From positions 6,720,001 through 6,784,000 of the forward strand of contig JASGJH010000001.1 in assembly GCA_047601445.1 (NCBI GenBank): a stretch of DNA of 64,000 nucleotides, written 5' to 3'. The notes beneath the pieces were generated by a model. It was not told the DNA's origin and did no database searches. It saw only the letters and a program-made list of their open reading frames with translations. Shown here one piece after another: positions 1 through 64,000 of the stretch. Each line of letters opens with the position of its first letter. Within the stretch, counting starts at the first letter, position 1. The DNA is from Myxococcales bacterium. Lineage in GTDB: Bacteria; Myxococcota_A; Polyangia; Polyangiales; DASUME01. The translations under genes and the position numbers were made by a program.

Positions 1-175
1 GCGAGGATTCCTTCGACGACTGCGTGGTGCACCCAGGTCGCCCGGAAGGCGCATTGGGTGTGTGGGCGCTCGCGTTCGTGCTGTTCGCGTCGTGGCGAGG
101 CTGGCGTCGGTTGGGGTTGCGGAAGAGCTCCTGAGCCCGAGGTCAGGGCTCCCGATGTCGATTACACGGCCGACG

Positions 176-823
176 TCACCGCGCCGATCGCCGCATCACC
201 ACGCCCATGATCAAATCGCCCAACACCTCCGAGGCGACCGGGACATACGCCGCTGGCAAGGCCTTGAGCTCGGCTACGTAGCGCGCTGGCAATCCTTGCT
301 CGGTGGCGCCTTCGACGAGCAGATCCACATAGCGTCTGGATGGAGTTGCGGGCGTTCCGCGCGACAAGCGCAGCAGGGTTTGCGCCTGCACGGGCTCGCC
401 GCCCGCGGTCTGCACGGGCACGTTGACCCAGACGTACTCGGGGCCTTCGGACTCCTTGACCCGATTGAGATCCTCCGTGGACACGCGATGCAACACGCCG
501 TGCGCTTGCTTGCCTTGGGCTTTCACCAGATAGGCGAAGGCCGGCTCGAGGAGGTTGATGCCTGGTCCCAGATAGACGACCTCGTGGTCTGCGAGGACGC
601 CCGCTTCGCTCGCCGCCGGCAAGACGCCGCGCACGTTGTACAGGTAGCGGCTCGACATGTTGCTGCCGTAGGCGAAGTACCAAACCTCGGCCGCCGCCAG
701 CTGCGCCGGGCGATCACCCGGTACGGGCAGGTGCACGAGATGTTGGATGCGAAGGTGCAAAGCTAGTAACGCTACGACCAGTAGCGCGAACACGACTGCC
801 GCCGTCCTGCGTAAGAGCTTCAT
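176..823 (-). CDS. Gamma-glutamylcyclotransferase (GGCT/AIG2-like) with N-terminal hydrophobic anchor
   Basis: YFAYGSNM motif, GVLH..S..DL...KESEG segment; N-terminal MKLLRR + hydrophobic helix. Start chosen at 823. Confidence 0.8.
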   Translation of the reverse strand: MKLLRRTAAVVFALLVVALLALHLRIQHLVHLPVPGDRPAQLAAAEVWYFAYGSNMSSRYLYNVRGVLPAASEAGVLADHEVVYLGPGINLLEPAFAYLVKAQGKQAHGVLHRVSTEDLNRVKESEGPEYVWVNVPVQTAGGEPVQAQTLLRLSRGTPATPSRRYVDLLVEGATEQGLPARYVAELKALPAAYVPVASEVLGDLIMGVVMRRSAR

Positions 824-877
824 GGCGTATCGTACGGTACGAGAACGCGAACCTTCGCTCAATCCCCCTCAGCCACC

Positions 878-2167
878 ATGCGCGTGGGGGGCCCCTGGCC
901 GCACCCCCTCTGCCTGACTACCATGGGCACCGCGATGCCCAGCATGTCCATGGAGACCGAGGACGGAACCAGTTACGCCGTGACGGGTGGCGACAGAGTT
1001 GCGGACACGATCCGGCAGCTCGATGCGGACGCCAATAGCTTCGCCATTCTCAGCCGGGGCGACGCGGAGTACCTGCAAGCTGCGCGGTACCCCGACGGGT
1101 CCTGGAGCTTGGAATACCGCGACGGTTCGGCACAAGCGCACTTCGCGGCCATCGATCGCGACCTGGGCGTCGAACGCATCGCCGAGGCGTTCTCTGCGTA
1201 CGCGACGCAGGGCGACTTCAAGGCTCGCTTCGCCTGGCAGGTCTTTTCCGCGGACTTCTTTGATGAAGAACCCCGTCGTGCGCCACTCACCGAGGCCGAG
1301 CAGACGCAGGCCCGCATGCTCACCGCGCTGTATGGGCTCGAGTTCCCCAACAGTCTGCTGCAGTTCCACGCCTTCATCAGCGGACCCGATCGCGAGCTCT
1401 GGGAGGAGGCGCGTAGTGCGCTGGGCCTTTCGGTCACGGGCCCCTTGGATGTGTTGAAGCGCGTCGAGGATGGCGACGAAGTGAAACCTCTGGCGGACAT
1501 CCTGCTGCACTGGCGATTCTACCGCGACCCGCCCGAGTTCTTTTCCACGCTACACGGCGATGTGGACGGACTGCACTGGGGGCTGCTGCTCGACTGCCCC
1601 GAGCAGGGCTTCCGCGGCGCCGCTTCCTACTACAACAACGACGGCGATCTCATCCGGATCTACGGAGGCCTCTTCGATGCCGTCTTCCAGCGCGCAGGCG
1701 ATATCGTCTCCGAGCTGGATGAGCGCATCGAGGATGACCCGCAGGAGGAGGACTACTACCGAGCGGGCGCCAAGAAGATTGTGGCGTTCACACGGGCGCT
1801 GCGTGCCTTCGTGGTGGAGCGACGGATCCCGCTCTGGGAATCGAGCGCGCGGCGGGTGACCTCGGTGACCGGGCTGGGCGCGGTTCTGCCGGCTGACGCA
1901 AAGTCCGTGGTGTCAGAGGCGGGCGACTCGACGGCTGCGCGCGTGGAGGCTCTCTTGAAGGCCTGCAAACAAGGGCGTCCGGGTGGGGCTCTGCTGCTGG
2001 GCCGAGAACTATGGCATTTTGGCGGCGATACGCGGAGCGAGGACGCTTATCAGCTGTTGCGGGCGGCCTATGCGGCGTTGGGGCGCGATGTCCTTATCCG
2101 TGTGCTCGATGCGCACTACCAGGGACGGGATCGGAAGAGTGTAGACCTCTTGGGCAAGGGGGCGTGA
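878..2167 (+). CDS. HPF1/DUF2228-like (ADP-ribosylation family) protein with extra N-terminal domain
   Basis: LGLSVTGPLDVL, LHWRFYRDPPEF, GGALLLGRELWHFG and QLLRAAYAALGR..HYQGR are colinear with HPF1 motifs; real start may be a later Met (~920-950). Confidence 0.8.
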   Translation: MRVGGPWPHPLCLTTMGTAMPSMSMETEDGTSYAVTGGDRVADTIRQLDADANSFAILSRGDAEYLQAARYPDGSWSLEYRDGSAQAHFAAIDRDLGVERIAEAFSAYATQGDFKARFAWQVFSADFFDEEPRRAPLTEAEQTQARMLTALYGLEFPNSLLQFHAFISGPDRELWEEARSALGLSVTGPLDVLKRVEDGDEVKPLADILLHWRFYRDPPEFFSTLHGDVDGLHWGLLLDCPEQGFRGAASYYNNDGDLIRIYGGLFDAVFQRAGDIVSELDERIEDDPQEEDYYRAGAKKIVAFTRALRAFVVERRIPLWESSARRVTSVTGLGAVLPADAKSVVSEAGDSTAARVEALLKACKQGRPGGALLLGRELWHFGGDTRSEDAYQLLRAAYAALGRDVLIRVLDAHYQGRDRKSVDLLGKGA

Positions 2168-2200
2168 CGGGGAACGACTCGCGCGGTACCCTCCGAATCC

Positions 2201-2737
2201 ATGAGTACCCTCCTCCCGCGAGCACTACCTCACCTGGCGCTCGGTGCCGTCGCTCTCGTGGCGGCGTGTGGCGGAGATGACGACGCGCCCAAAGCCATCG
2301 TCGACCTTCAGCTGCAAGGGGTCATCGAGCAACCTGGAGCCCGCAGTGACCACGTCGTCACGATCAGCTTCCATCGTCAGGGCGTGATGGCGAAGCGCTC
2401 CTTCTCTTTCTGGATCGAGCTGCTCGCCGAGCTGCCGGAGCCCATCGAGTTCGCGAGTGTGGGAGCGCTGGCCTCCGAGTCGGCGCGCGACCAGTTCTCG
2501 CCCGGAGACTCCGAGCGGGAGAACGTCATGGGCGGCCGACTCGAGCTGGCAGCGTGCCCGGGAGGGACGGAGTGCACCAGCGTGTTCTCGAGCGTCGTGA
2601 CGTCGAGCGCTCCCGTGCCCGCACGGGTTCCGCTGGACTTGCTGGGTAGCGCCAATATCGCGGGCGAACTGGACTGGGAAAAGTTCCAGGTCGAGCTCGT
2701 GACCGCGCCTACTTCGCCGGAGGCGCCTTCGCCGTAG
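2201..2737 (+). CDS. Hypothetical lipoprotein
   Basis: Lipobox LVAA-C followed by GGDDD; GC3-biased codons. Confidence 0.65.
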   Translation: MSTLLPRALPHLALGAVALVAACGGDDDAPKAIVDLQLQGVIEQPGARSDHVVTISFHRQGVMAKRSFSFWIELLAELPEPIEFASVGALASESARDQFSPGDSERENVMGGRLELAACPGGTECTSVFSSVVTSSAPVPARVPLDLLGSANIAGELDWEKFQVELVTAPTSPEAPSP

Positions 2738-2852
2738 ACGGCGGCGCAGCCGGATCGAAGTTCGGATCGCCCGCCGGCGTCTTGGACCCATTCGCCGGCA
2801 GCTCGGATCTTCGCGGTGGGCAAGTCTATCGCTCACCCCAGGCACACGTCGG

Positions 2853-5048
2853 CTAGCGCATGGTGCGTAGGCGTCCGTGAGAAGAGGCTGCGACCGCACG
2901 AAGGCGGTAGTCTTCACACGGCAAACCGAGACCGCGGCCGAGGTTATCAGCGGCAGCTCGCAACGTGGCCGCGGCTTGTAGTTCTCCATGTGCCTCGAGC
3001 CAGTGGGCGAAGGCACGACGGACCCGAACCACAGTCGGCAGCGCGCCGATGGCGAGCGTCTGCTCGAGCGCCTGCTCGAAGCACTTCCGAGTGACTTCGG
3101 CGCGGTCGCAGGCGGAGGCGCACAGCGCGAGATAGAGCGCCACGGGACCGAGGTAGACGCCCGCGGCGTACAGCGCGAGATGCTGTCCCTCGAATGGCAA
3201 GAGCCGCTCGAATACTTCGTGGGCAACGTGTTGCTCGCCCAGGGTCGCGCTGACCTCTCCAGCAACGGCCAGGTAGGCACGCTGCGGGCCGCCGCTGGCA
3301 AGCACTGGAAAGCCCGCTTGGGCAAAGTGACGAAGGACTCGTCTCGCGTCTTCGCCGCGCCCCTGGCGTGACCATACGAGGCTCCAGAACAAGCGATAGT
3401 CCGGAGGGACCTGCTCCAGCTCGCGCTCGGCCATGTCAGGGTAGCCCACGCCTTGGTGGGCGAAATACAGCAGCCGGCGGACCTCATCGTGGAGTTGTGC
3501 CGCTGGGTCGACATGGCCCCCCAACGCGGCCGCTTGTTTGGAGAGCTCGAGCGCATGCTCGACCCGGCCCGCCATGGCGTTGTCTGCGGCTTCGGCCGCA
3601 CGGCCCAGGTAGCGGTGTACAACACTCGGCGCACTTGCGTGGAGGGCCAGGTACTCCGCACGGTCACGCATGGCCAGCGGAAGATCGCCAAGCTCAACGG
3701 CATGGGCGGTACGCGAAAGCAGCGCATCGAGGAGGGATTCGCGATCTCCCGTGGCCCGGCTTTCGACCACCAACTCGTCCATCACGGCGTGAAGCTCGCG
3801 AGGATGGGCGAATTCCAACAACACCAGGTGACGAAGCCGCAAGACGGCTTTGATGCAAGACGCGTCACCGGTACGCCGCGCGCGTTCCAAGGCCGCCGCG
3901 GTCGCGAGAGCCCGGTCGTTCGGGTGGCTGTCCTGGTTCGCGAGTGCCGATGCCGCTTGAGTGAGTGCGACGACGGTCTCGTCGTCTTGCGGTAGCGCGC
4001 GAAGTTCCGCGCACAGGCGACGCTGGGTCGCGTGCTGAAACAGCGGCACGCGGTCCGCGATGAACGTGTTCATGATGGCGCGTGCGGCACGCCTAGCGTC
4101 CGATTGCCACCTCGCCACCTGGAGTGCGCGCTCGAAGCGCGCAACTGCGGTCGTCAGCTCGCCTGCCCAATACCAAGCATGTGCGGCGCACTCCAGGAGC
4201 TCGTACTGTTGCGCTGGATCAGCAGCGTCCACTTCGGAAATCTCGACCGCTCGATCCCACATGCGCGCGGCATCCTCATGGGATTGCGCTGTGGACGCAG
4301 CGTCGGCGGCGCGACGCAGGGATGAGACTGCCCGTTGCCGAGCGGAAGACGAACCCGACTTTGCATAGTGATCCGCGAGCTCCTGGACTGCACGACCATC
4401 GAACCGGCGTCGCTCGAGAAGCTCGCCAGCTCGTTGATGCCACCCGGCACGACGGGCACTCGGAATGGAAGCGTAGAGGGTGGCGCGCAAGTTTTCGTCG
4501 ACGAACTCGAAGTGGCCAACGCGTGACGACTCCTCGATCAACCCTTCTTGAAGCGCGCACTCGAGCTCGCTGAGGACGATGTCTTCGGAGCACTCCAGGA
4601 GCCCCGCCAGGAGAGGTGTCGAAAATCGCCGACCGAGTAGGGCCGCGGGCAGGAGGACTGCGCGGGAGTCCCTTCCACTTGCGGGAACCTTGGGGAAGTC
4701 CTCGGGCAGCGGAGGCGGGACCTCGGCGGGCTTGGGCGCCACGCCTGGACGAATGAGTGGGGCCGTGAACCGAAACCCGCGCTGGCGCACCGTGACGATC
4801 AGGGTCTGCTCATCGTCCTCGAGTGCCTTGCGAGCCAGCATCACAGCCTGCGCGATGGCTGCGTCGCTGACCACGCAGCCATCCCAGACGCGATCGATGA
4901 GGACGTGCTTCGAAACGACCTTGTCGTGCAGGCCAATGAGCGCAGAAATCAACCTGAGCGGAAGCGTTTGGACCGGCACGACCGCATCGCCCCGACGCAG
5001 CTCGAGTAATTCGTCGTCAAGGGAGAACTCACCGAAACGATGGATCAT
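2853..5048 (-). CDS. Winged-helix (OmpR/CadC-type) transcriptional regulator with helical/TPR-like C-terminus
   Basis: N-terminal RFGEFSLD...VVSK..LIDRVW...ARKAL...IVTVRQRGFRF, then STAND-type helical region without a Walker A. Confidence 0.8.
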   Translation of the reverse strand: MIHRFGEFSLDDELLELRRGDAVVPVQTLPLRLISALIGLHDKVVSKHVLIDRVWDGCVVSDAAIAQAVMLARKALEDDEQTLIVTVRQRGFRFTAPLIRPGVAPKPAEVPPPLPEDFPKVPASGRDSRAVLLPAALLGRRFSTPLLAGLLECSEDIVLSELECALQEGLIEESSRVGHFEFVDENLRATLYASIPSARRAGWHQRAGELLERRRFDGRAVQELADHYAKSGSSSARQRAVSSLRRAADAASTAQSHEDAARMWDRAVEISEVDAADPAQQYELLECAAHAWYWAGELTTAVARFERALQVARWQSDARRAARAIMNTFIADRVPLFQHATQRRLCAELRALPQDDETVVALTQAASALANQDSHPNDRALATAAALERARRTGDASCIKAVLRLRHLVLLEFAHPRELHAVMDELVVESRATGDRESLLDALLSRTAHAVELGDLPLAMRDRAEYLALHASAPSVVHRYLGRAAEAADNAMAGRVEHALELSKQAAALGGHVDPAAQLHDEVRRLLYFAHQGVGYPDMAERELEQVPPDYRLFWSLVWSRQGRGEDARRVLRHFAQAGFPVLASGGPQRAYLAVAGEVSATLGEQHVAHEVFERLLPFEGQHLALYAAGVYLGPVALYLALCASACDRAEVTRKCFEQALEQTLAIGALPTVVRVRRAFAHWLEAHGELQAAATLRAAADNLGRGLGLPCEDYRLRAVAASSHGRLRTMR

Positions 5049-5151
5049 GAGAGCTCGGGACGAGGGCCTGCCCGAGCTCTAGCAGGTTCCGCGACGAGTC
5101 CCCCCAGGGGTTAATCCCAAACGGCTACCCCGTGGGGGAAGAGTTCGAGAC

Positions 5152-5179
5152 CTCATGAAGAGCTCAGGTTCGCCTCAAG
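5152..5179 (+). promoter_or_regulatory. Three CTCAnG direct repeats at 11-bp period (putative wHTH operator)
   Basis: CTCATG 5152, CTCAGG 5163, CTCAAG 5174, between the divergent regulator and the PLAT gene. Confidence 0.55.
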
Positions 5180-5278
5180 CATGGGCGTGTGCGGTCGCTA
5201 GACCTCTTCTCATGGAGCGTCGTCAGGAGGCGTGTCCGTACGCCATCGAGTCCTGTCCCCGAAAGGAATGCCACGAAC

Positions 5279-6643
5279 ATGTCTCAACGAAACCTTGGTA
5301 TCGGCCGTCCTCTATCGCTTGGCTTCGTGCGCCGCGCCACACGAAGCTTCGTTCAGGGCGGTGCCCTGATCGCGGTCGCTTGCGCTGCCGGCAGCGTGGA
5401 AGCGCAGTCCATTGCGTCCTACGTGACGTACGACTCCAGACTGGACGAAGCGCCAGCCGCCTTCGCGACGATCGAGTTCAAGACCTGCAGCACGGCGTAC
5501 GCTGGCATGGACGGCAGGGTCTACCTCGAGATCAACGGCAACGCTGACGAGCCCATCGACCTGGACAACCCCGGCGACGATCGCGAAGCCGGCGCCATAG
5601 ACGAGTACGCCTTCCCCTTCCCCGGGGGGCGTATCGGCAGCCTGAAGAGCTTCACCATCGTCAACCCCACCATGGACGGCTGGTGCATCGAGGACATCAA
5701 GATCAGCGTACGTGGCGAAGTCATCTGGGAGTACGACTCTCACAAGCCGCTGCAAGGGGACTCCTTATTCGCGGGGCCGGGCGGGCTCGCGTACGACGGC
5801 AGCGGCCCCATCGTCCTCGACGAGACCGCGGTCACCTTCACGGACGAAAAGAAGTCCCAGTACTTCCCCGCCGTCCCCGCAGGTCAGTACTGCGCACCGG
5901 GAATGCCTTGCGTTACGCTTGCTCAACCCCTGCCAGCGCATACGGTCACAGGCTACGCGGGCCTGCCGCTGCGTCGGAGCGAGCGTTGGAAGTACGTCGA
6001 GTCGTACTACGTCGATGGCCATCGCACGTTTGCCCCCTGCACTCTGCCAACGCTCGTTACCAGGGAGGACTTCAACACGCAGTTCAAGAGCGCTACGGGT
6101 TCCCACATCTCGCAAGACTCAAAGCTGTATTGGGGCAGTGGAAAATCCACCGTCACCCTCACTACCCCGGGCTCCGATCCCGTGTATAAGGCGCGCGCAA
6201 CCCTGTCGTACGACGCACCTCTCGACGACGTGGGCGTGAGCGCGACGACCTATATTCACCCGCGCTGCGGGCTGGTCGACGGGGCGTTGAGCCTGAGTTT
6301 TGAGATGAGCGACGTCGAGATCGGCACAACCGACGTGAACTTCCTCAATCTCTTGGTGGGCGCGTTCGGCGAGGCGATCAATAAGGGGGTGTCCTTCCCC
6401 ACGATCGCCCCTCCGACGTCAGCACCCAGCGTCGTGCCGGGCTGCGCCAAGTTCAGCACCAATGCCACCACGGGCGACCTGCAGATGGCCTGGCCCAAGA
6501 CGTACAAGCTCAGCTCGTTCAAGCTCACAGCGCAGCAGATAAAGGACATCACGACCGAGTACACGGGGGTCACCGGCGACACGCTGGTTTCTCTTCCGAC
6601 GAACCCGCTGTGCATTCGACCTTCGACGATCGCGGTTCCCTGA
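5279..6643 (+). CDS. Secreted PLAT/LH2-domain protein
   Basis: Signal ending VEA-Q; TIEFKTC..AGMDGRVYLEING...LDNPGDDREAGAIDEY...DGWCIEDIKI matches the PLAT pattern. Confidence 0.7.
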   Translation: MSQRNLGIGRPLSLGFVRRATRSFVQGGALIAVACAAGSVEAQSIASYVTYDSRLDEAPAAFATIEFKTCSTAYAGMDGRVYLEINGNADEPIDLDNPGDDREAGAIDEYAFPFPGGRIGSLKSFTIVNPTMDGWCIEDIKISVRGEVIWEYDSHKPLQGDSLFAGPGGLAYDGSGPIVLDETAVTFTDEKKSQYFPAVPAGQYCAPGMPCVTLAQPLPAHTVTGYAGLPLRRSERWKYVESYYVDGHRTFAPCTLPTLVTREDFNTQFKSATGSHISQDSKLYWGSGKSTVTLTTPGSDPVYKARATLSYDAPLDDVGVSATTYIHPRCGLVDGALSLSFEMSDVEIGTTDVNFLNLLVGAFGEAINKGVSFPTIAPPTSAPSVVPGCAKFSTNATTGDLQMAWPKTYKLSSFKLTAQQIKDITTEYTGVTGDTLVSLPTNPLCIRPSTIAVP

Positions 6644-6759
6644 GCGGAAGATTCAGTCGAGTCGAGTCGCGGAGCGACGTGGATGAAAACATCGCGGCCA
6701 GCCTCCCCCCAATGCCACCACTCGCGCCGCCGGTTGCGGCCACCCGATAGGAGATCGCC

Positions 6760-8089
6760 ATGCGTGTGTGTTCGTCGTTCCTTACTTTTTGCCAGCACAA
6801 ACGAGCGGCCTTTTTCCTGCTTGCCCTTGGGCTACTCGAGCTGGGCGCCAGCGACACGGTACAGGCGCAAGCAGACTACCAGCGTCCCCTCCTCGCGCGC
6901 TACAAACCCGACCGATCGCTCGATCCCACGTTTGGCAGCTACGGCCGTACCCTGCCCAACCCGACCGCACAGCTTGAGACCATCACGGCCGGCGCGCGAG
7001 CTCCGGGCGACAAGATCGTGGTGGCCGGCTACACGTACGGGTCGGCAAACTCGGGAAGTCGGGTCATGTTCGTCGCCAGGTATTTGGCGAATGGATCACC
7101 AGATGGTTCTTTCGGCCTCTGGGGATGGCGGGTTGTCGACTTCGGCAGCTCGACCGACGAAGTGATCAATGACGTGCACTGCGATTCGGAGGGGAGGATC
7201 ACGGTTGTCGGAAGCGCGTCGGTGGATGGCCAGCATCAAATCGCGGTCGCTCGAATGCTTCCGGACGGAAGTTTGGACCCCACGTTCGACGTAGACGGTA
7301 AGGTTCTGACCGATTTTCGCTCGAGCCTGAACGAGTACGGCGATACCGTGGAGGTGACTGCGCAAAGCGGAGATCGTGGTGGCAGGCAGGGCCGAACTAC
7401 CGGGGAGCGGGTCGACATCCGTGGACCACGAGCTGGCCATCGTGCGCTACCTGCCGAACGGCGAGCTGGACACCTCGTTCGATGACGACGGCAAGGTGCT
7501 GGTGGACTTGGGTGGTGTCGACGACGAGCCGCTGGCCGCGCGCGCGCTGCCCGTCGCCAGCGGCAAAATTGTCGTCGCCGGTACCGTAGGCGAACGCATC
7601 TTCGCCTTCCGGTTGCAGAAGGACGGTATGCGCGACTTGGCCTTTGGCTACTTGGGTGCGGCCTACATCGACATCCCCGACATGCGCGCCAAGGCTTGGG
7701 ACGCACGCGTTGACTCTCAAGGTAGAATCGTGCTTGCCGGAAGGGCCACAGTGAAAGGCAGCGGTTACGCACTATACCTGCTCGCACGCCTAACCGCGGG
7801 TGGTAGCAAAGACTCCTCCTTTGCAGGCGGTGGTGCCACGTACTTCGACTTTGGCTCGGAGGGGCAGCTTCTCACCAGTCTGAGTCTGGACGGTCAGGGA
7901 GATCTGATCTGCTCGGGCGGGTTCGGGCCACAAATGCTAGCGGCCCGCTTCAGTGCAAATGGCGCGCACAAGATGAGCGTGGCGAAGTGGCTTTCCCTCG
8001 CAAACTTCGAGGTTCCGGCGTTCGCTTTCGGCGACAGCGAAGGCCGGATCGTATTGGTCGGATATGCGACGAAACTCGACGGCTTTTAG
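6760..8089 (+). CDS. Secreted delta-60 (DUF5122) repeat beta-propeller protein, split by +1 frameshift near 7370
   Basis: ARY.PDGSLDPTF and KIVVAG repeats continue across ORFs 6760-7485 and 7376-8089. Confidence 0.75.
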
Positions 8090-8137
8090 CCGAGAGGTGC
8101 ACCCTGACGACCTTGTGGCTCACCAACATCCCGCTCG

Positions 8138-9793
8138 CTACTGCACGCCCACCGGCGGCGACACGTACGGCGGCAGCACGGCCGTCCAGCTCAACTTCCG
8201 GATCCCAACCGCATCCAAGTGAGGCGCCTCGATCCGCCAGTGTACCCCGATCCCGGGCGGCAACCCGTGCACTCCGAAGCGCATCACCGAGTACACGAGC
8301 TGCCCATCCGCGAGCTGATCGACGTCGAAGAACATGGCCATGCCCTGCGCGAGCGTCTCGGTCTCACGCACCTGCGCGGGATCGACGGCCACCACGCGAC
8401 CGAACTGCACACTACCCAGCAGCCATGCCGTGATATTCGAGAGGTTGGGGGCATCGCCCACGCTTTGAAGCTTCGCAGCATCCGAGCTGATTCCGCTCAC
8501 GAGCAAGCGTCCATCGACGCCGGCGCGCAGCATCAGGGGGACGAACGCTTCGGGGAGTGCCAGTTCGCGCTCGATGACGGGCTGAGCGTCGCCCGCGAGG
8601 ATGAGTCCGAGCACGCGCGCGGGGGGGGCGGGTTCGCTCTCGCTGGGCGCCTCCTGTGGCTCGACTTCAGGCTGTGGTGCTCCCAAGCCGATCGCTTCTT
8701 TGGCTCGCTCGATGGGGCTGCGGATGGAGTCGACGAGCTTGTCGGCTCGTCCGGCCAGTCGCGCGAGGCTGCGTCCTTGCAGGACCCATAGGCGCTGCGT
8801 GTCTGCGCGATCGGCCAGCAACGCGATCGAGGCACGCGCCGTGTGCTCGGGGGGAAGGGCGAAGGTCCAAGCCAGTCGCGGCGGGGCGCCTGTCATGTCG
8901 AAGAACCAGAGTTGGTTGCCTTCGCGTTCGAGCACCGCAGCGCGGGTGTCGCCTTCGAGGGCGGCGAGGGACCATGGAGTTCCCGCAGGGAGCGCGACGC
9001 GCGCTGATTCGCGCGGGGAGAGCGGGTCGCTTACGTCGAGCACCACGAGCTCGCGCTGCGTGAGGAGCCACAGCTGTCGACGTGAGTGCGCGGCCACGAG
9101 GTCGACCGGGACGCCACTCAATGGCAGGGACACCGACGTGAGCTGAACTGGATGCTCGGCTGCTCCCGCGTGAACGACCGCGAGGGCGTAGCGGCCGTCG
9201 TGTTCCGCGGCATGGGCCTGCACGGCATAGATGAGTCCGCCATCGGGCGAGAACACGTGTTTTCGCACGCGCGTGAGCGGGAGGTCTTGGGGTTCTTCGA
9301 AGAGGCGTTTGGCTTCCGAACTCATGCGCAGGAAGCGCAGCTTGTTGCCGCTCACGTCGCTCACCACCACGTAGCTCGCAAAATGGATCGGCTGTGCCGC
9401 GTGGCCGCGCGCGGTCTGCACCTCGAGCGTGTGCTTCGCCCGCGGCGGAAGCCCCCGGGGAACGCGCACCAAGAGGCCATTCTCGAGGTAGCCCTCGATG
9501 GGCAACGGTCGGCCGCCGACTCGAACCTGCGCATCGGAGCGCGCGAGCCCTGTGCCCAATACCGCGACCCACTCGCCCGGGGTGAACACTCGATCGCCGA
9601 GTTCGGTCGAGAGCGGGCCCGACGCTGGCAGCGGCAAGGCGCCGAGATCCACGGCTTGCTCGATCTGCGGAGGCACGTCGAGCGACACGGGGCTTGCGAC
9701 CCGACGCAGCGATGCGCCACCGCACCCGGTCGCGAGCACCAGGAAGACGAGGAGCCGAGGGGTGAAGCGGAGCACCCAGGCATGGATCGACAT
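8138..9793 (-). CDS. Lipoprotein with Ig-like (IPT/TIG-like) domain and beta-propeller
   Basis: Lipobox LATG-C; PGEWVAVLGTGL..VRVGG; FSPDG and VLDVSDP..P propeller motifs. Confidence 0.65.
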   Translation of the reverse strand: MSIHAWVLRFTPRLLVFLVLATGCGGASLRRVASPVSLDVPPQIEQAVDLGALPLPASGPLSTELGDRVFTPGEWVAVLGTGLARSDAQVRVGGRPLPIEGYLENGLLVRVPRGLPPRAKHTLEVQTARGHAAQPIHFASYVVVSDVSGNKLRFLRMSSEAKRLFEEPQDLPLTRVRKHVFSPDGGLIYAVQAHAAEHDGRYALAVVHAGAAEHPVQLTSVSLPLSGVPVDLVAAHSRRQLWLLTQRELVVLDVSDPLSPRESARVALPAGTPWSLAALEGDTRAAVLEREGNQLWFFDMTGAPPRLAWTFALPPEHTARASIALLADRADTQRLWVLQGRSLARLAGRADKLVDSIRSPIERAKEAIGLGAPQPEVEPQEAPSESEPAPPARVLGLILAGDAQPVIERELALPEAFVPLMLRAGVDGRLLVSGISSDAAKLQSVGDAPNLSNITAWLLGSVQFGRVVAVDPAQVRETETLAQGMAMFFDVDQLADGQLVYSVMRFGVHGLPPGIGVHWRIEAPHLDAVGIRKLSWTAVLPPYVSPPVGVQ

Positions 9794-9935
9794 GGACGCC
9801 TAGCGTACCTTGGTCCGCGTGCCGCGCGTCATTGCCCGCAGTCTTGCGATGCCAACTTCCGGAGAAAGCGCGCGGATTACGCGGGAATGCATGCGCGACG
9901 TCGGCGTAGGGTGCGACCAGGCTACGCTGGCGAGC

Positions 9936-11942
9936 ATGGGTCGAAAGCTGGTCGCCATCGCTGCCACATTGTGCGCTAGTGGCTGTATGGACCTCAGCTT
10001 CGGCCCCTCGAGCGGACCGTCAGAGCCGGAGGTGCTTTGGGTCATGGTCGGAGCCGAGATCGAGCTTCACCTGAGCGACTGCAGCTCGGACGAAGACGAA
10101 GGACTCGTCCATTGTGTTTCCGCCCGCATCGACGAGCTGAAGTCGGTGGAGGTTGAGGAGGCGTTCGAGATTCTGGCGAGCAAGAGCGCCGACGGCGAAG
10201 CCCTGATCTCGCTGCGCGCCAAGCAGGAGGGCCACGCTTCTCTCAAGTACAGCTATCGCGACGGTAACGGTCTGGAGCGGCGCGGGCATGTGCTGCTCGA
10301 GGCCGCTGTTCCGCAGCGGGTCAGTGCCAGCGTCTACTGCGAGAGCGGCCGATCGGAGTTCGCGGATGCCATCGTGCTCGGTGCTGGTACGGAGCTCGAC
10401 GTGTTTGTGGAGGCGAACGCGGCGAACGGCAGGAATCTCGAGACGGGTACGCTTGCGTTGTTCGACTTCGGCGTCTTCGAGCAACTGGAGGGAACAGGAT
10501 CCCACGTCAAGCTGCGCGCTCCGCTCGGCACGGGGAGCTATCCTTGGCGGAACGTGCTTCAAGAGCAGGTCGACGTGCAGGTCGTCGACCAGTTCGGTGT
10601 CGCCTTCCGTGCCTGGCAAATGGACGGGCAGCTGACGCAGCTGCTGCTGGATTTAGCCGACGATCCATCCGGAAAGACGTTGTGCACCACGCCGGCCGAT
10701 GCCGTGGTCTACGTCAAGGTGGAGAGTGGTGATTGCCAGCTTGCGACCAACGGGGCCCGCTTGGCCGGCGTGGTTCCGCTGGCCTTGCCCACGTACAACG
10801 GATCGAGGCTGCAAGTACTGGGGACTGGCGAGTGTGTCGTGAGCGCGCAGACCTCGGGGGTGGAGCCCGTCACGCTCACTCTCTCGCCGCGCGCAGTGGA
10901 CGAAGTCTTGCCCGAAGGTGAGACCATCAGTACGAGCCCAGTGCCGCTCATGCTTCTTCCTGCGCTTCCCGAGATAAAGTGTTTTGAAGGGCGCTTGGAC
11001 GGGAAGTGCGAGACGCCCGACACGCCGGCGTTCGACGACGATTGCAGTGCAGGCACGGGCGTCCAGATGGTGATGAGCGACACGCGCGGGCCCGTGGTGG
11101 CAGAGCCTGTGGGAGCGGGTCTCGTCACCTCGGTATCGGTTGGAGCTTTCGTGGGGCTCGAGCGCTCCAAGTTGTCGCGGTCTCCCATGGGGATTGGATC
11201 CACAGTCACTTCACCGGTCACCGCCAGCGTAGAGGTCGGCGAGTGCGCGGCGGATGCGCCCACCATACGCATCGCCCACGTGACCCTCGAAGGCGCGGGC
11301 ACGGGACAGCTCGAGTTTCGCGCCAGCAATCTGGAAATGCCCGGTCATGTTGGCTTCGAACTCCGGGAAGTGGCCGCGTGCGGCATCGAGACCAGCTTCG
11401 AATACGACAAGTTCAGCGACCTCGCCGCGCCAGTGTTCGCGGGTTCGAGCCTCTCGTTCAGTGCCCAGTGCCAGGACGCCGCGGGCAATGCGCTGCGCGG
11501 AGAGCCACCACTGGAGCTGACGAGTGATCAGGCCGAGAGCCGAGCTCGCCTTGGAGCCGACGGGAAGCTGTTCGTCGGAGATGGTCCAGGTCACCTCCAG
11601 CTGAAGTCCATGATTGGCGTGGGAGGACAAGAACTCGAAGTCGTCGAGGCCGACGCCGCGAGCACGCTTTCGGCCACCATGAGAACCATCCCAACACCTT
11701 CAGGCGACGCCATGCTCGTCAAGGTCTCGGCGTTCGATCAGGCAGGCCGCATGATCCAGGGCGCTGGCCACGTTCCTGTGACGGCGGAGCTCGTCGCAGA
11801 GCCTGGGAGCTGGCTCTTCGATCTCAATGGGACGTACGGCCACGCGATCGCGGTGCGCCCGGTGGGCAACCAGCCGGCGACGCTGACGCTCACTCTGGGC
11901 GAGGCACGCACTCAGCTCGATTTGCCGCCGCCGTCCCCCTGA
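9936..11942 (+). CDS. Large beta-rich hypothetical lipoprotein
   Basis: MGRKLVAIAATLCASG-C lipoprotein signal; acidic, beta-strand-rich body. Confidence 0.65.
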   Translation: MGRKLVAIAATLCASGCMDLSFGPSSGPSEPEVLWVMVGAEIELHLSDCSSDEDEGLVHCVSARIDELKSVEVEEAFEILASKSADGEALISLRAKQEGHASLKYSYRDGNGLERRGHVLLEAAVPQRVSASVYCESGRSEFADAIVLGAGTELDVFVEANAANGRNLETGTLALFDFGVFEQLEGTGSHVKLRAPLGTGSYPWRNVLQEQVDVQVVDQFGVAFRAWQMDGQLTQLLLDLADDPSGKTLCTTPADAVVYVKVESGDCQLATNGARLAGVVPLALPTYNGSRLQVLGTGECVVSAQTSGVEPVTLTLSPRAVDEVLPEGETISTSPVPLMLLPALPEIKCFEGRLDGKCETPDTPAFDDDCSAGTGVQMVMSDTRGPVVAEPVGAGLVTSVSVGAFVGLERSKLSRSPMGIGSTVTSPVTASVEVGECAADAPTIRIAHVTLEGAGTGQLEFRASNLEMPGHVGFELREVAACGIETSFEYDKFSDLAAPVFAGSSLSFSAQCQDAAGNALRGEPPLELTSDQAESRARLGADGKLFVGDGPGHLQLKSMIGVGGQELEVVEADAASTLSATMRTIPTPSGDAMLVKVSAFDQAGRMIQGAGHVPVTAELVAEPGSWLFDLNGTYGHAIAVRPVGNQPATLTLTLGEARTQLDLPPPSP

Positions 11943-11948
11943 CACCCA

Positions 11949-12929
11949 TCAGCACATGCCGTGTGCCTTCGCCCAGTGAAAGGCGCGCGAAATCGTGTCC
12001 TCCAGGCTGACCTGTGGCGTGTAACCGATGGCCTCTGAACGCGCGCCACTGAGGTGCTGCCCGGCCGACATCACCGCGATGGCGCTGTCGGAGACCACGG
12101 GGAGCGGGCCTCCGAATCGGTAGCGCAGCTTCTGCACGCCCCCCAGCACGCGAGCTGCGGCGAGCGGTGCGGCGGTGGGCGCTTTGACTCCAGCGACGCG
12201 TGCGATGAGCGCCGTCAGCTCGTCCATGTTCGTGTTGCTGCCCGTGAGCAGATAGCGCGCGCCCGGCGTGCCGTGCACGAGCGACATCACGAGGCCGCGA
12301 CCCGCGTCGCCCGCGTACACCACGTTGCGCTCGCCGCGCACGTACTTCTTGAGCTCACCGCGGGCGATGCCCGTGATCAACTGCCCAGTCGTGGAGCCTG
12401 TGTCGTGCTCGCCGAAGGTCATGGCGGGGATGCCGATCACCACGGGCAGGCCTGCCTTGGCCTTCTGCAACGCCTGCTCGTCCATCGCCCACTTCACTTG
12501 CAGATAGGGGTTCTTGCTCGCGGGCTCGTGGGCGTAGCGCTCCGTGCCGTCGGCGGGCTGGCCATCGTCGCGTCGGGGGAGGGCGATCGCGCCACCCAGA
12601 TACACGAGGCGCGGCACCTTCGCGCTCTCAGCCGCGTCGTACACGTTGCGATTGAGCGCCAGCGCCGTTGCCACCTCGTCCTGCCAGGGCCTCGGCGCAC
12701 CGGGGTAGTAAGCCGCAGCGTGGATCAGGCCATCGAGCCCCATGAGCGCCTGTTCCAGGGCGGCTCGATCGTTCAGGTCGGCCTGACGCCCCGTGAAGCG
12801 CAGGTCTTCCAGGCGCTTGAGCGAGGCGGGATTGCGATAGACGACGACCAGCTCATGCCCTGCGGACAGCACCGCTTCGGCGGTGTGCCGTCCCAGCATC
12901 CCGGTGGCGCCGAGCACAGCTACGCGCAT
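11949..12929 (-). CDS. NAD-dependent epimerase/dehydratase (dihydroflavonol reductase-like SDR)
   Basis: GATGMLG Rossmann motif, HAAA, YLQVK (YxxxK). Confidence 0.9.
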   Translation of the reverse strand: MRVAVLGATGMLGRHTAEAVLSAGHELVVVYRNPASLKRLEDLRFTGRQADLNDRAALEQALMGLDGLIHAAAYYPGAPRPWQDEVATALALNRNVYDAAESAKVPRLVYLGGAIALPRRDDGQPADGTERYAHEPASKNPYLQVKWAMDEQALQKAKAGLPVVIGIPAMTFGEHDTGSTTGQLITGIARGELKKYVRGERNVVYAGDAGRGLVMSLVHGTPGARYLLTGSNTNMDELTALIARVAGVKAPTAAPLAAARVLGGVQKLRYRFGGPLPVVSDSAIAVMSAGQHLSGARSEAIGYTPQVSLEDTISRAFHWAKAHGMC

Positions 12930-12993
12930 GTCAGCCTCTCCTTTGCATGAAACTCAGGGAGGCTAGTCGTTCGATCGTCGATCTCAAGCAGGC

Positions 12994-14607
12994 TCAGCGC
13001 CCCATGCGCGGTCCGGCACCCAGGCGCTCCTCCAGCAGCCTCTCCAGCGTGTCGCGATGTTCACAGGCCGCGAGCGCCACCGAGCGCGCGACGCGTCCCG
13101 AGCGCACCAGGCTCGCCAGGGAACGTGCCATCGGCACCATGCCCTCGTCGCCGCCGGTCTCGAGCTGGGTGGCCACCATGTGCGTCCGACCGTCACGAAT
13201 CTGCGACGCGATCGCGTGCGTCACCGTCAGGATCTCGACTGCCGGCAGGCGTCCGCCGCCGTTGGCTTGCACGAGTTGCTGCGCGACGATGTGGCGCAGG
13301 CTCGCGGCCAGCTCGTGGCGCACATGGGACTTTTCGCTTTCGGGGAAGCCATCGATCAGGCGATCGATGGCCATCACTGCGCTGCCGCTGTGAATGGTCG
13401 ACAGCACAAGGTGACCTGTCTGCGCGGCCGTCAGCGTCATGCGAATCGTCTCGGGGTCCCGCATCTCGCCGACCAGGAGCACGTCGGGATTCTCGCGCAG
13501 GGCTGCGCGCAACCCGCTCGCAAAGCCATCCACGTGCTCCCCTACTTCGCGCTGATGGATGATCGAGCGGCGCGGCCGGTAGATGTACTCGACGGGGTCT
13601 TCGAGCGTGACGATGTGGACGGCGCGGGTGCGGTTGATGTGCTCCAGGAGGGCTGCCAGGGTGGTGGACTTGCCCGAGCCCGTGGCGCCCGTGAACAGCA
13701 ACAGGCCCGTGCGTTGCTCCACCAACTGCGTGAGAGAAGCCGGCAGATGCAGGTCGGCCAGGCTGGGGATGTCGGCCACGATCGGGCGCAGTGCAATCGC
13801 CAATCCACCATCGTGACGGAAGGCATTGGCACGAAAGCGCACCCGTTCGCCGAGCGCGTCCGTGTGATGCAGCGCGAAGTCCACACTGCCCGTGTCCTCG
13901 AAGATGCGCTTCCGCTGGTGGCCAAGCTGCGACACGACGTAGGTCTCGATGCCGTCGCTCGTGATGGGCGCTGCCTCCTCGCACGGGACCAGCGTGCCAT
14001 CCACACGCAGCAAGGGGGCATGCCCGCTCGACACGATGACGTCGGAGGCGCGCCGGACGACCGCCTCTTCGAGGATGGCGTCGAGGGGGCCGATGTCGAA
14101 GGTTCTCGCAGTCTGTGCAGCAGCGGGATGGGCTGGCTCTTCGATCGGGAGGGCAGTCCTCGGTTCTGCGACCGGTGCTTCCTTCCTGGGCCGCGTGTGG
14201 GGAGGCTGAGGGTGGGGAGGCTGAGGGTGGGGAGACTGAGGGTGGGGAGACTGAGGGTGGGGCGCGGCGACCGAGGTCTCGCCGACCTTGTGCGCAGGAC
14301 CGGGCAGGAGGCGTGTCAGCGTGAACGCCAAGCTGTCATTCTGCGCGCGCGCGTGCACCGCGTAGGTTCCATAGGCGGAGGAGCGATAGGCGGCTTCCAC
14401 CGCTCCCAACTCGCGCAGTGCTGCTCGCTCGTCGGCGCTCAATAGATCATTGAGCACGTGTTCCATCATGTCCTGCGAGAGTGCGGGCATCGTGAGCGGT
14501 AGTCGCGCTCCCGAGAGCAGCAGCGCCGGCACTTCACCCAGGGCCAGCACCAGCCCCTCGGCGCGCTTCATGTCGACAATCCCCAGCAGGGTCTCGATCA
14601 CTCTCAT
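12994..14607 (-). CDS. pilT: PilT/PilU family retraction ATPase with extra N-terminal domain
   Basis: GATGSGKST, TLEDPVEY, QREVG, ALRENPDVLLVGEMRD, TGHLVLSTIH. Confidence 0.9.
   Translation of the reverse strand: MRVIETLLGIVDMKRAEGLVLALGEVPALLLSGARLPLTMPALSQDMMEHVLNDLLSADERAALRELGAVEAAYRSSAYGTYAVHARAQNDSLAFTLTRLLPGPAHKVGETSVAAPHPQSPHPQSPHPQPPHPQPPHTRPRKEAPVAEPRTALPIEEPAHPAAAQTARTFDIGPLDAILEEAVVRRASDVIVSSGHAPLLRVDGTLVPCEEAAPITSDGIETYVVSQLGHQRKRIFEDTGSVDFALHHTDALGERVRFRANAFRHDGGLAIALRPIVADIPSLADLHLPASLTQLVEQRTGLLLFTGATGSGKSTTLAALLEHINRTRAVHIVTLEDPVEYIYRPRRSIIHQREVGEHVDGFASGLRAALRENPDVLLVGEMRDPETIRMTLTAAQTGHLVLSTIHSGSAVMAIDRLIDGFPESEKSHVRHELAASLRHIVAQQLVQANGGGRLPAVEILTVTHAIASQIRDGRTHMVATQLETGGDEGMVPMARSLASLVRSGRVARSVALAACEHRDTLERLLEERLGAGPRMGR
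14198..14262. repeat. 15-bp tandem repeat x4 encoding PHPQ(S/P) linker in PilT
   Basis: tggggag(g/a)ctgaggg repeated four times. Confidence 0.9.
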
Positions 14608-14620
14608 GGGATTTTGGCAG

Positions 14621-14636
14621 AGCAAGAAGCGCGCCC
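14621..14636 (-). promoter_or_regulatory. Putative sigma-54 promoter of pilT
   Basis: Minus strand GGGCGCGCTTCTTGCT: GG-N10-GC with TTGC, just upstream of ATG 14607. Confidence 0.55.
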
Positions 14637-14820
14637 GTGGGCGTTCCTCGCTGAATTCTCGGGTTTTTGCCTGCGAGGCTGCTCCGCGCGCTGTCAAAAC
14701 GGCGTACGAGCGAGGGCCTCCACGTCAGTTTGTCGCGTCCGCCGGCCGCGACCAGGGGGAGCTGCGTGCTTACAGCCAAGTAGGTTCTCGCCGGGAATTC
14801 GAGCTAGCATTGGGAACCGA

Positions 14821-15429
14821 ATGCCCGACGACCGCCCCATTCTCGACCATCTGAGTGAGGGCGGGCCGCAGGTGACGGCGGTGAGAGGCACGCTGATCGT
14901 GTCTTCACTGCAAACCCTCCAGATGATGGGGCTCTACGAGCGCTATCTGATGAACTTGCCCGCGCCCGTGCACGATGATGTGCTGTTTGCCGTCGCCAAC
15001 AGCTGGCTTCCCGTGCAGGTGGCGATGGCGCACTACGGAGCGTGCGATGAGCTGGGGCTGTCAGAGCAGCAGCACACGCAGATCGGCGAGGCCGTCTCGC
15101 AGCGCATCATGGGGACCTTCCTGGGGACCCTGTTGCGGTCGGGGCGCGCGATGGGGGCAGCTCCCTCGCCCTGGATCGCCTTGAAGCAGTACGGACGCAT
15201 TTGTGATCGCCTGCTGCTGGGTGGAAGGCATCAAGTGTACGAGCTCGCCGGCAAGGACGCGGTCATCGATACGCGCGGTGTGCCCATGTTCCGATACCAG
15301 TACTTCCGCACGGCGACCGTGGGCATCGCACGCGGCGCAGCGGGCATGTTCGCCAAGACCATCTATGCGCGAGAGCTGGCGCGGACGCCGGACCGTGAGC
15401 AGATTCGAGTGTCGCTGCGCTGGGTTTGA
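14821..15429 (+). CDS. Myxobacterial hypothetical protein (DUF2378-like)
   Basis: VRGTLIVSSL...SWLPV..AMAHY.AC...W-V C-terminus resembles this expanded family. Confidence 0.6.
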   Translation: MPDDRPILDHLSEGGPQVTAVRGTLIVSSLQTLQMMGLYERYLMNLPAPVHDDVLFAVANSWLPVQVAMAHYGACDELGLSEQQHTQIGEAVSQRIMGTFLGTLLRSGRAMGAAPSPWIALKQYGRICDRLLLGGRHQVYELAGKDAVIDTRGVPMFRYQYFRTATVGIARGAAGMFAKTIYARELARTPDREQIRVSLRWV

Positions 15430-15455
15430 GAAGGCTGCCGCCGCAACAAGGCTGG

Positions 15456-16650
15456 CTAGAACGACCCGATCAAGAAGGAGCTCAGTGCGACCCGCGAGAG
15501 GTTGGGATCGGTGCCCCACCAATAGGTGAAGTTGGGGCCCGCGCCGAGGCCCCAGCTCTCCGTGAGATGGACGACCAGGGGCATGGCGATCCCAAAGCTG
15601 AGGGCCGTGGACCTGAAATCGGTCTGGGTCGACGAGTAGGAGTCGTAGTCGTAGGGGACGTGATAGTTGTTGTGGACCCAAGCGACGCCGAGCGCAGGCC
15701 ACAGCCAGAGGCCCACGTTGGCTCCGACCCGGGCTTCGTAGATCGCGTGCACGCTGCCACCCATGACGAGGGATTGCCGATTAAATCCGTAGCCCAGCGC
15801 TTCGTCTTGGCGCGACACGAGCAAGCTGGCTCCGATCGCGAATCGCTCGGCGATGAAATAGGCGAAGCCAGGCGTGAGCCCGAGGTTCCAGTGCCGCGAG
15901 TACCCGCTTGGCGAGTCGAGCCCGATGGTGACGCCGCCAGTCAGCATCCTTCGCCCGCGCGAGGTGAGCTTCGTTGTCTTCTTCTGTCGTGACACCTGCT
16001 CGGCGACGTCGTCGGCCCCGAACGATGCGGCGGTGGGCGCTCCACTCCCCGACACGAGCCGCAAGGCGCGGATCGCTGCAAGTTCGAGCTCAGCGGCTCG
16101 ACGCCGCTTTCGAACCGAATGAATCTTGATGGACCCGTAGATCGTGGCAGCCGTCGCGAGGATACCGGCCGCAAGGAGGGTCGCACCGATCCGACGCTCT
16201 CGTGCACCTTCCGAGGGCGAATAGGCGGGGTCATCGGGATAGTCTTTGTAGGTGTTCCCGTCCTCGACCAAGAGCGCGCCGATGGGCAGCAAGAATCGCG
16301 AGAGCAGGAATCCCCAGGCCCACCGAGAGACCGGGCAGCACCAATGAATTCCCGTCCAGCTCACGGGTGAGGGCCTCTTCGCGTTGGTCGAGTTGGCTCG
16401 CAGCGCGCGCGACTTCCACGGGGGAGGGGGCGGAAGGCGGCACGGATACCGCACTCGGAGGAGTGGATTCAAGGGCCGTTGAAGTGGATTCAAGGGCCGT
16501 TGAAGTGGATTCAGCGACCGGTGGAGCGGCTTCAGGGGCCAGAGGAGCCGATTCAGGGGCTGGAGGAGCGTCTTCCTGTGCAAGGGCGGAGCTGGGCAAG
16601 CCGAGCGAGACCACACAGGCGACGGACAGAATCGTACGGAAGAACGCCAA
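15456..16650 (-). CDS. Exported protein with hydrophobic hairpin and C-terminal outer-membrane beta-barrel, split by +1 frameshift near 16294
   Basis: Signal ending ALA-Q in ORF 16231-16650 joins LLPIGALLVE in frame 15456-16784; barrel strands (PGFAYFIAERFAIG) and terminal Phe. Confidence 0.65.
16462..16513. repeat. 21-bp tandem repeat x2.5 (ESTSTAL)
   Basis: agtggattcaagggccgttga twice plus a partial copy. Confidence 0.85.
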
Positions 16651-16845
16651 GGAGCACCGTCTAAGGCTGGAGACTCGGCACGCCTATCACAGCCCTGATA
16701 GCAGGCCAAACTCGAGCAGGGGTGACGACGCGCGGCTGTCGAAGGAACGGCCAGGGGTGATGCCCGCGACGAGTCTTGACCCATCGGTACCCACTATGCG
16801 CGGATGCGGCTTCAAAGCGCTTCCTTTGCTGGGGGACCCTACCTT

Positions 16846-18126
16846 ATGAGCCGACTCACTCGTACCGTCGCGGCCGCCGCCGCAACCCTTCTCGCCGCCG
16901 CTAGCAGCGGTGCCTGTGGCGACGGCGACGACCACGCTGCGCAGGGCGAGCTCGATGGTTCGGTTCGTCATGCTGATGCGTCGAATGACGGTGGCGGTCA
17001 CCCAGCGACCGACAATTCGGAGCCCGAAGCGGGCCCACTGTGGCACTTGAACGACGCGCTACGCGGCGGCGACCTGGGGGAGCCGGCACAGAGCAATCTC
17101 TTTTACTCGCCGCTGAGCATCGGCACTGCACTCGGCATGGTCTACGCGGGCGCCGCTGGGGACACCGAGCTGGAGCTGCACACCTTGCTCGCTCCCGGGA
17201 GGACGTTCGACGAGTTCCACGCGGATCTGGGTCAGCTTTTCTCCACGCTCGTCAGCATGGAGCCTGGTGGCAACACACTGCAGATTGCCAATGCGATCTT
17301 TCCTCGGCCAGGCTTCGAGCTCGAGCCGGCCTACCAACAGACGCTGGCGGACCGCTACCGCGCCGCGATCATGGTGACCGACTTTGCGAGCCCCGAGGCC
17401 GCGTCCATGATCAACAAGTGGACGTCGGAGCAGACCGGTGGACACATCCCGAAGCTGTTCGAAGAGGGGCAGCTGGACGCGACGACGGTGTGTGCGCTCG
17501 TCAATGCCATCTACTTCAAGGCCACGTGGAAGACCTCCTTCGACACGGCCAACACCGGCAACCAATCGTTCACTCTCGAGAGTGGTGAGAAGGTGACGGT
17601 GTCCATGATGCACGGCGAGGGGATGCCCGCGCGCATGGGCGAGATTGGCAGAGCGCAGGTGCTCGAACTGCCCTACCAGGGAGATGACCTGCGCTTCGTG
17701 GCCATCCTGCCGGGTTACGGGCAAACGGTCGCGGACCTCGAGAGCGACCTCGCGACGGAGGACGTAAGCACGGCCCTGAAGGCCACGCGCAACGTCCATG
17801 CGAAAGTGGCCATGCCTCGCTTCACCATGCGCAGCCGACTCGACTTGATTCCACCGCTGCGCAAGCTCGGGGTCACGACCCTCTTCGAGCCTGGCGCCAA
17901 TCTCACGCGCATGAGCGCCTCCACGGACATGTTCATCGACGTGGTGGTGCACGAAGCCTGGGTCGCGGTGGACGAAAACGGCACAGAGGCCGCCGCAGCC
18001 ACGGGCGCCGCCGGGCAAGAGTTCAGCGACCCTAGCATCACGTTGAACAGCCCCTTCCTGTTCTTGATCCGCGATGCCAAGAGTGGAGCCATTCTGTTCG
18101 AAGGTCGCGTGATGGACCCGCGTTAG
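16846..18126 (+). CDS. Serpin family protease inhibitor, lipoprotein
   Basis: NLFYSPLSI, INKWTSEQTGGHI, LVNAIYFKATW, hinge DENGTEAAAAT, PFLFLIRD..SGAILF.GRV.DP. Confidence 0.95.
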   Translation: MSRLTRTVAAAAATLLAAASSGACGDGDDHAAQGELDGSVRHADASNDGGGHPATDNSEPEAGPLWHLNDALRGGDLGEPAQSNLFYSPLSIGTALGMVYAGAAGDTELELHTLLAPGRTFDEFHADLGQLFSTLVSMEPGGNTLQIANAIFPRPGFELEPAYQQTLADRYRAAIMVTDFASPEAASMINKWTSEQTGGHIPKLFEEGQLDATTVCALVNAIYFKATWKTSFDTANTGNQSFTLESGEKVTVSMMHGEGMPARMGEIGRAQVLELPYQGDDLRFVAILPGYGQTVADLESDLATEDVSTALKATRNVHAKVAMPRFTMRSRLDLIPPLRKLGVTTLFEPGANLTRMSASTDMFIDVVVHEAWVAVDENGTEAAAATGAAGQEFSDPSITLNSPFLFLIRDAKSGAILFEGRVMDPR

Positions 18127-18193
18127 GCCTCAGGGATCCTCAAACGGCTCCAAACTTTCACCGGAACGCCACAGGCCCACTGCATAAGGGCTC

Positions 18194-20212
18194 ATGGTGC
18201 GCCAGCTCGTCGTATCGCCATCGCGGTTTGCTTCGATCCTTCCTCGCCTTGGACTCCTGTGCGCCTTGCTGCTCGCGGCGACGGGATGTGACGGTGATTC
18301 CAAGATTTCGCCTGGCGCGGCGCCTCCTCCTGCGGATGCCGGTACGTCGGGAACGAAGTTCTATGAGGTCGAGCTCGATGGTCGCATGGCCGTGCTCGAG
18401 CTCGTGCCCAACGAGGGCGTTCTCGCGAAGGACTACCGCGAGTACATGGCGACGTCCGACGGCCTCGAAGAGATGCCGACGCCGGGGAACCGGACTGCGT
18501 GCATGTTCCGTGGAGGTGCGGCCTGGGCCGACGGCGCGGACAGCACGGGGCCACGCTGGAGCGCGCTGAATACCTGCGCTGGTTTCCAGGGATTGATCGC
18601 CCTCGACGGTGAGACCTTCATTCTTGCGCCTGGTGGTGCGGACAACGAGGTCTTGGTCTCTCGCTTGAGTGAAGGGGCCAACGCACCGGTCACCCGCGCC
18701 CGGATCCGCCTGATCGAGCGTGCGCACGGCACCGTGCAAGGGCTGACCGCGGCGCTGGTCACGCCGACCCGATATCTGGAGCTCGTGGTGGTGAGCGATG
18801 CGGCTCGCTTCGAAGCACTCGGTATGGATGCGATGACGGACGCGGTGCAGATCGCGAACTTGACCGATGCCATCTATCGGAACGGGACGATATCGCCTGC
18901 GGTCGCCATCGTCGTCACGGCCAACGTCGTGATTCCCGGTGGTACGGACCCCTGGACCGTCCCGCCCTCGGGGGACGTGGACCCATCGGTGGTGCTGACG
19001 AACTTCTCGGGCTGGGCACGTACCCATCTGCTCAAGGGCGACGAGCATTTCCTGCTCACACAGCGTGAACTGACGGATGCGACGGTCGGGCTCACCTACG
19101 TGAGTGCGGCATGCAAGACCTTCAAGCAAGGCATGGTGCAAGCTACGTTTCCGCAAGCGATCACTGCGACGACGCTCGCGCACGAGCTGGGACACAGCCT
19201 TGGCATGTCGCACGATGGCAGTTCAGCATCCTGCCCCTCGGGTCCCTGGATCATGGCTCCGAACGTGTCGACGCCACCCGCGACGACCTGGTCTGCGTGC
19301 AGCGGGACGGCGCTCGCGAGCTATGTAGCTTCGCTCGGGTCGCCTGGATGCCTCGATAACGTCCCCGTCCCGGACACCACAGCGCCGACCTGTGGTGATG
19401 GCTTCCGTGATCCTGGCGAGCACTGTGACTGCGGCAGCAACGACTGCACCGGCTTCGACCCCTGCTGCAACGGGCTCACCTGCCAGCTCGTCGCGGGCGC
19501 CAGTTGCAGTCAGCTGGATGGTTGCTGCAACAACTGCCAGGTCGCGCCACAAGGCACCACCTGTGAGGCCGCGACGGTGTGCTCGCCGGCAGCGGTCTGT
19601 TCGGGCACCAGCTCGGCCTGTCCGAAACCCGCACCGTTTGCCAACGGCAGCGCCTGCGCCGTCGCTGGATTCACGGATGGCGTTTGCTTCCAGGGCCAGT
19701 GCGAGAGCCTCGGCCAGCAATGTGACGACGTACGTCCTGGCTCCGTTCCTTGCGGGACCGGGTGCGACGCTCTCCCCTGCCGAGATGCGACCTACGGGTG
19801 CGTCGACTGGCTAGTGGAGGCTCAGGACGGCACGCGCTGCGGCAGCGGTCGCCAGTGCGACCAGGGGAGCTGCGTACTCACCTCCACGCTTGCGTTGTGT
19901 GCCCACGACCTGCCCACGAACGCGTGCGGCGGCTGCTCCAGCTTGGCCGTCGCCCCCGGCACCGCCTGCAACACCTGCGGCGTGATGAACTGCGTCTCGC
20001 CGAGCGAAGTGAGGTGCAGTGTCGCCAACGCGAGTGCGTGTCCGAACCCCAACGCCAGCCCCGTGCCAGTGGGCTCTACCAGTCACCTGCTGCTGGTCGC
20101 CTTGGCGTTGCTGGCGATGGGAGGACTGGGCTTGTCCCGCGAGTTCGCCATCACACGCCTGGAAAAACTCCGAGGCGCGCGGGCTCGCGTATACAATCGC
20201 GCCCATGAGTAG
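18194..20212 (+). CDS. ADAM-like metalloprotease (M12B propeptide, reprolysin, disintegrin, Cys-rich, C-terminal TM)
   Basis: YLELVVVSD, HELGHSLGMSHD, Met-turn WIMAP, CGDG...GEHCDCG...DPCC...CQL..GASC, DGTRCG.GRQC. Confidence 0.9.
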   Translation: MVRQLVVSPSRFASILPRLGLLCALLLAATGCDGDSKISPGAAPPPADAGTSGTKFYEVELDGRMAVLELVPNEGVLAKDYREYMATSDGLEEMPTPGNRTACMFRGGAAWADGADSTGPRWSALNTCAGFQGLIALDGETFILAPGGADNEVLVSRLSEGANAPVTRARIRLIERAHGTVQGLTAALVTPTRYLELVVVSDAARFEALGMDAMTDAVQIANLTDAIYRNGTISPAVAIVVTANVVIPGGTDPWTVPPSGDVDPSVVLTNFSGWARTHLLKGDEHFLLTQRELTDATVGLTYVSAACKTFKQGMVQATFPQAITATTLAHELGHSLGMSHDGSSASCPSGPWIMAPNVSTPPATTWSACSGTALASYVASLGSPGCLDNVPVPDTTAPTCGDGFRDPGEHCDCGSNDCTGFDPCCNGLTCQLVAGASCSQLDGCCNNCQVAPQGTTCEAATVCSPAAVCSGTSSACPKPAPFANGSACAVAGFTDGVCFQGQCESLGQQCDDVRPGSVPCGTGCDALPCRDATYGCVDWLVEAQDGTRCGSGRQCDQGSCVLTSTLALCAHDLPTNACGGCSSLAVAPGTACNTCGVMNCVSPSEVRCSVANASACPNPNASPVPVGSTSHLLLVALALLAMGGLGLSREFAITRLEKLRGARARVYNRAHE

Positions 20213-20618
20213 TACCCATGCCGACGAGCCGCTGCACCCGAACGTCGCGGCCTACTGGCGCTTGATCGAGGCCTTCAATCGCAACGACCTGGAGACCGTG
20301 GGCGCGGTGCTCGACCCGGACATCGTTTACACCATCCCGGGCCAAAGTGCGGTCGCTGCCCGCACACGTGGAATCACCGCTCACTTGGAAGCGCTGCGAC
20401 GCACCCGTGAGCGAAGCGGCAATACACTCAAACTGGAACCGAAGACCGTGGTGGCGGGCGGTGACCGAGTGTTCGTGTTCGGACGCATTTCCGCCGAGCG
20501 CAACGGTGTGCACTTCGAGAGCGACCACTATGTGGTCTTTCGATTTGCGAACGGTCGCATCGTGGAAGGCATCACACTACCTGTCGATCAGTACGCCTTC
20601 GACGCGTTTTGGGCCTGA
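20205..20618 (+). CDS. NTF2/SnoaL-like protein
   Basis: EAFNRNDL...LDPDIVYTIPG...FRFANGRIVE..DQYAFDAFW; overlaps the ADAM stop codon. Confidence 0.85.
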   Translation: MSSTHADEPLHPNVAAYWRLIEAFNRNDLETVGAVLDPDIVYTIPGQSAVAARTRGITAHLEALRRTRERSGNTLKLEPKTVVAGGDRVFVFGRISAERNGVHFESDHYVVFRFANGRIVEGITLPVDQYAFDAFWA

Positions 20619-20737
20619 GTAGGATTTCGTTGTGCCGCATGGAGTGGCTTTGTACGATCCCCTTCGAGCTTGATGCCGCGTTTGCGCCTTTCTACGAGTG
20701 AGAGAGCACGAGCAGCGGTCACAGCGGAGCGAAAGCT

Positions 20738-21205
20738 ATGTCGTACACGTCTTGCGTTCTTCCGGGGCTAGTCACCATCCGTTGGGGAGAAACCCCCGAC
20801 CCGATCGATGTCCACGCCTATGCCGGTGAGCTCGCGCGAGCGCGCCAACAGCAAGGCAAGCCACCGATTGCGATGTTCATCATGCCGGTCGACAGCGGCG
20901 CGCCCTCGGAGGAATTCCGCAAGGCCCAGGCTGGCATGTTGCCGTCGATCATGGCGAACATCGACTACGCGGTGGCGGTGTTCGAGGGCACCGGCTTTAC
21001 CTCGAGCCTGAAGCGCAGCGCCCTGGTGGCCATTCTCTTCCTCTCTGGCAAACGTCACGCGGTTCACGTTCGGTCGACCGTCGAGGAAGCGCTGGTCCGC
21101 GATCCGCCAAAACCGCTCTCCTTCGACGGATCGAAGGCCATCGCCGAGCTCAGTCGTCGGGGCATCCTCACGAAGGATGTCAGCCTCGCTTCGCACGGGG
21201 TCTGA
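20738..21205 (+). CDS. Myxobacterial STAS/SEC14-like hypothetical protein
   Basis: APSEEFRK...AVAVFEGTGF..SLKRS pattern. Confidence 0.55.
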   Translation: MSYTSCVLPGLVTIRWGETPDPIDVHAYAGELARARQQQGKPPIAMFIMPVDSGAPSEEFRKAQAGMLPSIMANIDYAVAVFEGTGFTSSLKRSALVAILFLSGKRHAVHVRSTVEEALVRDPPKPLSFDGSKAIAELSRRGILTKDVSLASHGV

Positions 21206-21217
21206 CCCGCCTCGGCC

Positions 21218-23089
21218 CTAGCGCTTGGCGGCATCCACGGACGCGAAGAACTGCGCGAGCGTCTGAACGCGTCGCACCAGGGTCGGCGGAGCCTCGCTCG
21301 GATCGACCACCGCGTCGATGAGCACCGGGCCGTCGCTTTGCAGCGCCTCGGTGAGCGCACGCCGGAACTCGGACACGCTGGTCGCGCGCACGCCCCGGGC
21401 GCCCATCGCGCAGGCCATGGCCGCGCAATCGATGGGCACATTGTACAGCGCCACGCCCAGGTCCTTGCCCTTCATGAGCTTGTCACCGTGGTGCACCATG
21501 CCGTGGCCGCCGTTGTTCAGGACGACCCACACGATGGGCAGGCGTTGCTCCACCGCGGTGTGGACCTCCCACCCGGTCATCGCGAAGGCACCATCGCCGA
21601 CCAGTGCCACCGCTCTGCGCTTGGGCGCCGCCATGGCCGCGCCGACCACGCCTGCGACCGCGCTGCCCATGCAGGAGAGGCCCAGGTCGATGAAATAGGT
21701 GTCGGGCTTGCGAGCCTCGAAGTAGTGGGTGCCCCACAGAATGCTGTTGCCGTTGTCGACGAAGAGCATCGTGTCGTCGCTCATGGCGTCGCGTAGCTCC
21801 TTCATCACGGCCTGCGCGCGCAGTGGGCTCTGTTCGTGGGCGACTGGGGTGGCCACCGTGCGGAGATCGGGCGCTTCGAGGCGGTGCCAGTTCTCTTCCA
21901 CCGGCGCACGCTCGGACAACGCGAGCCCCGCCGTGAGCTCGTGCAGCGTGGCGCGTGCGTCACCCACCACGGCGACGTCGACTGGATAGTTCTTGCCGAT
22001 CGATCCGGCGTCGATGTCGATATGGATGCACACGGTGTCCGGATGCAGCTTCAGCGTCCAGGCGTTGGTGACGAACTCGTTCATGCTCGAGCCCACGATC
22101 ACCAGCGCATCGGCGGCGCCGGAGGCGAGCAGCTCCTCCACCTTGCCTTGGCCCCCAAAGCCCAGCACGCCCAGGGAGAGCGGGTGGTTCTCGGGGAATG
22201 CCCCCTTGCCTTTCGGAGAGGTCGCTACCGGTGCGCCGAGTGTGCACGCAAGCTGCATAAGCTCGTCGAACGCCTTGGAGCAGGAGACACCGTAGCCCGC
22301 CAGAATGCAGGGTCGCGTCGACGTCGACAGCGCGGATACGGCATCCGCCACGGCCTGGGTATCCACGGGCCTCGCGTCCATCGAGCGATACTCCGCGGGC
22401 TTGAGCGGCTCGTACTTGATGGGCCGTGAGATGATGTCGGCCGGCATGCTCAGATGCACGGGCCCGTGCCGTCCCGAGAAGGCAGTGCGGATCGCGAGCC
22501 TCAGAATGTCCGGGCCGCGTCCCGCCTCGGGCAAGCTCGCCGAGAGCTTGGTCACAGGTCGAAACATCTCGACGACATCGATGCCGTGGATGGAGCTCTC
22601 CTGGATCGCTCCCTTGCCATAGACGAAGCGCGCGACCTGTCCCGTGAGCATCAGCACAGGAAGCGACTCCGTGTACGCGCTCGCGATACCCGTGAGGGCG
22701 TTGGTCGCACCTGGTCCGCTCGTAGCGCAGCACACCGCGAGAGTCCGCGTGATGCGCGCGTGGGCCGCGGCCATGAACGCGGCACCTGCTTCATGCTTGG
22801 CGAGCACGAAGCGGATGGTCTTGCGTGCATGCATCGCCTCGAAGAGGCCAGTGAGCGGCCCGCCGGGAACACCGAAGATCGCGGTAACCCCCTCGGCCTC
22901 CAGGATGTCGAGGAATGCATTGGCGACCGTGGTCTCCACCGCGGGCGCGCGCCTGCGCTGCGGAATGACGCCAGTACGGCGGCCGCGTGTGAGCGACTCG
23001 CGATCGTTGGCCGGAGTTTGGGTCGCGAACTTGCTCAGGCCATGGGGGGCCGTGAGCTCGTCGTGTGAGCGCGTCTTGGGTACTGCCAT
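21218..23089 (-). CDS. Thiamine-pyrophosphate enzyme (acetolactate synthase large-subunit-like)
   Basis: IFGVPGG, KHEAGAAFMA, TSGPGATN, GDGAF...NNGG TPP motif. Confidence 0.9.
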   Translation of the reverse strand: MAVPKTRSHDELTAPHGLSKFATQTPANDRESLTRGRRTGVIPQRRRAPAVETTVANAFLDILEAEGVTAIFGVPGGPLTGLFEAMHARKTIRFVLAKHEAGAAFMAAAHARITRTLAVCCATSGPGATNALTGIASAYTESLPVLMLTGQVARFVYGKGAIQESSIHGIDVVEMFRPVTKLSASLPEAGRGPDILRLAIRTAFSGRHGPVHLSMPADIISRPIKYEPLKPAEYRSMDARPVDTQAVADAVSALSTSTRPCILAGYGVSCSKAFDELMQLACTLGAPVATSPKGKGAFPENHPLSLGVLGFGGQGKVEELLASGAADALVIVGSSMNEFVTNAWTLKLHPDTVCIHIDIDAGSIGKNYPVDVAVVGDARATLHELTAGLALSERAPVEENWHRLEAPDLRTVATPVAHEQSPLRAQAVMKELRDAMSDDTMLFVDNGNSILWGTHYFEARKPDTYFIDLGLSCMGSAVAGVVGAAMAAPKRRAVALVGDGAFAMTGWEVHTAVEQRLPIVWVVLNNGGHGMVHHGDKLMKGKDLGVALYNVPIDCAAMACAMGARGVRATSVSEFRRALTEALQSDGPVLIDAVVDPSEAPPTLVRRVQTLAQFFASVDAAKR

Positions 23090-23295
23090 AGGGGGTGCGA
23101 GGTGCAGCCACGCGGCGAACGGCTCGCGACGGTGCGTAAATGATCCTCGCTATGCAGTTGAGCAAACATTGTCCCTGCGTCGCAAGGCGCAAAATTGGTT
23201 GCAACGCCTGCGTACACCGCTTGTTTCCCATGCGCTGCTACGCACGGCGTCGCCCAGCTACATGGCCCCAGACGGGACCGAGCCAATGTGAGCAG

Positions 23296-24438
23296 TCAAT
23301 TCGTGCAGACGGGAACTTCGACGGGCACACACACGCCGCCTTCGCAACGACGGCTCTCGCACTCCGGGGTGGCGCGGCAAGACTCGCCCGCGCTCAACGG
23401 GGGCGTGCAAAGGAACCTTTCATTGCAGAAGAGCCCCGGTTCGCACCGCTGTTGGCCGTTGCAACTTTGACCGTTTCCGACTCGCTCGACTGCTGCGCAC
23501 GTCCGCGTCGCCTCGTCGCAGCGTAGGTCCTTCGTCACGTCGCAGACATGGAACGTGCCGTCGTCGGCGATGCTGAACTCGCCGTCGGTGACGCAAGTTT
23601 CGCCCTCGGTGCGCAGCGTCACCGCCACGCACGTTCTGCCCGCTCCCGCGCCCGCGCCTGCGCCCGCTCCCGTGCACAGCGCTCCGCGGACGCAGCGGTC
23701 GGTGTCGTTGCACGGTTGGCCCGCGGCGACCGGCAGTCGACAGGTGCCGTCCGGATGGCAGTAGGCGTCTTCTTCGCAAACATGGCCCGCGACGGCGCAG
23801 GATTCGCCCACCGTGACCGTTCGAGCTACCACGCAGACGCTCTGGAGGTCCTTGCCGCGGAGGCACGCGACGAACGCCTCGCCTGATTGCTCACAGCCGA
23901 CGCTCTCGACACAGGGCCCCCCGAGCTTGGCTGGAGCGGGCGCCGCACCGCACTGGCCACACGACGCGCGCGAGCCGCCCTCGCAGTTACGGGAGCTGCA
24001 CTCTTGGTGCGACGCACAGGACGCGCCCTGGGCCAACGTCCCGACCAGCGCGAGGCCGCAGATGACGTCGGACTCGCATGAGCTGATGGCTGCCAAACAG
24101 CGCTCGGCCGCCTTCGGCTCGATCTTCGTGTGCCCGCGCGCAACGAGGGTTTGGAGCTCATCGTCCTCGTCGATGTAGTCCGCGCAGCCATCGGCCAGGC
24201 CAATGCCCACGCTGGAAGGGCCGACGGCATGGATCTGATCGGAGCACCTCGCGACGTACTCGCAGACCGCGCTATTGCGAGCCGCGATGAACTCCTTGGG
24301 GGTCATGTCTCCGGACGAACCGCCGTTCGAGCAACTCGCGAGGCCGAGGAGGGTCAGCGGAAGAAGGGAGGGGGCGAGCCTGGACGGGCGGAAGGAGCTT
24401 GAACGGTCGGGGGCCGCGGGGGCCGAGAACATGAGCAT
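23296..24438 (-). CDS. Cys-rich repeat lipoprotein
   Basis: Lipobox LAS-C; repeated GESC/GQPC..C units. Confidence 0.7.
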   Translation of the reverse strand: MLMFSAPAAPDRSSSFRPSRLAPSLLPLTLLGLASCSNGGSSGDMTPKEFIAARNSAVCEYVARCSDQIHAVGPSSVGIGLADGCADYIDEDDELQTLVARGHTKIEPKAAERCLAAISSCESDVICGLALVGTLAQGASCASHQECSSRNCEGGSRASCGQCGAAPAPAKLGGPCVESVGCEQSGEAFVACLRGKDLQSVCVVARTVTVGESCAVAGHVCEEDAYCHPDGTCRLPVAAGQPCNDTDRCVRGALCTGAGAGAGAGAGRTCVAVTLRTEGETCVTDGEFSIADDGTFHVCDVTKDLRCDEATRTCAAVERVGNGQSCNGQQRCEPGLFCNERFLCTPPLSAGESCRATPECESRRCEGGVCVPVEVPVCTN

Positions 24439-24449
24439 GCCGCAGGCAA

Positions 24450-24465
24450 AGCAACCGTTGTGCCG
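24450..24465 (-). promoter_or_regulatory. Putative sigma-54 promoter
   Basis: Minus strand CGGCACAACGGTTGCT, near-consensus GGCAC-N5-TTGC. Confidence 0.7.
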
Positions 24466-24631
24466 AAGGTTGAGGCGCCAAATCGGGGCCCGGCGGCCCT
24501 CGGGTGGCATGTCGTTCACAAATTGGCGTGAGCCGCAGGCACGCTGGGCCATTCAGGCCCGTCCGTGCCCCTCGGTTCACGGGTCCAGTTGTCTGCGGGC
24601 CCGAAGGGCTCCGGGTCGAGCGGGGCCTACC

Positions 24632-25813
24632 TCAGCGTACGCACGTCGGTCCACGGGGCCTGCCGACCCGAGGTCTACGGCGCCAGGCCACGGTCGCCGC
24701 GAGGGCCGCCAGGATGAACACGCCCGGCGTTGGTGGCATCGACCTACGCGTCGCGATGCTGCAGCCATCGTCAGCCGAGCCCTGGCTTGGCTCGAAGTCG
24801 ACGGATCCATGGGCTGCGCCGCCGTCAGCCTTGCCTTCGTCACTATCTTCGGCTCCGGCATCCTCCTCGGCTTCGTTCTGGTCGTCCGTGTCGTCCGCCA
24901 TTCCGCTCGCGCCCGAGTCTGCGGTCTTTCCAGCGTCGCTCGCCGATCCCGCGTCGACATGGCTTCCTGCATCACGATCAGTCCCCGTTGACCCTCCGCT
25001 GGATCCGCGCGGCACGTACTGGTCGATGAAGTCGAGGTATGGGTCCACGCGTTGGTAGTGCGAGGCCATTCGACAGCGGCTCGCGTCGCCGGTCTCGTCG
25101 CTATAGGAGTCCGTTCCGATGATGGTCCAGACGCCGTTGACCTCCGCGAGCACCGGGCCGCCCGAATCCCCGACGCAGGCATGTTGCACGGTGTCGCCTA
25201 CCGTGATCGTGTCGGTGGGATCGAGCTTGGCCGAGAGTTCGTCTGCCCTGTACTTGGTCACCGCAAAGGTCGTGTCCCGGTCGTGCGTCTTTCCGTAGCC
25301 GACGATGCTGACGTTGCCGAGAACCGCGGCGGTTGGCTTGGTGCGGAGGATAGGGAGCGCTGTCACGTTCTTGAGGCTGTCTTGCAGGATCACCAGACCG
25401 ATGTCGTAGTATCCATTGCTGGTCACGTACTCGGGATGCAGGTGGACGGCCTTGGCCATGTGAAGTTGAGCTTTGACGCTCGACTGGCTGGGATCGATCG
25501 GTGTGCCGAGAGCTTTCCCGTCGTCGCCGAGATAGGCCGCGTTGTACTCGTGGTTCGAGTCCAAGCAGTGAGCCGCCGTGAGCAGGACGTTCGGCGCCAC
25601 CACCTCGGCCGTGCAGGAGCCGAGCGTTCCCACCGGATCGGAGGAATCCCATGAGAGCAGCAGGACTACGTTCGGATCACCTCGATCCCGCGTTCCGCCA
25701 GCGAGCTCCAGCGATGTCGCATTCACGTTCTCGTCGGGACCGGAGTCGCAAGCGAGGGGGAGTGCCAAGAGAGGCACGAGCAGGGCAAGCTGGGGTCGGT
25801 TTCTGATGCGCAT
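24632..25813 (-). CDS. Trypsin-like (S1) serine protease with MYXO-CTERM
   Basis: TAAHC, DIGL, GDSGGP triad motifs; lipobox; C-terminal GCSIA...TM...RRR. Confidence 0.9.
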   Translation of the reverse strand: MRIRNRPQLALLVPLLALPLACDSGPDENVNATSLELAGGTRDRGDPNVVLLLSWDSSDPVGTLGSCTAEVVAPNVLLTAAHCLDSNHEYNAAYLGDDGKALGTPIDPSQSSVKAQLHMAKAVHLHPEYVTSNGYYDIGLVILQDSLKNVTALPILRTKPTAAVLGNVSIVGYGKTHDRDTTFAVTKYRADELSAKLDPTDTITVGDTVQHACVGDSGGPVLAEVNGVWTIIGTDSYSDETGDASRCRMASHYQRVDPYLDFIDQYVPRGSSGGSTGTDRDAGSHVDAGSASDAGKTADSGASGMADDTDDQNEAEEDAGAEDSDEGKADGGAAHGSVDFEPSQGSADDGCSIATRRSMPPTPGVFILAALAATVAWRRRPRVGRPRGPTCVR

Positions 25814-25885
25814 TTGTGCCGTCTCCTTTGGGGGCCACTGCCGCGGTTGCTCCGCGGGGCTGCAGATGAACAGAACGAACGCCTC

Positions 25886-27031
25886 CTAGAGAATCGGCGG
25901 CTCGCACGCGACCTTGACGCGGACCGTGCGCTGGCTGCTCGCGGCGAGGTCTTCGCAGGCCTTGCCGAGTACCGTCACGGTGCGACCATCCATGCTCAGG
26001 CTGAAGCCGTTGGGATCGTCGAGCTTCAGGGTGGTCTGGTCGAGGGTGACCGCTACATAGCTGCGTGAATTGGGCGCTTTGTCGAGCCTGACGGCGCATG
26101 ACGTGGCCTTGCCCAAGATGCCCTCGAGGGCCTGCTGGAGCGACTGCTGGTTCTCCACGGCAATGTGCTCGGTGGAACCGGTGTCGCCGGCCGCGGCCAT
26201 CATGTCCATCGCGGGCTTCAGGTCCGCCTGCGTGTTGTAGCCAATCACGTAGGTGTGCGTGCCTTGCGCGGCGAGCTGTTCGATCTGCTTGACGGTGTTC
26301 TCCAGATCGGGCGCATCGGAGGCGGCGACATCGGCGCAGTTGGGGGCGCCGTCCGTGACCAGCAGCACGTAGCGAGGCGTGACCATCGCGTCTGGATCAC
26401 TCGAGGTCGATCCCAGTACCTTGCCTGCTTCTGCGAGGGTTGCGCTGGTGGGAGTTCCGCCAAATGGGCTCATCTTGCTGAGGGCCGCGTCGATGGCGGC
26501 AGCCTGGTGGAGCCCGACGGGCACCTCGAGCGTACCGGCGTCGCAGGAAACGGAGTTGCTTTGAGAGGAGCAACTCACGGAGTTGCCCACGCGGACGCAG
26601 TTCTGGGTCGGGTCCTCGATTCCTGGGAAGACCATCAGACCGAACTTCGCGCGCGCATCCAGGTTCGCCGTGACCTCGGTGACCGCCGCGACGGACGGGT
26701 CCCAGCGGTTGACATCGAGGGTCTTCATGCTGCCGGATCGGTCGAGTACGATCAGCATCTCCGGGATCACGCCCTGGCTTCGCAGGATCTGCTCTTCGCA
26801 GATGCCGCCTACGTTCTGGCCTCCGCCATCGCCCGGCCCAGTTCCGTCGCCGTCGCCGTCACCCGCGCCTTGGTCATCGCCGTCGCCGTCGCCATCCGTG
26901 CGGATCGGATCGTCGTCGGTGGTCGTGTCGCCAGTCGGGGAAGGGGCTGCCGTCCTCGTTGGGTCCGGCTCAGCAGCACAAGACGCTGCCTCCAGGATGC
27001 TCCACCAGTACAGGACTTTCAAAACTCGCAC
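25886..27031 (-). CDS. von Willebrand factor A domain lipoprotein (CglB-like family)
   Basis: MIDAS LDRSGSM, GGTPT, LLVTDGAPNC, TYVIG; GD-rich linker; start uncertain (GTG 27031). Confidence 0.8.
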   Translation of the reverse strand: MRVLKVLYWWSILEAASCAAEPDPTRTAAPSPTGDTTTDDDPIRTDGDGDGDDQGAGDGDGDGTGPGDGGGQNVGGICEEQILRSQGVIPEMLIVLDRSGSMKTLDVNRWDPSVAAVTEVTANLDARAKFGLMVFPGIEDPTQNCVRVGNSVSCSSQSNSVSCDAGTLEVPVGLHQAAAIDAALSKMSPFGGTPTSATLAEAGKVLGSTSSDPDAMVTPRYVLLVTDGAPNCADVAASDAPDLENTVKQIEQLAAQGTHTYVIGYNTQADLKPAMDMMAAAGDTGSTEHIAVENQQSLQQALEGILGKATSCAVRLDKAPNSRSYVAVTLDQTTLKLDDPNGFSLSMDGRTVTVLGKACEDLAASSQRTVRVKVACEPPIL

Positions 27032-27203
27032 CCTCGCAGGCGAGTGACGGCCTGCGATGCCGTGTCGACGGATCCATGGCGTAATGGCCCAGCGGGCGCG
27101 CGTCGGTGACGACATATCCCTCCTCCTTCTTGGCTCTGACTCGTGTCCCGCAGATGCGGAACGAAATATTGGAAGCCCGTGACGGCCGTCGATGGCCCGC
27201 GGT

Positions 27204-28838
27204 TCAGCGCGCGGGCAGCACGCTCGCCAGCGAGAGGCGAACACCGGCGAGTTCGATCGTCGACCAGCTCGCTCGTGGCTCGGGGATATCCACGAAGCTC
27301 TCGCTGCTGTGATCCAGTCGGGTGCGACTTGCTTCGAGCTCTGCGAGCAGCGCGCCGTGGGCATCGAAGACCCGCAAGGGCTCACGTGCTCCATTCGGCG
27401 CTTCGCGCTTGGTCAGCCCAGCCCAGCGAGCTTGATGATCGGCGTAGATGATCAAACGGACCCAGGCGCTGTCGACGCTCGATGGCTCATTGCTCTTGAC
27501 GATGAGCGGCGTCGTGTTCACCGAGAGCGCGCGATCGGCCAGCGCGGCATAGTTGTAGTCGCTGATCCACTGCGGTTCGCAGTAGCCCATGAAGTCCTTC
27601 ACATCCGGAGGGATCAGCTCCTGGCTGCGCGAATCCCAGCCCCAACTCCCGATGTCGCCACCGGGGTAGGGGTACTTCCGGTCGGGCCCCGCGGCGCCGC
27701 CACAGGGCGCATGCGGACGACCGTGGGCGTGCCCGATCTCGTGTACCGCGCTCGAGTAGGTGGACTCGCCGCCGAAGCCGAGACTCAAGCCGACTTGGTC
27801 GCCGGTGGAGGCTGTGATGTTCAGCGGCGCGAGCCCAGACACGCAACCGCCCGTGCAGAAGTCGCTCCTGCGGCGCGCGGGGGCCACCAGTCCAAGGTAG
27901 TAAACGTCGTCTTCGACGTCGTCGTTTTGGCGTTGCCTGGTGATCGCTGCGAGCAGCTCGGACCAGCCTTGACCCGACGAGGTCACGGCGTAGTTCCAGG
28001 ACATCATGGGAGCCAAGCTGACGTCGACCTTGGGCACGGGGTAGTGAGCCAAGAATGCCGAGCGCAGCCCGTCGACCAGCGTCGCGCTCGTGTCGGGCAC
28101 GAAGTTGCCGACGCGGACTGGCACGAGGACCAAGCGCAGGGTGCCGATCTCCGTGGCATCGAGCGGCTCTGAGCCGCTGCTCGGCGTCCGCGCGCGCAGG
28201 TTCGGCTTGCGCTTGGGATCGCACTTCACTTCCACCACGGATGCGGAGATCTCCGTGTTGGTTCCCAATGCCGCGGCGGGCACACTGAAGTTGAAGGTGC
28301 TCTCGAGGTCGCTTTCCACCGAAGCTGACCGCGGCGTCAGCTTGGCTTCGAGCATGGTCATCTCACTGCCGTTGGTGAGCGTGAGGATGCCGAGCACCTC
28401 ATGGGGCGCGTAGCCTGTGAGTGGCTTGATGAACAGGCGGACCAGCGCCTGCTTGTTCTGCACCACGGGGGCCGGTCGATCGGTGACCCATTCTTCTTCG
28501 GCGAAAAGCGGGATCTTGACGGCCTGGTAGAGCGACAGTTCGGTGATGCTCAGGGTCTCCACCAGCGATTCATTGCCCGCGCTACACGGTCCGGGAGGAA
28601 GCGCAGCATCGACGCCTGCGTCGCGCGGCGCCGTGTGGCCGGCATCCCTGGCATGCGACGATGCGTCTCGTGGCGAGTCATCGTCGCCACCATCATCGTG
28701 ATCTCGGCTTCCTCCGTCGAGCTCGTCTTCCGAGCTGGGCCCCGAGTCGAACACGGACGCTGGTTGCGTATCCGTGCGCGTGGGTACGTCTCCGGCACAA
28801 GCCGCGAGTAGCACTGCGAGAGAAGGGGTGAGCCGCAT
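27204..28838 (-). CDS. Metzincin zinc peptidase lipoprotein (M66-like)
   Basis: HEIGHAHGRPH, YPYPGG.IG.WG.D, Met-turn DFMGY; lipobox LAA-C. Confidence 0.8.
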   Translation of the reverse strand: MRLTPSLAVLLAACAGDVPTRTDTQPASVFDSGPSSEDELDGGSRDHDDGGDDDSPRDASSHARDAGHTAPRDAGVDAALPPGPCSAGNESLVETLSITELSLYQAVKIPLFAEEEWVTDRPAPVVQNKQALVRLFIKPLTGYAPHEVLGILTLTNGSEMTMLEAKLTPRSASVESDLESTFNFSVPAAALGTNTEISASVVEVKCDPKRKPNLRARTPSSGSEPLDATEIGTLRLVLVPVRVGNFVPDTSATLVDGLRSAFLAHYPVPKVDVSLAPMMSWNYAVTSSGQGWSELLAAITRQRQNDDVEDDVYYLGLVAPARRRSDFCTGGCVSGLAPLNITASTGDQVGLSLGFGGESTYSSAVHEIGHAHGRPHAPCGGAAGPDRKYPYPGGDIGSWGWDSRSQELIPPDVKDFMGYCEPQWISDYNYAALADRALSVNTTPLIVKSNEPSSVDSAWVRLIIYADHQARWAGLTKREAPNGAREPLRVFDAHGALLAELEASRTRLDHSSESFVDIPEPRASWSTIELAGVRLSLASVLPAR

Positions 28839-28984
28839 GGGAAGCATACCTTGGATGAGGCGCCCGCGGACGAGCGCATACGGCACGGCATTCCGAGCGA
28901 CTGGCGCTCGGGCGTTGAGTAAGGTTCAAACGTCTTGTCGAGTCGTGTCTGTGGTCTGCTGTCGCGCTGTCGCGCCTTCAGACG

Positions 28985-29560
28985 TCAGGGCAAGCTCTGC
29001 GTCGCAATCTGAAAGGTGTCCGGGCAAGTGGTCACGTTGGCCGTGAGGCTCGCGCGAGCGCTTTGACCCATGTAGTGAAGCGGGCCGTCTGGGTCGGCCT
29101 GATCGCGCACTTCAACCACGTACTCGAGGTCCATGCCGGGACATAAACTCCGGCTCTCAGTGGTTGGACCGTCCTGCCACGCAACGCGGTACGGAGGGTT
29201 CCCGCCGCGCGCGACCACGTCGATGGTCAGGCAGCCTTGATCGCAGCCGCCGACCACGACGAACATGAATTCAAGCCTTGCGGGCGGCGTGTCGACGGGC
29301 GCCATGCCCATGAAATCGCTCGCAGCATCGTTGTCAGCATCCGCATCGGCATCGCCAAGATTGCTATCGCCAAGGGCGGCATCCGCTTTGACTTCTGCGT
29401 CCACGCGCGCGTCGTGATGGACCGGAAAGTCACCTTGCTCGTCGTACCCCAGGTCCAGTGGATGGGCCTGCGGACACCCCGACATCGGCACGAAGCCGGC
29501 GAAGACCAGCATCGACGCGCGAGACGTCATTCGTGTTATGGCAAGGACGACCGAATGCAT
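28985..29560 (-). CDS. Hypothetical lipoprotein
   Basis: MSG-C lipobox-like, DA-rich linker, GGNPPY..W Ig-like motif. Confidence 0.55.
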   Translation of the reverse strand: MHSVVLAITRMTSRASMLVFAGFVPMSGCPQAHPLDLGYDEQGDFPVHHDARVDAEVKADAALGDSNLGDADADADNDAASDFMGMAPVDTPPARLEFMFVVVGGCDQGCLTIDVVARGGNPPYRVAWQDGPTTESRSLCPGMDLEYVVEVRDQADPDGPLHYMGQSARASLTANVTTCPDTFQIATQSLP

Positions 29561-30580
29561 GACGCCCCTCTATGCTCGGACGGCCACGGTTCCATCCCAG
29601 GAATCGCCCGCTGTCGGTCTTTTCTTTTCATCCCGTGGGCGCGGCTATTCGTTGGCTTGGTTTTCAGCTTCTCTGCAGCCGTCGCGCAGGCCTCATCGAG
29701 CGCCGCGACGATTCGCTGGTCTGCGCCCGCGGGCTGTCCGGTGGAGGCCGAGATTCGGCGCGGCGTGGAAGAACTTCTGCGTGCGCGCTCGACGGACCCC
29801 GAAGGGCACGACGGCGTGGTTGCGGAAAAATCCGTTGGTGTCGTGGCCACGGTCGCGCGCTCGAGCGACGGCACGTTCGAGGCGCACTTGACGCTCTCTT
29901 CGGGTGACGGCAACGACGAACGTCATTTCTCGGGCGAAACCTGCCGCAGCGTCGCGAATGCCGTGATGCTGATCAGCGCCCTCGCCATCGATGCGACGCA
30001 GGTTGCACAGAGTGTTCTCCCAACGGCGCCTTCCCCGCAGAGTTCTCCAGCACCCGCGGACGACTTGCACGCCACCGTGGCAGCTCGTGCAGCGGGGGAT
30101 GTCGGCTCGCTTCCTGACTGGACCGCCGGACTCGGCTTGAGCGTGAGCGTCGAGGGCATGCGCGGGTGGCTCGAAGCCGAGCTCACCACGTGGCTGCCGC
30201 GCACGGCCCTCCATCGGACTCGCCCCGACGATCAGGGAGGAGAGATTGGCCTGGTCAGCGCCGGCCTGCGTCTCTGTCCTGTCGTCTTGAACGGCCGGTC
30301 CTTCGCGTTCGGCCCCAGCGTCAGCGGCGAGCTGGGCGCGATGTACGGCCGCGGCATGGGGCTAGCGCATCCGCGTACAGCGCACGGGCTCTGGGGAGCC
30401 GCTGCGGTCGGTCTCGCGCTGCGCACCCGTTCGCGCAGGGGAGCATTCGTGCAGTTCTCCCTGGATGGACTCGTGGCGCTGCGGCGGCCGAGCTTCGCCA
30501 TCAACCATGGGTCCGTCATCTTTCAGAGCCAGCGTTTTGGCGGGCGGGTCTCTATCGGCGCGGGTTGGAGGTTTCCTTGA
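29555..30580 (+). CDS. ECF-associated exported protein with C-terminal beta-barrel (start uncertain)
   Basis: AQA signal, WSAPAGCP...GETC, Pro-rich linker, amphipathic strands ending GWRFP. Confidence 0.65.
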   Translation: MHDAPLCSDGHGSIPGIARCRSFLFIPWARLFVGLVFSFSAAVAQASSSAATIRWSAPAGCPVEAEIRRGVEELLRARSTDPEGHDGVVAEKSVGVVATVARSSDGTFEAHLTLSSGDGNDERHFSGETCRSVANAVMLISALAIDATQVAQSVLPTAPSPQSSPAPADDLHATVAARAAGDVGSLPDWTAGLGLSVSVEGMRGWLEAELTTWLPRTALHRTRPDDQGGEIGLVSAGLRLCPVVLNGRSFAFGPSVSGELGAMYGRGMGLAHPRTAHGLWGAAAVGLALRTRSRRGAFVQFSLDGLVALRRPSFAINHGSVIFQSQRFGGRVSIGAGWRFP

Positions 30581-30612
30581 ACGGATTTTGGAACTTCCGG
30601 CATAGAGGGAGG

Positions 30613-31209
30613 GTGCACACCCGCTCTCTCTCGATTCCTTGGCCGAACGGACGCGACCCGCAGGGCGGGCCGCGCGCGGAGAGCTTGGACCGAGACGTGA
30701 GGGACCTGCCGAGCGTCGAGCAAATCTACTCGGACTACGCGGGGTTCGTGTGGCGAGTGCTGCGTGGTATGGGAATCGCGGAGGATGTCATCCAGGACGC
30801 CGTGCAGGATGTGTTCGTGGTGGTCCAGCGACGCCTGTCCGAGTTCGATCATCGCTACTCCGTGAAGACCTGGCTCTTCGAGATCGCCTATCGAGTCGCG
30901 TGCAGCTCACGGCGCAGCCGCCACCGAACGCGGCTTCACGAACCGACCAGTGAGCTCCTGCAGACCCCGGCGCCGAGCCCTCAAGAGGCGACCGAGCGCT
31001 TGCAGAGCTCGCGCCTCCTCACGGAACTCCTCGATACGATGGACGATGAGCGACGCGTCGTGCTGGTGCTTTCGGACATCGAGGGCTTGAGTGCCAAGGA
31101 GATCTCCGAGCTCACCCAGGTCAACATCAACACCGTGTATTCGCGGCTGCGGCGCGCCCGAGAGGAACTGAGTCGGGCCCTCGCCGCGCGCGGCTGGAGG
31201 CGTTCATGA
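30613..31209 (+). CDS. ECF RNA polymerase sigma-70 factor
   Basis: DAVQDVF, KTWLFEIA, EGLSAKEIS, NTVYSRLRRAR. Confidence 0.9.
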   Translation: MHTRSLSIPWPNGRDPQGGPRAESLDRDVRDLPSVEQIYSDYAGFVWRVLRGMGIAEDVIQDAVQDVFVVVQRRLSEFDHRYSVKTWLFEIAYRVACSSRRSRHRTRLHEPTSELLQTPAPSPQEATERLQSSRLLTELLDTMDDERRVVLVLSDIEGLSAKEISELTQVNINTVYSRLRRAREELSRALAARGWRRS

Positions 31210-32027
31210 CCCCTGAACGGCATGGGCTGTCCGAGGAGGCCGCGGCGCTCCTCGAAGCCGCTCGCGAGGAGTATTCGCCACAGGCCCACGAGCTGGCGAA
31301 CGTGCAAGCCGCCCTGAAGGCCAAGTTTGCGCACGCAGCGGTCTCACGCCGGAGCGCGTGGTGGCGGGAGATCGTGCGACACACCGTGCATGCGGCCTCC
31401 TGGCAGTGGATGGCGGCAACCGCTCTGGCATCCGGCCTCGTGGTCGGCGCGGCGACCATCGGTCCGCTTGCCCGCAAACCCTCGACGGGCAGCGACGAGG
31501 TGGCGCTGCCTGTCCACGCTGCAAGGCACGCCGCAAAGCCAGGCCGGCGGCCGCCGAAGGATGCGCTCGGCCAAGCTTCCGCGGGAGAGACGAACGGGCT
31601 TCCTGCGCAAGACCCCTCGAACGCACGCGAGTCACCGGCGTTGCTGCGCGAAGCGCCACCCGGCGCGGTCTCCACGCGCAGCGTCGAGCGCACAACGAAG
31701 CCCGCATCGACGAAAATCGCCTCACGTACGGGGGATGCGAACGAGCCGTCTCAGGTTACCCATAGCCTGGAGCAGGAGACCGCTCTACTGCGACGCGCAC
31801 GCGAACGCTTAGCGTCAGGCGCGCCAGGAGAGGCCCTGGAGCTCCTGGATTTGCACGCGGCGCGGTTCTCCCAGGGCACGCTGCGGCAGGAGCGACTCTT
31901 CTTGCGCGTGCTCGCGCTTTGCGCCCTCGAGCGAACGGCGGACGCACGTACGGCGGCCGGGCAGCTCTCCTTGCCCGCGGGCTCGCCGTATCGTCAGCGT
32001 TTGGCGCACTCGTGTGTCGAGCCCTGA
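31206..32027 (+). CDS. Putative anti-sigma factor (single TM, Pro-rich linker, TPR-like C-terminus)
   Basis: ATGA overlap with the sigma gene; LEQETALLRRAR..L..G...AL..L..H..RF..G.L.QER. Confidence 0.7.
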   Translation: MTPERHGLSEEAAALLEAAREEYSPQAHELANVQAALKAKFAHAAVSRRSAWWREIVRHTVHAASWQWMAATALASGLVVGAATIGPLARKPSTGSDEVALPVHAARHAAKPGRRPPKDALGQASAGETNGLPAQDPSNARESPALLREAPPGAVSTRSVERTTKPASTKIASRTGDANEPSQVTHSLEQETALLRRARERLASGAPGEALELLDLHAARFSQGTLRQERLFLRVLALCALERTADARTAAGQLSLPAGSPYRQRLAHSCVEP

Positions 32028-33583
32028 GCAGCGGCGCGCGCACGTCGACGGCGAAGGATCCCTCGCGAACAAAGTGCCAGGATCGCGAGCCAGAGCAGCA
32101 GGGATGGCTGCTGCCCTTGGACCGCGTGCACCCGGCAACCGCAACCGTCCCCATGAGTCGCGTCGGTTGGGTCGCTCGCCGAGCCATCCATCGTGCTCGC
32201 GCTCGCGTCGCTGCCCGCGCTGCTAGAGCTGCCGCCGTCCTTGGTGTCGCCCGGGCTGGGGTCCGACCCGCCGTCGGGTGAGGTGCCGCCAGCATCGGGC
32301 CCGCTTGCCACGCAGTCCCTGGACAACGCGGGCAGGGGCAAGTGCTCACGGTACAGCGTCCACATCTCCTCGGAAAATGGGTCGGCGCCGTCGGCGTCGG
32401 CCACGTCGCCGGCCATCCAACGATCGACGTAGTCGAAGTAGGCATCATGGTTCCAGAGGCTCTTGGCGCCGAGCATGGAGGCGGAGAGCATCTGTCCGAC
32501 CCAGTAGCCGCTGGTGCAGCAATTGCGGTAGTCGATGCAGCCGTCCACCACGCCCGCCGGGTCGCGACAGTCCTTGGCACCCGAGCCCGAACAGCCCGCT
32601 CCAAAGTAGTCACCGAAGCCGTCTCCACAGTCCCAGCCGAACAGGGCCTTTCCACCCGCGCCGAAGTAGGTTTGGCCGTCCTCGCCAAAGGTCGCGTCGT
32701 CGTAGTCCGTTCCGAGGGCCTTCATCTCGCAGTCGTCGAGCAGCGCTGCCGCGAACACAATCGGCCACTTGCGACCGCTGTGGTGACCGCCGTTGGGGGC
32801 CCAGTTGCCACCGGCCTTCAGGATTCCGTAGTTGTCGATGCCGAGCTGAATCAGCGAAGCTGCCAGCTCTTTCTGTTGCGGCGTATCGAGCAGCACGTGG
32901 AGCGCTGCTGCGCTGATGAAGGCCGAGACCTCGCGGCCGTAGCATGCGTGCTCGCCAGGCCCGTTGTTCCAGTTCTCCTCCGCACAACTGAATTGAATGG
33001 TCCAGGAGCTCAGGTGATCTGCGCGCGGACGGTCGGCTTGAACCAGGAGCTGCGCGCCGCTGGGGGCCGACTTGGGCGTAGGTAGCTTCGGTAGCCGGTC
33101 CCAGTGGATCTGCGAGAGATTGAAGGTCTTCTTGTAAGTCCCCGCGAACGCCGGACGAAAGGTCCCGCTGGGCTGCGGCGCATCCACCACGGTCAGCACC
33201 GCCTGCGACACCATGTTGCCGGCGTTCATGATCACGGCGCCCTCGGGCTTGCTGACGCTCGAGACGATCGATTGTCCCGCCTGGAAGGTACGGGGAAACG
33301 AGACCTGATCCTCAGTCTTGTATTCGCCACCGCGAGAGTCGTAGCCCTGACGCCCTCCCATGGGGTTCACGCACGATCCGTTGCGCATCCCGGTCGGTGC
33401 AGGCGAGACGGATTGAACGACCACCGGACCTACGACCCAGTAGTCGCCCGTCGCAAACTGGCCGGATTCATGAGCGTGATCGAAGGTCCACGTCACGCCG
33501 TACTGGGAGATCGACGACACGGGAGCGGCCTCTGCTTGTGACGTCCACAGCAGCGCTAGCAGCAATCCAAGCCATGTTCTCAT
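31994..33583 (-). CDS. Secreted MYXO-CTERM protein of unknown function
   Basis: Signal AEA-A; SISQYGVTWTFD..GQFATGDYWVVGPV; GGHHSGRKWPI; GCGC-TM-RRRR tail. Confidence 0.8.
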   Translation of the reverse strand: MRTWLGLLLALLWTSQAEAAPVSSISQYGVTWTFDHAHESGQFATGDYWVVGPVVVQSVSPAPTGMRNGSCVNPMGGRQGYDSRGGEYKTEDQVSFPRTFQAGQSIVSSVSKPEGAVIMNAGNMVSQAVLTVVDAPQPSGTFRPAFAGTYKKTFNLSQIHWDRLPKLPTPKSAPSGAQLLVQADRPRADHLSSWTIQFSCAEENWNNGPGEHACYGREVSAFISAAALHVLLDTPQQKELAASLIQLGIDNYGILKAGGNWAPNGGHHSGRKWPIVFAAALLDDCEMKALGTDYDDATFGEDGQTYFGAGGKALFGWDCGDGFGDYFGAGCSGSGAKDCRDPAGVVDGCIDYRNCCTSGYWVGQMLSASMLGAKSLWNHDAYFDYVDRWMAGDVADADGADPFSEEMWTLYREHLPLPALSRDCVASGPDAGGTSPDGGSDPSPGDTKDGGSSSSAGSDASASTMDGSASDPTDATHGDGCGCRVHAVQGQQPSLLLWLAILALCSRGILRRRRARAAAQGSTHECAKR

Positions 33584-33728
33584 CGGCTCCCCCTCCGAAC
33601 TCTCACGCCTACCACGCGGAAGGGGGAGGACCCCAAGCAAAACGTGGACCGAGGCGACCTGCCAGGCCGAGGCCCAGTTCGTCACCAGCGATGCACAAGT
33701 GCGAGGAGGACGCTCGGAGCTCGCTAGA

Positions 33729-34130
33729 TTACAGGCTAATCAGCCAGTCCTCGGCGTGGCGAGGATCCGTGAACACCCGCACGGTGATGCCGAGGGTGGC
33801 GTAGCTCTCGGTAAAGCGCCTCATGTTCATCTGCCCGACGACGGAAGCGGGCGGCACCAATGCCCAGTACTTCCAGCCAGCCTTGAGGGTCGCGGGGAAC
33901 CAGACGGTCTTCGCCCACTCCTCGTCTTCGGGCGGCAGCGCACCGTTGAGGCGATCGTCAGAGAGCCACTTGGTTGCGCCCTCGCGACGCATGCACTCGA
34001 CACCGATCGAGAGCGCTTGGCGAAACACCTCGCGATAGCAAGGCTTGTGCATCTGGTGGTGAACTAGCTTGTTCGAAGGATCGATCCAAACCGTGATGTG
34101 CTCGTTCTCTACGGCTGCCTGACGACTCAT
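33729..34130 (-). CDS. STAS/SEC14-like small protein
   Basis: KWLSDDR...EW....WFP....AGWKYWALV.P...F.....AEDWL. Confidence 0.75.
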   Translation of the reverse strand: MSRQAAVENEHITVWIDPSNKLVHHQMHKPCYREVFRQALSIGVECMRREGATKWLSDDRLNGALPPEDEEWAKTVWFPATLKAGWKYWALVPPASVVGQMNMRRFTESYATLGITVRVFTDPRHAEDWLISL

Positions 34131-34311
34131 GCTGTGCGATCTTCGACCGATCGGGCAGGAGGGTGCCAGTGCAATTGCGCCCCGTGGCTCGCATTTCTCG
34201 CAGCGAATCAAGCTCGTACTCAGCTTGACTGACAGAAGGTCGCATCTTGCCTGGGCTGGCAGAGAGAACGAGTTGCTTTGCGGACAAGCGTGTCGTTTTC
34301 GTGCACGACAC

Positions 34312-34341
34312 AAAAAAAGGCCCCGCTGAAAAGCGGGGCCC
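34312..34341 (-). terminator. Rho-independent terminator after the sugar-binding protein gene
   Basis: Minus strand GGCCCCGCT-tttc-AGCGGGGCC followed by T7. Confidence 0.85.
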
Positions 34342-34373
34342 TCTTGGGCACTTCGAGCGTCGACCGCCCGTGC

Positions 34374-35774
34374 TTACTCGCTCAGACTCGGGTACTGGTC
34401 CACACAGGCGGAGGCGAACGCGGCCGCATCGCCGTTCTTGACCGCCTCGAGCACGGCCTTCTGCCAGCAATCCCAGTACGAGGCAGGAGCGTAGTCCCAG
34501 GCGCAGCGCATGAGCGACACGCTGGGATCGCGGAAGGCCTCGGCGGTCTGACGACCCACGGTGTCGTAGCCCGAGGTGTCGGCGTCGATGCGTGCGGGCA
34601 GCGCGCCCTTGAGCTTGTTGAAGGAAGTCTGCACGTCAGGAGAGGCGATCATCTTGAGGAAGTCGATGGCAGCCTCGCGGTGCGGTGCGTCCTTCGACAT
34701 CATGAACGTGTCGCCCGCATACACGAAGGCCTTGGGCGGGAACTGCACGACGCCGAAGTCCGTGTCGGCTACGTCGCCCTTGGACTCGAGGTACGCCTTG
34801 ACCCAGTTTCCATGCAGGAACATGGCCGCGCGACCACTGTGCACCAGGTCGGCCGCACCTTCCCACTGCAACTTCAGCGCGTGAAGGTCCGAGCCGGTGG
34901 CCGCCAAGCTCTCGTTGCCGGCGTTGGAGTAGTCCTTGAGCAGCTTGACGAAATCGTTGGCCGCCGCGATGTAGCGAGGGTCCGCCGGATCGGCCTTGCC
35001 CGCGTAGTAGTCCTGGCGGAACTGCACGCCGCCTTCGCGGGCCATCAGGACCGCGTCAGCCACGAAACGCACCGGCCACGCAGAGTCCGTGTAGCCCGAC
35101 GAGATCACCATCGGAATGATCGGATTGCCCTGGGAATCGACGGCGCCCTTGAGCTTCTCGCCGATGGCCCACAGATCTTCCATGGTCTGAGGCGGAGTCA
35201 GGTTGTACTTGGCGAAGATGGCCTTGTTGTAATAGAGGTCGTTGATGCGGCCGACGGAGAGCGGAAGCGCGTAGATGCCGTCGCCTTCCTTCATCGACTC
35301 CAAGATGCCCGCCGGGAACTTGTCGAGCCAGCCCTCCGACTCGTAGAGCTGGCGCAGGTCCGCGGCCATGTTCACCGGCGCCACACCCGCATCCGCATCG
35401 GCCTGGAACTGCGTGTAGCTGGTGAACTGGTTGCCGAAGATGGTCTGCCACGCGTCCGGCGGCTGGCCCGCTGCCAGGCGTGTGCGCAGCTTCTTGACGG
35501 CCTCTTCCACCGTTCCCGACGCGTTCGCCACCGTGGTGGAGTTGAGCACGTCACGGCCCGGGAACCGCGTGCTGTAGCTGTCGATCAAGTTCGCGAGGGC
35601 TTGCGCTTCACCGCCGGCCGTCCACCAGCTGTAGATCTCGACCTGATCTTGATCGGCGCCAGCATCCTCCAGCGGGCCGTTGCTAGCCTTCTCCTCGCTG
35701 TCCCCACAGGCAGCGCTGAGCGCGCACAAGAGAGCGGTGGCTCGTCCAAGACGAGTTTTGACAACATACTTCAT
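34374..35774 (-). CDS. ABC-type sugar (glucose/mannose-like) substrate-binding lipoprotein, no cognate permease nearby
   Basis: VEIYSWWTAGGEAQAL, PPDAWQ, HGNW, FNKLKGALPAR.D; lipobox. Confidence 0.85.
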   Translation of the reverse strand: MKYVVKTRLGRATALLCALSAACGDSEEKASNGPLEDAGADQDQVEIYSWWTAGGEAQALANLIDSYSTRFPGRDVLNSTTVANASGTVEEAVKKLRTRLAAGQPPDAWQTIFGNQFTSYTQFQADADAGVAPVNMAADLRQLYESEGWLDKFPAGILESMKEGDGIYALPLSVGRINDLYYNKAIFAKYNLTPPQTMEDLWAIGEKLKGAVDSQGNPIIPMVISSGYTDSAWPVRFVADAVLMAREGGVQFRQDYYAGKADPADPRYIAAANDFVKLLKDYSNAGNESLAATGSDLHALKLQWEGAADLVHSGRAAMFLHGNWVKAYLESKGDVADTDFGVVQFPPKAFVYAGDTFMMSKDAPHREAAIDFLKMIASPDVQTSFNKLKGALPARIDADTSGYDTVGRQTAEAFRDPSVSLMRCAWDYAPASYWDCWQKAVLEAVKNGDAAAFASACVDQYPSLSE

Positions 35775-35913
35775 CGAAACCTTCCCCCTTACTATCTGAC
35801 TCGAGTTCGTTCCCCGCGAGCTCGATGGCACTCAAATTTCAGCCAATCAAGGCGTGTCTGTCACCAGACAACGCGCAGTCTTGAGATGCACAACACGCTT
35901 GCGCGGGCGCCCT

Positions 35914-38812
35914 TCATTCGCCGACGAGGCTCGTCGGAGAGAGTTCGCGCGAGAGTGCTGCATGGAGCTCCTCGAACTCCGTCTGCAGTGAACACGTCAG
36001 GTCCACGCACTCGTTGAGGTTGCCCGCTTCGGCGCTGTGCTGAAGTCGTTCGGCGACATTGGCGAGCGGACTTGCCGCGAGCGCCAGCGCCGCTCCCTTC
36101 AGCTTGTGGGCCGCCGCGCGCAAGGCCTTCGTGTCGGCTGCTTCGATGGCTCCGATCACGTCGTTCACCTGCGTCGGCATTTCCAGCAGGCACATTCTCA
36201 GTAGCTCCACCGAGCGCCGAACGCCAGGATCCAACGCCGGCTGCGCGCCTCGTGCTGCGCCGCTCGCGACATCATTGCTCGGTTCGTGGCTGGTCGGCAG
36301 GATGGCGATGTTGGGCACCGTTGCGCTGGCGTCGGCGCGCTCGTCCGCTGCCGGAGGATCGCTCTGGCCGTCCCCGTCGCGACCGTAGCGAGCCAGCATG
36401 CGCTCGAGAGCATTGCCCCGCAGGGGCTTGGAGAGATAGTCGTCCATGCCCGCCGCCATCACGCGCTCACGCTCGCCGGTCATGGCATGGGCGGTCAGCG
36501 CGATGATGAGCTGGTGCTTGCCCGTCGTCTGCTCGATTTGACGGATCTCGCGCGTGGCCGTGTAGCCGTCCATGACCGGCATCTGGCAGTCCATCAACAC
36601 GACCGAGTAGTCCTGTGCGCGCACCTTCTCGAGCGCCTGCGCGCCGTCGTCGGCCACGTCGACCAGGTAACCCAGCTCCTGCAGCTGCTCGGCTGCCACG
36701 AACTGATTCACCCGGTTGTCGTCCACCACCAGCACCTTGCCCCGGCGCGAACGCGTGTTCTTGGGGGCGCTGGGCAGGCGCTTGCGCTCGATGTGGCCCG
36801 TGAACACCGACTGCAAGGAGTTGTAGAGCTCCGACATGCGCAGCGGCTTGTGTAGCTGAGCGGCCGCCTGCAGGCCGACGCTCTGCAACTCGCTCGCGTT
36901 ACCAGAGTGCGAGACCACGATCAGGGGTACGCGTCCCTTGCCTGCCTTGGGAGCCGCGGCCTCCATCAAGGTCTGCAGCTCGAGTGCTCCCACCGGCAAG
37001 CCGGCTACCACCACGTCGAAGGTCCGACCCTGACGCACGAGCTCGTTCAAGCGAGGGAGCCCGATCTTGACGTTGGGCACCGTCTCGCACTGCATGCCCC
37101 AGGCTTCCATGTGCTCGCGAATGATTCTCGCGCCAGCGGTGATTGCCCTCGATGACCAGGGCCGAACGACCCGTGTGCGAGGCCTTGTGGGGTTGGTTGG
37201 CGGAGGCCTCCACGCCGCTCTTCAGCGTGAACCAGAACTGGCTTCCCATGCCGGGTCGGCTCCACACGCCGACGTTGCCGCCCATCATCTCGATCAGGCG
37301 CTTGGAGATGGCCAAGCCCAAGCCGGTACCGCCGTGCTTGCGGACCATGGAGCCGTCGACCTGGGAGAAGGCGTCGAAGATCGTCTTGACGTCGTCCTCG
37401 GCGATGCCGATGCCCGTGTCGTTGACCACGGTGTGCAGAACCACCTCATCGTCCGTGCGCTCATCCACGCGCAGCTCGACGAAGATCTCGCCCGTCTCGG
37501 TGAACTTCACTGCGTTGCCGACCAGGTTGTTGAGCACCTGGCGGAAGCGGTCCGCGTCGCCCTTGATGCGGTCCGGCACGTCCTTGGCCACCCGGTAGAT
37601 GATCTCCAGGCCCTTTTCGGAGGCGCGCGTGGACAACAGCTCGGCCACGTCCTGCACCACGATGCGCGGTTCGAACGGAGCCTCGTGCAAGGTATACTTG
37701 CCCGCCTCCATCTTCGAGAAATCGAGCACGTCGTTGATGATGGTGAGCAGCGCCGTGCTCGAGGCGTCCATGGTCTCCGCGTAGCGACGCAGCTTGTCGT
37801 CGAGCGGCATCCCGAGCATCAGCTTCACCAGGCCCATCACGCCGTTCATCGGCGTGCGAATCTCGTGGCTCATGTTGGCCAGGAACTCGCTCTTCAGGCG
37901 CGCCGACTCCAGCGCTTGCTCGGTCTTGGCCTCGAGCTCCTCGAAGGCCCGTTGGTTCACCTCGAGCATGTGATTGAAGGCGGCGGCCAAGATCTCGAGC
38001 TCGTCGCCGCTGCTCACCTGCACGCGCACGTCGCGGCGTCCCTCGGCGATGGTGTAAGCGGCGCCCGTGAGCTCATTGAGGGGCTTGGATACTTGTTGGA
38101 GCGCCTTCCGGACCAGCAACGCACCGAGCGCGATGCCCAGGATGGTGAGACCCGCCACCGTGAGCAACATGGCGTTCAGCGCCTGGTCGGCGCGGGCCCG
38201 GGCCGTGGCCAGCTCTCGGTGCATGCGCTGCGTGCTGAAGCCGTAGCGAATGGTCCCCAGCAGCTCGCCGTCTTCGCTGACCGGCGCTGCGAAGTCGAGG
38301 ACGTCCTGATTGAAGAGACGAACCGCCCGCTCGGAGGCCTTCTCGGGATGGAGTTGTGCGACGGTCAGCCCGAGCTCCGCATAGCGCTTCAGGTCGCGAG
38401 CCGTGGCGGCCCCGGCCTTCTGGGTCGGGGAGATGTACGCCCACGGCGTGTTGTCCGCGGCCAGGAACAGGCCATACACGATGTCCGGATCGCGTTCTGC
38501 GGCCTGCTCGACCAGGGAGGACACGTCTCCGAAGGCATTGTCGGCGACCAGTCCGCGCAGGGCCAGGGCGTGGTTTTCGGTCAAGACCCGCGCCTTCTCC
38601 ACGATGCCTGCCCGGATCAGGCGCTGGGTCTCGCGAGCGCTCTCCTCATTGGCCCGGTAGTTCACGTAGGTGACGCTCACCAGCATGGCCAGGCTGAGCG
38701 GCAGCATGATGCCGAGCATCACGCGCATGAACTTGGCCTGCAGGGTGCCGCGTTTGGCCCGGGTCAGGACGTGTTCGTTGGCGTTGGTGGCGGGGGCTTC
38801 TTGCAAGGTCAT
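35914..38812 (-). CDS. Hybrid histidine kinase (2TM-HAMP-HisKA-HATPase-pseudoREC-REC-Hpt), split by +1 frameshift near 37127
   Basis: FLANMSHEIRTPMNG, NLVGNAVKFT, GGTGLGL; LMDCQMP; AHKLKG. Confidence 0.9.
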
Positions 38813-38816
38813 CGGC

Positions 38817-39263
38817 TCACTTTGCTTCCGGCGACCGTCGACGCGACTGCGACGACACGCGTGCGACCGTGGGGACGAGCTCATGGCGTAGGTTGCGCTT
38901 GGACAGCACGGCGTCCGCGCCGCACTCGGCGCCCATACCTGCCAGCTCCTCCACGGCGCAGCCCGAGATCAGGATGACTCCGATGTGACGTAGCCGGGGA
39001 TTGTTGCGGAAGAGCTTGGCGACCATGTCTCCGCGCAGGTTGGGCATCAACACGTCCAGCAGCACCACATCGACGCCCTCGGCGCTGGCGGTGCGCGTGG
39101 CGCCGATGGGAGAGTTCAGTTCGACGACGCGACAGCTCGGCGCCAGCAGCTCGCGAACCAGGGAACGCGCGATGTTATCGTCGTCGATCACGAGGACCGC
39201 CGTCTGCGCTTTCGCCCCGGCGGAGGCGTCTCGCGAACTATTCTCGGAACTGAGCTTCGGCAT
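38817..39263 (-). CDS. Single-domain response regulator
   Basis: VLVIDDD, LLDVLMP, LISG, LSK; SPIGAT motif. Confidence 0.9.
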   Translation of the reverse strand: MPKLSSENSSRDASAGAKAQTAVLVIDDDNIARSLVRELLAPSCRVVELNSPIGATRTASAEGVDVVLLDVLMPNLRGDMVAKLFRNNPRLRHIGVILISGCAVEELAGMGAECGADAVLSKRNLRHELVPTVARVSSQSRRRSPEAK

Positions 39264-39277
39264 GGGTAGTGTCTCCT

Positions 39278-40303
39278 CTACTTCAGGACGACATCGACTT
39301 TGGAAAGGGCATCTTCACGCAGCGCGAAGAGCTCGTTGGCTCTCAGGTAGTCCATCACCGTGGTGGTCGAGACCGGCAGCTGAACTTCCGTGTTCTCGAA
39401 CGCCCAACCGTTGTCCCGCGCGTCGAACAGGATGCCCGCCGCCTGGGTGCCGAGCGCGGTGTGATCCGGAAGGACCGCGAAATCTCCGAAGCTTCCGCCC
39501 GCAGTGACCAGCGAGCGCGCTCCGACCAAGGTCGGGATGTAGGGGTGCTCTTCGAGCCCGGCGACCCAGCCTTCGCTGAGCAATTGCCGGGTGAGGAGAT
39601 GGTCATCGTTGAGCACCCACAGCGCGTCGACCTGGTGCTTCAAGCGCCGCAGGGCCGCCTTGATCTCGGAAGGATTGGGGGAGGGTGAGACGACCTGACT
39701 CACGACCGACACGTTCTCGCGCTTGGCGAGCGTCGCTTCGAACTCGACCAGGCCGGTGAAGGCGGCGCGCCGGATCACGCCCACGCGGGCCACCGGGTGG
39801 GTGATCAAGCTACGCAGGTTGCTCACCACGGTGATCAGCGGAACCTCGTAGCGGATGCCGGTGGCGTTGAGAATTCCGAGACCCTTCTGCTCGAGCAGAG
39901 AGGTCATGACGATCACGGCGGGTGGATAGGACGCCGCGCGGTTGGCTCGCTGATATTCGCGATAGGCGGCCACGGTCGGGTTGTTGATCAGCACCAGCGC
40001 CGAAGGGCGATGACGCGTGATGGCTTCGTGGATGGAGGCACTGTCCTGCTTGCGCTGCACCAGCACGCCGATCAGCTGGATGTCCGCCGACAGTTCGTCG
40101 CACAGGCCGGTCCACACCTGGCGCGCGTGTTCGTTGTCAGGCATGCAGACCAGGACCCGCTCGGCGCGACCTGCTCCCGCCGTACTGCCGAGCTCGGCGT
40201 AATGCCGACCTGTCTGGCTCGCGGTTTGGCGCGCCCCGCAGGCGCTGAACAGCGCGGCTGCAAGCGGAACCTGGATCAGGAATTTGCGTCTAGTCAGCGC
40301 CAT
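39278..40303 (-). CDS. Tat-exported lipoprotein, ABC_sub_bind-like periplasmic binding fold
   Basis: LTRRKFL Tat motif, FSA-C; TGI.YEVP, VDALWVLND, LGTQAA. Confidence 0.7.
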   Translation of the reverse strand: MALTRRKFLIQVPLAAALFSACGARQTASQTGRHYAELGSTAGAGRAERVLVCMPDNEHARQVWTGLCDELSADIQLIGVLVQRKQDSASIHEAITRHRPSALVLINNPTVAAYREYQRANRAASYPPAVIVMTSLLEQKGLGILNATGIRYEVPLITVVSNLRSLITHPVARVGVIRRAAFTGLVEFEATLAKRENVSVVSQVVSPSPNPSEIKAALRRLKHQVDALWVLNDDHLLTRQLLSEGWVAGLEEHPYIPTLVGARSLVTAGGSFGDFAVLPDHTALGTQAAGILFDARDNGWAFENTEVQLPVSTTTVMDYLRANELFALREDALSKVDVVLK

Positions 40304-40926
40304 TCGTCGATTCCAAAGGGACGGGTAATGCTGAGGGGAAGCTTGGCGACAGCGGCCAGGGCGTCGTTGCCCTGGGAATTCAACACCGCCACGGCGGGCA
40401 GACCGACGCGCGTGGGCAGCTCGCGGGCGAGCAGCTTCATCTGCGTCGTCGCTTGCAGCTCGGCCAAGAGGCGGCTCGGCAACATGACCGCGTCGACCCG
40501 CGACATCTGCAGCAGGGGCAGCAAGTCCTCGAGCTTGGTGACGCGCTCCACCTTGGGACGACCACCGGTCATGGAGTTGACGAACGCCGTCGTTCCGTCG
40601 CGCCCAAGCAGGTCGAGGGCTCCCACACCGCGAACGTGCGCTGGATCCGGTGCGCGCTCGGGAGCCACCAGGGAGTAGCTCTCGTCGGCCTTGCCGTTCT
40701 GATAGCCCAGCAGGCGCGGCGTGAGGTGGTTGGCGGCGAGCACCGGCGCCAGGGTCAAGACGGCATCGGCCGCTCCCTCTAGCCCACGCTGAAAGTCCGC
40801 CACGCGACCGACCGCCGTGACGGCGAGCGTCTTCAACGCATCCTGCAGCTCTGCCTGCAAGGCGCGCTGCTTGACGATGAGATGAAGGAACACGAGGAGA
40901 CGCGGCATGCTCTTGTCGTCTTTCAT
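40294..40926 (-). CDS. Hypothetical periplasmic-binding-protein-II-like protein
   Basis: Overlaps the next gene; VTKLEDLLPLLQ..RVDAV.LP; no clear signal peptide. Confidence 0.55.
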   Translation of the reverse strand: MKDDKSMPRLLVFLHLIVKQRALQAELQDALKTLAVTAVGRVADFQRGLEGAADAVLTLAPVLAANHLTPRLLGYQNGKADESYSLVAPERAPDPAHVRGVGALDLLGRDGTTAFVNSMTGGRPKVERVTKLEDLLPLLQMSRVDAVMLPSRLLAELQATTQMKLLARELPTRVGLPAVAVLNSQGNDALAAVAKLPLSITRPFGIDEWR

Positions 40927-41001
40927 ACCTGCAGATTCACGCCTGCCTGCGTTCGACCAGGCCTGCGGGACGTGCGTCGATTCAGTACGTTCAGGGACTC
41001 G

Positions 41002-43146
41002 TCAGTACACATGTCTGAACTCGAGAAAGACCTCGCGCGGGGCGAGGGGAATGTCGTAGCCATAGAAGCCGGGATCCGGTCCGCCGGCCCCGAGTACGTT
41101 GCGAGCGCGCAGCGCGATCCGCGACTCGTGGCCACGAATCAGGTAGAGCTCGCGCGTCGCGAGCGACAGATTGAGCATCGCGTAGGTGGGGAGCGTGTAC
41201 GAGCTGCCGTGCTCGACGATACTCGCGTCACCAGCGCGTCGCGCGCCCACCACCATGCCCTGGGCGGTGAAATCGACCGGGAAAGACGGCACGAACGGCA
41301 ACAGCACGGACACGCCGCCGCGGGCGATCCAGGTGGGATACACCACGTTCTGCGAGCCGATCAGCGTAGCGGCGTAGCCTTCTTGCCCGAGCTCGCGCCG
41401 CGAACGCACCAGATCGAAGCCCGCATAGGAGGTGAAATAGTCGCGGTAGCGCAGGTCCGCCCGGCTCTCCCAGCTCAGCGTGCTTTGACTGGCCACGTTG
41501 AGCGCGGCCTGATTGATGCCCTGGGGCGTGAACTCGGCCTTGTCGACGAGCCAGTTCTGGGAGAGGCCCGTGCTCGCCTCGAACATCTTGCTGGGTCTGT
41601 AGGCGACCTGGCCCTCAACCGTGTGGATGTACTGGGGGCGCAAGCTGCCGTTTCCGATCACGTCGCCAGGTCGCAGCGGAACCGCATACAACAGGTAGGG
41701 CGAGGGAGCCTTGAAGGCGCTTCCGTACAGCAGCTTGACCGTCAGCGAAGACAGCCAGTGCGAGATGGCACCCACGCGGCCACTGAAGACGTCGCCGTAC
41801 TTGCTGTGGCGGTCGTAGCGGCCGCCACCGGTCAGCTTGAGCCACCGCGGGATCGCCTGGTAGTTGGCGCTGAAGTAGGTGCCCACGTTCGTGAACGTGA
41901 TCTCGTTTCGCGTGGCCGGACTGATGGCGGCGGAATCGCCGGTGACGCGGTCGACGCGCCGCGGATCCGGCAAGCGTTCGTGATCCACGAGCACCTCGGT
42001 GCCCAACACCACGCTCAGCGAATCGATCGGGTGGTAGCGCGCCTCGAGCATGGAGTCCGCGCCGCGGTAGTGCTGCTTGCGCTCGACGTAGAACTGGTCG
42101 CTGCCGATCTCGACGCGGTCGGGAGGCAGAACACCGCCCTCGAAGTAGGTGCTTTGCAGCGCGAAATCGAGGGATTTGTTGGCCTGGACCAGCGTGTCCA
42201 AGTTGACGCGGTACTGGCCGAGCGCGATGGTGGTTCCACGCGCCGATCCATCGGGGGCGCGGCCATCGCTGAGCTGTGCCCAGGGAGCGAAGTCGCCGCC
42301 ACGTTCGATGCCGGAGGCATACGCGCTGAGCACGACGTGACCGACACCGTCTACGCGATAGCCGAGCCTGCTCTGCAGGCCCAGAGATCGCCGGCTCAGA
42401 TCACGGCTGCTGCGACGGTTCACATCGGCAGGAACCGTGGTGCCAGGCGAGTCCTTGGGGAGCTTGAGGCCGCTGCGGTCCTTGGCCTCGGCCACCGCGC
42501 CCAGCATCAGGTCGAACTTGCCCCACTTGCCTCCGCCCACCACATCGACCTGGCCACCAGGATGGTCGCCGGTGTAGCCGCCCAGCATGCGCGCGCGCAC
42601 GGGACGCACGGCGTCAGGGGGCTTGGTGATGATATTGACGACACCGAGGAAGGCATCCGCGCCGTAGAGGGCCGAAGCAGGTCCGCGAAGAATCTCGATT
42701 TGCTTGATCGACTCGAGCGGAACGAGCTCGACACCGAGCCAGTTGCCGGAGGTGGAGCGATAGGAGACCGAGCGGCCGTCGATCATCACCTTGAGCACGC
42801 CGCTCTCGGCCCCGGCACCACCCGTCACGCCTCGCACGCCGACGTTGGGCAGCACGTGATCGTCGAGCACGTAGAATCCGAGCGTGTTTTGCAGCACTTC
42901 GGCGACGCTCTGGTAGCCCCAGCGCACGATGTCTTCGTACGTGACCACGGTGATCACGGCCGGCGCATCGTCGATGCTCTCCGAGGTCTTACTCGCGGTG
43001 GAGACCTCCGTGCTGAGCAGTCGGACCAGGTCGAGGTCGTCCGGCGCATGCTCGTCGGCATCCTCGGCGCGAGCGGATAGGCTGGCTCCCAGCACGCCTG
43101 CTCCGAGCGCGAAGGCCAACGTGGTTCGTCTAAGAAATGACTTCAT
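41002..43146 (-). CDS. TonB-dependent receptor
   Basis: Plug VSTASK...APAVITVVT, IEILRGPASALYGADA..GVVNIITK; GGRYD; terminal aromatic strand. Confidence 0.92.
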   Translation of the reverse strand: MKSFLRRTTLAFALGAGVLGASLSARAEDADEHAPDDLDLVRLLSTEVSTASKTSESIDDAPAVITVVTYEDIVRWGYQSVAEVLQNTLGFYVLDDHVLPNVGVRGVTGGAGAESGVLKVMIDGRSVSYRSTSGNWLGVELVPLESIKQIEILRGPASALYGADAFLGVVNIITKPPDAVRPVRARMLGGYTGDHPGGQVDVVGGGKWGKFDLMLGAVAEAKDRSGLKLPKDSPGTTVPADVNRRSSRDLSRRSLGLQSRLGYRVDGVGHVVLSAYASGIERGGDFAPWAQLSDGRAPDGSARGTTIALGQYRVNLDTLVQANKSLDFALQSTYFEGGVLPPDRVEIGSDQFYVERKQHYRGADSMLEARYHPIDSLSVVLGTEVLVDHERLPDPRRVDRVTGDSAAISPATRNEITFTNVGTYFSANYQAIPRWLKLTGGGRYDRHSKYGDVFSGRVGAISHWLSSLTVKLLYGSAFKAPSPYLLYAVPLRPGDVIGNGSLRPQYIHTVEGQVAYRPSKMFEASTGLSQNWLVDKAEFTPQGINQAALNVASQSTLSWESRADLRYRDYFTSYAGFDLVRSRRELGQEGYAATLIGSQNVVYPTWIARGGVSVLLPFVPSFPVDFTAQGMVVGARRAGDASIVEHGSSYTLPTYAMLNLSLATRELYLIRGHESRIALRARNVLGAGGPDPGFYGYDIPLAPREVFLEFRHVY

Positions 43147-43308
43147 GTACGACCGAGTGGCGCGCACGCGCCTACGCCTCGGCCCATCCCCCATTTAGTA
43201 GCCACTTAGATGATCGCGAGTTGCAATCGACAACTCAACATGATTCTCGTCCGAGACGCGCGCGGACGTGGTCTGCGGACCTTACTGAGACAACACTCCG
43301 CAACGTCG

Positions 43309-44547
43309 TTATTTGAGAGCTACAAACTGACCGCGCTCGATCGTCCAGAAGCGCGTGTACGCGGCCGACCGACCCCCCGATCGGTCGAGCGCGATCACTC
43401 CGGTCACGCCGGAGTAGTAGACAGCCTTGCCATCGCGCGCATTGGCGATGCCCTTCTGCAGTTCGTCCCACTCGAAGACCACGCCAGATTGCCCCGAGGA
43501 CGACAGCACGTGGTCCCGTACGCTCTGGGCGTCGGGTAGCAACTCGCCCTCGAGGACGGGAGCGGCCTCATAGGCCACGGCGAACAACGCGACGGCGTCG
43601 TAATAGTAGAAAGCGCCCGTGGTCGGCTTGGATCCCTTCCAGCGCTTCACGAAGGCCTCGGTAAAGCCATCCGTACGAGCGCCATCCGGGCTTACGGCGG
43701 GCGCGACGCCGACCATGCCCTCGAGCGCGTCGGTGGAAGCATTGAGCAAGAAACCGGGCTGTTCGAGGGAAGGCGAGAGATACCACTGAAGGTCGTGCTT
43801 GCCGGACTTGAACGAGAAGTCGTTCACGAACTTGCTCGCCGTGGTGGCGTCTGCAGCGAGGACGATGGCGTCCGGTGAGGCGGCCACGACCGCTGCGATC
43901 GCGGCGGAGAAATCGGTGGTCGAGGCGCTGATCTTGGTGGAAGCGGCCACCGAAACGGCGATGGCACCCAGGCGCTCTTCGATGCCGCTCGCGAAGCTCG
44001 CTTCGTACTCTGCGTCGGTGCTGATGATGGCCACGCGCTGGGCGCCGTCCACCTTCATCTTGCGGGCGAGGGCACTGGCGAGATCCTTACTGGAGGGCGC
44101 CAGGCGAAACCACATGTCGAGATCCTGAGAGCTGCCGACGGGGACTGAAGAGGAGCTCGGCGTCAGCAGGGCCACGCCGGCCTCGGAGAGCACGGGAGGA
44201 AGCGCGCGCGCCAACTCGTCACTCTCCGGTCCAATGATGGCGACCACGCCTCGATCCGCGAGCTCCTGTGCACTCGCGAGCCCACGTTCCACGCTGGAGT
44301 GAGTGTCTCCGTAAAGGATTCGAACTGGCTTGTCGTGCAGTCCGCCGGCCGCGTTGATGCGGTCGACCGCCATCAACACGCCGCGCTCGTAGTTTCCGCC
44401 CGCCGAGCCGTCTTTGCCCGTGTAAGGCAGCAAGAGACCGATGCGGATCTCATCGGAATCTTCGTGTTTTGACTCACCACACCCCAGCAACACCAAAGAA
44501 AGCGCAGCAGGGATCGCTGCTCGGCGCAGCGAAACCTTCGTCGTCAT
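43309..44547 (-). CDS. Branched-chain-amino-acid-type (Peripla_BP_6) binding lipoprotein, orphan
   Basis: IRIGLLLPYTG, AVDRINAAGG, FRLAPS, YDAVAL, YSGVTG. Confidence 0.85.
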   Translation of the reverse strand: MTTKVSLRRAAIPAALSLVLLGCGESKHEDSDEIRIGLLLPYTGKDGSAGGNYERGVLMAVDRINAAGGLHDKPVRILYGDTHSSVERGLASAQELADRGVVAIIGPESDELARALPPVLSEAGVALLTPSSSSVPVGSSQDLDMWFRLAPSSKDLASALARKMKVDGAQRVAIISTDAEYEASFASGIEERLGAIAVSVAASTKISASTTDFSAAIAAVVAASPDAIVLAADATTASKFVNDFSFKSGKHDLQWYLSPSLEQPGFLLNASTDALEGMVGVAPAVSPDGARTDGFTEAFVKRWKGSKPTTGAFYYYDAVALFAVAYEAAPVLEGELLPDAQSVRDHVLSSSGQSGVVFEWDELQKGIANARDGKAVYYSGVTGVIALDRSGGRSAAYTRFWTIERGQFVALK

Positions 44548-44771
44548 GATCTTGTCCCCACCTAAAATCCTATCCCCGGGTCAGGACGATCGTAAATGGC
44601 TTTCGTTCACCCCAATGACCAGCGCGTGATGGGACGGTTTCGCTGTCAGGAGCTGCATTACGCGCCTGCAGTACGCGATGTCTCAGACCGCCTCCGTTGG
44701 TGGGCCGAGCAACATAAGGGGGGCTAGGGTCCTGAGTAAGGTGGTGCAACGGGAGGACAGCCGATCATCAG

Positions 44772-46217
44772 CTACCGCGCTGTTCCAATCGAAGAAGCCA
44801 GCTCGCCCAGCGTGCGCACCGCGTCCGCGATCGGCCGCGACCAGGGAAAGCCGCAGTTGACGCGGATGTAGTTCTTGTAGCGATGTCCTGCGGCGAAGAT
44901 GGGCCCGGGCGCGACGGCGATGCCCCGGCGCGCGGCTTCGGCCCGCAGTTGCAGCGCATCCACGCCGCGCGGCAGCTCCACCCAGAGCAAATAGCCGCCG
45001 CGCGGATCGGACACCGTGGTGCCGACCGGGAAGGAGGCCGCGATGGCCTCGCGAAAGGTCTTCACCTGGCTCGCGAGCTTGCCGCGCAGGGTGCGCAGGT
45101 GTCGGTCGTAGGTGCCGCTGCCGAGGTACTCCGCGACGGCCATCTGCTCCAGCGTCGATGTCGCGACGCTCTGCGAGAACTTGAGCCGCTCGACCCGCGC
45201 CTGGTAGCGCCCTGCCGCGATCCAACCCACGCGATAGCCCGCCGCGATGGTCTTCGAGATCGAGCCGCACAGGAGTACGCGTCCGTTGCGGTCCAGGGAC
45301 TTGATCGGGCTCGGGCGTGAGCCGTCCCATGCGAGGTCGCCGTAGATATCGTCTTCGATCAGCGGGACGTCATGGCGCTCCACCAGCGCGTGCAGCCGCG
45401 CGCGGGACTCCTGGGGCATCAGCGAGCCGTTCGGGTTGTCGAAGGTCGGGATCACCACGCATGCACCCACCTTGGCCTTCTTCAGCACCAGCTGCAGGGC
45501 GTCGAGATCCATACCGTGCTCGGCATGCGAAGGCACCTCGATCACGCGCAGGCTCATCTCTTCGAGCAGCTGGAGGATGCCGAAGTAAGTGGGCGAGGAG
45601 ACCACCACGCTGTCGCCGGGCCGGGTCACGGCGCGCAGCGCGAGGTGCATCGCCTCCATGGCGCCCGAGGTGATCACGAAGTCGTCTTCCCCCAGCGACA
45701 TGCCCCAGGCGAGCGAGCGGCGCGCGAGCTGACGCCGCAGCGTGAGCAGTCCGGGGGGAGGCACGTACTCGGCGCCAGCCGTGCCCATGTCGCGCACGAT
45801 GCCGGCCAGCAGCCGATTGAGCGGACGGATAGCGTACAGCTCGGGCGCGAGGTTCGCCGCGCCGAGCGGAACCACGCTCGGGTCGTACATCGAAGCCATC
45901 AGCCCCGCGACGCCGTCGGACACCGCCACGCGCGCCGGCGCCAGCGTGGGGGGCTTCTGGGCGCGCTGCGGCTGTGGCTTGCGCGCCGGCTCGAGGCGCC
46001 TCACAAAATGCCCCGACTTCGGCCGCGTCTCCACCAGCTCACGCTGCTCGAGCTGCCGGTACGCCGCGAGCACGGTCGCGATGCTCACGTGCCGCTCGCG
46101 CGCGAAGCGACGCAGCGAGGGCAGGCGGTCGCCTGCGCGTAACGCACCGCGGTCGATCAGCGACGCAACATGGGCCGCCACGTCTTCGTACAGGTGTGCC
46201 GGGCTGTTTTCGCTCAT
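44772..46217 (-). CDS. GntR/MocR family PLP-dependent transcriptional regulator
   Basis: GDRLPSLR HTH; NPNG, IEDDIY, SISKTIAAGYRVGW. Confidence 0.93.
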   Translation of the reverse strand: MSENSPAHLYEDVAAHVASLIDRGALRAGDRLPSLRRFARERHVSIATVLAAYRQLEQRELVETRPKSGHFVRRLEPARKPQPQRAQKPPTLAPARVAVSDGVAGLMASMYDPSVVPLGAANLAPELYAIRPLNRLLAGIVRDMGTAGAEYVPPPGLLTLRRQLARRSLAWGMSLGEDDFVITSGAMEAMHLALRAVTRPGDSVVVSSPTYFGILQLLEEMSLRVIEVPSHAEHGMDLDALQLVLKKAKVGACVVIPTFDNPNGSLMPQESRARLHALVERHDVPLIEDDIYGDLAWDGSRPSPIKSLDRNGRVLLCGSISKTIAAGYRVGWIAAGRYQARVERLKFSQSVATSTLEQMAVAEYLGSGTYDRHLRTLRGKLASQVKTFREAIAASFPVGTTVSDPRGGYLLWVELPRGVDALQLRAEAARRGIAVAPGPIFAAGHRYKNYIRVNCGFPWSRPIADAVRTLGELASSIGTAR

Positions 46218-46252
46218 AACGTGTGCCCAGCCTACGGCGAACGCCCGCCTCC

Positions 46253-46306
46253 GACCAGTACAGATGATAGGACGGTGGACCGGTACAGATGAAATCTGTA
46301 CTGGTC
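46253..46306. promoter_or_regulatory. MocR-type operator: two direct repeats plus one inverted repeat
   Basis: GACCAGTACAGATGA (46253), GACCGGTACAGATGA (46278), inverted ATCTGTACTGGTC (46294). Confidence 0.8.
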
Positions 46307-46363
46307 GACACGAGGGCCAGCTGTGTCTGACGCGCGGCTTACGCTCGGTGCATGGTGTGGACC

Positions 46364-47290
46364 ATGGACTCGCCTTCTTCGACCGCCGTGGCCAGCCCGC
46401 GGGGTCGCTTCGCGTTGCCGGTCTTATCGCTCTCCCCCGGCGTCTTGCTCAGTCTGGCCGCCGTCTACCTGATCTGGAGCTCGACCTACCTCGCGCTTCG
46501 CTTCATGGTCGCAGACCTGCCGCCGCTGCTCACGAGCGGCTTGCGTTATTTGCTTGCGGGACTGCTGCTCTACACCTTCCTGCGCGTGCGGGGCGCCGCT
46601 GCCCCAACGCGCAGGCAGTGGCTGCTTTCCGCGATCACGGGCAACTTGATGTTCTTCGTCGGCAACGGCTTCGTCGCGATCGCGGCGCGAGAAGTTCCCT
46701 CCGGTGTCACGGCCATGGCGGTCGCGTCGATGCCGCTCTTCCTCGCGGCCATGGAGGCGCTGCTCGGCCAGCGTCCGACGCGATTGCAGGGGCTTGGTCT
46801 CGGCCTCGGGATGCTCGGCGTCGTATGGATGAACGCGGGCGAGTTGAGCGTCACACCGGGCGCAGGGGTGTTGCTCATGCTGGCGCCGGTCGGTTGGGCC
46901 ACGGGCTCGCTGCTCGTGCGTCGCGTCGCCCTGCCCACGGGCCCGATGGCCGCAGCTGCGCAGATGATCGCAGGCGGCACGGTGATGGGTCTCTACGGCT
47001 ACGGCGCCGGCGAGCGCATCGTGGCCATGCCATCGACCAGCTCGCTGCTCGCGGTCGTGTACCTGGTGATTTTCGGCTCGATCGTCGGCTTCTCGGCTTG
47101 CATGCACCTCTTGCGCAATACGTCGGCCTCGCTCGCCACGAGCTACGCCTACGTGAACCCCGTGCTCGCGGTGGCACTCGGCGCGCTGGTGGCGGGCGAG
47201 CGCGTGCAGCCCGCCGTGCTCCTGGCGGGTGCGCTGGTGGTCGCAGGCGTCGCGGTGCTCCTCACGAGCGCGGCGCGGCCTAAACCCTGA
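46364..47290 (+). CDS. yedA: EamA/DMT family exporter (YedA-like)
   Basis: About 10 TM; VYLIWSSTYLA, SYAYVNP; divergent from MocR. Confidence 0.85.
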   Translation: MDSPSSTAVASPRGRFALPVLSLSPGVLLSLAAVYLIWSSTYLALRFMVADLPPLLTSGLRYLLAGLLLYTFLRVRGAAAPTRRQWLLSAITGNLMFFVGNGFVAIAAREVPSGVTAMAVASMPLFLAAMEALLGQRPTRLQGLGLGLGMLGVVWMNAGELSVTPGAGVLLMLAPVGWATGSLLVRRVALPTGPMAAAAQMIAGGTVMGLYGYGAGERIVAMPSTSSLLAVVYLVIFGSIVGFSACMHLLRNTSASLATSYAYVNPVLAVALGALVAGERVQPAVLLAGALVVAGVAVLLTSAARPKP

Positions 47291-47510
47291 GGCTGGGGAT
47301 CACCCCTGCGCGCGAGGTGCGGGAGCACATCGGAGGCACGTGCAGCGCAAGCGAAGGCTCATGCCCGTCCGGCACCGAGTGCACCTACCACATTCACCCG
47401 GCGGGATGTGGTCTCGGAGTCTGCGCTTCACCGTAAGGGCGGGCCTGAAGCGGAGAGGCGACAAGCCCCAGAGCTTGCAGCACGCCTCAGGCGTTGAGCT
47501 TCAGAGATGC

Positions 47511-48860
47511 TCAGCTCGGCGAGAGCCCGTAGCGCTTCAACTTCGCGTACAGCGAAGAGCGCGCGATCCCGAGTCGCCGCGCCGCGGCCTCGACCTTGCC
47601 GTCCGATTCCTGCAGTGCGAGCACCACACAACGCCGCTCGGCGTCTTCGAGACTGTCGCCGCCGGTCGCCTGCGGTGGATCGCTCGTGGGACTGAAGGCG
47701 GGGCTGAAGCGCAGGGCCTCCACTTCGAGCCGATCTCCGCGGCAGAAGATGAGGGCGCGCTCCAGCACGTTGCGTAGCTCGCGCACGTTGCCCGGCCAGC
47801 GGTAGCGGGTGAGCGCCTGGCTCGCGGCATCCGAGAGCTCGATGCCCGGCTTGCCTTGCTCGGCGCCGATGTTGGCCAGCAGGGAGCGCGCGATGGGGAC
47901 GATGTCCTCCGGACGACTCCTCAGTGGAGGCAGCTCGAAGATGATGGTGTTGATGCGAAAGAGTAGGTCTTCGCGGAAGGTGCCAGCCGCGGTCATGCGC
48001 GGTAGGTCGCGGTGAGTAGCGGCGATCAGGCGTACATCGGCATCGCGCACGTGCACGTCGCCCAGGCGTCGATAGCGCTTCTCTTCGAGCACCTTCAACA
48101 ACTTGGGCTGGACCGTCAGATCGAGATCGCCGACCTCGTCGAGAAAAAGCGTGCCCTCGTGGGCCAGCTCGAGCAGACCGCCCTTGTCCGTGGTCGCTCC
48201 GGTGAAGGTTCCGCGGCGATGCCCAAAGAGCTCCGACTCGGCGAGCTCCTTACTCAAGCCCGCACAGTTCAGGTCCACGTACGCAGCCTGGGCGCGCCTG
48301 CCATTCTCGTGCAGCCAGCGTGCGAGCACGCTCTTGCCGGTGCCGGTCTCGCCCGTGATGAGCACCGGTGCCTGACTGTGCAAGACGGCCCGAGCCAACT
48401 CGGAGACCTCTCGGATCGCGCGGCTCGCTCCAATGAAAGGATCCACACTGGCCTTGGCGCGGCTGCGCTCCGAGGCCGTGAGCTTGCGCTGGGCGCGCCG
48501 CTGCTCGAGCACGCGTCGGAGGAGGGCCAGCATGGCGTCGGTCTGCACGGGCTTCGTGAGGAAATTCTCGGCGCCCGCCTTCATCGCTTCCACGGCCAGC
48601 TCGTACGAAGCAGTGCCCGTGATCACCAGGACCGGGGTCGAGTCGCCGCGCTGTCTGAGCGCGCGCAGAAGGTCGAGCGCCGTTCCGTCGGGCAGTCCGT
48701 GGTCCACCAGCGCAACGTCCGGAGGAGCTTCGCCCATCACGTTGAGCGCCTCACTGATGGAGCTCGCGAGGCGAACCTCATAGCCCTCCATGGTCAGCAG
48801 CTGGCCCATGGTCTCGCGCAGCACATAGTCGTCTTCGACGACGAGCAAGTTGTACTTCAT
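47511..48860 (-). CDS. Sigma-54-dependent response regulator (NtrC family)
   Basis: REC, GETGTGKS, ESELFGH..GTFTGA, LFLDEV, WPGNVREL, Fis-type HTH. Confidence 0.95.
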   Translation of the reverse strand: MKYNLLVVEDDYVLRETMGQLLTMEGYEVRLASSISEALNVMGEAPPDVALVDHGLPDGTALDLLRALRQRGDSTPVLVITGTASYELAVEAMKAGAENFLTKPVQTDAMLALLRRVLEQRRAQRKLTASERSRAKASVDPFIGASRAIREVSELARAVLHSQAPVLITGETGTGKSVLARWLHENGRRAQAAYVDLNCAGLSKELAESELFGHRRGTFTGATTDKGGLLELAHEGTLFLDEVGDLDLTVQPKLLKVLEEKRYRRLGDVHVRDADVRLIAATHRDLPRMTAAGTFREDLLFRINTIIFELPPLRSRPEDIVPIARSLLANIGAEQGKPGIELSDAASQALTRYRWPGNVRELRNVLERALIFCRGDRLEVEALRFSPAFSPTSDPPQATGGDSLEDAERRCVVLALQESDGKVEAAARRLGIARSSLYAKLKRYGLSPS

Positions 48861-48955
48861 CCGACGCGCGCTCCCTCGCTAACACAGACGGAGTTCATTT
48901 GAGGCGGGGTACGACTGTGTGGGCAGGCACGGAACATCATGGCGCGGATGGCGTA

Positions 48956-48994
48956 GTCCAATCGTTGGACAAGAAGCTGTCCAGTTTTCCGGAC
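48956..48994. promoter_or_regulatory. Tandem palindromes, candidate enhancer (UAS)
   Basis: GTCCAA-tcg-TTGGAC (48956-48970) and GTCC-N8-GGAC (48979-48994). Confidence 0.55.
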
Positions 48995-49091
48995 TCGCGG
49001 ACGCCGCTCACCCCACGAACCACTACTCCGATTCTCCAATTTCACCCTGAAATTCACATTACCCGATCGCGTCGACGGACTGAACGGCAAT

Positions 49092-49107
49092 TGGTTCACT
49101 CCTTGCG
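49092..49107 (+). promoter_or_regulatory. Putative sigma-54 promoter
   Basis: TGGTTCACTCCTTGCG: GG-N10-GC upstream of ATG 49121. Confidence 0.6.
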
Positions 49108-49120
49108 TAGTGCGTCCGCG

Positions 49121-49543
49121 ATGGACAAAACGAGCGACGCCCCAAGGCTCGCATCTCACCGGCCGCCGAAGGTTCTCGTACTCGGTCAGGACAAAGCGAC
49201 GCTCGCGCACACAACGGACATCCTCGAGCGCGCCGGCTTCTTGGCGCTCTGCCAGACCAGCTCGAGCGGCGCCGCGGACTTCGCCATTCGCGAGAAGGTT
49301 GCCGCCGCCGTGATCGACTTTGATGCTCTCGCGCGCAGCGAACGCATCGCGCGCGCGCTCCGCGCCCACGTGTCGCTGGAGACGCTGCCGATCGTGCTGA
49401 TCGCCGGCGCCCTCGAGCAAGCGGAGAGCAGCCTCGACGCGACGACCCTGGAGCGCTCGCTCGTACGGCTCGTGCTGGTGCCTTTGGTGCGCTCGATGAT
49501 CGAACACCGCGTCCGGAATGACGCCTGGGAGCGACGATGCTGA
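49121..49543 (+). CDS. Degenerate receiver-domain protein
   Basis: KVLVLGQD...LERAGF...AAVIDFD...LPIVLIAG; acidic pocket and Lys altered. Confidence 0.6.
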   Translation: MDKTSDAPRLASHRPPKVLVLGQDKATLAHTTDILERAGFLALCQTSSSGAADFAIREKVAAAVIDFDALARSERIARALRAHVSLETLPIVLIAGALEQAESSLDATTLERSLVRLVLVPLVRSMIEHRVRNDAWERRC

Positions 49544-49944
49544 AAGAAAAGACCGAAGCGCGGAAAGTCAAAATCCTCGTCATCGACGACGACGAGATCG
49601 CGCTGGAAGCGATCCGCGAGGTCCTGGTGGGGGCGGGCTACGAGCCGGTCTGCATGGGCTCTCCCATCGGCGCCACGCAGGTGATCGTCAGCCAGGGCAT
49701 CGAGGCGGTGGTCGTCGATCTGAACATGCCCGTGATGACGGGGGACCGCTTCATCTCCCTGCTGCGGAGTTGGGACCGCATTCGGACGCTGCCCGCGATC
49801 TTGATCTCCGAATCGACGCAAGAGAGGCTCGAGGATGTGGCAGGACCGCTCGCGCTCGTGCAGACAGTAACCAAGAGCAACATGCGCAAGGCGCTCCCGC
49901 ATGCGCTGCAGCGCGCGCTCGCCAGGGCAGGCAAGCGCACATGA
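49537..49944 (+). CDS. Single-domain response regulator
   Basis: ILVIDDD, VVDLNMP, VTK; SPIGAT motif. Confidence 0.9.
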   Translation: MLKEKTEARKVKILVIDDDEIALEAIREVLVGAGYEPVCMGSPIGATQVIVSQGIEAVVVDLNMPVMTGDRFISLLRSWDRIRTLPAILISESTQERLEDVAGPLALVQTVTKSNMRKALPHALQRALARAGKRT

Positions 49945-52610
49945 GCATGCCTACCGAGGCCCCGCAGGTGGCCGAACTGCGCGCGGAGGAAGCGCAGACT
50001 GCCCAGCTCGGGCGCCGGATCAAGCTCGGATTCCTGGTGTTTTCGGTGAGCTTGATGGTGGCGCTGTCGGGCGTGATCTTCCTGATCATCTCCCAGATTT
50101 TCGGCTCCCTGACCCCCTCCATCCGGCGCGACCTCGAGTGGAAGGCCTCGCGCGGCGCGCTGGCGCTGGGGCGCGACGTGGAGCTCGGGGCCATCACGGA
50201 GGACGCCGCGGCGCTCGCCCAGCAGGTCTCGCACTACGCACATGATCCGGACGTGCGGGCCATCCTCGTGGTCAGTCCTCAGGGCAAGACCCTGTATGCC
50301 TTTGGCAAGAGTGAGCTATCGCAAGAGCAGCTCTTTTTGGGGCGTCCCGGCGAGCTGAAGCGAAGCCATGACTCCCTGTACGCCCACGCCGTCTCCACCA
50401 TCGAAGGCGCCGAGGTCGGCAAGGTCGGGCTGGTGATCTCGGCCGCGCGCATCCGGGCGGGCGACGAGCTGCGCTCGAACGTGCTCCTCACGGGCGCCGT
50501 GGCCTGCCTGGTGGCGCTCGGCCTGTCGCTCGCCTTCGTGAATCTCTGGGTCAGTCCGCTGCTCGAGATCGTCAGGCGCGCGTTCACCAAGCTCGCCGAG
50601 ACCACGGCCCAGGCACTCGAAACTGCCCGCTTGAAGAGCGAGTTTTTGGCCAATATGAGCCATGAAATCCGCACGCCCATGAACGGCGTGCTCGCCATGA
50701 GCGACATGCTGATGCGCACGGGGCTCGACGAGCGCCAGGCGCGCTTCGCGGAGATCGTGCGCGCGTCGGCGCGCAGCCTGCTGACCATCATCAACGACAT
50801 CCTCGACTTCTCGAAGATCGAGGCCGGCAAGTACGAGCTCACGGCGAGCGACTTCGATCCGCGCATCCAGGTGCAGGAGGTCATCGAGCTGCTCGCGCCG
50901 CGCGCGACCGTCAAGAGCCTCGAGCTCGCCTATCGCATCGCGCCCGACGTGCCCAAGCTCCTGCGCGGCGATCCCGACCGCTTCAAGCAAGTGCTCACCA
51001 ACCTGATCGGCAACGCCATCAAGTTCACCGAGACCGGTGAAGTGGTAGTCACCGTGAAGGTGGCCCAGCGCGGCGCGGAGAACCTGCTCCTGAGCTGCTC
51101 GGTGCGCGACACGGGTCCCGGCATCAGCGCCGAGAACATCGCCAAGCTGTTCCACTCCTTCTCACAGGTCGACGGCTCGAGCACGCGCCAGCACGGCGGC
51201 ACCGGGCTCGGCCTCGCCATCTCGCGGCGGCTCGCGGAGCTGATGGGCGGCACGGTCTCGGTGGAGAGCGTGCTCGGCGAGGGCAGCACCTTCATCTACA
51301 CGGCGTCGATGGCCCTCGTGGCCACCACCGGCGACGAACAGACCTCGCCCGATCACGTGCCCGGAAAGCGCGTGCTCATCGTGGACGACAGCCGCACCGT
51401 GCGCGGTCTGCTGGAGGAGCAGCTCGTGTACTGGGGCATGCGCTGCGTCAGCGTGGAGAACGCCGCCGAGGCCTTGATTTGCATCGAGCAGGCCTTGATG
51501 GAGGGCACGCCCTTCGACGCCGTGTTGCTCGACGCCGAGCTGCCGGAGCAGGGAGGAGTGGCTCTGGCGGGCGCGGTCACGTCGAGCGCACTGACGCTCC
51601 CGGTGGTGTTGATGACCTCGAGCTCCGAGTCGTCGAAGCCCGTGGGCATGCGCGAATTGCCGGCCGTGTCGAAGCCGCTGCGCGAGTCGGACTTGTTCGA
51701 TCGCTTGATGGAGGCGTTCCACACCGGCGGCGGCAAGGACAGCAAGGGCAAGAAGGCGCGCACCCACAGCCGAGCTCAGCTCAAGGGGCGCGTGCTCGCA
51801 GTCGACGACAACGAGATCAACCAGGCCGTGGCCGAGGAACTCCTCACCGAGCTCGGACTCGAAGTGGAGGTCGTGGGCAACGGACTCGAGGCGTTTCAGG
51901 CAGTGCAGCGCAAGCGCTACGACGCCGTGCTGATGGACTGTCAGATGCCCGTGATGGACGGCTATGCGGCCGCCACGGCGATTCGCCACTGGGAGGCGGA
52001 CACCGGAACCCCGCGCACACCGATCGTGGCGCTCACGGCGCATGCGCTCTCTGGTGAGCGTGAGAAGGTGCTCGCGGCGGGCATGGATGATTATCTCACC
52101 AAGCCGATCCCCGTGCGCTCGCTCGAGGTCACGCTCGCGCGCTTTTTGCCCCAGCGGAGCGAAGGATCCGAGCGTTCTCCCAAGCGGCCCGAGCCCAAGG
52201 TCACGCCGTCGTTCGCTCCCGCGACGGATGCGAGCCCTCGCGTGGTCGAGAAGAGTGCGGAGCCAGCCCGCGACGCATCGTTCTACCTGAACCCGGACAT
52301 GCCGCGCTCGGCGCGCATCATCGAGCTGTTCCTCAAGCACGTGCCAGGGCAGCTGAGCTCCCTGCTGGAGGTCTCCGCGCAGCGCGACGCGGAGCAGATC
52401 CGGGCGGCATCCCACAAGCTGAAGGGTGGCTGCGCGAGCATCGGGGCGGTCGCCATGGCCTCCATGTGCGCGCGCATCCAGCACGACGCGGAGAGCGGAA
52501 ATCTCGCCTTCGTGCAGGACATGGCCCACGAGGTGAACCGCCTCTACGGACCGACCTCGAGCGCGTTGCAGCGCGAGCTTCAAGCCAAGTCGAAGCAGGA
52601 GTCAGTCTGA
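49941..52610 (+). CDS. Hybrid histidine kinase (2TM-HisKA-HATPase-REC-REC-Hpt)
   Basis: FLANMSHEIRTPMNG, NLIGNAIKFT, GGTGLGL, LMDCQMP, SHKLKG; ATGA overlap. Confidence 0.93.
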   Translation: MSMPTEAPQVAELRAEEAQTAQLGRRIKLGFLVFSVSLMVALSGVIFLIISQIFGSLTPSIRRDLEWKASRGALALGRDVELGAITEDAAALAQQVSHYAHDPDVRAILVVSPQGKTLYAFGKSELSQEQLFLGRPGELKRSHDSLYAHAVSTIEGAEVGKVGLVISAARIRAGDELRSNVLLTGAVACLVALGLSLAFVNLWVSPLLEIVRRAFTKLAETTAQALETARLKSEFLANMSHEIRTPMNGVLAMSDMLMRTGLDERQARFAEIVRASARSLLTIINDILDFSKIEAGKYELTASDFDPRIQVQEVIELLAPRATVKSLELAYRIAPDVPKLLRGDPDRFKQVLTNLIGNAIKFTETGEVVVTVKVAQRGAENLLLSCSVRDTGPGISAENIAKLFHSFSQVDGSSTRQHGGTGLGLAISRRLAELMGGTVSVESVLGEGSTFIYTASMALVATTGDEQTSPDHVPGKRVLIVDDSRTVRGLLEEQLVYWGMRCVSVENAAEALICIEQALMEGTPFDAVLLDAELPEQGGVALAGAVTSSALTLPVVLMTSSSESSKPVGMRELPAVSKPLRESDLFDRLMEAFHTGGGKDSKGKKARTHSRAQLKGRVLAVDDNEINQAVAEELLTELGLEVEVVGNGLEAFQAVQRKRYDAVLMDCQMPVMDGYAAATAIRHWEADTGTPRTPIVALTAHALSGEREKVLAAGMDDYLTKPIPVRSLEVTLARFLPQRSEGSERSPKRPEPKVTPSFAPATDASPRVVEKSAEPARDASFYLNPDMPRSARIIELFLKHVPGQLSSLLEVSAQRDAEQIRAASHKLKGGCASIGAVAMASMCARIQHDAESGNLAFVQDMAHEVNRLYGPTSSALQRELQAKSKQESV

Positions 52611-52694
52611 GCCCCCTTCGGCCGTCGTAAACGCACCCACAACGCACTGACAAGACCTTCCTCGTTCATTCACGAGAGCGGAGAGCCCACTAGC

Positions 52695-53441
52695 ATGTCG
52701 TCCACAACATTCTCAAAGCGAACCCCTCACGCAGAGGGCCCCCCGCCGGCCTGGCGAGGCCTCTCGGGTGCAGGCTGGCTCGTCGCGCTCTGCAGCGCGC
52801 TCCTCGGTGGCTGCCTGGTCGACCTCGACGACCGCTGCGGGACTCACCAGAAGTACGACGACACGCTCATCCGCTGTGTCTGCGCAGACGGCTACGGCCT
52901 CTACGGCACCAAGTGCCTGGCATGCGGGGAGAACGAGGTAGGCTCGCTCGACGGCTGCTCCTGTGCACCCGGCACGCTGCGCGTCACGCCCGACGCTCCA
53001 TGCTCGGTGCAGGACACACTCGGCAAGGCGTGCACCAAGGACGAGGAGTGCGTGCACCCCACGTTCAATCACTGTCATCTGACCGATGGCGGTGGCTACT
53101 GCACGCAGCCCAACTGCACGACCACCATGGAGTGTCCGACCTCCGCCAGCTACGCGTGCAACACACGCGAGGCACCGAGCTTCTGCGAGCGTCCTCCCAC
53201 GGGCTTCGGCGCCAGCTGCGCAGGGCCCGACGACTGCGCGAGCTTCGAGGCGTCTTACTGCGAGGTCAACAGCTCGCACGCCTGTCTCGTCAACAACTGC
53301 GCGGCCAATCCGAGCATTTGCTACGGCGACCAGGTGTGCTGCGACATCGGGCTGATCGGCCAATCGATCTGCATCCCGCCCGATCAACTCTCCGACGGTG
53401 CATGCCCTGCAGGCGGCAAGCTGATCAAGGACGGGGTCTGA
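52695..53441 (+). CDS. Cys-rich (EGF-like) lipoprotein
   Basis: LLGG-C lipobox; CVCADGY, G.AC..D.EC repeats. Confidence 0.75.
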   Translation: MSSTTFSKRTPHAEGPPPAWRGLSGAGWLVALCSALLGGCLVDLDDRCGTHQKYDDTLIRCVCADGYGLYGTKCLACGENEVGSLDGCSCAPGTLRVTPDAPCSVQDTLGKACTKDEECVHPTFNHCHLTDGGGYCTQPNCTTTMECPTSASYACNTREAPSFCERPPTGFGASCAGPDDCASFEASYCEVNSSHACLVNNCAANPSICYGDQVCCDIGLIGQSICIPPDQLSDGACPAGGKLIKDGV

Positions 53442-53442
53442 C

Positions 53443-54952
53443 ATGCGCGTAAGATCCAGAGTCCTCATGTGGCTGCAGGGCGCGTTGCTCTGGGCCGTCG
53501 CGGTGCCCGCGTGGGCGCAGGCGAATGATCCGAATCTGCCACAAGCGCCCGTGACGGCGCCGGCCGTGCCTGCGGAGGCCCCCGCGGAGCCCGCACTCGT
53601 GCCCGCTCCGAGCGAAGCTCCTGTTCCCACGCTCTACGACGCAGCCGCGGCGAATGCGGAGGCACCCAGTGCCGCCGCAGCAGAATCCCGCGGTCGAAGC
53701 CGCCGCAAGCTCGGCGACGGCCGACGTGACGCCCACCGACGCCCAGCTCGCGGCGTTGATGGCCCAGGAAGAAGCGCCCGCCGAAGCCGAAGACGAGCCT
53801 TTTCCCGTCCAGGTCTACGGCTTCGCGGACGCCGGCTACCGACAGCTGTTCGTGGAGAAGAACAACCCGTGGCTGCTCTTCCTCAACCGACATCCCAGCA
53901 TGTTCGTCGGCAACCTCAACGTGTACCTCGACGCGAAGATGGGCTCCAAATGGCGCAGCCTCGTGGAAGTACGCTTGACCTACCTTCCGCAGGGCGCGCC
54001 TGACACCAGCCTCCAGACCGAGGACGTCCAGCGCCAACAGACGCGCACCCCCGACTATACCGACTTCTCCCGCAGCAAGACCCTCGGCGGCATCATGATC
54101 GAGCGCGCGTACATCGAGTACGCCGCGTTTTCGTGGCTCTCGTTCAAGGCTGGTCAGTGGCTCACGCCCTACGGTATCTGGAACGTCGACCACGGCTCAC
54201 CCGTGATCATCGGCGTGTCCCGACCGTTCATCATCGGTGGCGAACTCATGCCCGAGCATCAGCTAGGCCTATTGGCCGATGGCAGCGTCCCGCTCGGCGA
54301 CAACTGGGAGCTCTCGTACATGGGGGCCGTCTCGAACGGACGCATGGACCGCGTGCCCTACGAGGACATGGACAACAACAAGGCCATCACCGGACGCGCC
54401 GCGCTCACCTGGCGCAAGTACGGGCAGATGACTCTGGGGGGCACCGCATACGTGGGCAGCTTCTCGGACACGATCAATCAGCTGGTCGTGCAGCCCAACG
54501 GTGCTCCCACCAGCCGCGAAAAGATCAAGAGCCAGTACGACGAAACCACCTACGCAGTCGACTACCGCTGGCTCTATAAGGGCCTGCACCTGCAAGCCGA
54601 GTGGATCGTCAACGACCGCAAGTACACCTCCCACGGCCGACCCACCGGACCCGACGGAGGCCTCATCGCCGACCGTCGCAACTCCGGTGGCTACGCGCTG
54701 CTCGGCTACCGCACGCCTTGGCTCACCATCATGCCCTACGGCAAGGCGGAGATCACACCCGATCCCCAGATGCAGGCCATCGGCATCCACCAAAAGATCG
54801 CGCTCCTCACAGGAGGCATCAACGTGCGCCCGCGCCCGAACGTCGTGCTAAAGGCCGAGTACGTCTACGCCTTCTTCCCCAGCGCCCGGCCCAACACCTT
54901 CGAAAGCAACAACATCCGGGGGCTCGACCTCCAGATTGCGTGGCAGTTCTGA
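53443..54952 (+). CDS. Outer-membrane porin-like beta-barrel, split by +1 frameshift near 53685
   Basis: Signal AWA-Q plus Pro/Ala linker in the first frame; VQVYGFAD, IERAYIEY, KAGQWLTPYGIWN, LKAEY, AWQF in the second. Confidence 0.8.
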
Positions 54953-55431
54953 TGGAAACCTCAGCACTCACCCGCAGAACCTTCCTCTCCCTCGTCGGGC
55001 TCAGCGTCCTCGGCGCTGCAGCTCGCGTACACGCCGACGACCCCATCGTGGTGGTCGTCAGTGCCAAGAGCTCTCAAAAGGACCTCTCGATGGGCAAGCT
55101 GCGCCGCATCTTCTTGAATCAGGCGACTGATGACGATGATCGGAACCGCTTCCTGCCGATCAACGCGATGGCAAAGTCATCGCTGCGCGTACGCTTCGAT
55201 CAGGTGGTGCTCGACATGAGTGCCGACGAAGTTGGGCGGTACTGGGTGGATCAGCGCATCCGTGGATCGCAGCCGCCGCGCACGGTGCCCGACTTCGCGC
55301 TGGTGCGAGGTGTCGTCGCGAAGTGGCCGGGTGCGATCGCTTATCTGCCGGCCAGTCAGTTGCGGGCGGATGTGAAGGCGCTGGCGATCGACGGGCACTT
55401 GCCGGGGATGGGTGGGTATCCGTTGAGGTGA
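54952..55431 (+). CDS. Small Tat-exported PBP2/phosphate-binding-like protein
   Basis: LTRRTFL Tat signal; IVVVV.AK...LRRIFL...YW....IRG...V...PGAIAY; overlaps the porin stop. Confidence 0.8.
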   Translation: METSALTRRTFLSLVGLSVLGAAARVHADDPIVVVVSAKSSQKDLSMGKLRRIFLNQATDDDDRNRFLPINAMAKSSLRVRFDQVVLDMSADEVGRYWVDQRIRGSQPPRTVPDFALVRGVVAKWPGAIAYLPASQLRADVKALAIDGHLPGMGGYPLR

Positions 55432-55435
55432 ACGG

Positions 55436-55460
55436 GTGAGGGGCGAAAGGCGCCCCGCAC
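55436..55460. terminator. GC hairpin between convergent genes
   Basis: GTGAGGGGCG-aaagg-CGCCCCGCAC; no clear U-tract. Confidence 0.4.
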
Positions 55461-55514
55461 GCTGTTTCGCTGCGAAATTGGGCGGCCTTGGTCCCAACCC
55501 TTCCGATCGTTGGC

Positions 55515-56378
55515 TCAGCAACCTGGCTGTTGCACGGTTGCGAAGGTGGGGGCGACGGACGCCTTCTTCTCGTCGATGCGCTCGTAAAACCAGCACCACG
55601 AGTGGGCGTGGCCACCGACGAATCGTGGCATGTTGGATGCGGCTACCTCGAAAGCGACCACATCGCCGGAGCTGTTGAAGTGATCTGCAAGTCGGACCGC
55701 GAGCTGTCCGAGGATGGCCTCGTCTCGATACATCGAGCCCGTGACGGAGTGCACCACCTCGTCGATCGCCGCTCTGCGTTCCAAAGGTCGCGCCACGGCG
55801 AGCGCAGCCTCGAGCGCACGCATCAAGACGTCGCTCGGTGGACTTGGCGAAGCGTCGTCCAGGTCGTACTCGGTCGCAGCTTTGAGTTCGGCACGATCCA
55901 CGCGCACGCCATATTGCGTGCAGAGCGCGAGCGGATAGATCTCGCCAACACTCCAAAACACCAGCTCGGGCCGGTCGTACAGCGCGTGGGCCTCTTGTAG
56001 CTGGGTGTAGAACTCGCACAGCGACCAGGCGAGTTCCTGGCGTGAGATGAGCGCATCGACGAGCAAGACGACCTGAGAATCCGCGCGAAAGCGATGCACC
56101 TTCAGCAAAGCCGCAGCGAGCTGCTGACGCCGTTTCGTGGAAAAGGCGTCCTCCGACCAGATGAACCGCATGAGCACGTCTTCGATGTCAGCGTCGGTTT
56201 TCCGAGCGGCAGCGAAAAGACAGGCTTTCCAATCGAGGGGGGCACCGTGCTCGCTCTGGCAGGTCGGCCCGTCAGCGACGACGGTACCTGGCAGCAGAGC
56301 CCATGCCGTGACCATTGCGACGAGGCGCTTCGACAGTTCAATCACGGCTAAAACGTCCTGCGCAAAGCGATCCCCCAC
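55515..56378 (-). CDS. Hypothetical protein (start uncertain)
   Basis: 287-aa ORF with protein-like composition, co-oriented with its neighbours. Confidence 0.5.
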   Translation of the reverse strand: MGDRFAQDVLAVIELSKRLVAMVTAWALLPGTVVADGPTCQSEHGAPLDWKACLFAAARKTDADIEDVLMRFIWSEDAFSTKRRQQLAAALLKVHRFRADSQVVLLVDALISRQELAWSLCEFYTQLQEAHALYDRPELVFWSVGEIYPLALCTQYGVRVDRAELKAATEYDLDDASPSPPSDVLMRALEAALAVARPLERRAAIDEVVHSVTGSMYRDEAILGQLAVRLADHFNSSGDVVAFEVAASNMPRFVGGHAHSWCWFYERIDEKKASVAPTFATVQQPGC

Positions 56379-56911
56379 GGAGCCCCGCTCGTGCGGGGCA
56401 CCACCGGCACCAAGGAGAACGCCGCAGGGCCTGAGCTCTTGAGTTCACGTATCTCGCGGTTGATCTCGCGTACTCGCGGCTGTCTGGTCGTCCTCAATTT
56501 CGCTCCCAGTGCCATGGCGCCGCCGACCAGGATCAGAACGGGTGCCGAGCTCATGAGGACGACGCCCACGGTGGTGGCGGGACCGCTCTGGTGACCGTTT
56601 TCGCCGAGATCCGAGTCGCCGATCAAGAGCAGGGCGCCGACTACCAGCGACCCTCCACCCAGGCCCATGAGTGAAAATCCCACGGCACGGATACGGTGGT
56701 AGCGCGGAGTGCGGCGGGCGCGGATGAGGGCCCTGCGCTCGGCCACCAGCGCCGCGATGCGCTCATTGCGACAGGTCTCGCTCTCGAGGTAGGAACAGGT
56801 GGGGACGGGGCTCGCATCAGGTGTTTGAGCGGAGGCGCTGGCCATGGGGGCCAACACAGCGAACCACAGGGCGACGACGGAGCACGCCGTGACTAGCCAC
56901 GGCCACGACAT
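56348..56911 (-). CDS. Exported/membrane protein with hydrophobic hairpin and terminal beta-strand
   Basis: Signal ASA-Q, two Gly-rich TM segments, C-terminal GIALRRTF. Confidence 0.6.
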   Translation of the reverse strand: MSWPWLVTACSVVALWFAVLAPMASASAQTPDASPVPTCSYLESETCRNERIAALVAERRALIRARRTPRYHRIRAVGFSLMGLGGGSLVVGALLLIGDSDLGENGHQSGPATTVGVVLMSSAPVLILVGGAMALGAKLRTTRQPRVREINREIRELKSSGPAAFSLVPVVPRTSGAPWGIALRRTF

Positions 56912-57110
56912 CGTGACGGAGTGGCGCGGCCACTTGCTCGGGGTGACTCGTTCCTCGTGCCGCACGGCGTTCCTAACCAGGGGTTGAACGGGAAATTTCG
57001 TCCAATTTGCCGTCGTGAGCAAGCGCAAGTGCCGGCTCAGCTTTCTCGCTGGGCTCGCGGTCTTCGTAGCGTGGGGCCGGCACAGCAAGGCGCGGGTGGG
57101 TCGATGACCC

Positions 57111-57740
57111 TCAAGCCCAGGCCGCCACAACCACTCCATCTACTACGTCCAGCCAGAGCCGCGCCGGTTGGGTTGTTCCCGGCGCGATGTGCGCGAGCTC
57201 TGCGGCCACTTCGTTGAACACGGGCTCTGCGTTTCCGTACAGCCCATCCAGATTCCCAAACCACGTCGCCGATCCGGCCTCGTTTAGGCCCACAAAGGGC
57301 CGACCCAACAAGGGGCGAGCCATCCCGTCCACTTGCTCTTCGACAAGTTCGTCGATGGTGAGTCTCTCGATGATGGGCCACGCACCGCTGGTCCCTTCTC
57401 GGGGCACGAACGGTACGCGGACCATGGCCACCGCTTCAATTGCCGTGGATGCGTACCCAACCAACGTCCGCCAGTTCTGGCCGAAGCTCTCCTCAACTCG
57501 ACTGACGACGAATACCTCGGTACCTGGCCGTGCAGCCAGTGCAGTCTGGACCTCGACGATGATGGTGTCCTGCTCGGGAGCGACCTTCGTGTAGAGCTGT
57601 TCGGCCCACGGGTCGCCATTACGCCGAAGCGTCTCCAGGTAGACCTCGCGCGCGTGAGTCGCAGCAGCCTGGTCGTGAAAGAGCCCAACCAAGACGTCCA
57701 AACCGCTATAGTGCGAGATGCGGCGAATGATGAGAAACAT
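57111..57740 (-). CDS. Hypothetical protein
   Basis: 209-aa ORF with extended -10-like TGCTACCCT just upstream. Confidence 0.5.
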   Translation of the reverse strand: MFLIIRRISHYSGLDVLVGLFHDQAAATHAREVYLETLRRNGDPWAEQLYTKVAPEQDTIIVEVQTALAARPGTEVFVVSRVEESFGQNWRTLVGYASTAIEAVAMVRVPFVPREGTSGAWPIIERLTIDELVEEQVDGMARPLLGRPFVGLNEAGSATWFGNLDGLYGNAEPVFNEVAAELAHIAPGTTQPARLWLDVVDGVVVAAWA

Positions 57741-57908
57741 CGATTCTTAGGGTAGCAAGGTCCAGCGTCACGGGTGGCTTTGCAAGCACACTGGAGGGAT
57801 TCACCCTGAACACGGCTTGAAGCGGTGACGAGCGTTGAGCGACTCTGTCGATGGGTTGGCCGCGGGCGGGTCCGACGGTGATGCGCCCGGGTGGAAGAGT
57901 AGGGCCGG

Positions 57909-58442
57909 ATGGAGTTTGATGACCTCAAAGCAACCTGGGATGGAGACAACTGGCTTGCCAGCGTCCGCGTTCCCACATGGGCTCCCTTCTTGCGAGAGTC
58001 CTCAGACCGAGTTCAGCTCACGTTCCTTCGCGACGAGGAGGCCGACGAGCAGCAGCCACCGTCGCCGGTGCAGTTGGCCACCGCGGCATGGTTCGCACAG
58101 AACGAGGGGGCCCTCGCGGGCTTGGTGGCCGCAGCGATGCGCGCCTACTACGACGAGTCTCGTCCCAAGTACCTCGATTTTCTCGAGGACGCGGCGTCTG
58201 AGATGCCCGCGGACCCGACACCTGAGAAGTTTGCCGAACTACATGGGCTCCACGAGGTTCTCGTGCATGCGACGGAGCTCGCGGGCTTGGCCTATGTGGG
58301 CTTGAACTTCGGCGCCTCCTGGGAGCGCGAGCATGGCCTCGGTGTGCTGATGCACGACCGGCGCATCGTCGACATCGGTGGCGCAGACACGTCTTTCATC
58401 GGGTGGAACGCGGACCAAGACAAGCGAGCACGGGAAGGCTAG
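57909..58442 (+). CDS. DUF6985-like protein
   Basis: YVGL.F..SWEREHGLGVLMH..RIVDIG.AD motif. Confidence 0.7.
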   Translation: MEFDDLKATWDGDNWLASVRVPTWAPFLRESSDRVQLTFLRDEEADEQQPPSPVQLATAAWFAQNEGALAGLVAAAMRAYYDESRPKYLDFLEDAASEMPADPTPEKFAELHGLHEVLVHATELAGLAYVGLNFGASWEREHGLGVLMHDRRIVDIGGADTSFIGWNADQDKRAREG

Positions 58443-58999
58443 TTCCCTGCGAGTTGCTCCTTGAGGTCGTCGTCCAGCGGCGTCTCGCCGAGCCATGCGC
58501 CGAACACTGCGTCGGCGAAGTCCTTGCCAGGGATCACGCCGCTGTCGGTGCCGGGCCCGCGCAGGCGGGTGCCCTGGCCGGGCACATAGGTGATCACCAA
58601 GCGCTGACCCTCTTTGGCATCGGGCAGCGCAGCGAGGAAGCGCTCGAGACGCTTGGCCAGTAGAGGCAGGTGAGCCTGCGCGTTGGTCGTGATGCCGTCG
58701 TGAAACTCTTCCACCAGTCGCTTCCTCGGTGCACTGTGCGTGAGCAGCAATTCGAGTTGCCGCAGGCCGTCGTGGGTGAGGATCTGCGCAGGGCTCGCGC
58801 TGTTCACCTCGAGGTAGAGCCCGATCGTGTAGACCTTGATGCGAAAGATGGACTTCTGGCGCACTCCGCTGCCGTTCAACTTGAGCTGCTTGCCCTCGAC
58901 GGTGACGACGCTCGGTAGCGCTCCGTCGGCCGACACATGAGGTACGGCCGCGAGCGACAGACCGCTCGCAAGTACGAACACCTTCATGGATGTCTTCAT
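58439..58999 (-). CDS. Chalcone-isomerase-fold periplasmic protein
   Basis: LKLNGSGVRQK...KVY.IGLYL...FADAVF..WLG..P...LKEQL. Confidence 0.88.
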   Translation of the reverse strand: MKTSMKVFVLASGLSLAAVPHVSADGALPSVVTVEGKQLKLNGSGVRQKSIFRIKVYTIGLYLEVNSASPAQILTHDGLRQLELLLTHSAPRKRLVEEFHDGITTNAQAHLPLLAKRLERFLAALPDAKEGQRLVITYVPGQGTRLRGPGTDSGVIPGKDFADAVFGAWLGETPLDDDLKEQLAGN

Positions 59000-59127
59000 G
59001 GATTCACCTCGAGTCCATGTTGGCGACGGGCCATCCCGGTGCAATGCCAATGCGTGAATCGCTGCGAGTTCTGAGACAGTCGGGGTTGACTGTCCAAGAA
59101 CGGCACACGCGGAGCCGCAGCACTCGA

Positions 59128-61170
59128 TCACAACGTCTTCAAGTACTCAATCAGCGCCCGCCGCTCGCCATCCGTCAGAACGCTCGTGAACGCGTGGCCT
59201 CCATTGCCCTGCGAGTAGTGATGCGTGTTGTAGATCTTGCGCTTTTCCAGCGTCTGGGCGTCCTGTGGCTGAGGGCCCACGTTCCAGCTGAACCAGACGC
59301 TGTCGTAGGGTCCCGAGCCGAGTGCTGCAGCACGGTCGCTGGTCTCGTCGTCCGCCGCACCGCAATCGAGTTCGGGCGTGAGCAGCTTGTCGCCGCAGGG
59401 GAGGTCTTCGTACTTCCAGCCGAGGCGTTCATGATCGTAGGCACGGGTCAGGTCGGTGTCGTAGCCCATGAACGCGTCCGGTGAGCTCGCCGGGGCCGGC
59501 GCAGACACGCGGCGCCAGATGTCTTTGCGCGCGGAGGGGTCGAGGACTTCCCATGCATTGGGCACCGAGCCGTTGTGAAAGTAGGGCGCGGTGGCCCACA
59601 CACCGTAGAGCGGAGGGGCGAGGTAGCCTCCCTGGTCGCTCACACCAAAGCACGCTCCGGGCTCGTCGGCCGTACCGTAGGACCACCAGGAGTATTGCAG
59701 TGTCTTCTGTAGGCCCTCGTTGAGCGAGCGGTAGCGGGCGGGGTCAGTGTCGATGATCTGCAGCGGAACGACGAAGGCGGCGATGCCCTCGAGTTCGGGA
59801 CGCTCGAGGTAGGCGGTATCGTGCACGTAGCGTGGCGCATAGACGCCGTGGCAAGACGCGCACGAGCCATTTCCTCCCGCAGGTCGTGGCACTGGGTTGG
59901 CGAGGTTCGGGGCCCACAGGTCGATGTTGTGGAAGAGGATGGCGCCCGCTTCGGCCAGCTCCTGGTTCAGTTCGCCGGGGTAGGCGGGGGAGGTGAGAGA
60001 CTCGATCCAGAGCTGCACGTCGCCGTCGCGCTCGTCGATCCATTCACGACCACGCTGGACATCCAGGATGCTCGAGTAGGTGAACAAGGGCATGAAGAAG
60101 CCCATCACGGGTCGGGCGTCGTCCATGCTGAAGCTGCCATCGTGGAAGCGGCGCGTGCGGTGGCCTGCGTTCCACCACACGGGATAGTCCACGCTGCCCT
60201 GGGCCGGTGCGGCCACCAGGGATTCGTTGTAGTGCTGCGCGCGATCCACATCGAGGGCGGCGATCGCCGGGTACAGCAGGATATCGCCCGTGCCACGCAC
60301 CTTGTTGGCAGCGACGGGCACGAGTCCCGTGAGACCCCCCATGAACTTGCCGAAGCCGGCGCTCACGTCGAGCAGGGAGTTGCCGCTGCCGTACAGCGTG
60401 CCGAGTCCTGGCCCGTCGCCGCTCTCACCGACCTTGCTGCTGTGACACCAGTGGCAGTTGAAGCTGATGCTCCCGAGGTAACGACCCTCGTCATCGCGCA
60501 GTTGAGTGAGCGCCACAGGCAGCTGGCCGGAGCCGCCGGCCGTGGTGTTGGGATCTTCGCCCGGCAGTGGATAGGGATTGCGCGCTTCGCCCAGCGGGAT
60601 GCCCCAGCGTTCGGCCACCAGCTGGTCGAACTCAGCGGGGCGCTCTGACATGCCCCACTCGCGCCACAGACTGTTGTAGTCACCCGGGGCGATGGTGAGC
60701 ATGGCATCGCCGTGGTTTCCGCCGAAGAACCACATGCGTCCGCCTTCCATCATCCCCTTGCCGCGCGCGAGGGCAGCGCGGTACGCACCGCAGGTCGCAG
60801 GTGCATTGCCGTCGCAATCGCTCCAGTACGCGTTGAAGATGGGGATGCCCGCATCGACGCCGGGCTTGACGAGTGTGCGTGGATCGGTGGGCAGAGGCGC
60901 GTCGTCGGGCTGGTCCTCGCAGAAGCGATTCCAGACGTGACCGCCGTGTGCGCTTCCGAGCAGAGGGAGCTGCGGGTCGTCGCTGTTCGATGGATTGTGC
61001 GAGTCGGGCTCCGATGGTGCGGGCTCTCCGGCGTCGCGTTCCTCTCGGGCGGACGACGGTTCGCGAGAAGTGACGGGCCCCTGCGGATGTTCGGCTCCGC
61101 TGCAGCCGCCCCACGCGACCGCCAGGGCCAGCACCGACAGCGATGAGGCCAACTCCGTACGAGATGTCAT
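59128..61170 (-). CDS. RoxA/RoxB-like extracellular dihaem cytochrome c (rubber oxygenase family)
   Basis: CHWCH and CASCH haem motifs; GYLAPPLYGVWATAPYFHNGSVP; GNGGH.F...ERRALIEYLKTL; lipobox. Confidence 0.8.
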   Translation of the reverse strand: MTSRTELASSLSVLALAVAWGGCSGAEHPQGPVTSREPSSAREERDAGEPAPSEPDSHNPSNSDDPQLPLLGSAHGGHVWNRFCEDQPDDAPLPTDPRTLVKPGVDAGIPIFNAYWSDCDGNAPATCGAYRAALARGKGMMEGGRMWFFGGNHGDAMLTIAPGDYNSLWREWGMSERPAEFDQLVAERWGIPLGEARNPYPLPGEDPNTTAGGSGQLPVALTQLRDDEGRYLGSISFNCHWCHSSKVGESGDGPGLGTLYGSGNSLLDVSAGFGKFMGGLTGLVPVAANKVRGTGDILLYPAIAALDVDRAQHYNESLVAAPAQGSVDYPVWWNAGHRTRRFHDGSFSMDDARPVMGFFMPLFTYSSILDVQRGREWIDERDGDVQLWIESLTSPAYPGELNQELAEAGAILFHNIDLWAPNLANPVPRPAGGNGSCASCHGVYAPRYVHDTAYLERPELEGIAAFVVPLQIIDTDPARYRSLNEGLQKTLQYSWWSYGTADEPGACFGVSDQGGYLAPPLYGVWATAPYFHNGSVPNAWEVLDPSARKDIWRRVSAPAPASSPDAFMGYDTDLTRAYDHERLGWKYEDLPCGDKLLTPELDCGAADDETSDRAAALGSGPYDSVWFSWNVGPQPQDAQTLEKRKIYNTHHYSQGNGGHAFTSVLTDGERRALIEYLKTL

Positions 61171-61300
61171 GTCTGCCCCCAAGCCAAGCCAAGCACTACG
61201 TCGGCGGTGGGCGGCTCGTCCCCCGGCGTTCTCGCGCGACCCGAGAAGACCTGGAGGACACCTTGCCATCCATCGCCGTCTTGGGTTGTACTCCAGCGCG

Positions 61301-61972
61301 ATGTCCCCAAGTACTCGCATTGCTTCGCGTCTGCCTTCGGTGCCGCGTGCGCGCCGGAAGCCACGCTTAACCCCGAAGAAAGTGCCTCAGCAGCCGCGGG
61401 CTCGGCTCACCTTCGACAGCATCCTCGACGCGAGTGCTCGAATTCTCGGGGAGCTCGGTTACGACGCCTTGACGACCAACGGAGCCGCGGCAGTGGCAGG
61501 GGTCGCGGTGGGTGGCGTGTACGCGTACTTTCCCAACAAGGAGACCATCGTGGCCGAGCTCGTGCGGCGCACGATCGCGGACATTCTGGTCGAGATCGAG
61601 CAGACTTTCGCCGCAGCGGGCACCTTGGCGGATTCTGGCGAAGCCATCGAGCAGCTCGTGCGCCAGAGCGCGCAGGTTTTGGCTCGGCGACGGGAACTCT
61701 TGCGGGTGTTCTTCGAGCAAGTGCCGTTCCTTTCCGACCTCGACGAGGTCAAGACGTTCCCGTTCAAGCTGTTCGAGATCGCATGGCGCTCCCGCGCGAT
61801 TTCGCATCCCGGGGTCTCCGAGAACAACGAGCTGGCGCGCGCCTACCTCTACTTGCTGATTCCCATCGGTCGTTGGGTGCCGTACGCAGCCATCATCGAC
61901 CGGCCTGCCTGGCTCAGCGCGGAGGCCGCGGAGGAGGCGATGGTCACGATCTTCCGGCGTCTGCTGGCCTGA
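61301..61972 (+). CDS. TetR/AcrR family regulator
   Basis: PQQPRAR...ILDA...TTN..A..AGV.VG.VY.YFPNKE. Confidence 0.9.
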   Translation: MSPSTRIASRLPSVPRARRKPRLTPKKVPQQPRARLTFDSILDASARILGELGYDALTTNGAAAVAGVAVGGVYAYFPNKETIVAELVRRTIADILVEIEQTFAAAGTLADSGEAIEQLVRQSAQVLARRRELLRVFFEQVPFLSDLDEVKTFPFKLFEIAWRSRAISHPGVSENNELARAYLYLLIPIGRWVPYAAIIDRPAWLSAEAAEEAMVTIFRRLLA

Positions 61973-62025
61973 CGCTGCGGAATCCCGCCGAGGCGGCAGC
62001 CGCGCAGAGTGCTAGCCTTCCGGCC

Positions 62026-63153
62026 GTGCGGGCGGGCGGTTGGCTAGTTTTCGCGACGACTCTTCTCTGGTGTCAGCTGGCTCATGCTGCGTTTGGTCTG
62101 CACTGGGTCCGCGTAAAGGGCGCGGAGAGCTGCATCGATCCGTACAGCCTTGCTGTGCGCGTCGAGGCATTGACGGGCCCGGTCTTCGCGTCGCCTTCCG
62201 CGACGGACCTCGTGATCGAAGGCGAGGTGGCACCCATTTCTGCAAGCGGGCCTGCCAGTGATTCTGGCCCAGTCGAAGCGCTTGCACTCGCCGGTGAGCA
62301 GAGCCCAGGTCGCTTCCGTGTTCGGCTTACGTTGAGCCGTCGCAGTGGCGCACCCGAGCGGGAGCGAGTTCTGGTCAGCTCTGGCGCGGACTGCCGCGAG
62401 CTCGACGCAACCGTAGCGTTCATCATCGCCCTGACGATCGATCCGCGCTTGGGTCTCGCCAAGCTGCCACCCGAGCTGGCAGCCCAGTTTGCCCAGGAGA
62501 TTCCTCCCGAAGAGGTCTTGCTCGAGGAGCTAAACGCGGCCCCACCGCAGCCTGTGGCACCCGCGCCAGCACCCGCCGTGGTCCGGCCGGTGTCCGCGAC
62601 CAAGCCGCCTTCGACTCGACCGGCGCCTGCGCCGCCCGGGCGTACGGAGGTGGCGCTTGCCGGAGCGTTCTTGAGCGGAACCTTGCCGCAGGTGATGGTG
62701 GGGGCTGGGGGCGCCGTCGGGGTCAAGGCGCTCTCCTATCTGACCGTGCTCGCGGACGCCCACGCGTTTTTCAGCCCATCGGCCCAGAACCTTCGGGAGG
62801 GTAGGGCTCGCTTCCGGGTTTACGATCTCGGCGTTTCGCTGTGTCCGACCCTGCCGGTGGGACGGCTGCAGCTGCGCGCCTGCGCGGGACCGCTTCTCAT
62901 GCGAGGAGAAGGCCTGGGGCAGGGCTTCAAGGTGAACCATCGTGCGGCCTTCTGGGACGTCGGTCTGCGGTTTGGGGGCGGCGGGACGCTGGCCCTGAGG
63001 CGCGGTTGGGGGCTGTTTCTCGACGTCAGCGGCCGGGTCCGCTTCAACGACAAATCCTTCAAGATTGCGCAAACTTGGGGGCAGCCTGTGACGGCGACGA
63101 CGGTGCACCGACTGGGCCTAATGGTCCTATTCGGGCCGAGCTACCGATTTTAA
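62026..63153 (+). CDS. ECF-associated exported protein with C-terminal beta-barrel (paralogue of 29555-30580)
   Basis: AHA signal, WVRVKGAESC...GADC, IALTIDP, Pro linker, strands ending SYRF. Confidence 0.7.
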   Translation: MRAGGWLVFATTLLWCQLAHAAFGLHWVRVKGAESCIDPYSLAVRVEALTGPVFASPSATDLVIEGEVAPISASGPASDSGPVEALALAGEQSPGRFRVRLTLSRRSGAPERERVLVSSGADCRELDATVAFIIALTIDPRLGLAKLPPELAAQFAQEIPPEEVLLEELNAAPPQPVAPAPAPAVVRPVSATKPPSTRPAPAPPGRTEVALAGAFLSGTLPQVMVGAGGAVGVKALSYLTVLADAHAFFSPSAQNLREGRARFRVYDLGVSLCPTLPVGRLQLRACAGPLLMRGEGLGQGFKVNHRAAFWDVGLRFGGGGTLALRRGWGLFLDVSGRVRFNDKSFKIAQTWGQPVTATTVHRLGLMVLFGPSYRF

Positions 63154-63264
63154 TTTGGAAATTCGCGCCCCGAAGGACACGCACGCTTTACTGGAGTTCT
63201 GACCCTGTCCGCCCCCCTGCCAGAGACGACCTTTCAGGCCGTCTTCCAAGCGCACGCCCCCTTC

Positions 63265-63798
63265 GTGTGGCGCGTCCTGCGACGCTATGGGGTGAAGCCG
63301 GCCGATCTCGAGGACCTCTGCCAGGAAGTCTTCTTGGTCGTGTTCCGCAAGCTCTCGAGCTTCGAGGGCAGGTCCTCCGTTCGCACCTGGCTCTACGAGA
63401 TCGCACGGCGCACGGCGCTCGCCCATCGGCGCGGCGTTCGTACGCGCTCCGAGGTCGAGACGCCCGCTCTCGAGCTCAGCGGCAACAGCCGCACCCCCGA
63501 ACGCGAGCTCGAGGACCGTCGCGCCATGGCGTGGCTCGAACACACGCTCGCGCAGCTCGATGAAGACAAGCGCGAGGCCTTCGTGCTCCACGAGATCGAG
63601 GGCATGACCCTGGCCGAGGTGGCTGCCGCCGTGGGAGCCCCGGTCAATACCGTGCACTATCGGGTGCACGCGGCGCGCGGGCTGATTCAAGCCGCGAGCA
63701 ACAGGGCAAACCTGGTGCGGAGCGGGACGTTCGCGCCTACACGCAGCGACGCCTCCGATGCAAGCAGATCCTGCGAGCCAAGTAAGGAGATGCGATGA
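63265..63798 (+). CDS. ECF sigma factor (true start probably ~60 nt upstream)
   Basis: EDLCQEVF, RTWLYEIA, EGMTLAEVA, NTVHYR. Confidence 0.9.
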   Translation: MWRVLRRYGVKPADLEDLCQEVFLVVFRKLSSFEGRSSVRTWLYEIARRTALAHRRGVRTRSEVETPALELSGNSRTPERELEDRRAMAWLEHTLAQLDEDKREAFVLHEIEGMTLAEVAAAVGAPVNTVHYRVHAARGLIQAASNRANLVRSGTFAPTRSDASDASRSCEPSKEMR

Positions 63799-64000
63799 CA
63801 CACGACATCGACCCGCCGGGGGCTGGGCCTGACCTGGCCATGGAGCCATGGGTGGATGCGCCGGAGCTCTTTGCGAGGGCCAAGCAAGTCCAGCTCGCAG
63901 AGGGGCCCGACGATGCCGCGCAGGCGCGCATGCTCGCGCTGCTCATGACGGATCTCCAGGCACCGGCGAGCGCTCTACCTGCGCGAGCAGCGCGTTGGGT
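63795..64000 (+). CDS. Putative anti-sigma factor, runs off the window
   Basis: ATGA overlap with the sigma gene, RBS AAGGAG, open frame to the window end. Confidence 0.55.
   Translation, partial: MTHDIDPPGAGPDLAMEPWVDAPELFARAKQVQLAEGPDDAAQARMLALLMTDLQAPASALPARAARW

Follow-up and report, generated by a model that had tools for sequence, protein, structure and literature searches.

ADAMs are treated as eukaryotic proteins, and the SVMPs are secreted, recently derived descendants of animal ADAMs that carry no membrane anchor. In fragilysin, the Bacteroides fragilis toxin, the catalytic domain is preceded by a prodomain of unrelated type, and the toxin is not known to carry disintegrin or Cys-rich domains. 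One account of the family (PMC2770060) places the origin of ADAMs at the opisthokont ancestor and records fungal ADAMs, which lie outside the sample of the present analysis; another (PMC9848320) describes fragilysin as a bacterial adamalysin/ADAM xenologue that is thought to be derived from a eukaryotic ADAM. A search of the literature returned no paper on bacterial full-length ADAMs.

The gene described here was identified by ORF listing at positions 18194-20212 (+ strand) of the window, that is, the whole stretch of DNA analysed (64,000 nucleotides), and encodes a protein of 672 aa. Judged by its sequence and by a predicted fold, this protein is truly homologous to the ADAMs of eukaryotes and has their order of pro-M12B, disintegrin, Cys-rich and C-terminal helix. 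The gene probably encodes a bacterial adamalysin/ADAM (MEROPS M12B), in which a eukaryotic MDC body (prodomain, metalloproteinase, disintegrin and Cys-rich domains) is combined with bacterial targeting signals. The identity of the MDC body follows from the agreement of Pfam, a family profile searched against the PDB and an AlphaFold model. Searching the single protein against the PDB by using phmmer gave catrocollastatin (E 1.5e-42) and ADAM22 (E 7e-27), and the family profile matched AaHIV, a P-III SVMP, over the whole M-D-C region (E 1.9e-79). The AlphaFold model (43-row alignment; pLDDT 80.5, pTM 0.70) was compared with ADAM and SVMP structures by using Foldseek (E ∼1e-26 for P-III SVMPs; ∼1e-22 for zymogen ADAM17) and VIA, which gave Z 27 for zymogen ADAM17 and Z 24.4-24.6 over 363-366 residues for the ADAM22 ectodomain; the aligned model ranges were 190-567 (SVMP) and 190-581 (ADAM22), both at Z ∼24. 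The initial annotation, made from the letters of the DNA, had proposed a complete eukaryote-type ADAM. Its lipobox, propeptide, catalytic domain, zinc motif, Met-turn, disintegrin domain and C-terminal membrane segment were all recovered, and in the HMM scan Pep_M12B_propep, Reprolysin and Disintegrin scored above their cut-offs; ADAM_CR gave no match, and the word complete proved too strong, as the protein has neither a cysteine switch nor an EGF-like domain.

Residues 1-32 (18194..18289) form a signal peptide with a hydrophobic stretch at 12-30 and the lipobox LAATGC, which ends at C32; LLLAATG-C32 fits the lipobox pattern, and the Cys is nearly invariant (nine of ten rows of alignment A3). 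Conservation was read from three alignments of 11 (A1, including animal and protist ADAMs), 43 (A2) and 10 rows (A3). The prodomain follows at residues 33-189 (18290..18760), within which Pep_M12B_propep (PF01562) matches residues 52-107 (18347-18514) with 27.2 bits (cut-off 23.7). It contains two conserved cysteines, C103 and C128, and is modelled with a pLDDT of ∼90 at residues 50-175; from residue 51 onwards, the model aligned in VIA with the pro and M domains of zymogen ADAM17 (9o54_A; Z 27.1, rmsd 3.5 Å, 304 residues). A cysteine switch (xCGV) is absent near the prodomain end, and no Cys lies between C128 and C307; both animal ADAMs of A1 have the switch Cys. Of the 43 bacterial relatives, eight (P0142, P0034, P0056, P0094, P0089, L006, P0060 and P0044) have a CG[VT]-type or similar Cys at the switch position, an observation pertinent to the question of a bacterial origin of ADAMs.

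The reprolysin (M12B) catalytic domain occupies residues 193-391 (18770..19366; PF01421, E 1e-24) and starts at YLELVVVSD, where it had been placed initially. The zinc motif HELGHSLGMSHD lies at residues 330-341 (19181-19216) and the Met-turn methionine is M354 (19253-19255). Both A1 and A3 show no variation at H330, E331, H334, H340, D341 and M354, and the 43 rows of A2 show none at H330, E331, G333, D341 and M354; the calcium-site residues are intact. In VIA the domain aligned with the catalytic domain of ADAM8 at Z 25.8 (rmsd 2.0 Å, 192 residues).

The disintegrin domain (residues 406-478; 19409..19627) was matched by PF00200 with 49.3 bits (cut-off 35.1) over profile positions 1-74 of 75, and a whole-genome search put the match at the same place. 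Its Cys pattern is invariant with fish ADAM28, a newt ADAM9-like protein and a protist ADAM (A1); the disintegrin-loop xCD motif, which most bacterial relatives keep, reads VCS in this protein. Partial Disintegrin matches are common in the phylum, and half-disintegrin repeats above the Pfam cut-off were found in 80 of 401 genomes.

A Cys-rich domain of the ADAM/SVMP type (residues ∼479-566; 19628..19891) was delimited with the family profile against the PDB and with VIA. It extends to DGTRCGSGRQCDQGSC (∼residue 560) and is modelled with a pLDDT of ∼92, and the family profile matches the P-III SVMP C domain up to chain residue 414 of 417; ∼25 SVMP residues in the middle of that domain are unmatched, the bacterial domain being shorter. 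The Cys-rich domain of the initial annotation thus stands by its SVMP/ADAM22 profile and fold matches, but not by Pfam: ADAM_CR (PF08516) had no match in the 672-aa protein at E <= 1, and ADAMTS_CR_2 remained below threshold (19.7 versus 27.3 bits). The segment that follows (residues 567-616; 19892..20041) is a linker with eight Cys at the position of the EGF-like domain of ADAMs. It was matched by no Pfam family, and no EGF family was among the Pfam matches at E <= 1; the corresponding segment of the relatives contains CPxDxxKxxPGxCGCG-type repeats (A2 consensus). From ∼residue 580 the pLDDT falls below 60, so that residues 580-672 of the model are of low confidence.

The hydropathy maximum (1.89) lies at residues 629-647, a hydrophobic helix that agrees with the C-terminal membrane segment foreseen at the outset; together with a 25-residue tail that contains seven Arg/Lys and the stop codon it is encoded at 20078..20212. 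The succession of C616, helix and basic tail is the order found in MYXO-CTERM proteins. The MYXO-CTERM model (TIGR03901) gave no match to the protein at E <= 1 (hmmscan), whereas its relative L003 was matched with 30.4 bits (cut-off 20). The host genome contains 26 matches to this model at E <= 1, ten of them above the cut-off and none at the ADAM-like gene; ten such matches, versus none in 14 control genomes, agree with the myxobacterial host that had been proposed. The proposed function as a surface sheddase is not supported: the tail has no match to this surface-sorting model. In diderms, a C-terminal helix alone retains a protein in the inner membrane, and the missing match in a genome with ten elsewhere would on its own favour such retention over the surface. 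Taking the evidence together, we put location at the cell surface, reached by a degenerate MYXO-CTERM-like route, at a little under an even chance; tethering in the inner membrane, facing the periplasm, is a real but somewhat lesser possibility, and release of the protein is doubtful.

Immediately upstream, 67 bases away and on the same strand, lies a gene for a serpin with its own lipobox (16804..18126, +; Pfam Serpin, E 1.3e-92). No terminator-like site was found between the two genes, which are possibly co-transcribed. Serpin paralogues (31-37% identity) occur in seven of nine congeners; at the ADAM-like genes of six other genomes neither a serpin nor any other shared neighbour was found, and the gene surroundings thus offer no hint of a substrate. 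An S1-like protease gene also lies near the ADAM-like gene.

The gene is a resident bacterial gene and no contaminant. It is located among ordinary bacterial genes within one 9.5-Mb contig, and its GC content agrees with that of the host. Its GC3 is 0.774, compared with 0.823 +/- 0.049 for 4473 long ORFs of the genome (16.5th percentile), and its CAI-like index falls at the 22nd percentile, both within ∼1 SD of the genome; the host-like codon use that had been noted initially was thereby confirmed, as was, with the single contig and the bacterial lipobox, the absence of contamination. Contamination and chimerism were rejected on the grounds of the single contig and the host-like GC and codon use. 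The broader suspicion of an artefact, be it contaminating eukaryotic DNA, chimerism of the assembly or generic myxobacterial Cys-rich repeats that resemble a disintegrin by chance, draws on the fact that the Pfam Disintegrin model matches generic repeats in 93 of 401 genomes of the phylum. Those matches mostly cover profile positions 45-75 only, and a generic Cys repeat was rejected for the present protein because a whole disintegrin domain is matched. As the prodomain, catalytic and Cys-rich domains were each matched independently as well, the flanking genes are bacterial, and six further prokaryote genomes from the phylum contain homologues, an artefact is hardly credible. A same-genus genome (G007) matches the window at 20207-23092 and 13036-14607 and has no match for 14610-20200; this gap is only weak evidence of an island, because the two flanks are matched on separate contigs and the two genomes share only fragments of synteny throughout.

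As a bacterial ADAM, the protein would be exported by Sec, processed by signal peptidase II and lipidated at C32, a route suggested by the observed motif. It would then fold in the oxidising periplasm, where the 40 remaining cysteines are presumably paired, given their even count and the conserved ADAM pattern. In the model the prodomain is packed against the catalytic domain in the manner of zymogen ADAM17, which suggests a latent zymogen; since the switch Cys is absent, latency would be imposed without a cysteine switch. Removal of the prodomain would yield an active zinc endopeptidase, to judge from the intact catalytic, Met-turn and calcium-site residues, with the disintegrin/Cys-rich arm serving, by homology with ADAMs and P-III SVMPs, as a substrate-selecting exosite and the C-terminal helix tethering the enzyme to the cell envelope. 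It is very unlikely, by comparison, that the protein lacks catalysis and works in adhesion or as a receptor, as ADAM22 and other inactive ADAMs do, with the MDC body used for binding only: ADAM22 is among the good matches and in L003 the conserved Gly of the zinc motif is replaced by Trp, but all catalytic residues are kept in the present protein (HExxHxxGxxHD, Met-turn and Asp341) and are invariant across the alignments. Myxobacteria are predators, and the enzyme might instead be a secreted or surface weapon against eukaryotes or prey (amoebae, nematodes, fungi and other microbes) that cuts foreign surface or matrix proteins while the D/Cys-rich arm binds the target. The nearest solved structures, the P-III SVMPs, would suit such a role, as would the nearby secreted protease-related genes (serpin and S1-like protease) and the TSP1_ADAMTS repeats, matrix-binding modules, that are added in the relatives P0003 and P0004; no TSP1 family was among the Pfam matches of the protein itself. 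The likeness to venom enzymes reflects ancestry common to all ADAMs, however, the helix and lipobox point to tethering rather than release, and no secretion-system gene or conserved partner was found near the gene, and we regard a weapon as unlikely.

The protein is no singular case, as a whole clade of such proteins exists in bacteria. Among database proteins, 2930 representatives match at E <= 1e-3, the closest of which are bacterial-looking, and the protein belongs to a diverse clade of 43 database proteins in which all labelled members are Myxococcota; most members come from unlabelled metagenome contigs and are taken as bacterial by their lipoboxes, their C-terminal tails and their composition. 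By using FastTree, a 47-row clade (SH-like support 97) was obtained that comprises all bacterial-looking members and three loci from prokaryote genomes. The full architecture was found in 7 of 401 genomes of the phylum and in none of the 40 nearest relatives. A back-translated pattern search with the single protein found no close relatives, and the 43-row alignment offered no conserved stretch for such a search; with the 10-row alignment, among the matches listed (at least 43 loci), five include the prodomain and one, from a Bradymonadia MAG, reaches D/C, the remaining loci listed being catalytic-domain matches from many phyla.

The bacterial proteins are mutually ∼30% identical and as divergent from one another as from eukaryotic ADAMs, and no eukaryotic group encloses them. 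They fall outside the animal ADAM clade (support 97-100), with or beside which the protist ADAM-like proteins group, outside the bacterial group. The bacteria did not come out as a single clade in the free IQ-TREE quick trees (four changes); constraining the 29 bacterial rows to one clade was not rejected and, in these quick trees, improved the likelihood by 67 lnL over the free tree (p-AU 0.944). Rooting on ADAMTS put the root among long branches of the bacteria and drew a warning of long-branch effects; when nine catalytic-only bacterial reprolysins served as outgroup, the backbone collapsed into a polytomy. Because the root is not placeable with either outgroup, no direction of transfer is readable. 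As to the initial suggestion that the gene was either acquired from a eukaryote or is informative on ADAM origins, the bacterial group stands apart from animal and protist ADAMs but has no placed root, and either alternative may hold. Most likely, the clade of Myxococcota to which the protein belongs is old, diverse and patchy in its distribution, and an ancient inter-domain transfer links it with the ADAMs of eukaryotes. That the MDC architecture is native to Myxococcota and reached an early eukaryote from a lineage of myxobacteria, which would give ADAMs a bacterial origin, appears improbable; what leaves room for it is the divergence among the bacterial proteins, their position outside every eukaryotic group, the switch Cys of some of them, the abundance of half-disintegrin repeats in the phylum and the unplaced root.

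The protein represents a rare, little-studied bacterial branch of the ADAM family that bears on the origin of ADAMs. Throughout this bacterial clade, the prodomain, catalytic, disintegrin and Cys-rich domains are kept and refitted with a lipobox and, in relatives, a MYXO-CTERM tag. Automatic annotation already names such proteins, and the gene is not a one-off, which tempers surprise. The protein is a candidate envelope protease in social, predatory organisms and might provide a tractable system for the control of an ADAM-type enzyme by a D/C arm and a switchless prodomain, for which ∼20 disulfides would be needed. The clade also constitutes a dataset for when and in which direction the ADAM family crossed between bacteria and eukaryotes, a question of direction and timing that has recently been addressed for astacins and MMPs (PMC9848320; PMC12587646).

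Compared with animal ADAMs, the closest being ADAM9/ADAM28-like by sequence and the ADAM17 zymogen and ADAM22 ectodomain by structure, the protein has the same domain order, membrane helix and short basic tail, the same zinc motif (Asp after the third His) and Met-turn, and D and C domains with an identical arrangement of Cys. Identity is only 26-30%, however, and the protein has a lipoprotein signal where animal ADAMs have a plain signal peptide, a shorter C domain, and no cysteine switch, furin-type site, EGF-like domain or Pfam ADAM_CR match. The P-III SVMPs (catrocollastatin/VAP2, AaHIV, VAP1 and ecarin) are the best matches in sequence and fold, and these matches span the M-D-C region in full. 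Microbial eukaryotes (Ploeotia vitrea, Polarella glacialis, Ancoracysta twista, Nonionella stella and Cercozoa sp.) have ADAM-like proteins that share the M-D(-C) core, with 30-37% identity over the matched stretches. Fragilysin has in common with the protein a bacterial M12B-type catalytic domain; against the fragilysin family model (TIGR03935) the protein scored 11.2 bits, versus an NCBIfam cut-off of 190.7. At the C terminus, the relatives have a Cys motif followed by a helix and a tail rich in Arg, as do MYXO-CTERM proteins such as TraA; the MYXO-CTERM tag is treated in PMC11980579.

The ADAM-like open reading frame (window 18194..20212, + strand) encodes 672 aa and carries a lipobox, recognised by sequence pattern (LAATGC, ending at C32). 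Three of the four Pfam models named in the initial annotation matched, namely the reprolysin family propeptide (residues 52–107; 27.2 bits, cut-off 23.7), the reprolysin catalytic domain (residues 193–391; E 1e-24) and disintegrin (residues 406–478; 49.3 bits, cut-off 35.1; profile positions 1–74 of 75); in the same scan neither ADAM_CR nor any EGF family was matched. The zinc motif HELGHSLGMSHD occupies residues 330–341, and neither it nor Met354 varied in an alignment whose rows include ADAM28 from a fish, an ADAM9-like newt protein and one protist ADAM. After a hydrophobic helix (residues 629–647) the protein closes with a basic tail of 25 residues. Residues 567–616, which hold eight Cys and have a low-confidence fold in the AlphaFold2 model, matched no Pfam family. 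Because no Cys occurs between C128 and C307, the protein is without a cysteine switch; a Cys stands at that place, mostly in a CGV-like motif, in 8 of 43 bacterial relatives and in both aligned animal ADAMs. The disintegrin-loop motif is VCS here and xCD in most relatives. Every element read in the initial annotation (lipobox, propeptide, M12B domain, zinc motif and Met-turn, disintegrin domain, Cys-rich domain, C-terminal helix) was found, and its observation is confirmed; its description as a complete ADAM holds for the prodomain, catalytic, disintegrin and Cys-rich domains and not for the cysteine switch or EGF.

By phmmer against PDB sequences, catrocollastatin was matched across residues 190–514 (E 1.5e-42) and ADAM22 with E 7e-27. 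A profile built from ten bacterial members of the family was aligned with P-III metalloproteinases from snake venom (SVMPs) over the whole metalloproteinase-disintegrin-Cys-rich region (profile 181–571 to chain 4–414 of 417; E 1.9e-79). The AlphaFold2 model, with 43 bacterial homologues as input, had a mean pLDDT of 80.5 and a pTM of 0.70; residues 50 to about 575 were modelled with high confidence and 580–672 with low confidence. P-III SVMPs headed the Foldseek ranking (E ~1e-26); next came zymogen ADAM17, ADAM22 and ADAM10. In the structural comparison suggested in the initial annotation, VIA-align gave Z 27.1 for the ADAM17 prodomain and metalloproteinase (model residues 51–393; rmsd 3.5 Å, 304 residues), Z 24.4–24.6 for the ADAM22 ectodomain (190–581; 363–366 residues) and Z ~24 for SVMPs (190–567). 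The predicted prodomain and catalytic fold is shown by the model to be ADAM17-like. Taken together, these matches support all four predicted domains, the Cys-rich domain through profile and fold and not through Pfam.

The protein is the sole disintegrin match in its genome, and 40 relatives (nine congeners and 31 genomes from its order; completeness 54–100 %) gave no match to it. In a phylum sample of 401 genomes, the window's own (G000) included, the Pfam Disintegrin model matched in 93, the majority of matches being partial and repeated (profile positions ~45–75) in non-protease proteins. The family profile (E ≤ 1e-10) matched in 16 of the 401: seven carry the span from prodomain to Cys-rich domain (G000, G311, G272, G232, G114, G194 and G414), eight carry the prodomain and/or catalytic domain only, and the match in G198 ends within the disintegrin domain. 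Tandem ~30-residue Cys repeats in proteins without a protease domain match the C-terminal half of Disintegrin only (positions ~29–75; for example at loci L011:2-1477 (−), L013:1-2583 (−) and L010); scores above the Pfam cut-off were found in 80 of the 401 genomes, in frames as long as 7515 aa, and the repeat has no NCBIfam name of its own. At L003:238-2700 (+), in G311 from the query's order, Trp replaces a Gly that is otherwise conserved among metzincins, giving the zinc motif HEMGHNLWMPHD; the same protein matches the MYXO-CTERM sorting-tag model (TIGR03901) above cut-off.

HMMER searching of 1.84 billion cluster representatives gave 2930 proteins at E ≤ 1e-3, of which 267 reached E ≤ 1e-30. 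The top matches were P0002 (57 % identity where matched, length equal to the query) and P0003 (60 % identity, TSP1_ADAMTS repeats added). Numerous high-ranking matches have a lipobox, a C-terminal Cys...helix...RRRR tail and a GC-rich amino-acid composition; the metagenomic P0004 ends in GCGC…helix…RR. A source label was found for few of them. P0021, an NCBI Myxococcota MAG protein, is named 'reprolysin family propeptide-containing metallopeptidase, partial', and P0002 bears the JGI name 'disintegrin and metalloproteinase domain-containing protein 9'; among the matches listed, L022 is from a Myxococcota MAG of the class Bradymonadia and L025 from a Myxococcota MAG.

One contig of 9,502,601 bases makes up the source genome, and the window lies in it at 6,720,001–6,784,000. 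GC is uniform along the window, and the genes flanking the ADAM-like gene are ordinary bacterial ones. Host-like codon use, read in the initial annotation as evidence against contamination, was upheld by a GC3 of 0.774 (16.5th percentile; 0.823 ± 0.049 in 4473 long ORFs showing the host codon-position pattern) and a CAI-like index at the 22nd percentile. MYXO-CTERM gave 26 matches in this genome at E ≤ 1, 10 of them above cut-off, and none above cut-off in 14 control genomes; one study describes the tag as universal in Myxococcota (PMC11980579).

A serpin gene (window 16804–18126, +; Pfam E 1.3e-92) ends 67 bases upstream on the same strand, with its own lipobox (…SSGAC) and an inhibitory-type hinge (GTEAAAATG); no terminator-like site was found between the two genes. 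Serpin paralogues (31–37 % identity) occur in seven of nine congeners, a second copy in the window's genome lies within a 930-aa frame, and no serpin adjoins the ADAM-like gene in six other genomes. The congener G007 matches the window on either side of 14610–20200 and nowhere inside; since collinearity of these two genomes is disrupted throughout, this is a weak sign of a putative island. Beside the flanking genes, G007 has no counterpart of the four genes of 14610–20207 (the serpin, the ADAM-like gene and two ORFs whose function is unknown), and the codon adaptation of these four is somewhat low (6th to 35th percentile). Nearby, a 393-aa ORF (24632–25813, −) shows in translation the trypsin-family motifs TAAHC and GDSGGP, then acidic sequence of low complexity and, at the C terminus, a hydrophobic segment; a Cys-rich, secreted-looking protein of 417 aa (23296–24552, −), which contains a (GA)n stretch, matched nothing in Pfam or NCBIfam; and an ORF at 12994–14697 (−), PilT/secretion-ATPase-like by eye from Walker motifs, begins with a proline-rich PHPQ(S/P) repeat.

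A 163-row FastTree united the query with three genome loci and 43 database proteins in one clade (SH-like 97), separate from an animal group. IQ-TREE quick trees (70 rows, 386 columns from catalytic to Cys-rich domain; LG+G4 and LG+C20 PMSF) both recovered animal ADAMs as a clade (support 100 and 99) and most eukaryotic rows in a single group (36 rows, 97; 34 rows, 90); the bacterial rows fell into one main group plus unresolved lineages, requiring four label changes. Forcing together the 29 bacterial rows, a group partly defined after the FastTree had been seen, gained 67 log-likelihood units over the free quick tree and was not rejected (p-AU 0.944, LG+G4). Of 23 'microbial eukaryote' rows, 16 are unlabelled and seven have a eukaryotic source label (Ploeotia vitrea, Nonionella stella, Polarella glacialis, Ancoracysta twista, Cercozoa sp. 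and two unnamed EukProt entries). These trees show the bacterial ADAM-like group to be old, diverse and not nested in animal ADAMs. No trustworthy root came from ADAMTS as outgroup or from a set of nine bacterial reprolysins with the catalytic domain only; the trees do not show the direction of transfer. Transfer from a eukaryote to a bacterium would be the more economical reading, since the family spans eukaryotic supergroups and, in bacteria, one phylum only. The interpretation in the initial annotation is partly supported.

The protein carries export and lipidation motifs, intact catalytic residues and an ADAM-type disintegrin/Cys-rich arm, and its C-terminal helix leads into a basic tail. 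It would fold in the periplasm with about 20 disulfides, be kept latent by its prodomain without a cysteine switch and be activated by prodomain removal; the disintegrin/Cys-rich arm would select substrates, and the enzyme would be tethered to the envelope. In diderms, a C-terminal helix without sorting retains its protein in the inner membrane. In the query's tail Cys616, helix and basic stretch follow in that order, yet the tail fails the MYXO-CTERM model (Cys motif, helix, Arg-rich tail); P0002, the nearest homologue, ends in GGRRRR.

With the ADAM-like protein, a known family gains a new and uncharacterised member from bacteria. No description of bacterial proteins with full ADAM architecture was found in the literature searched, and the clade, which automatic annotation has already flagged, appears to be undescribed in print. 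Among published sources, one counts the Pfam family 'disintegrin' among those unique to Minicystis rosea in its genome comparison (PMC8436480), one gives the fragilysin catalytic domain as a proposed adamalysin/ADAM xenologue (PMC9848320), one reports ADAMs in fungi and suggests that Adam genes may go back to the opisthokont ancestor (PMC2770060), and one calls M12 largely metazoan and considers it as an MMP outgroup (PMC12587646). Compared with P-III SVMPs, the bacterial family profile leaves a mid-domain part of the venom Cys-rich domain, about 25 residues, unmatched. Two metagenomic bacterial relatives, P0003 (961 aa) and P0004 (793 aa), extend beyond the Cys-rich domain with two or three TSP1_ADAMTS repeats, which gives them an ADAMTS-like layout.
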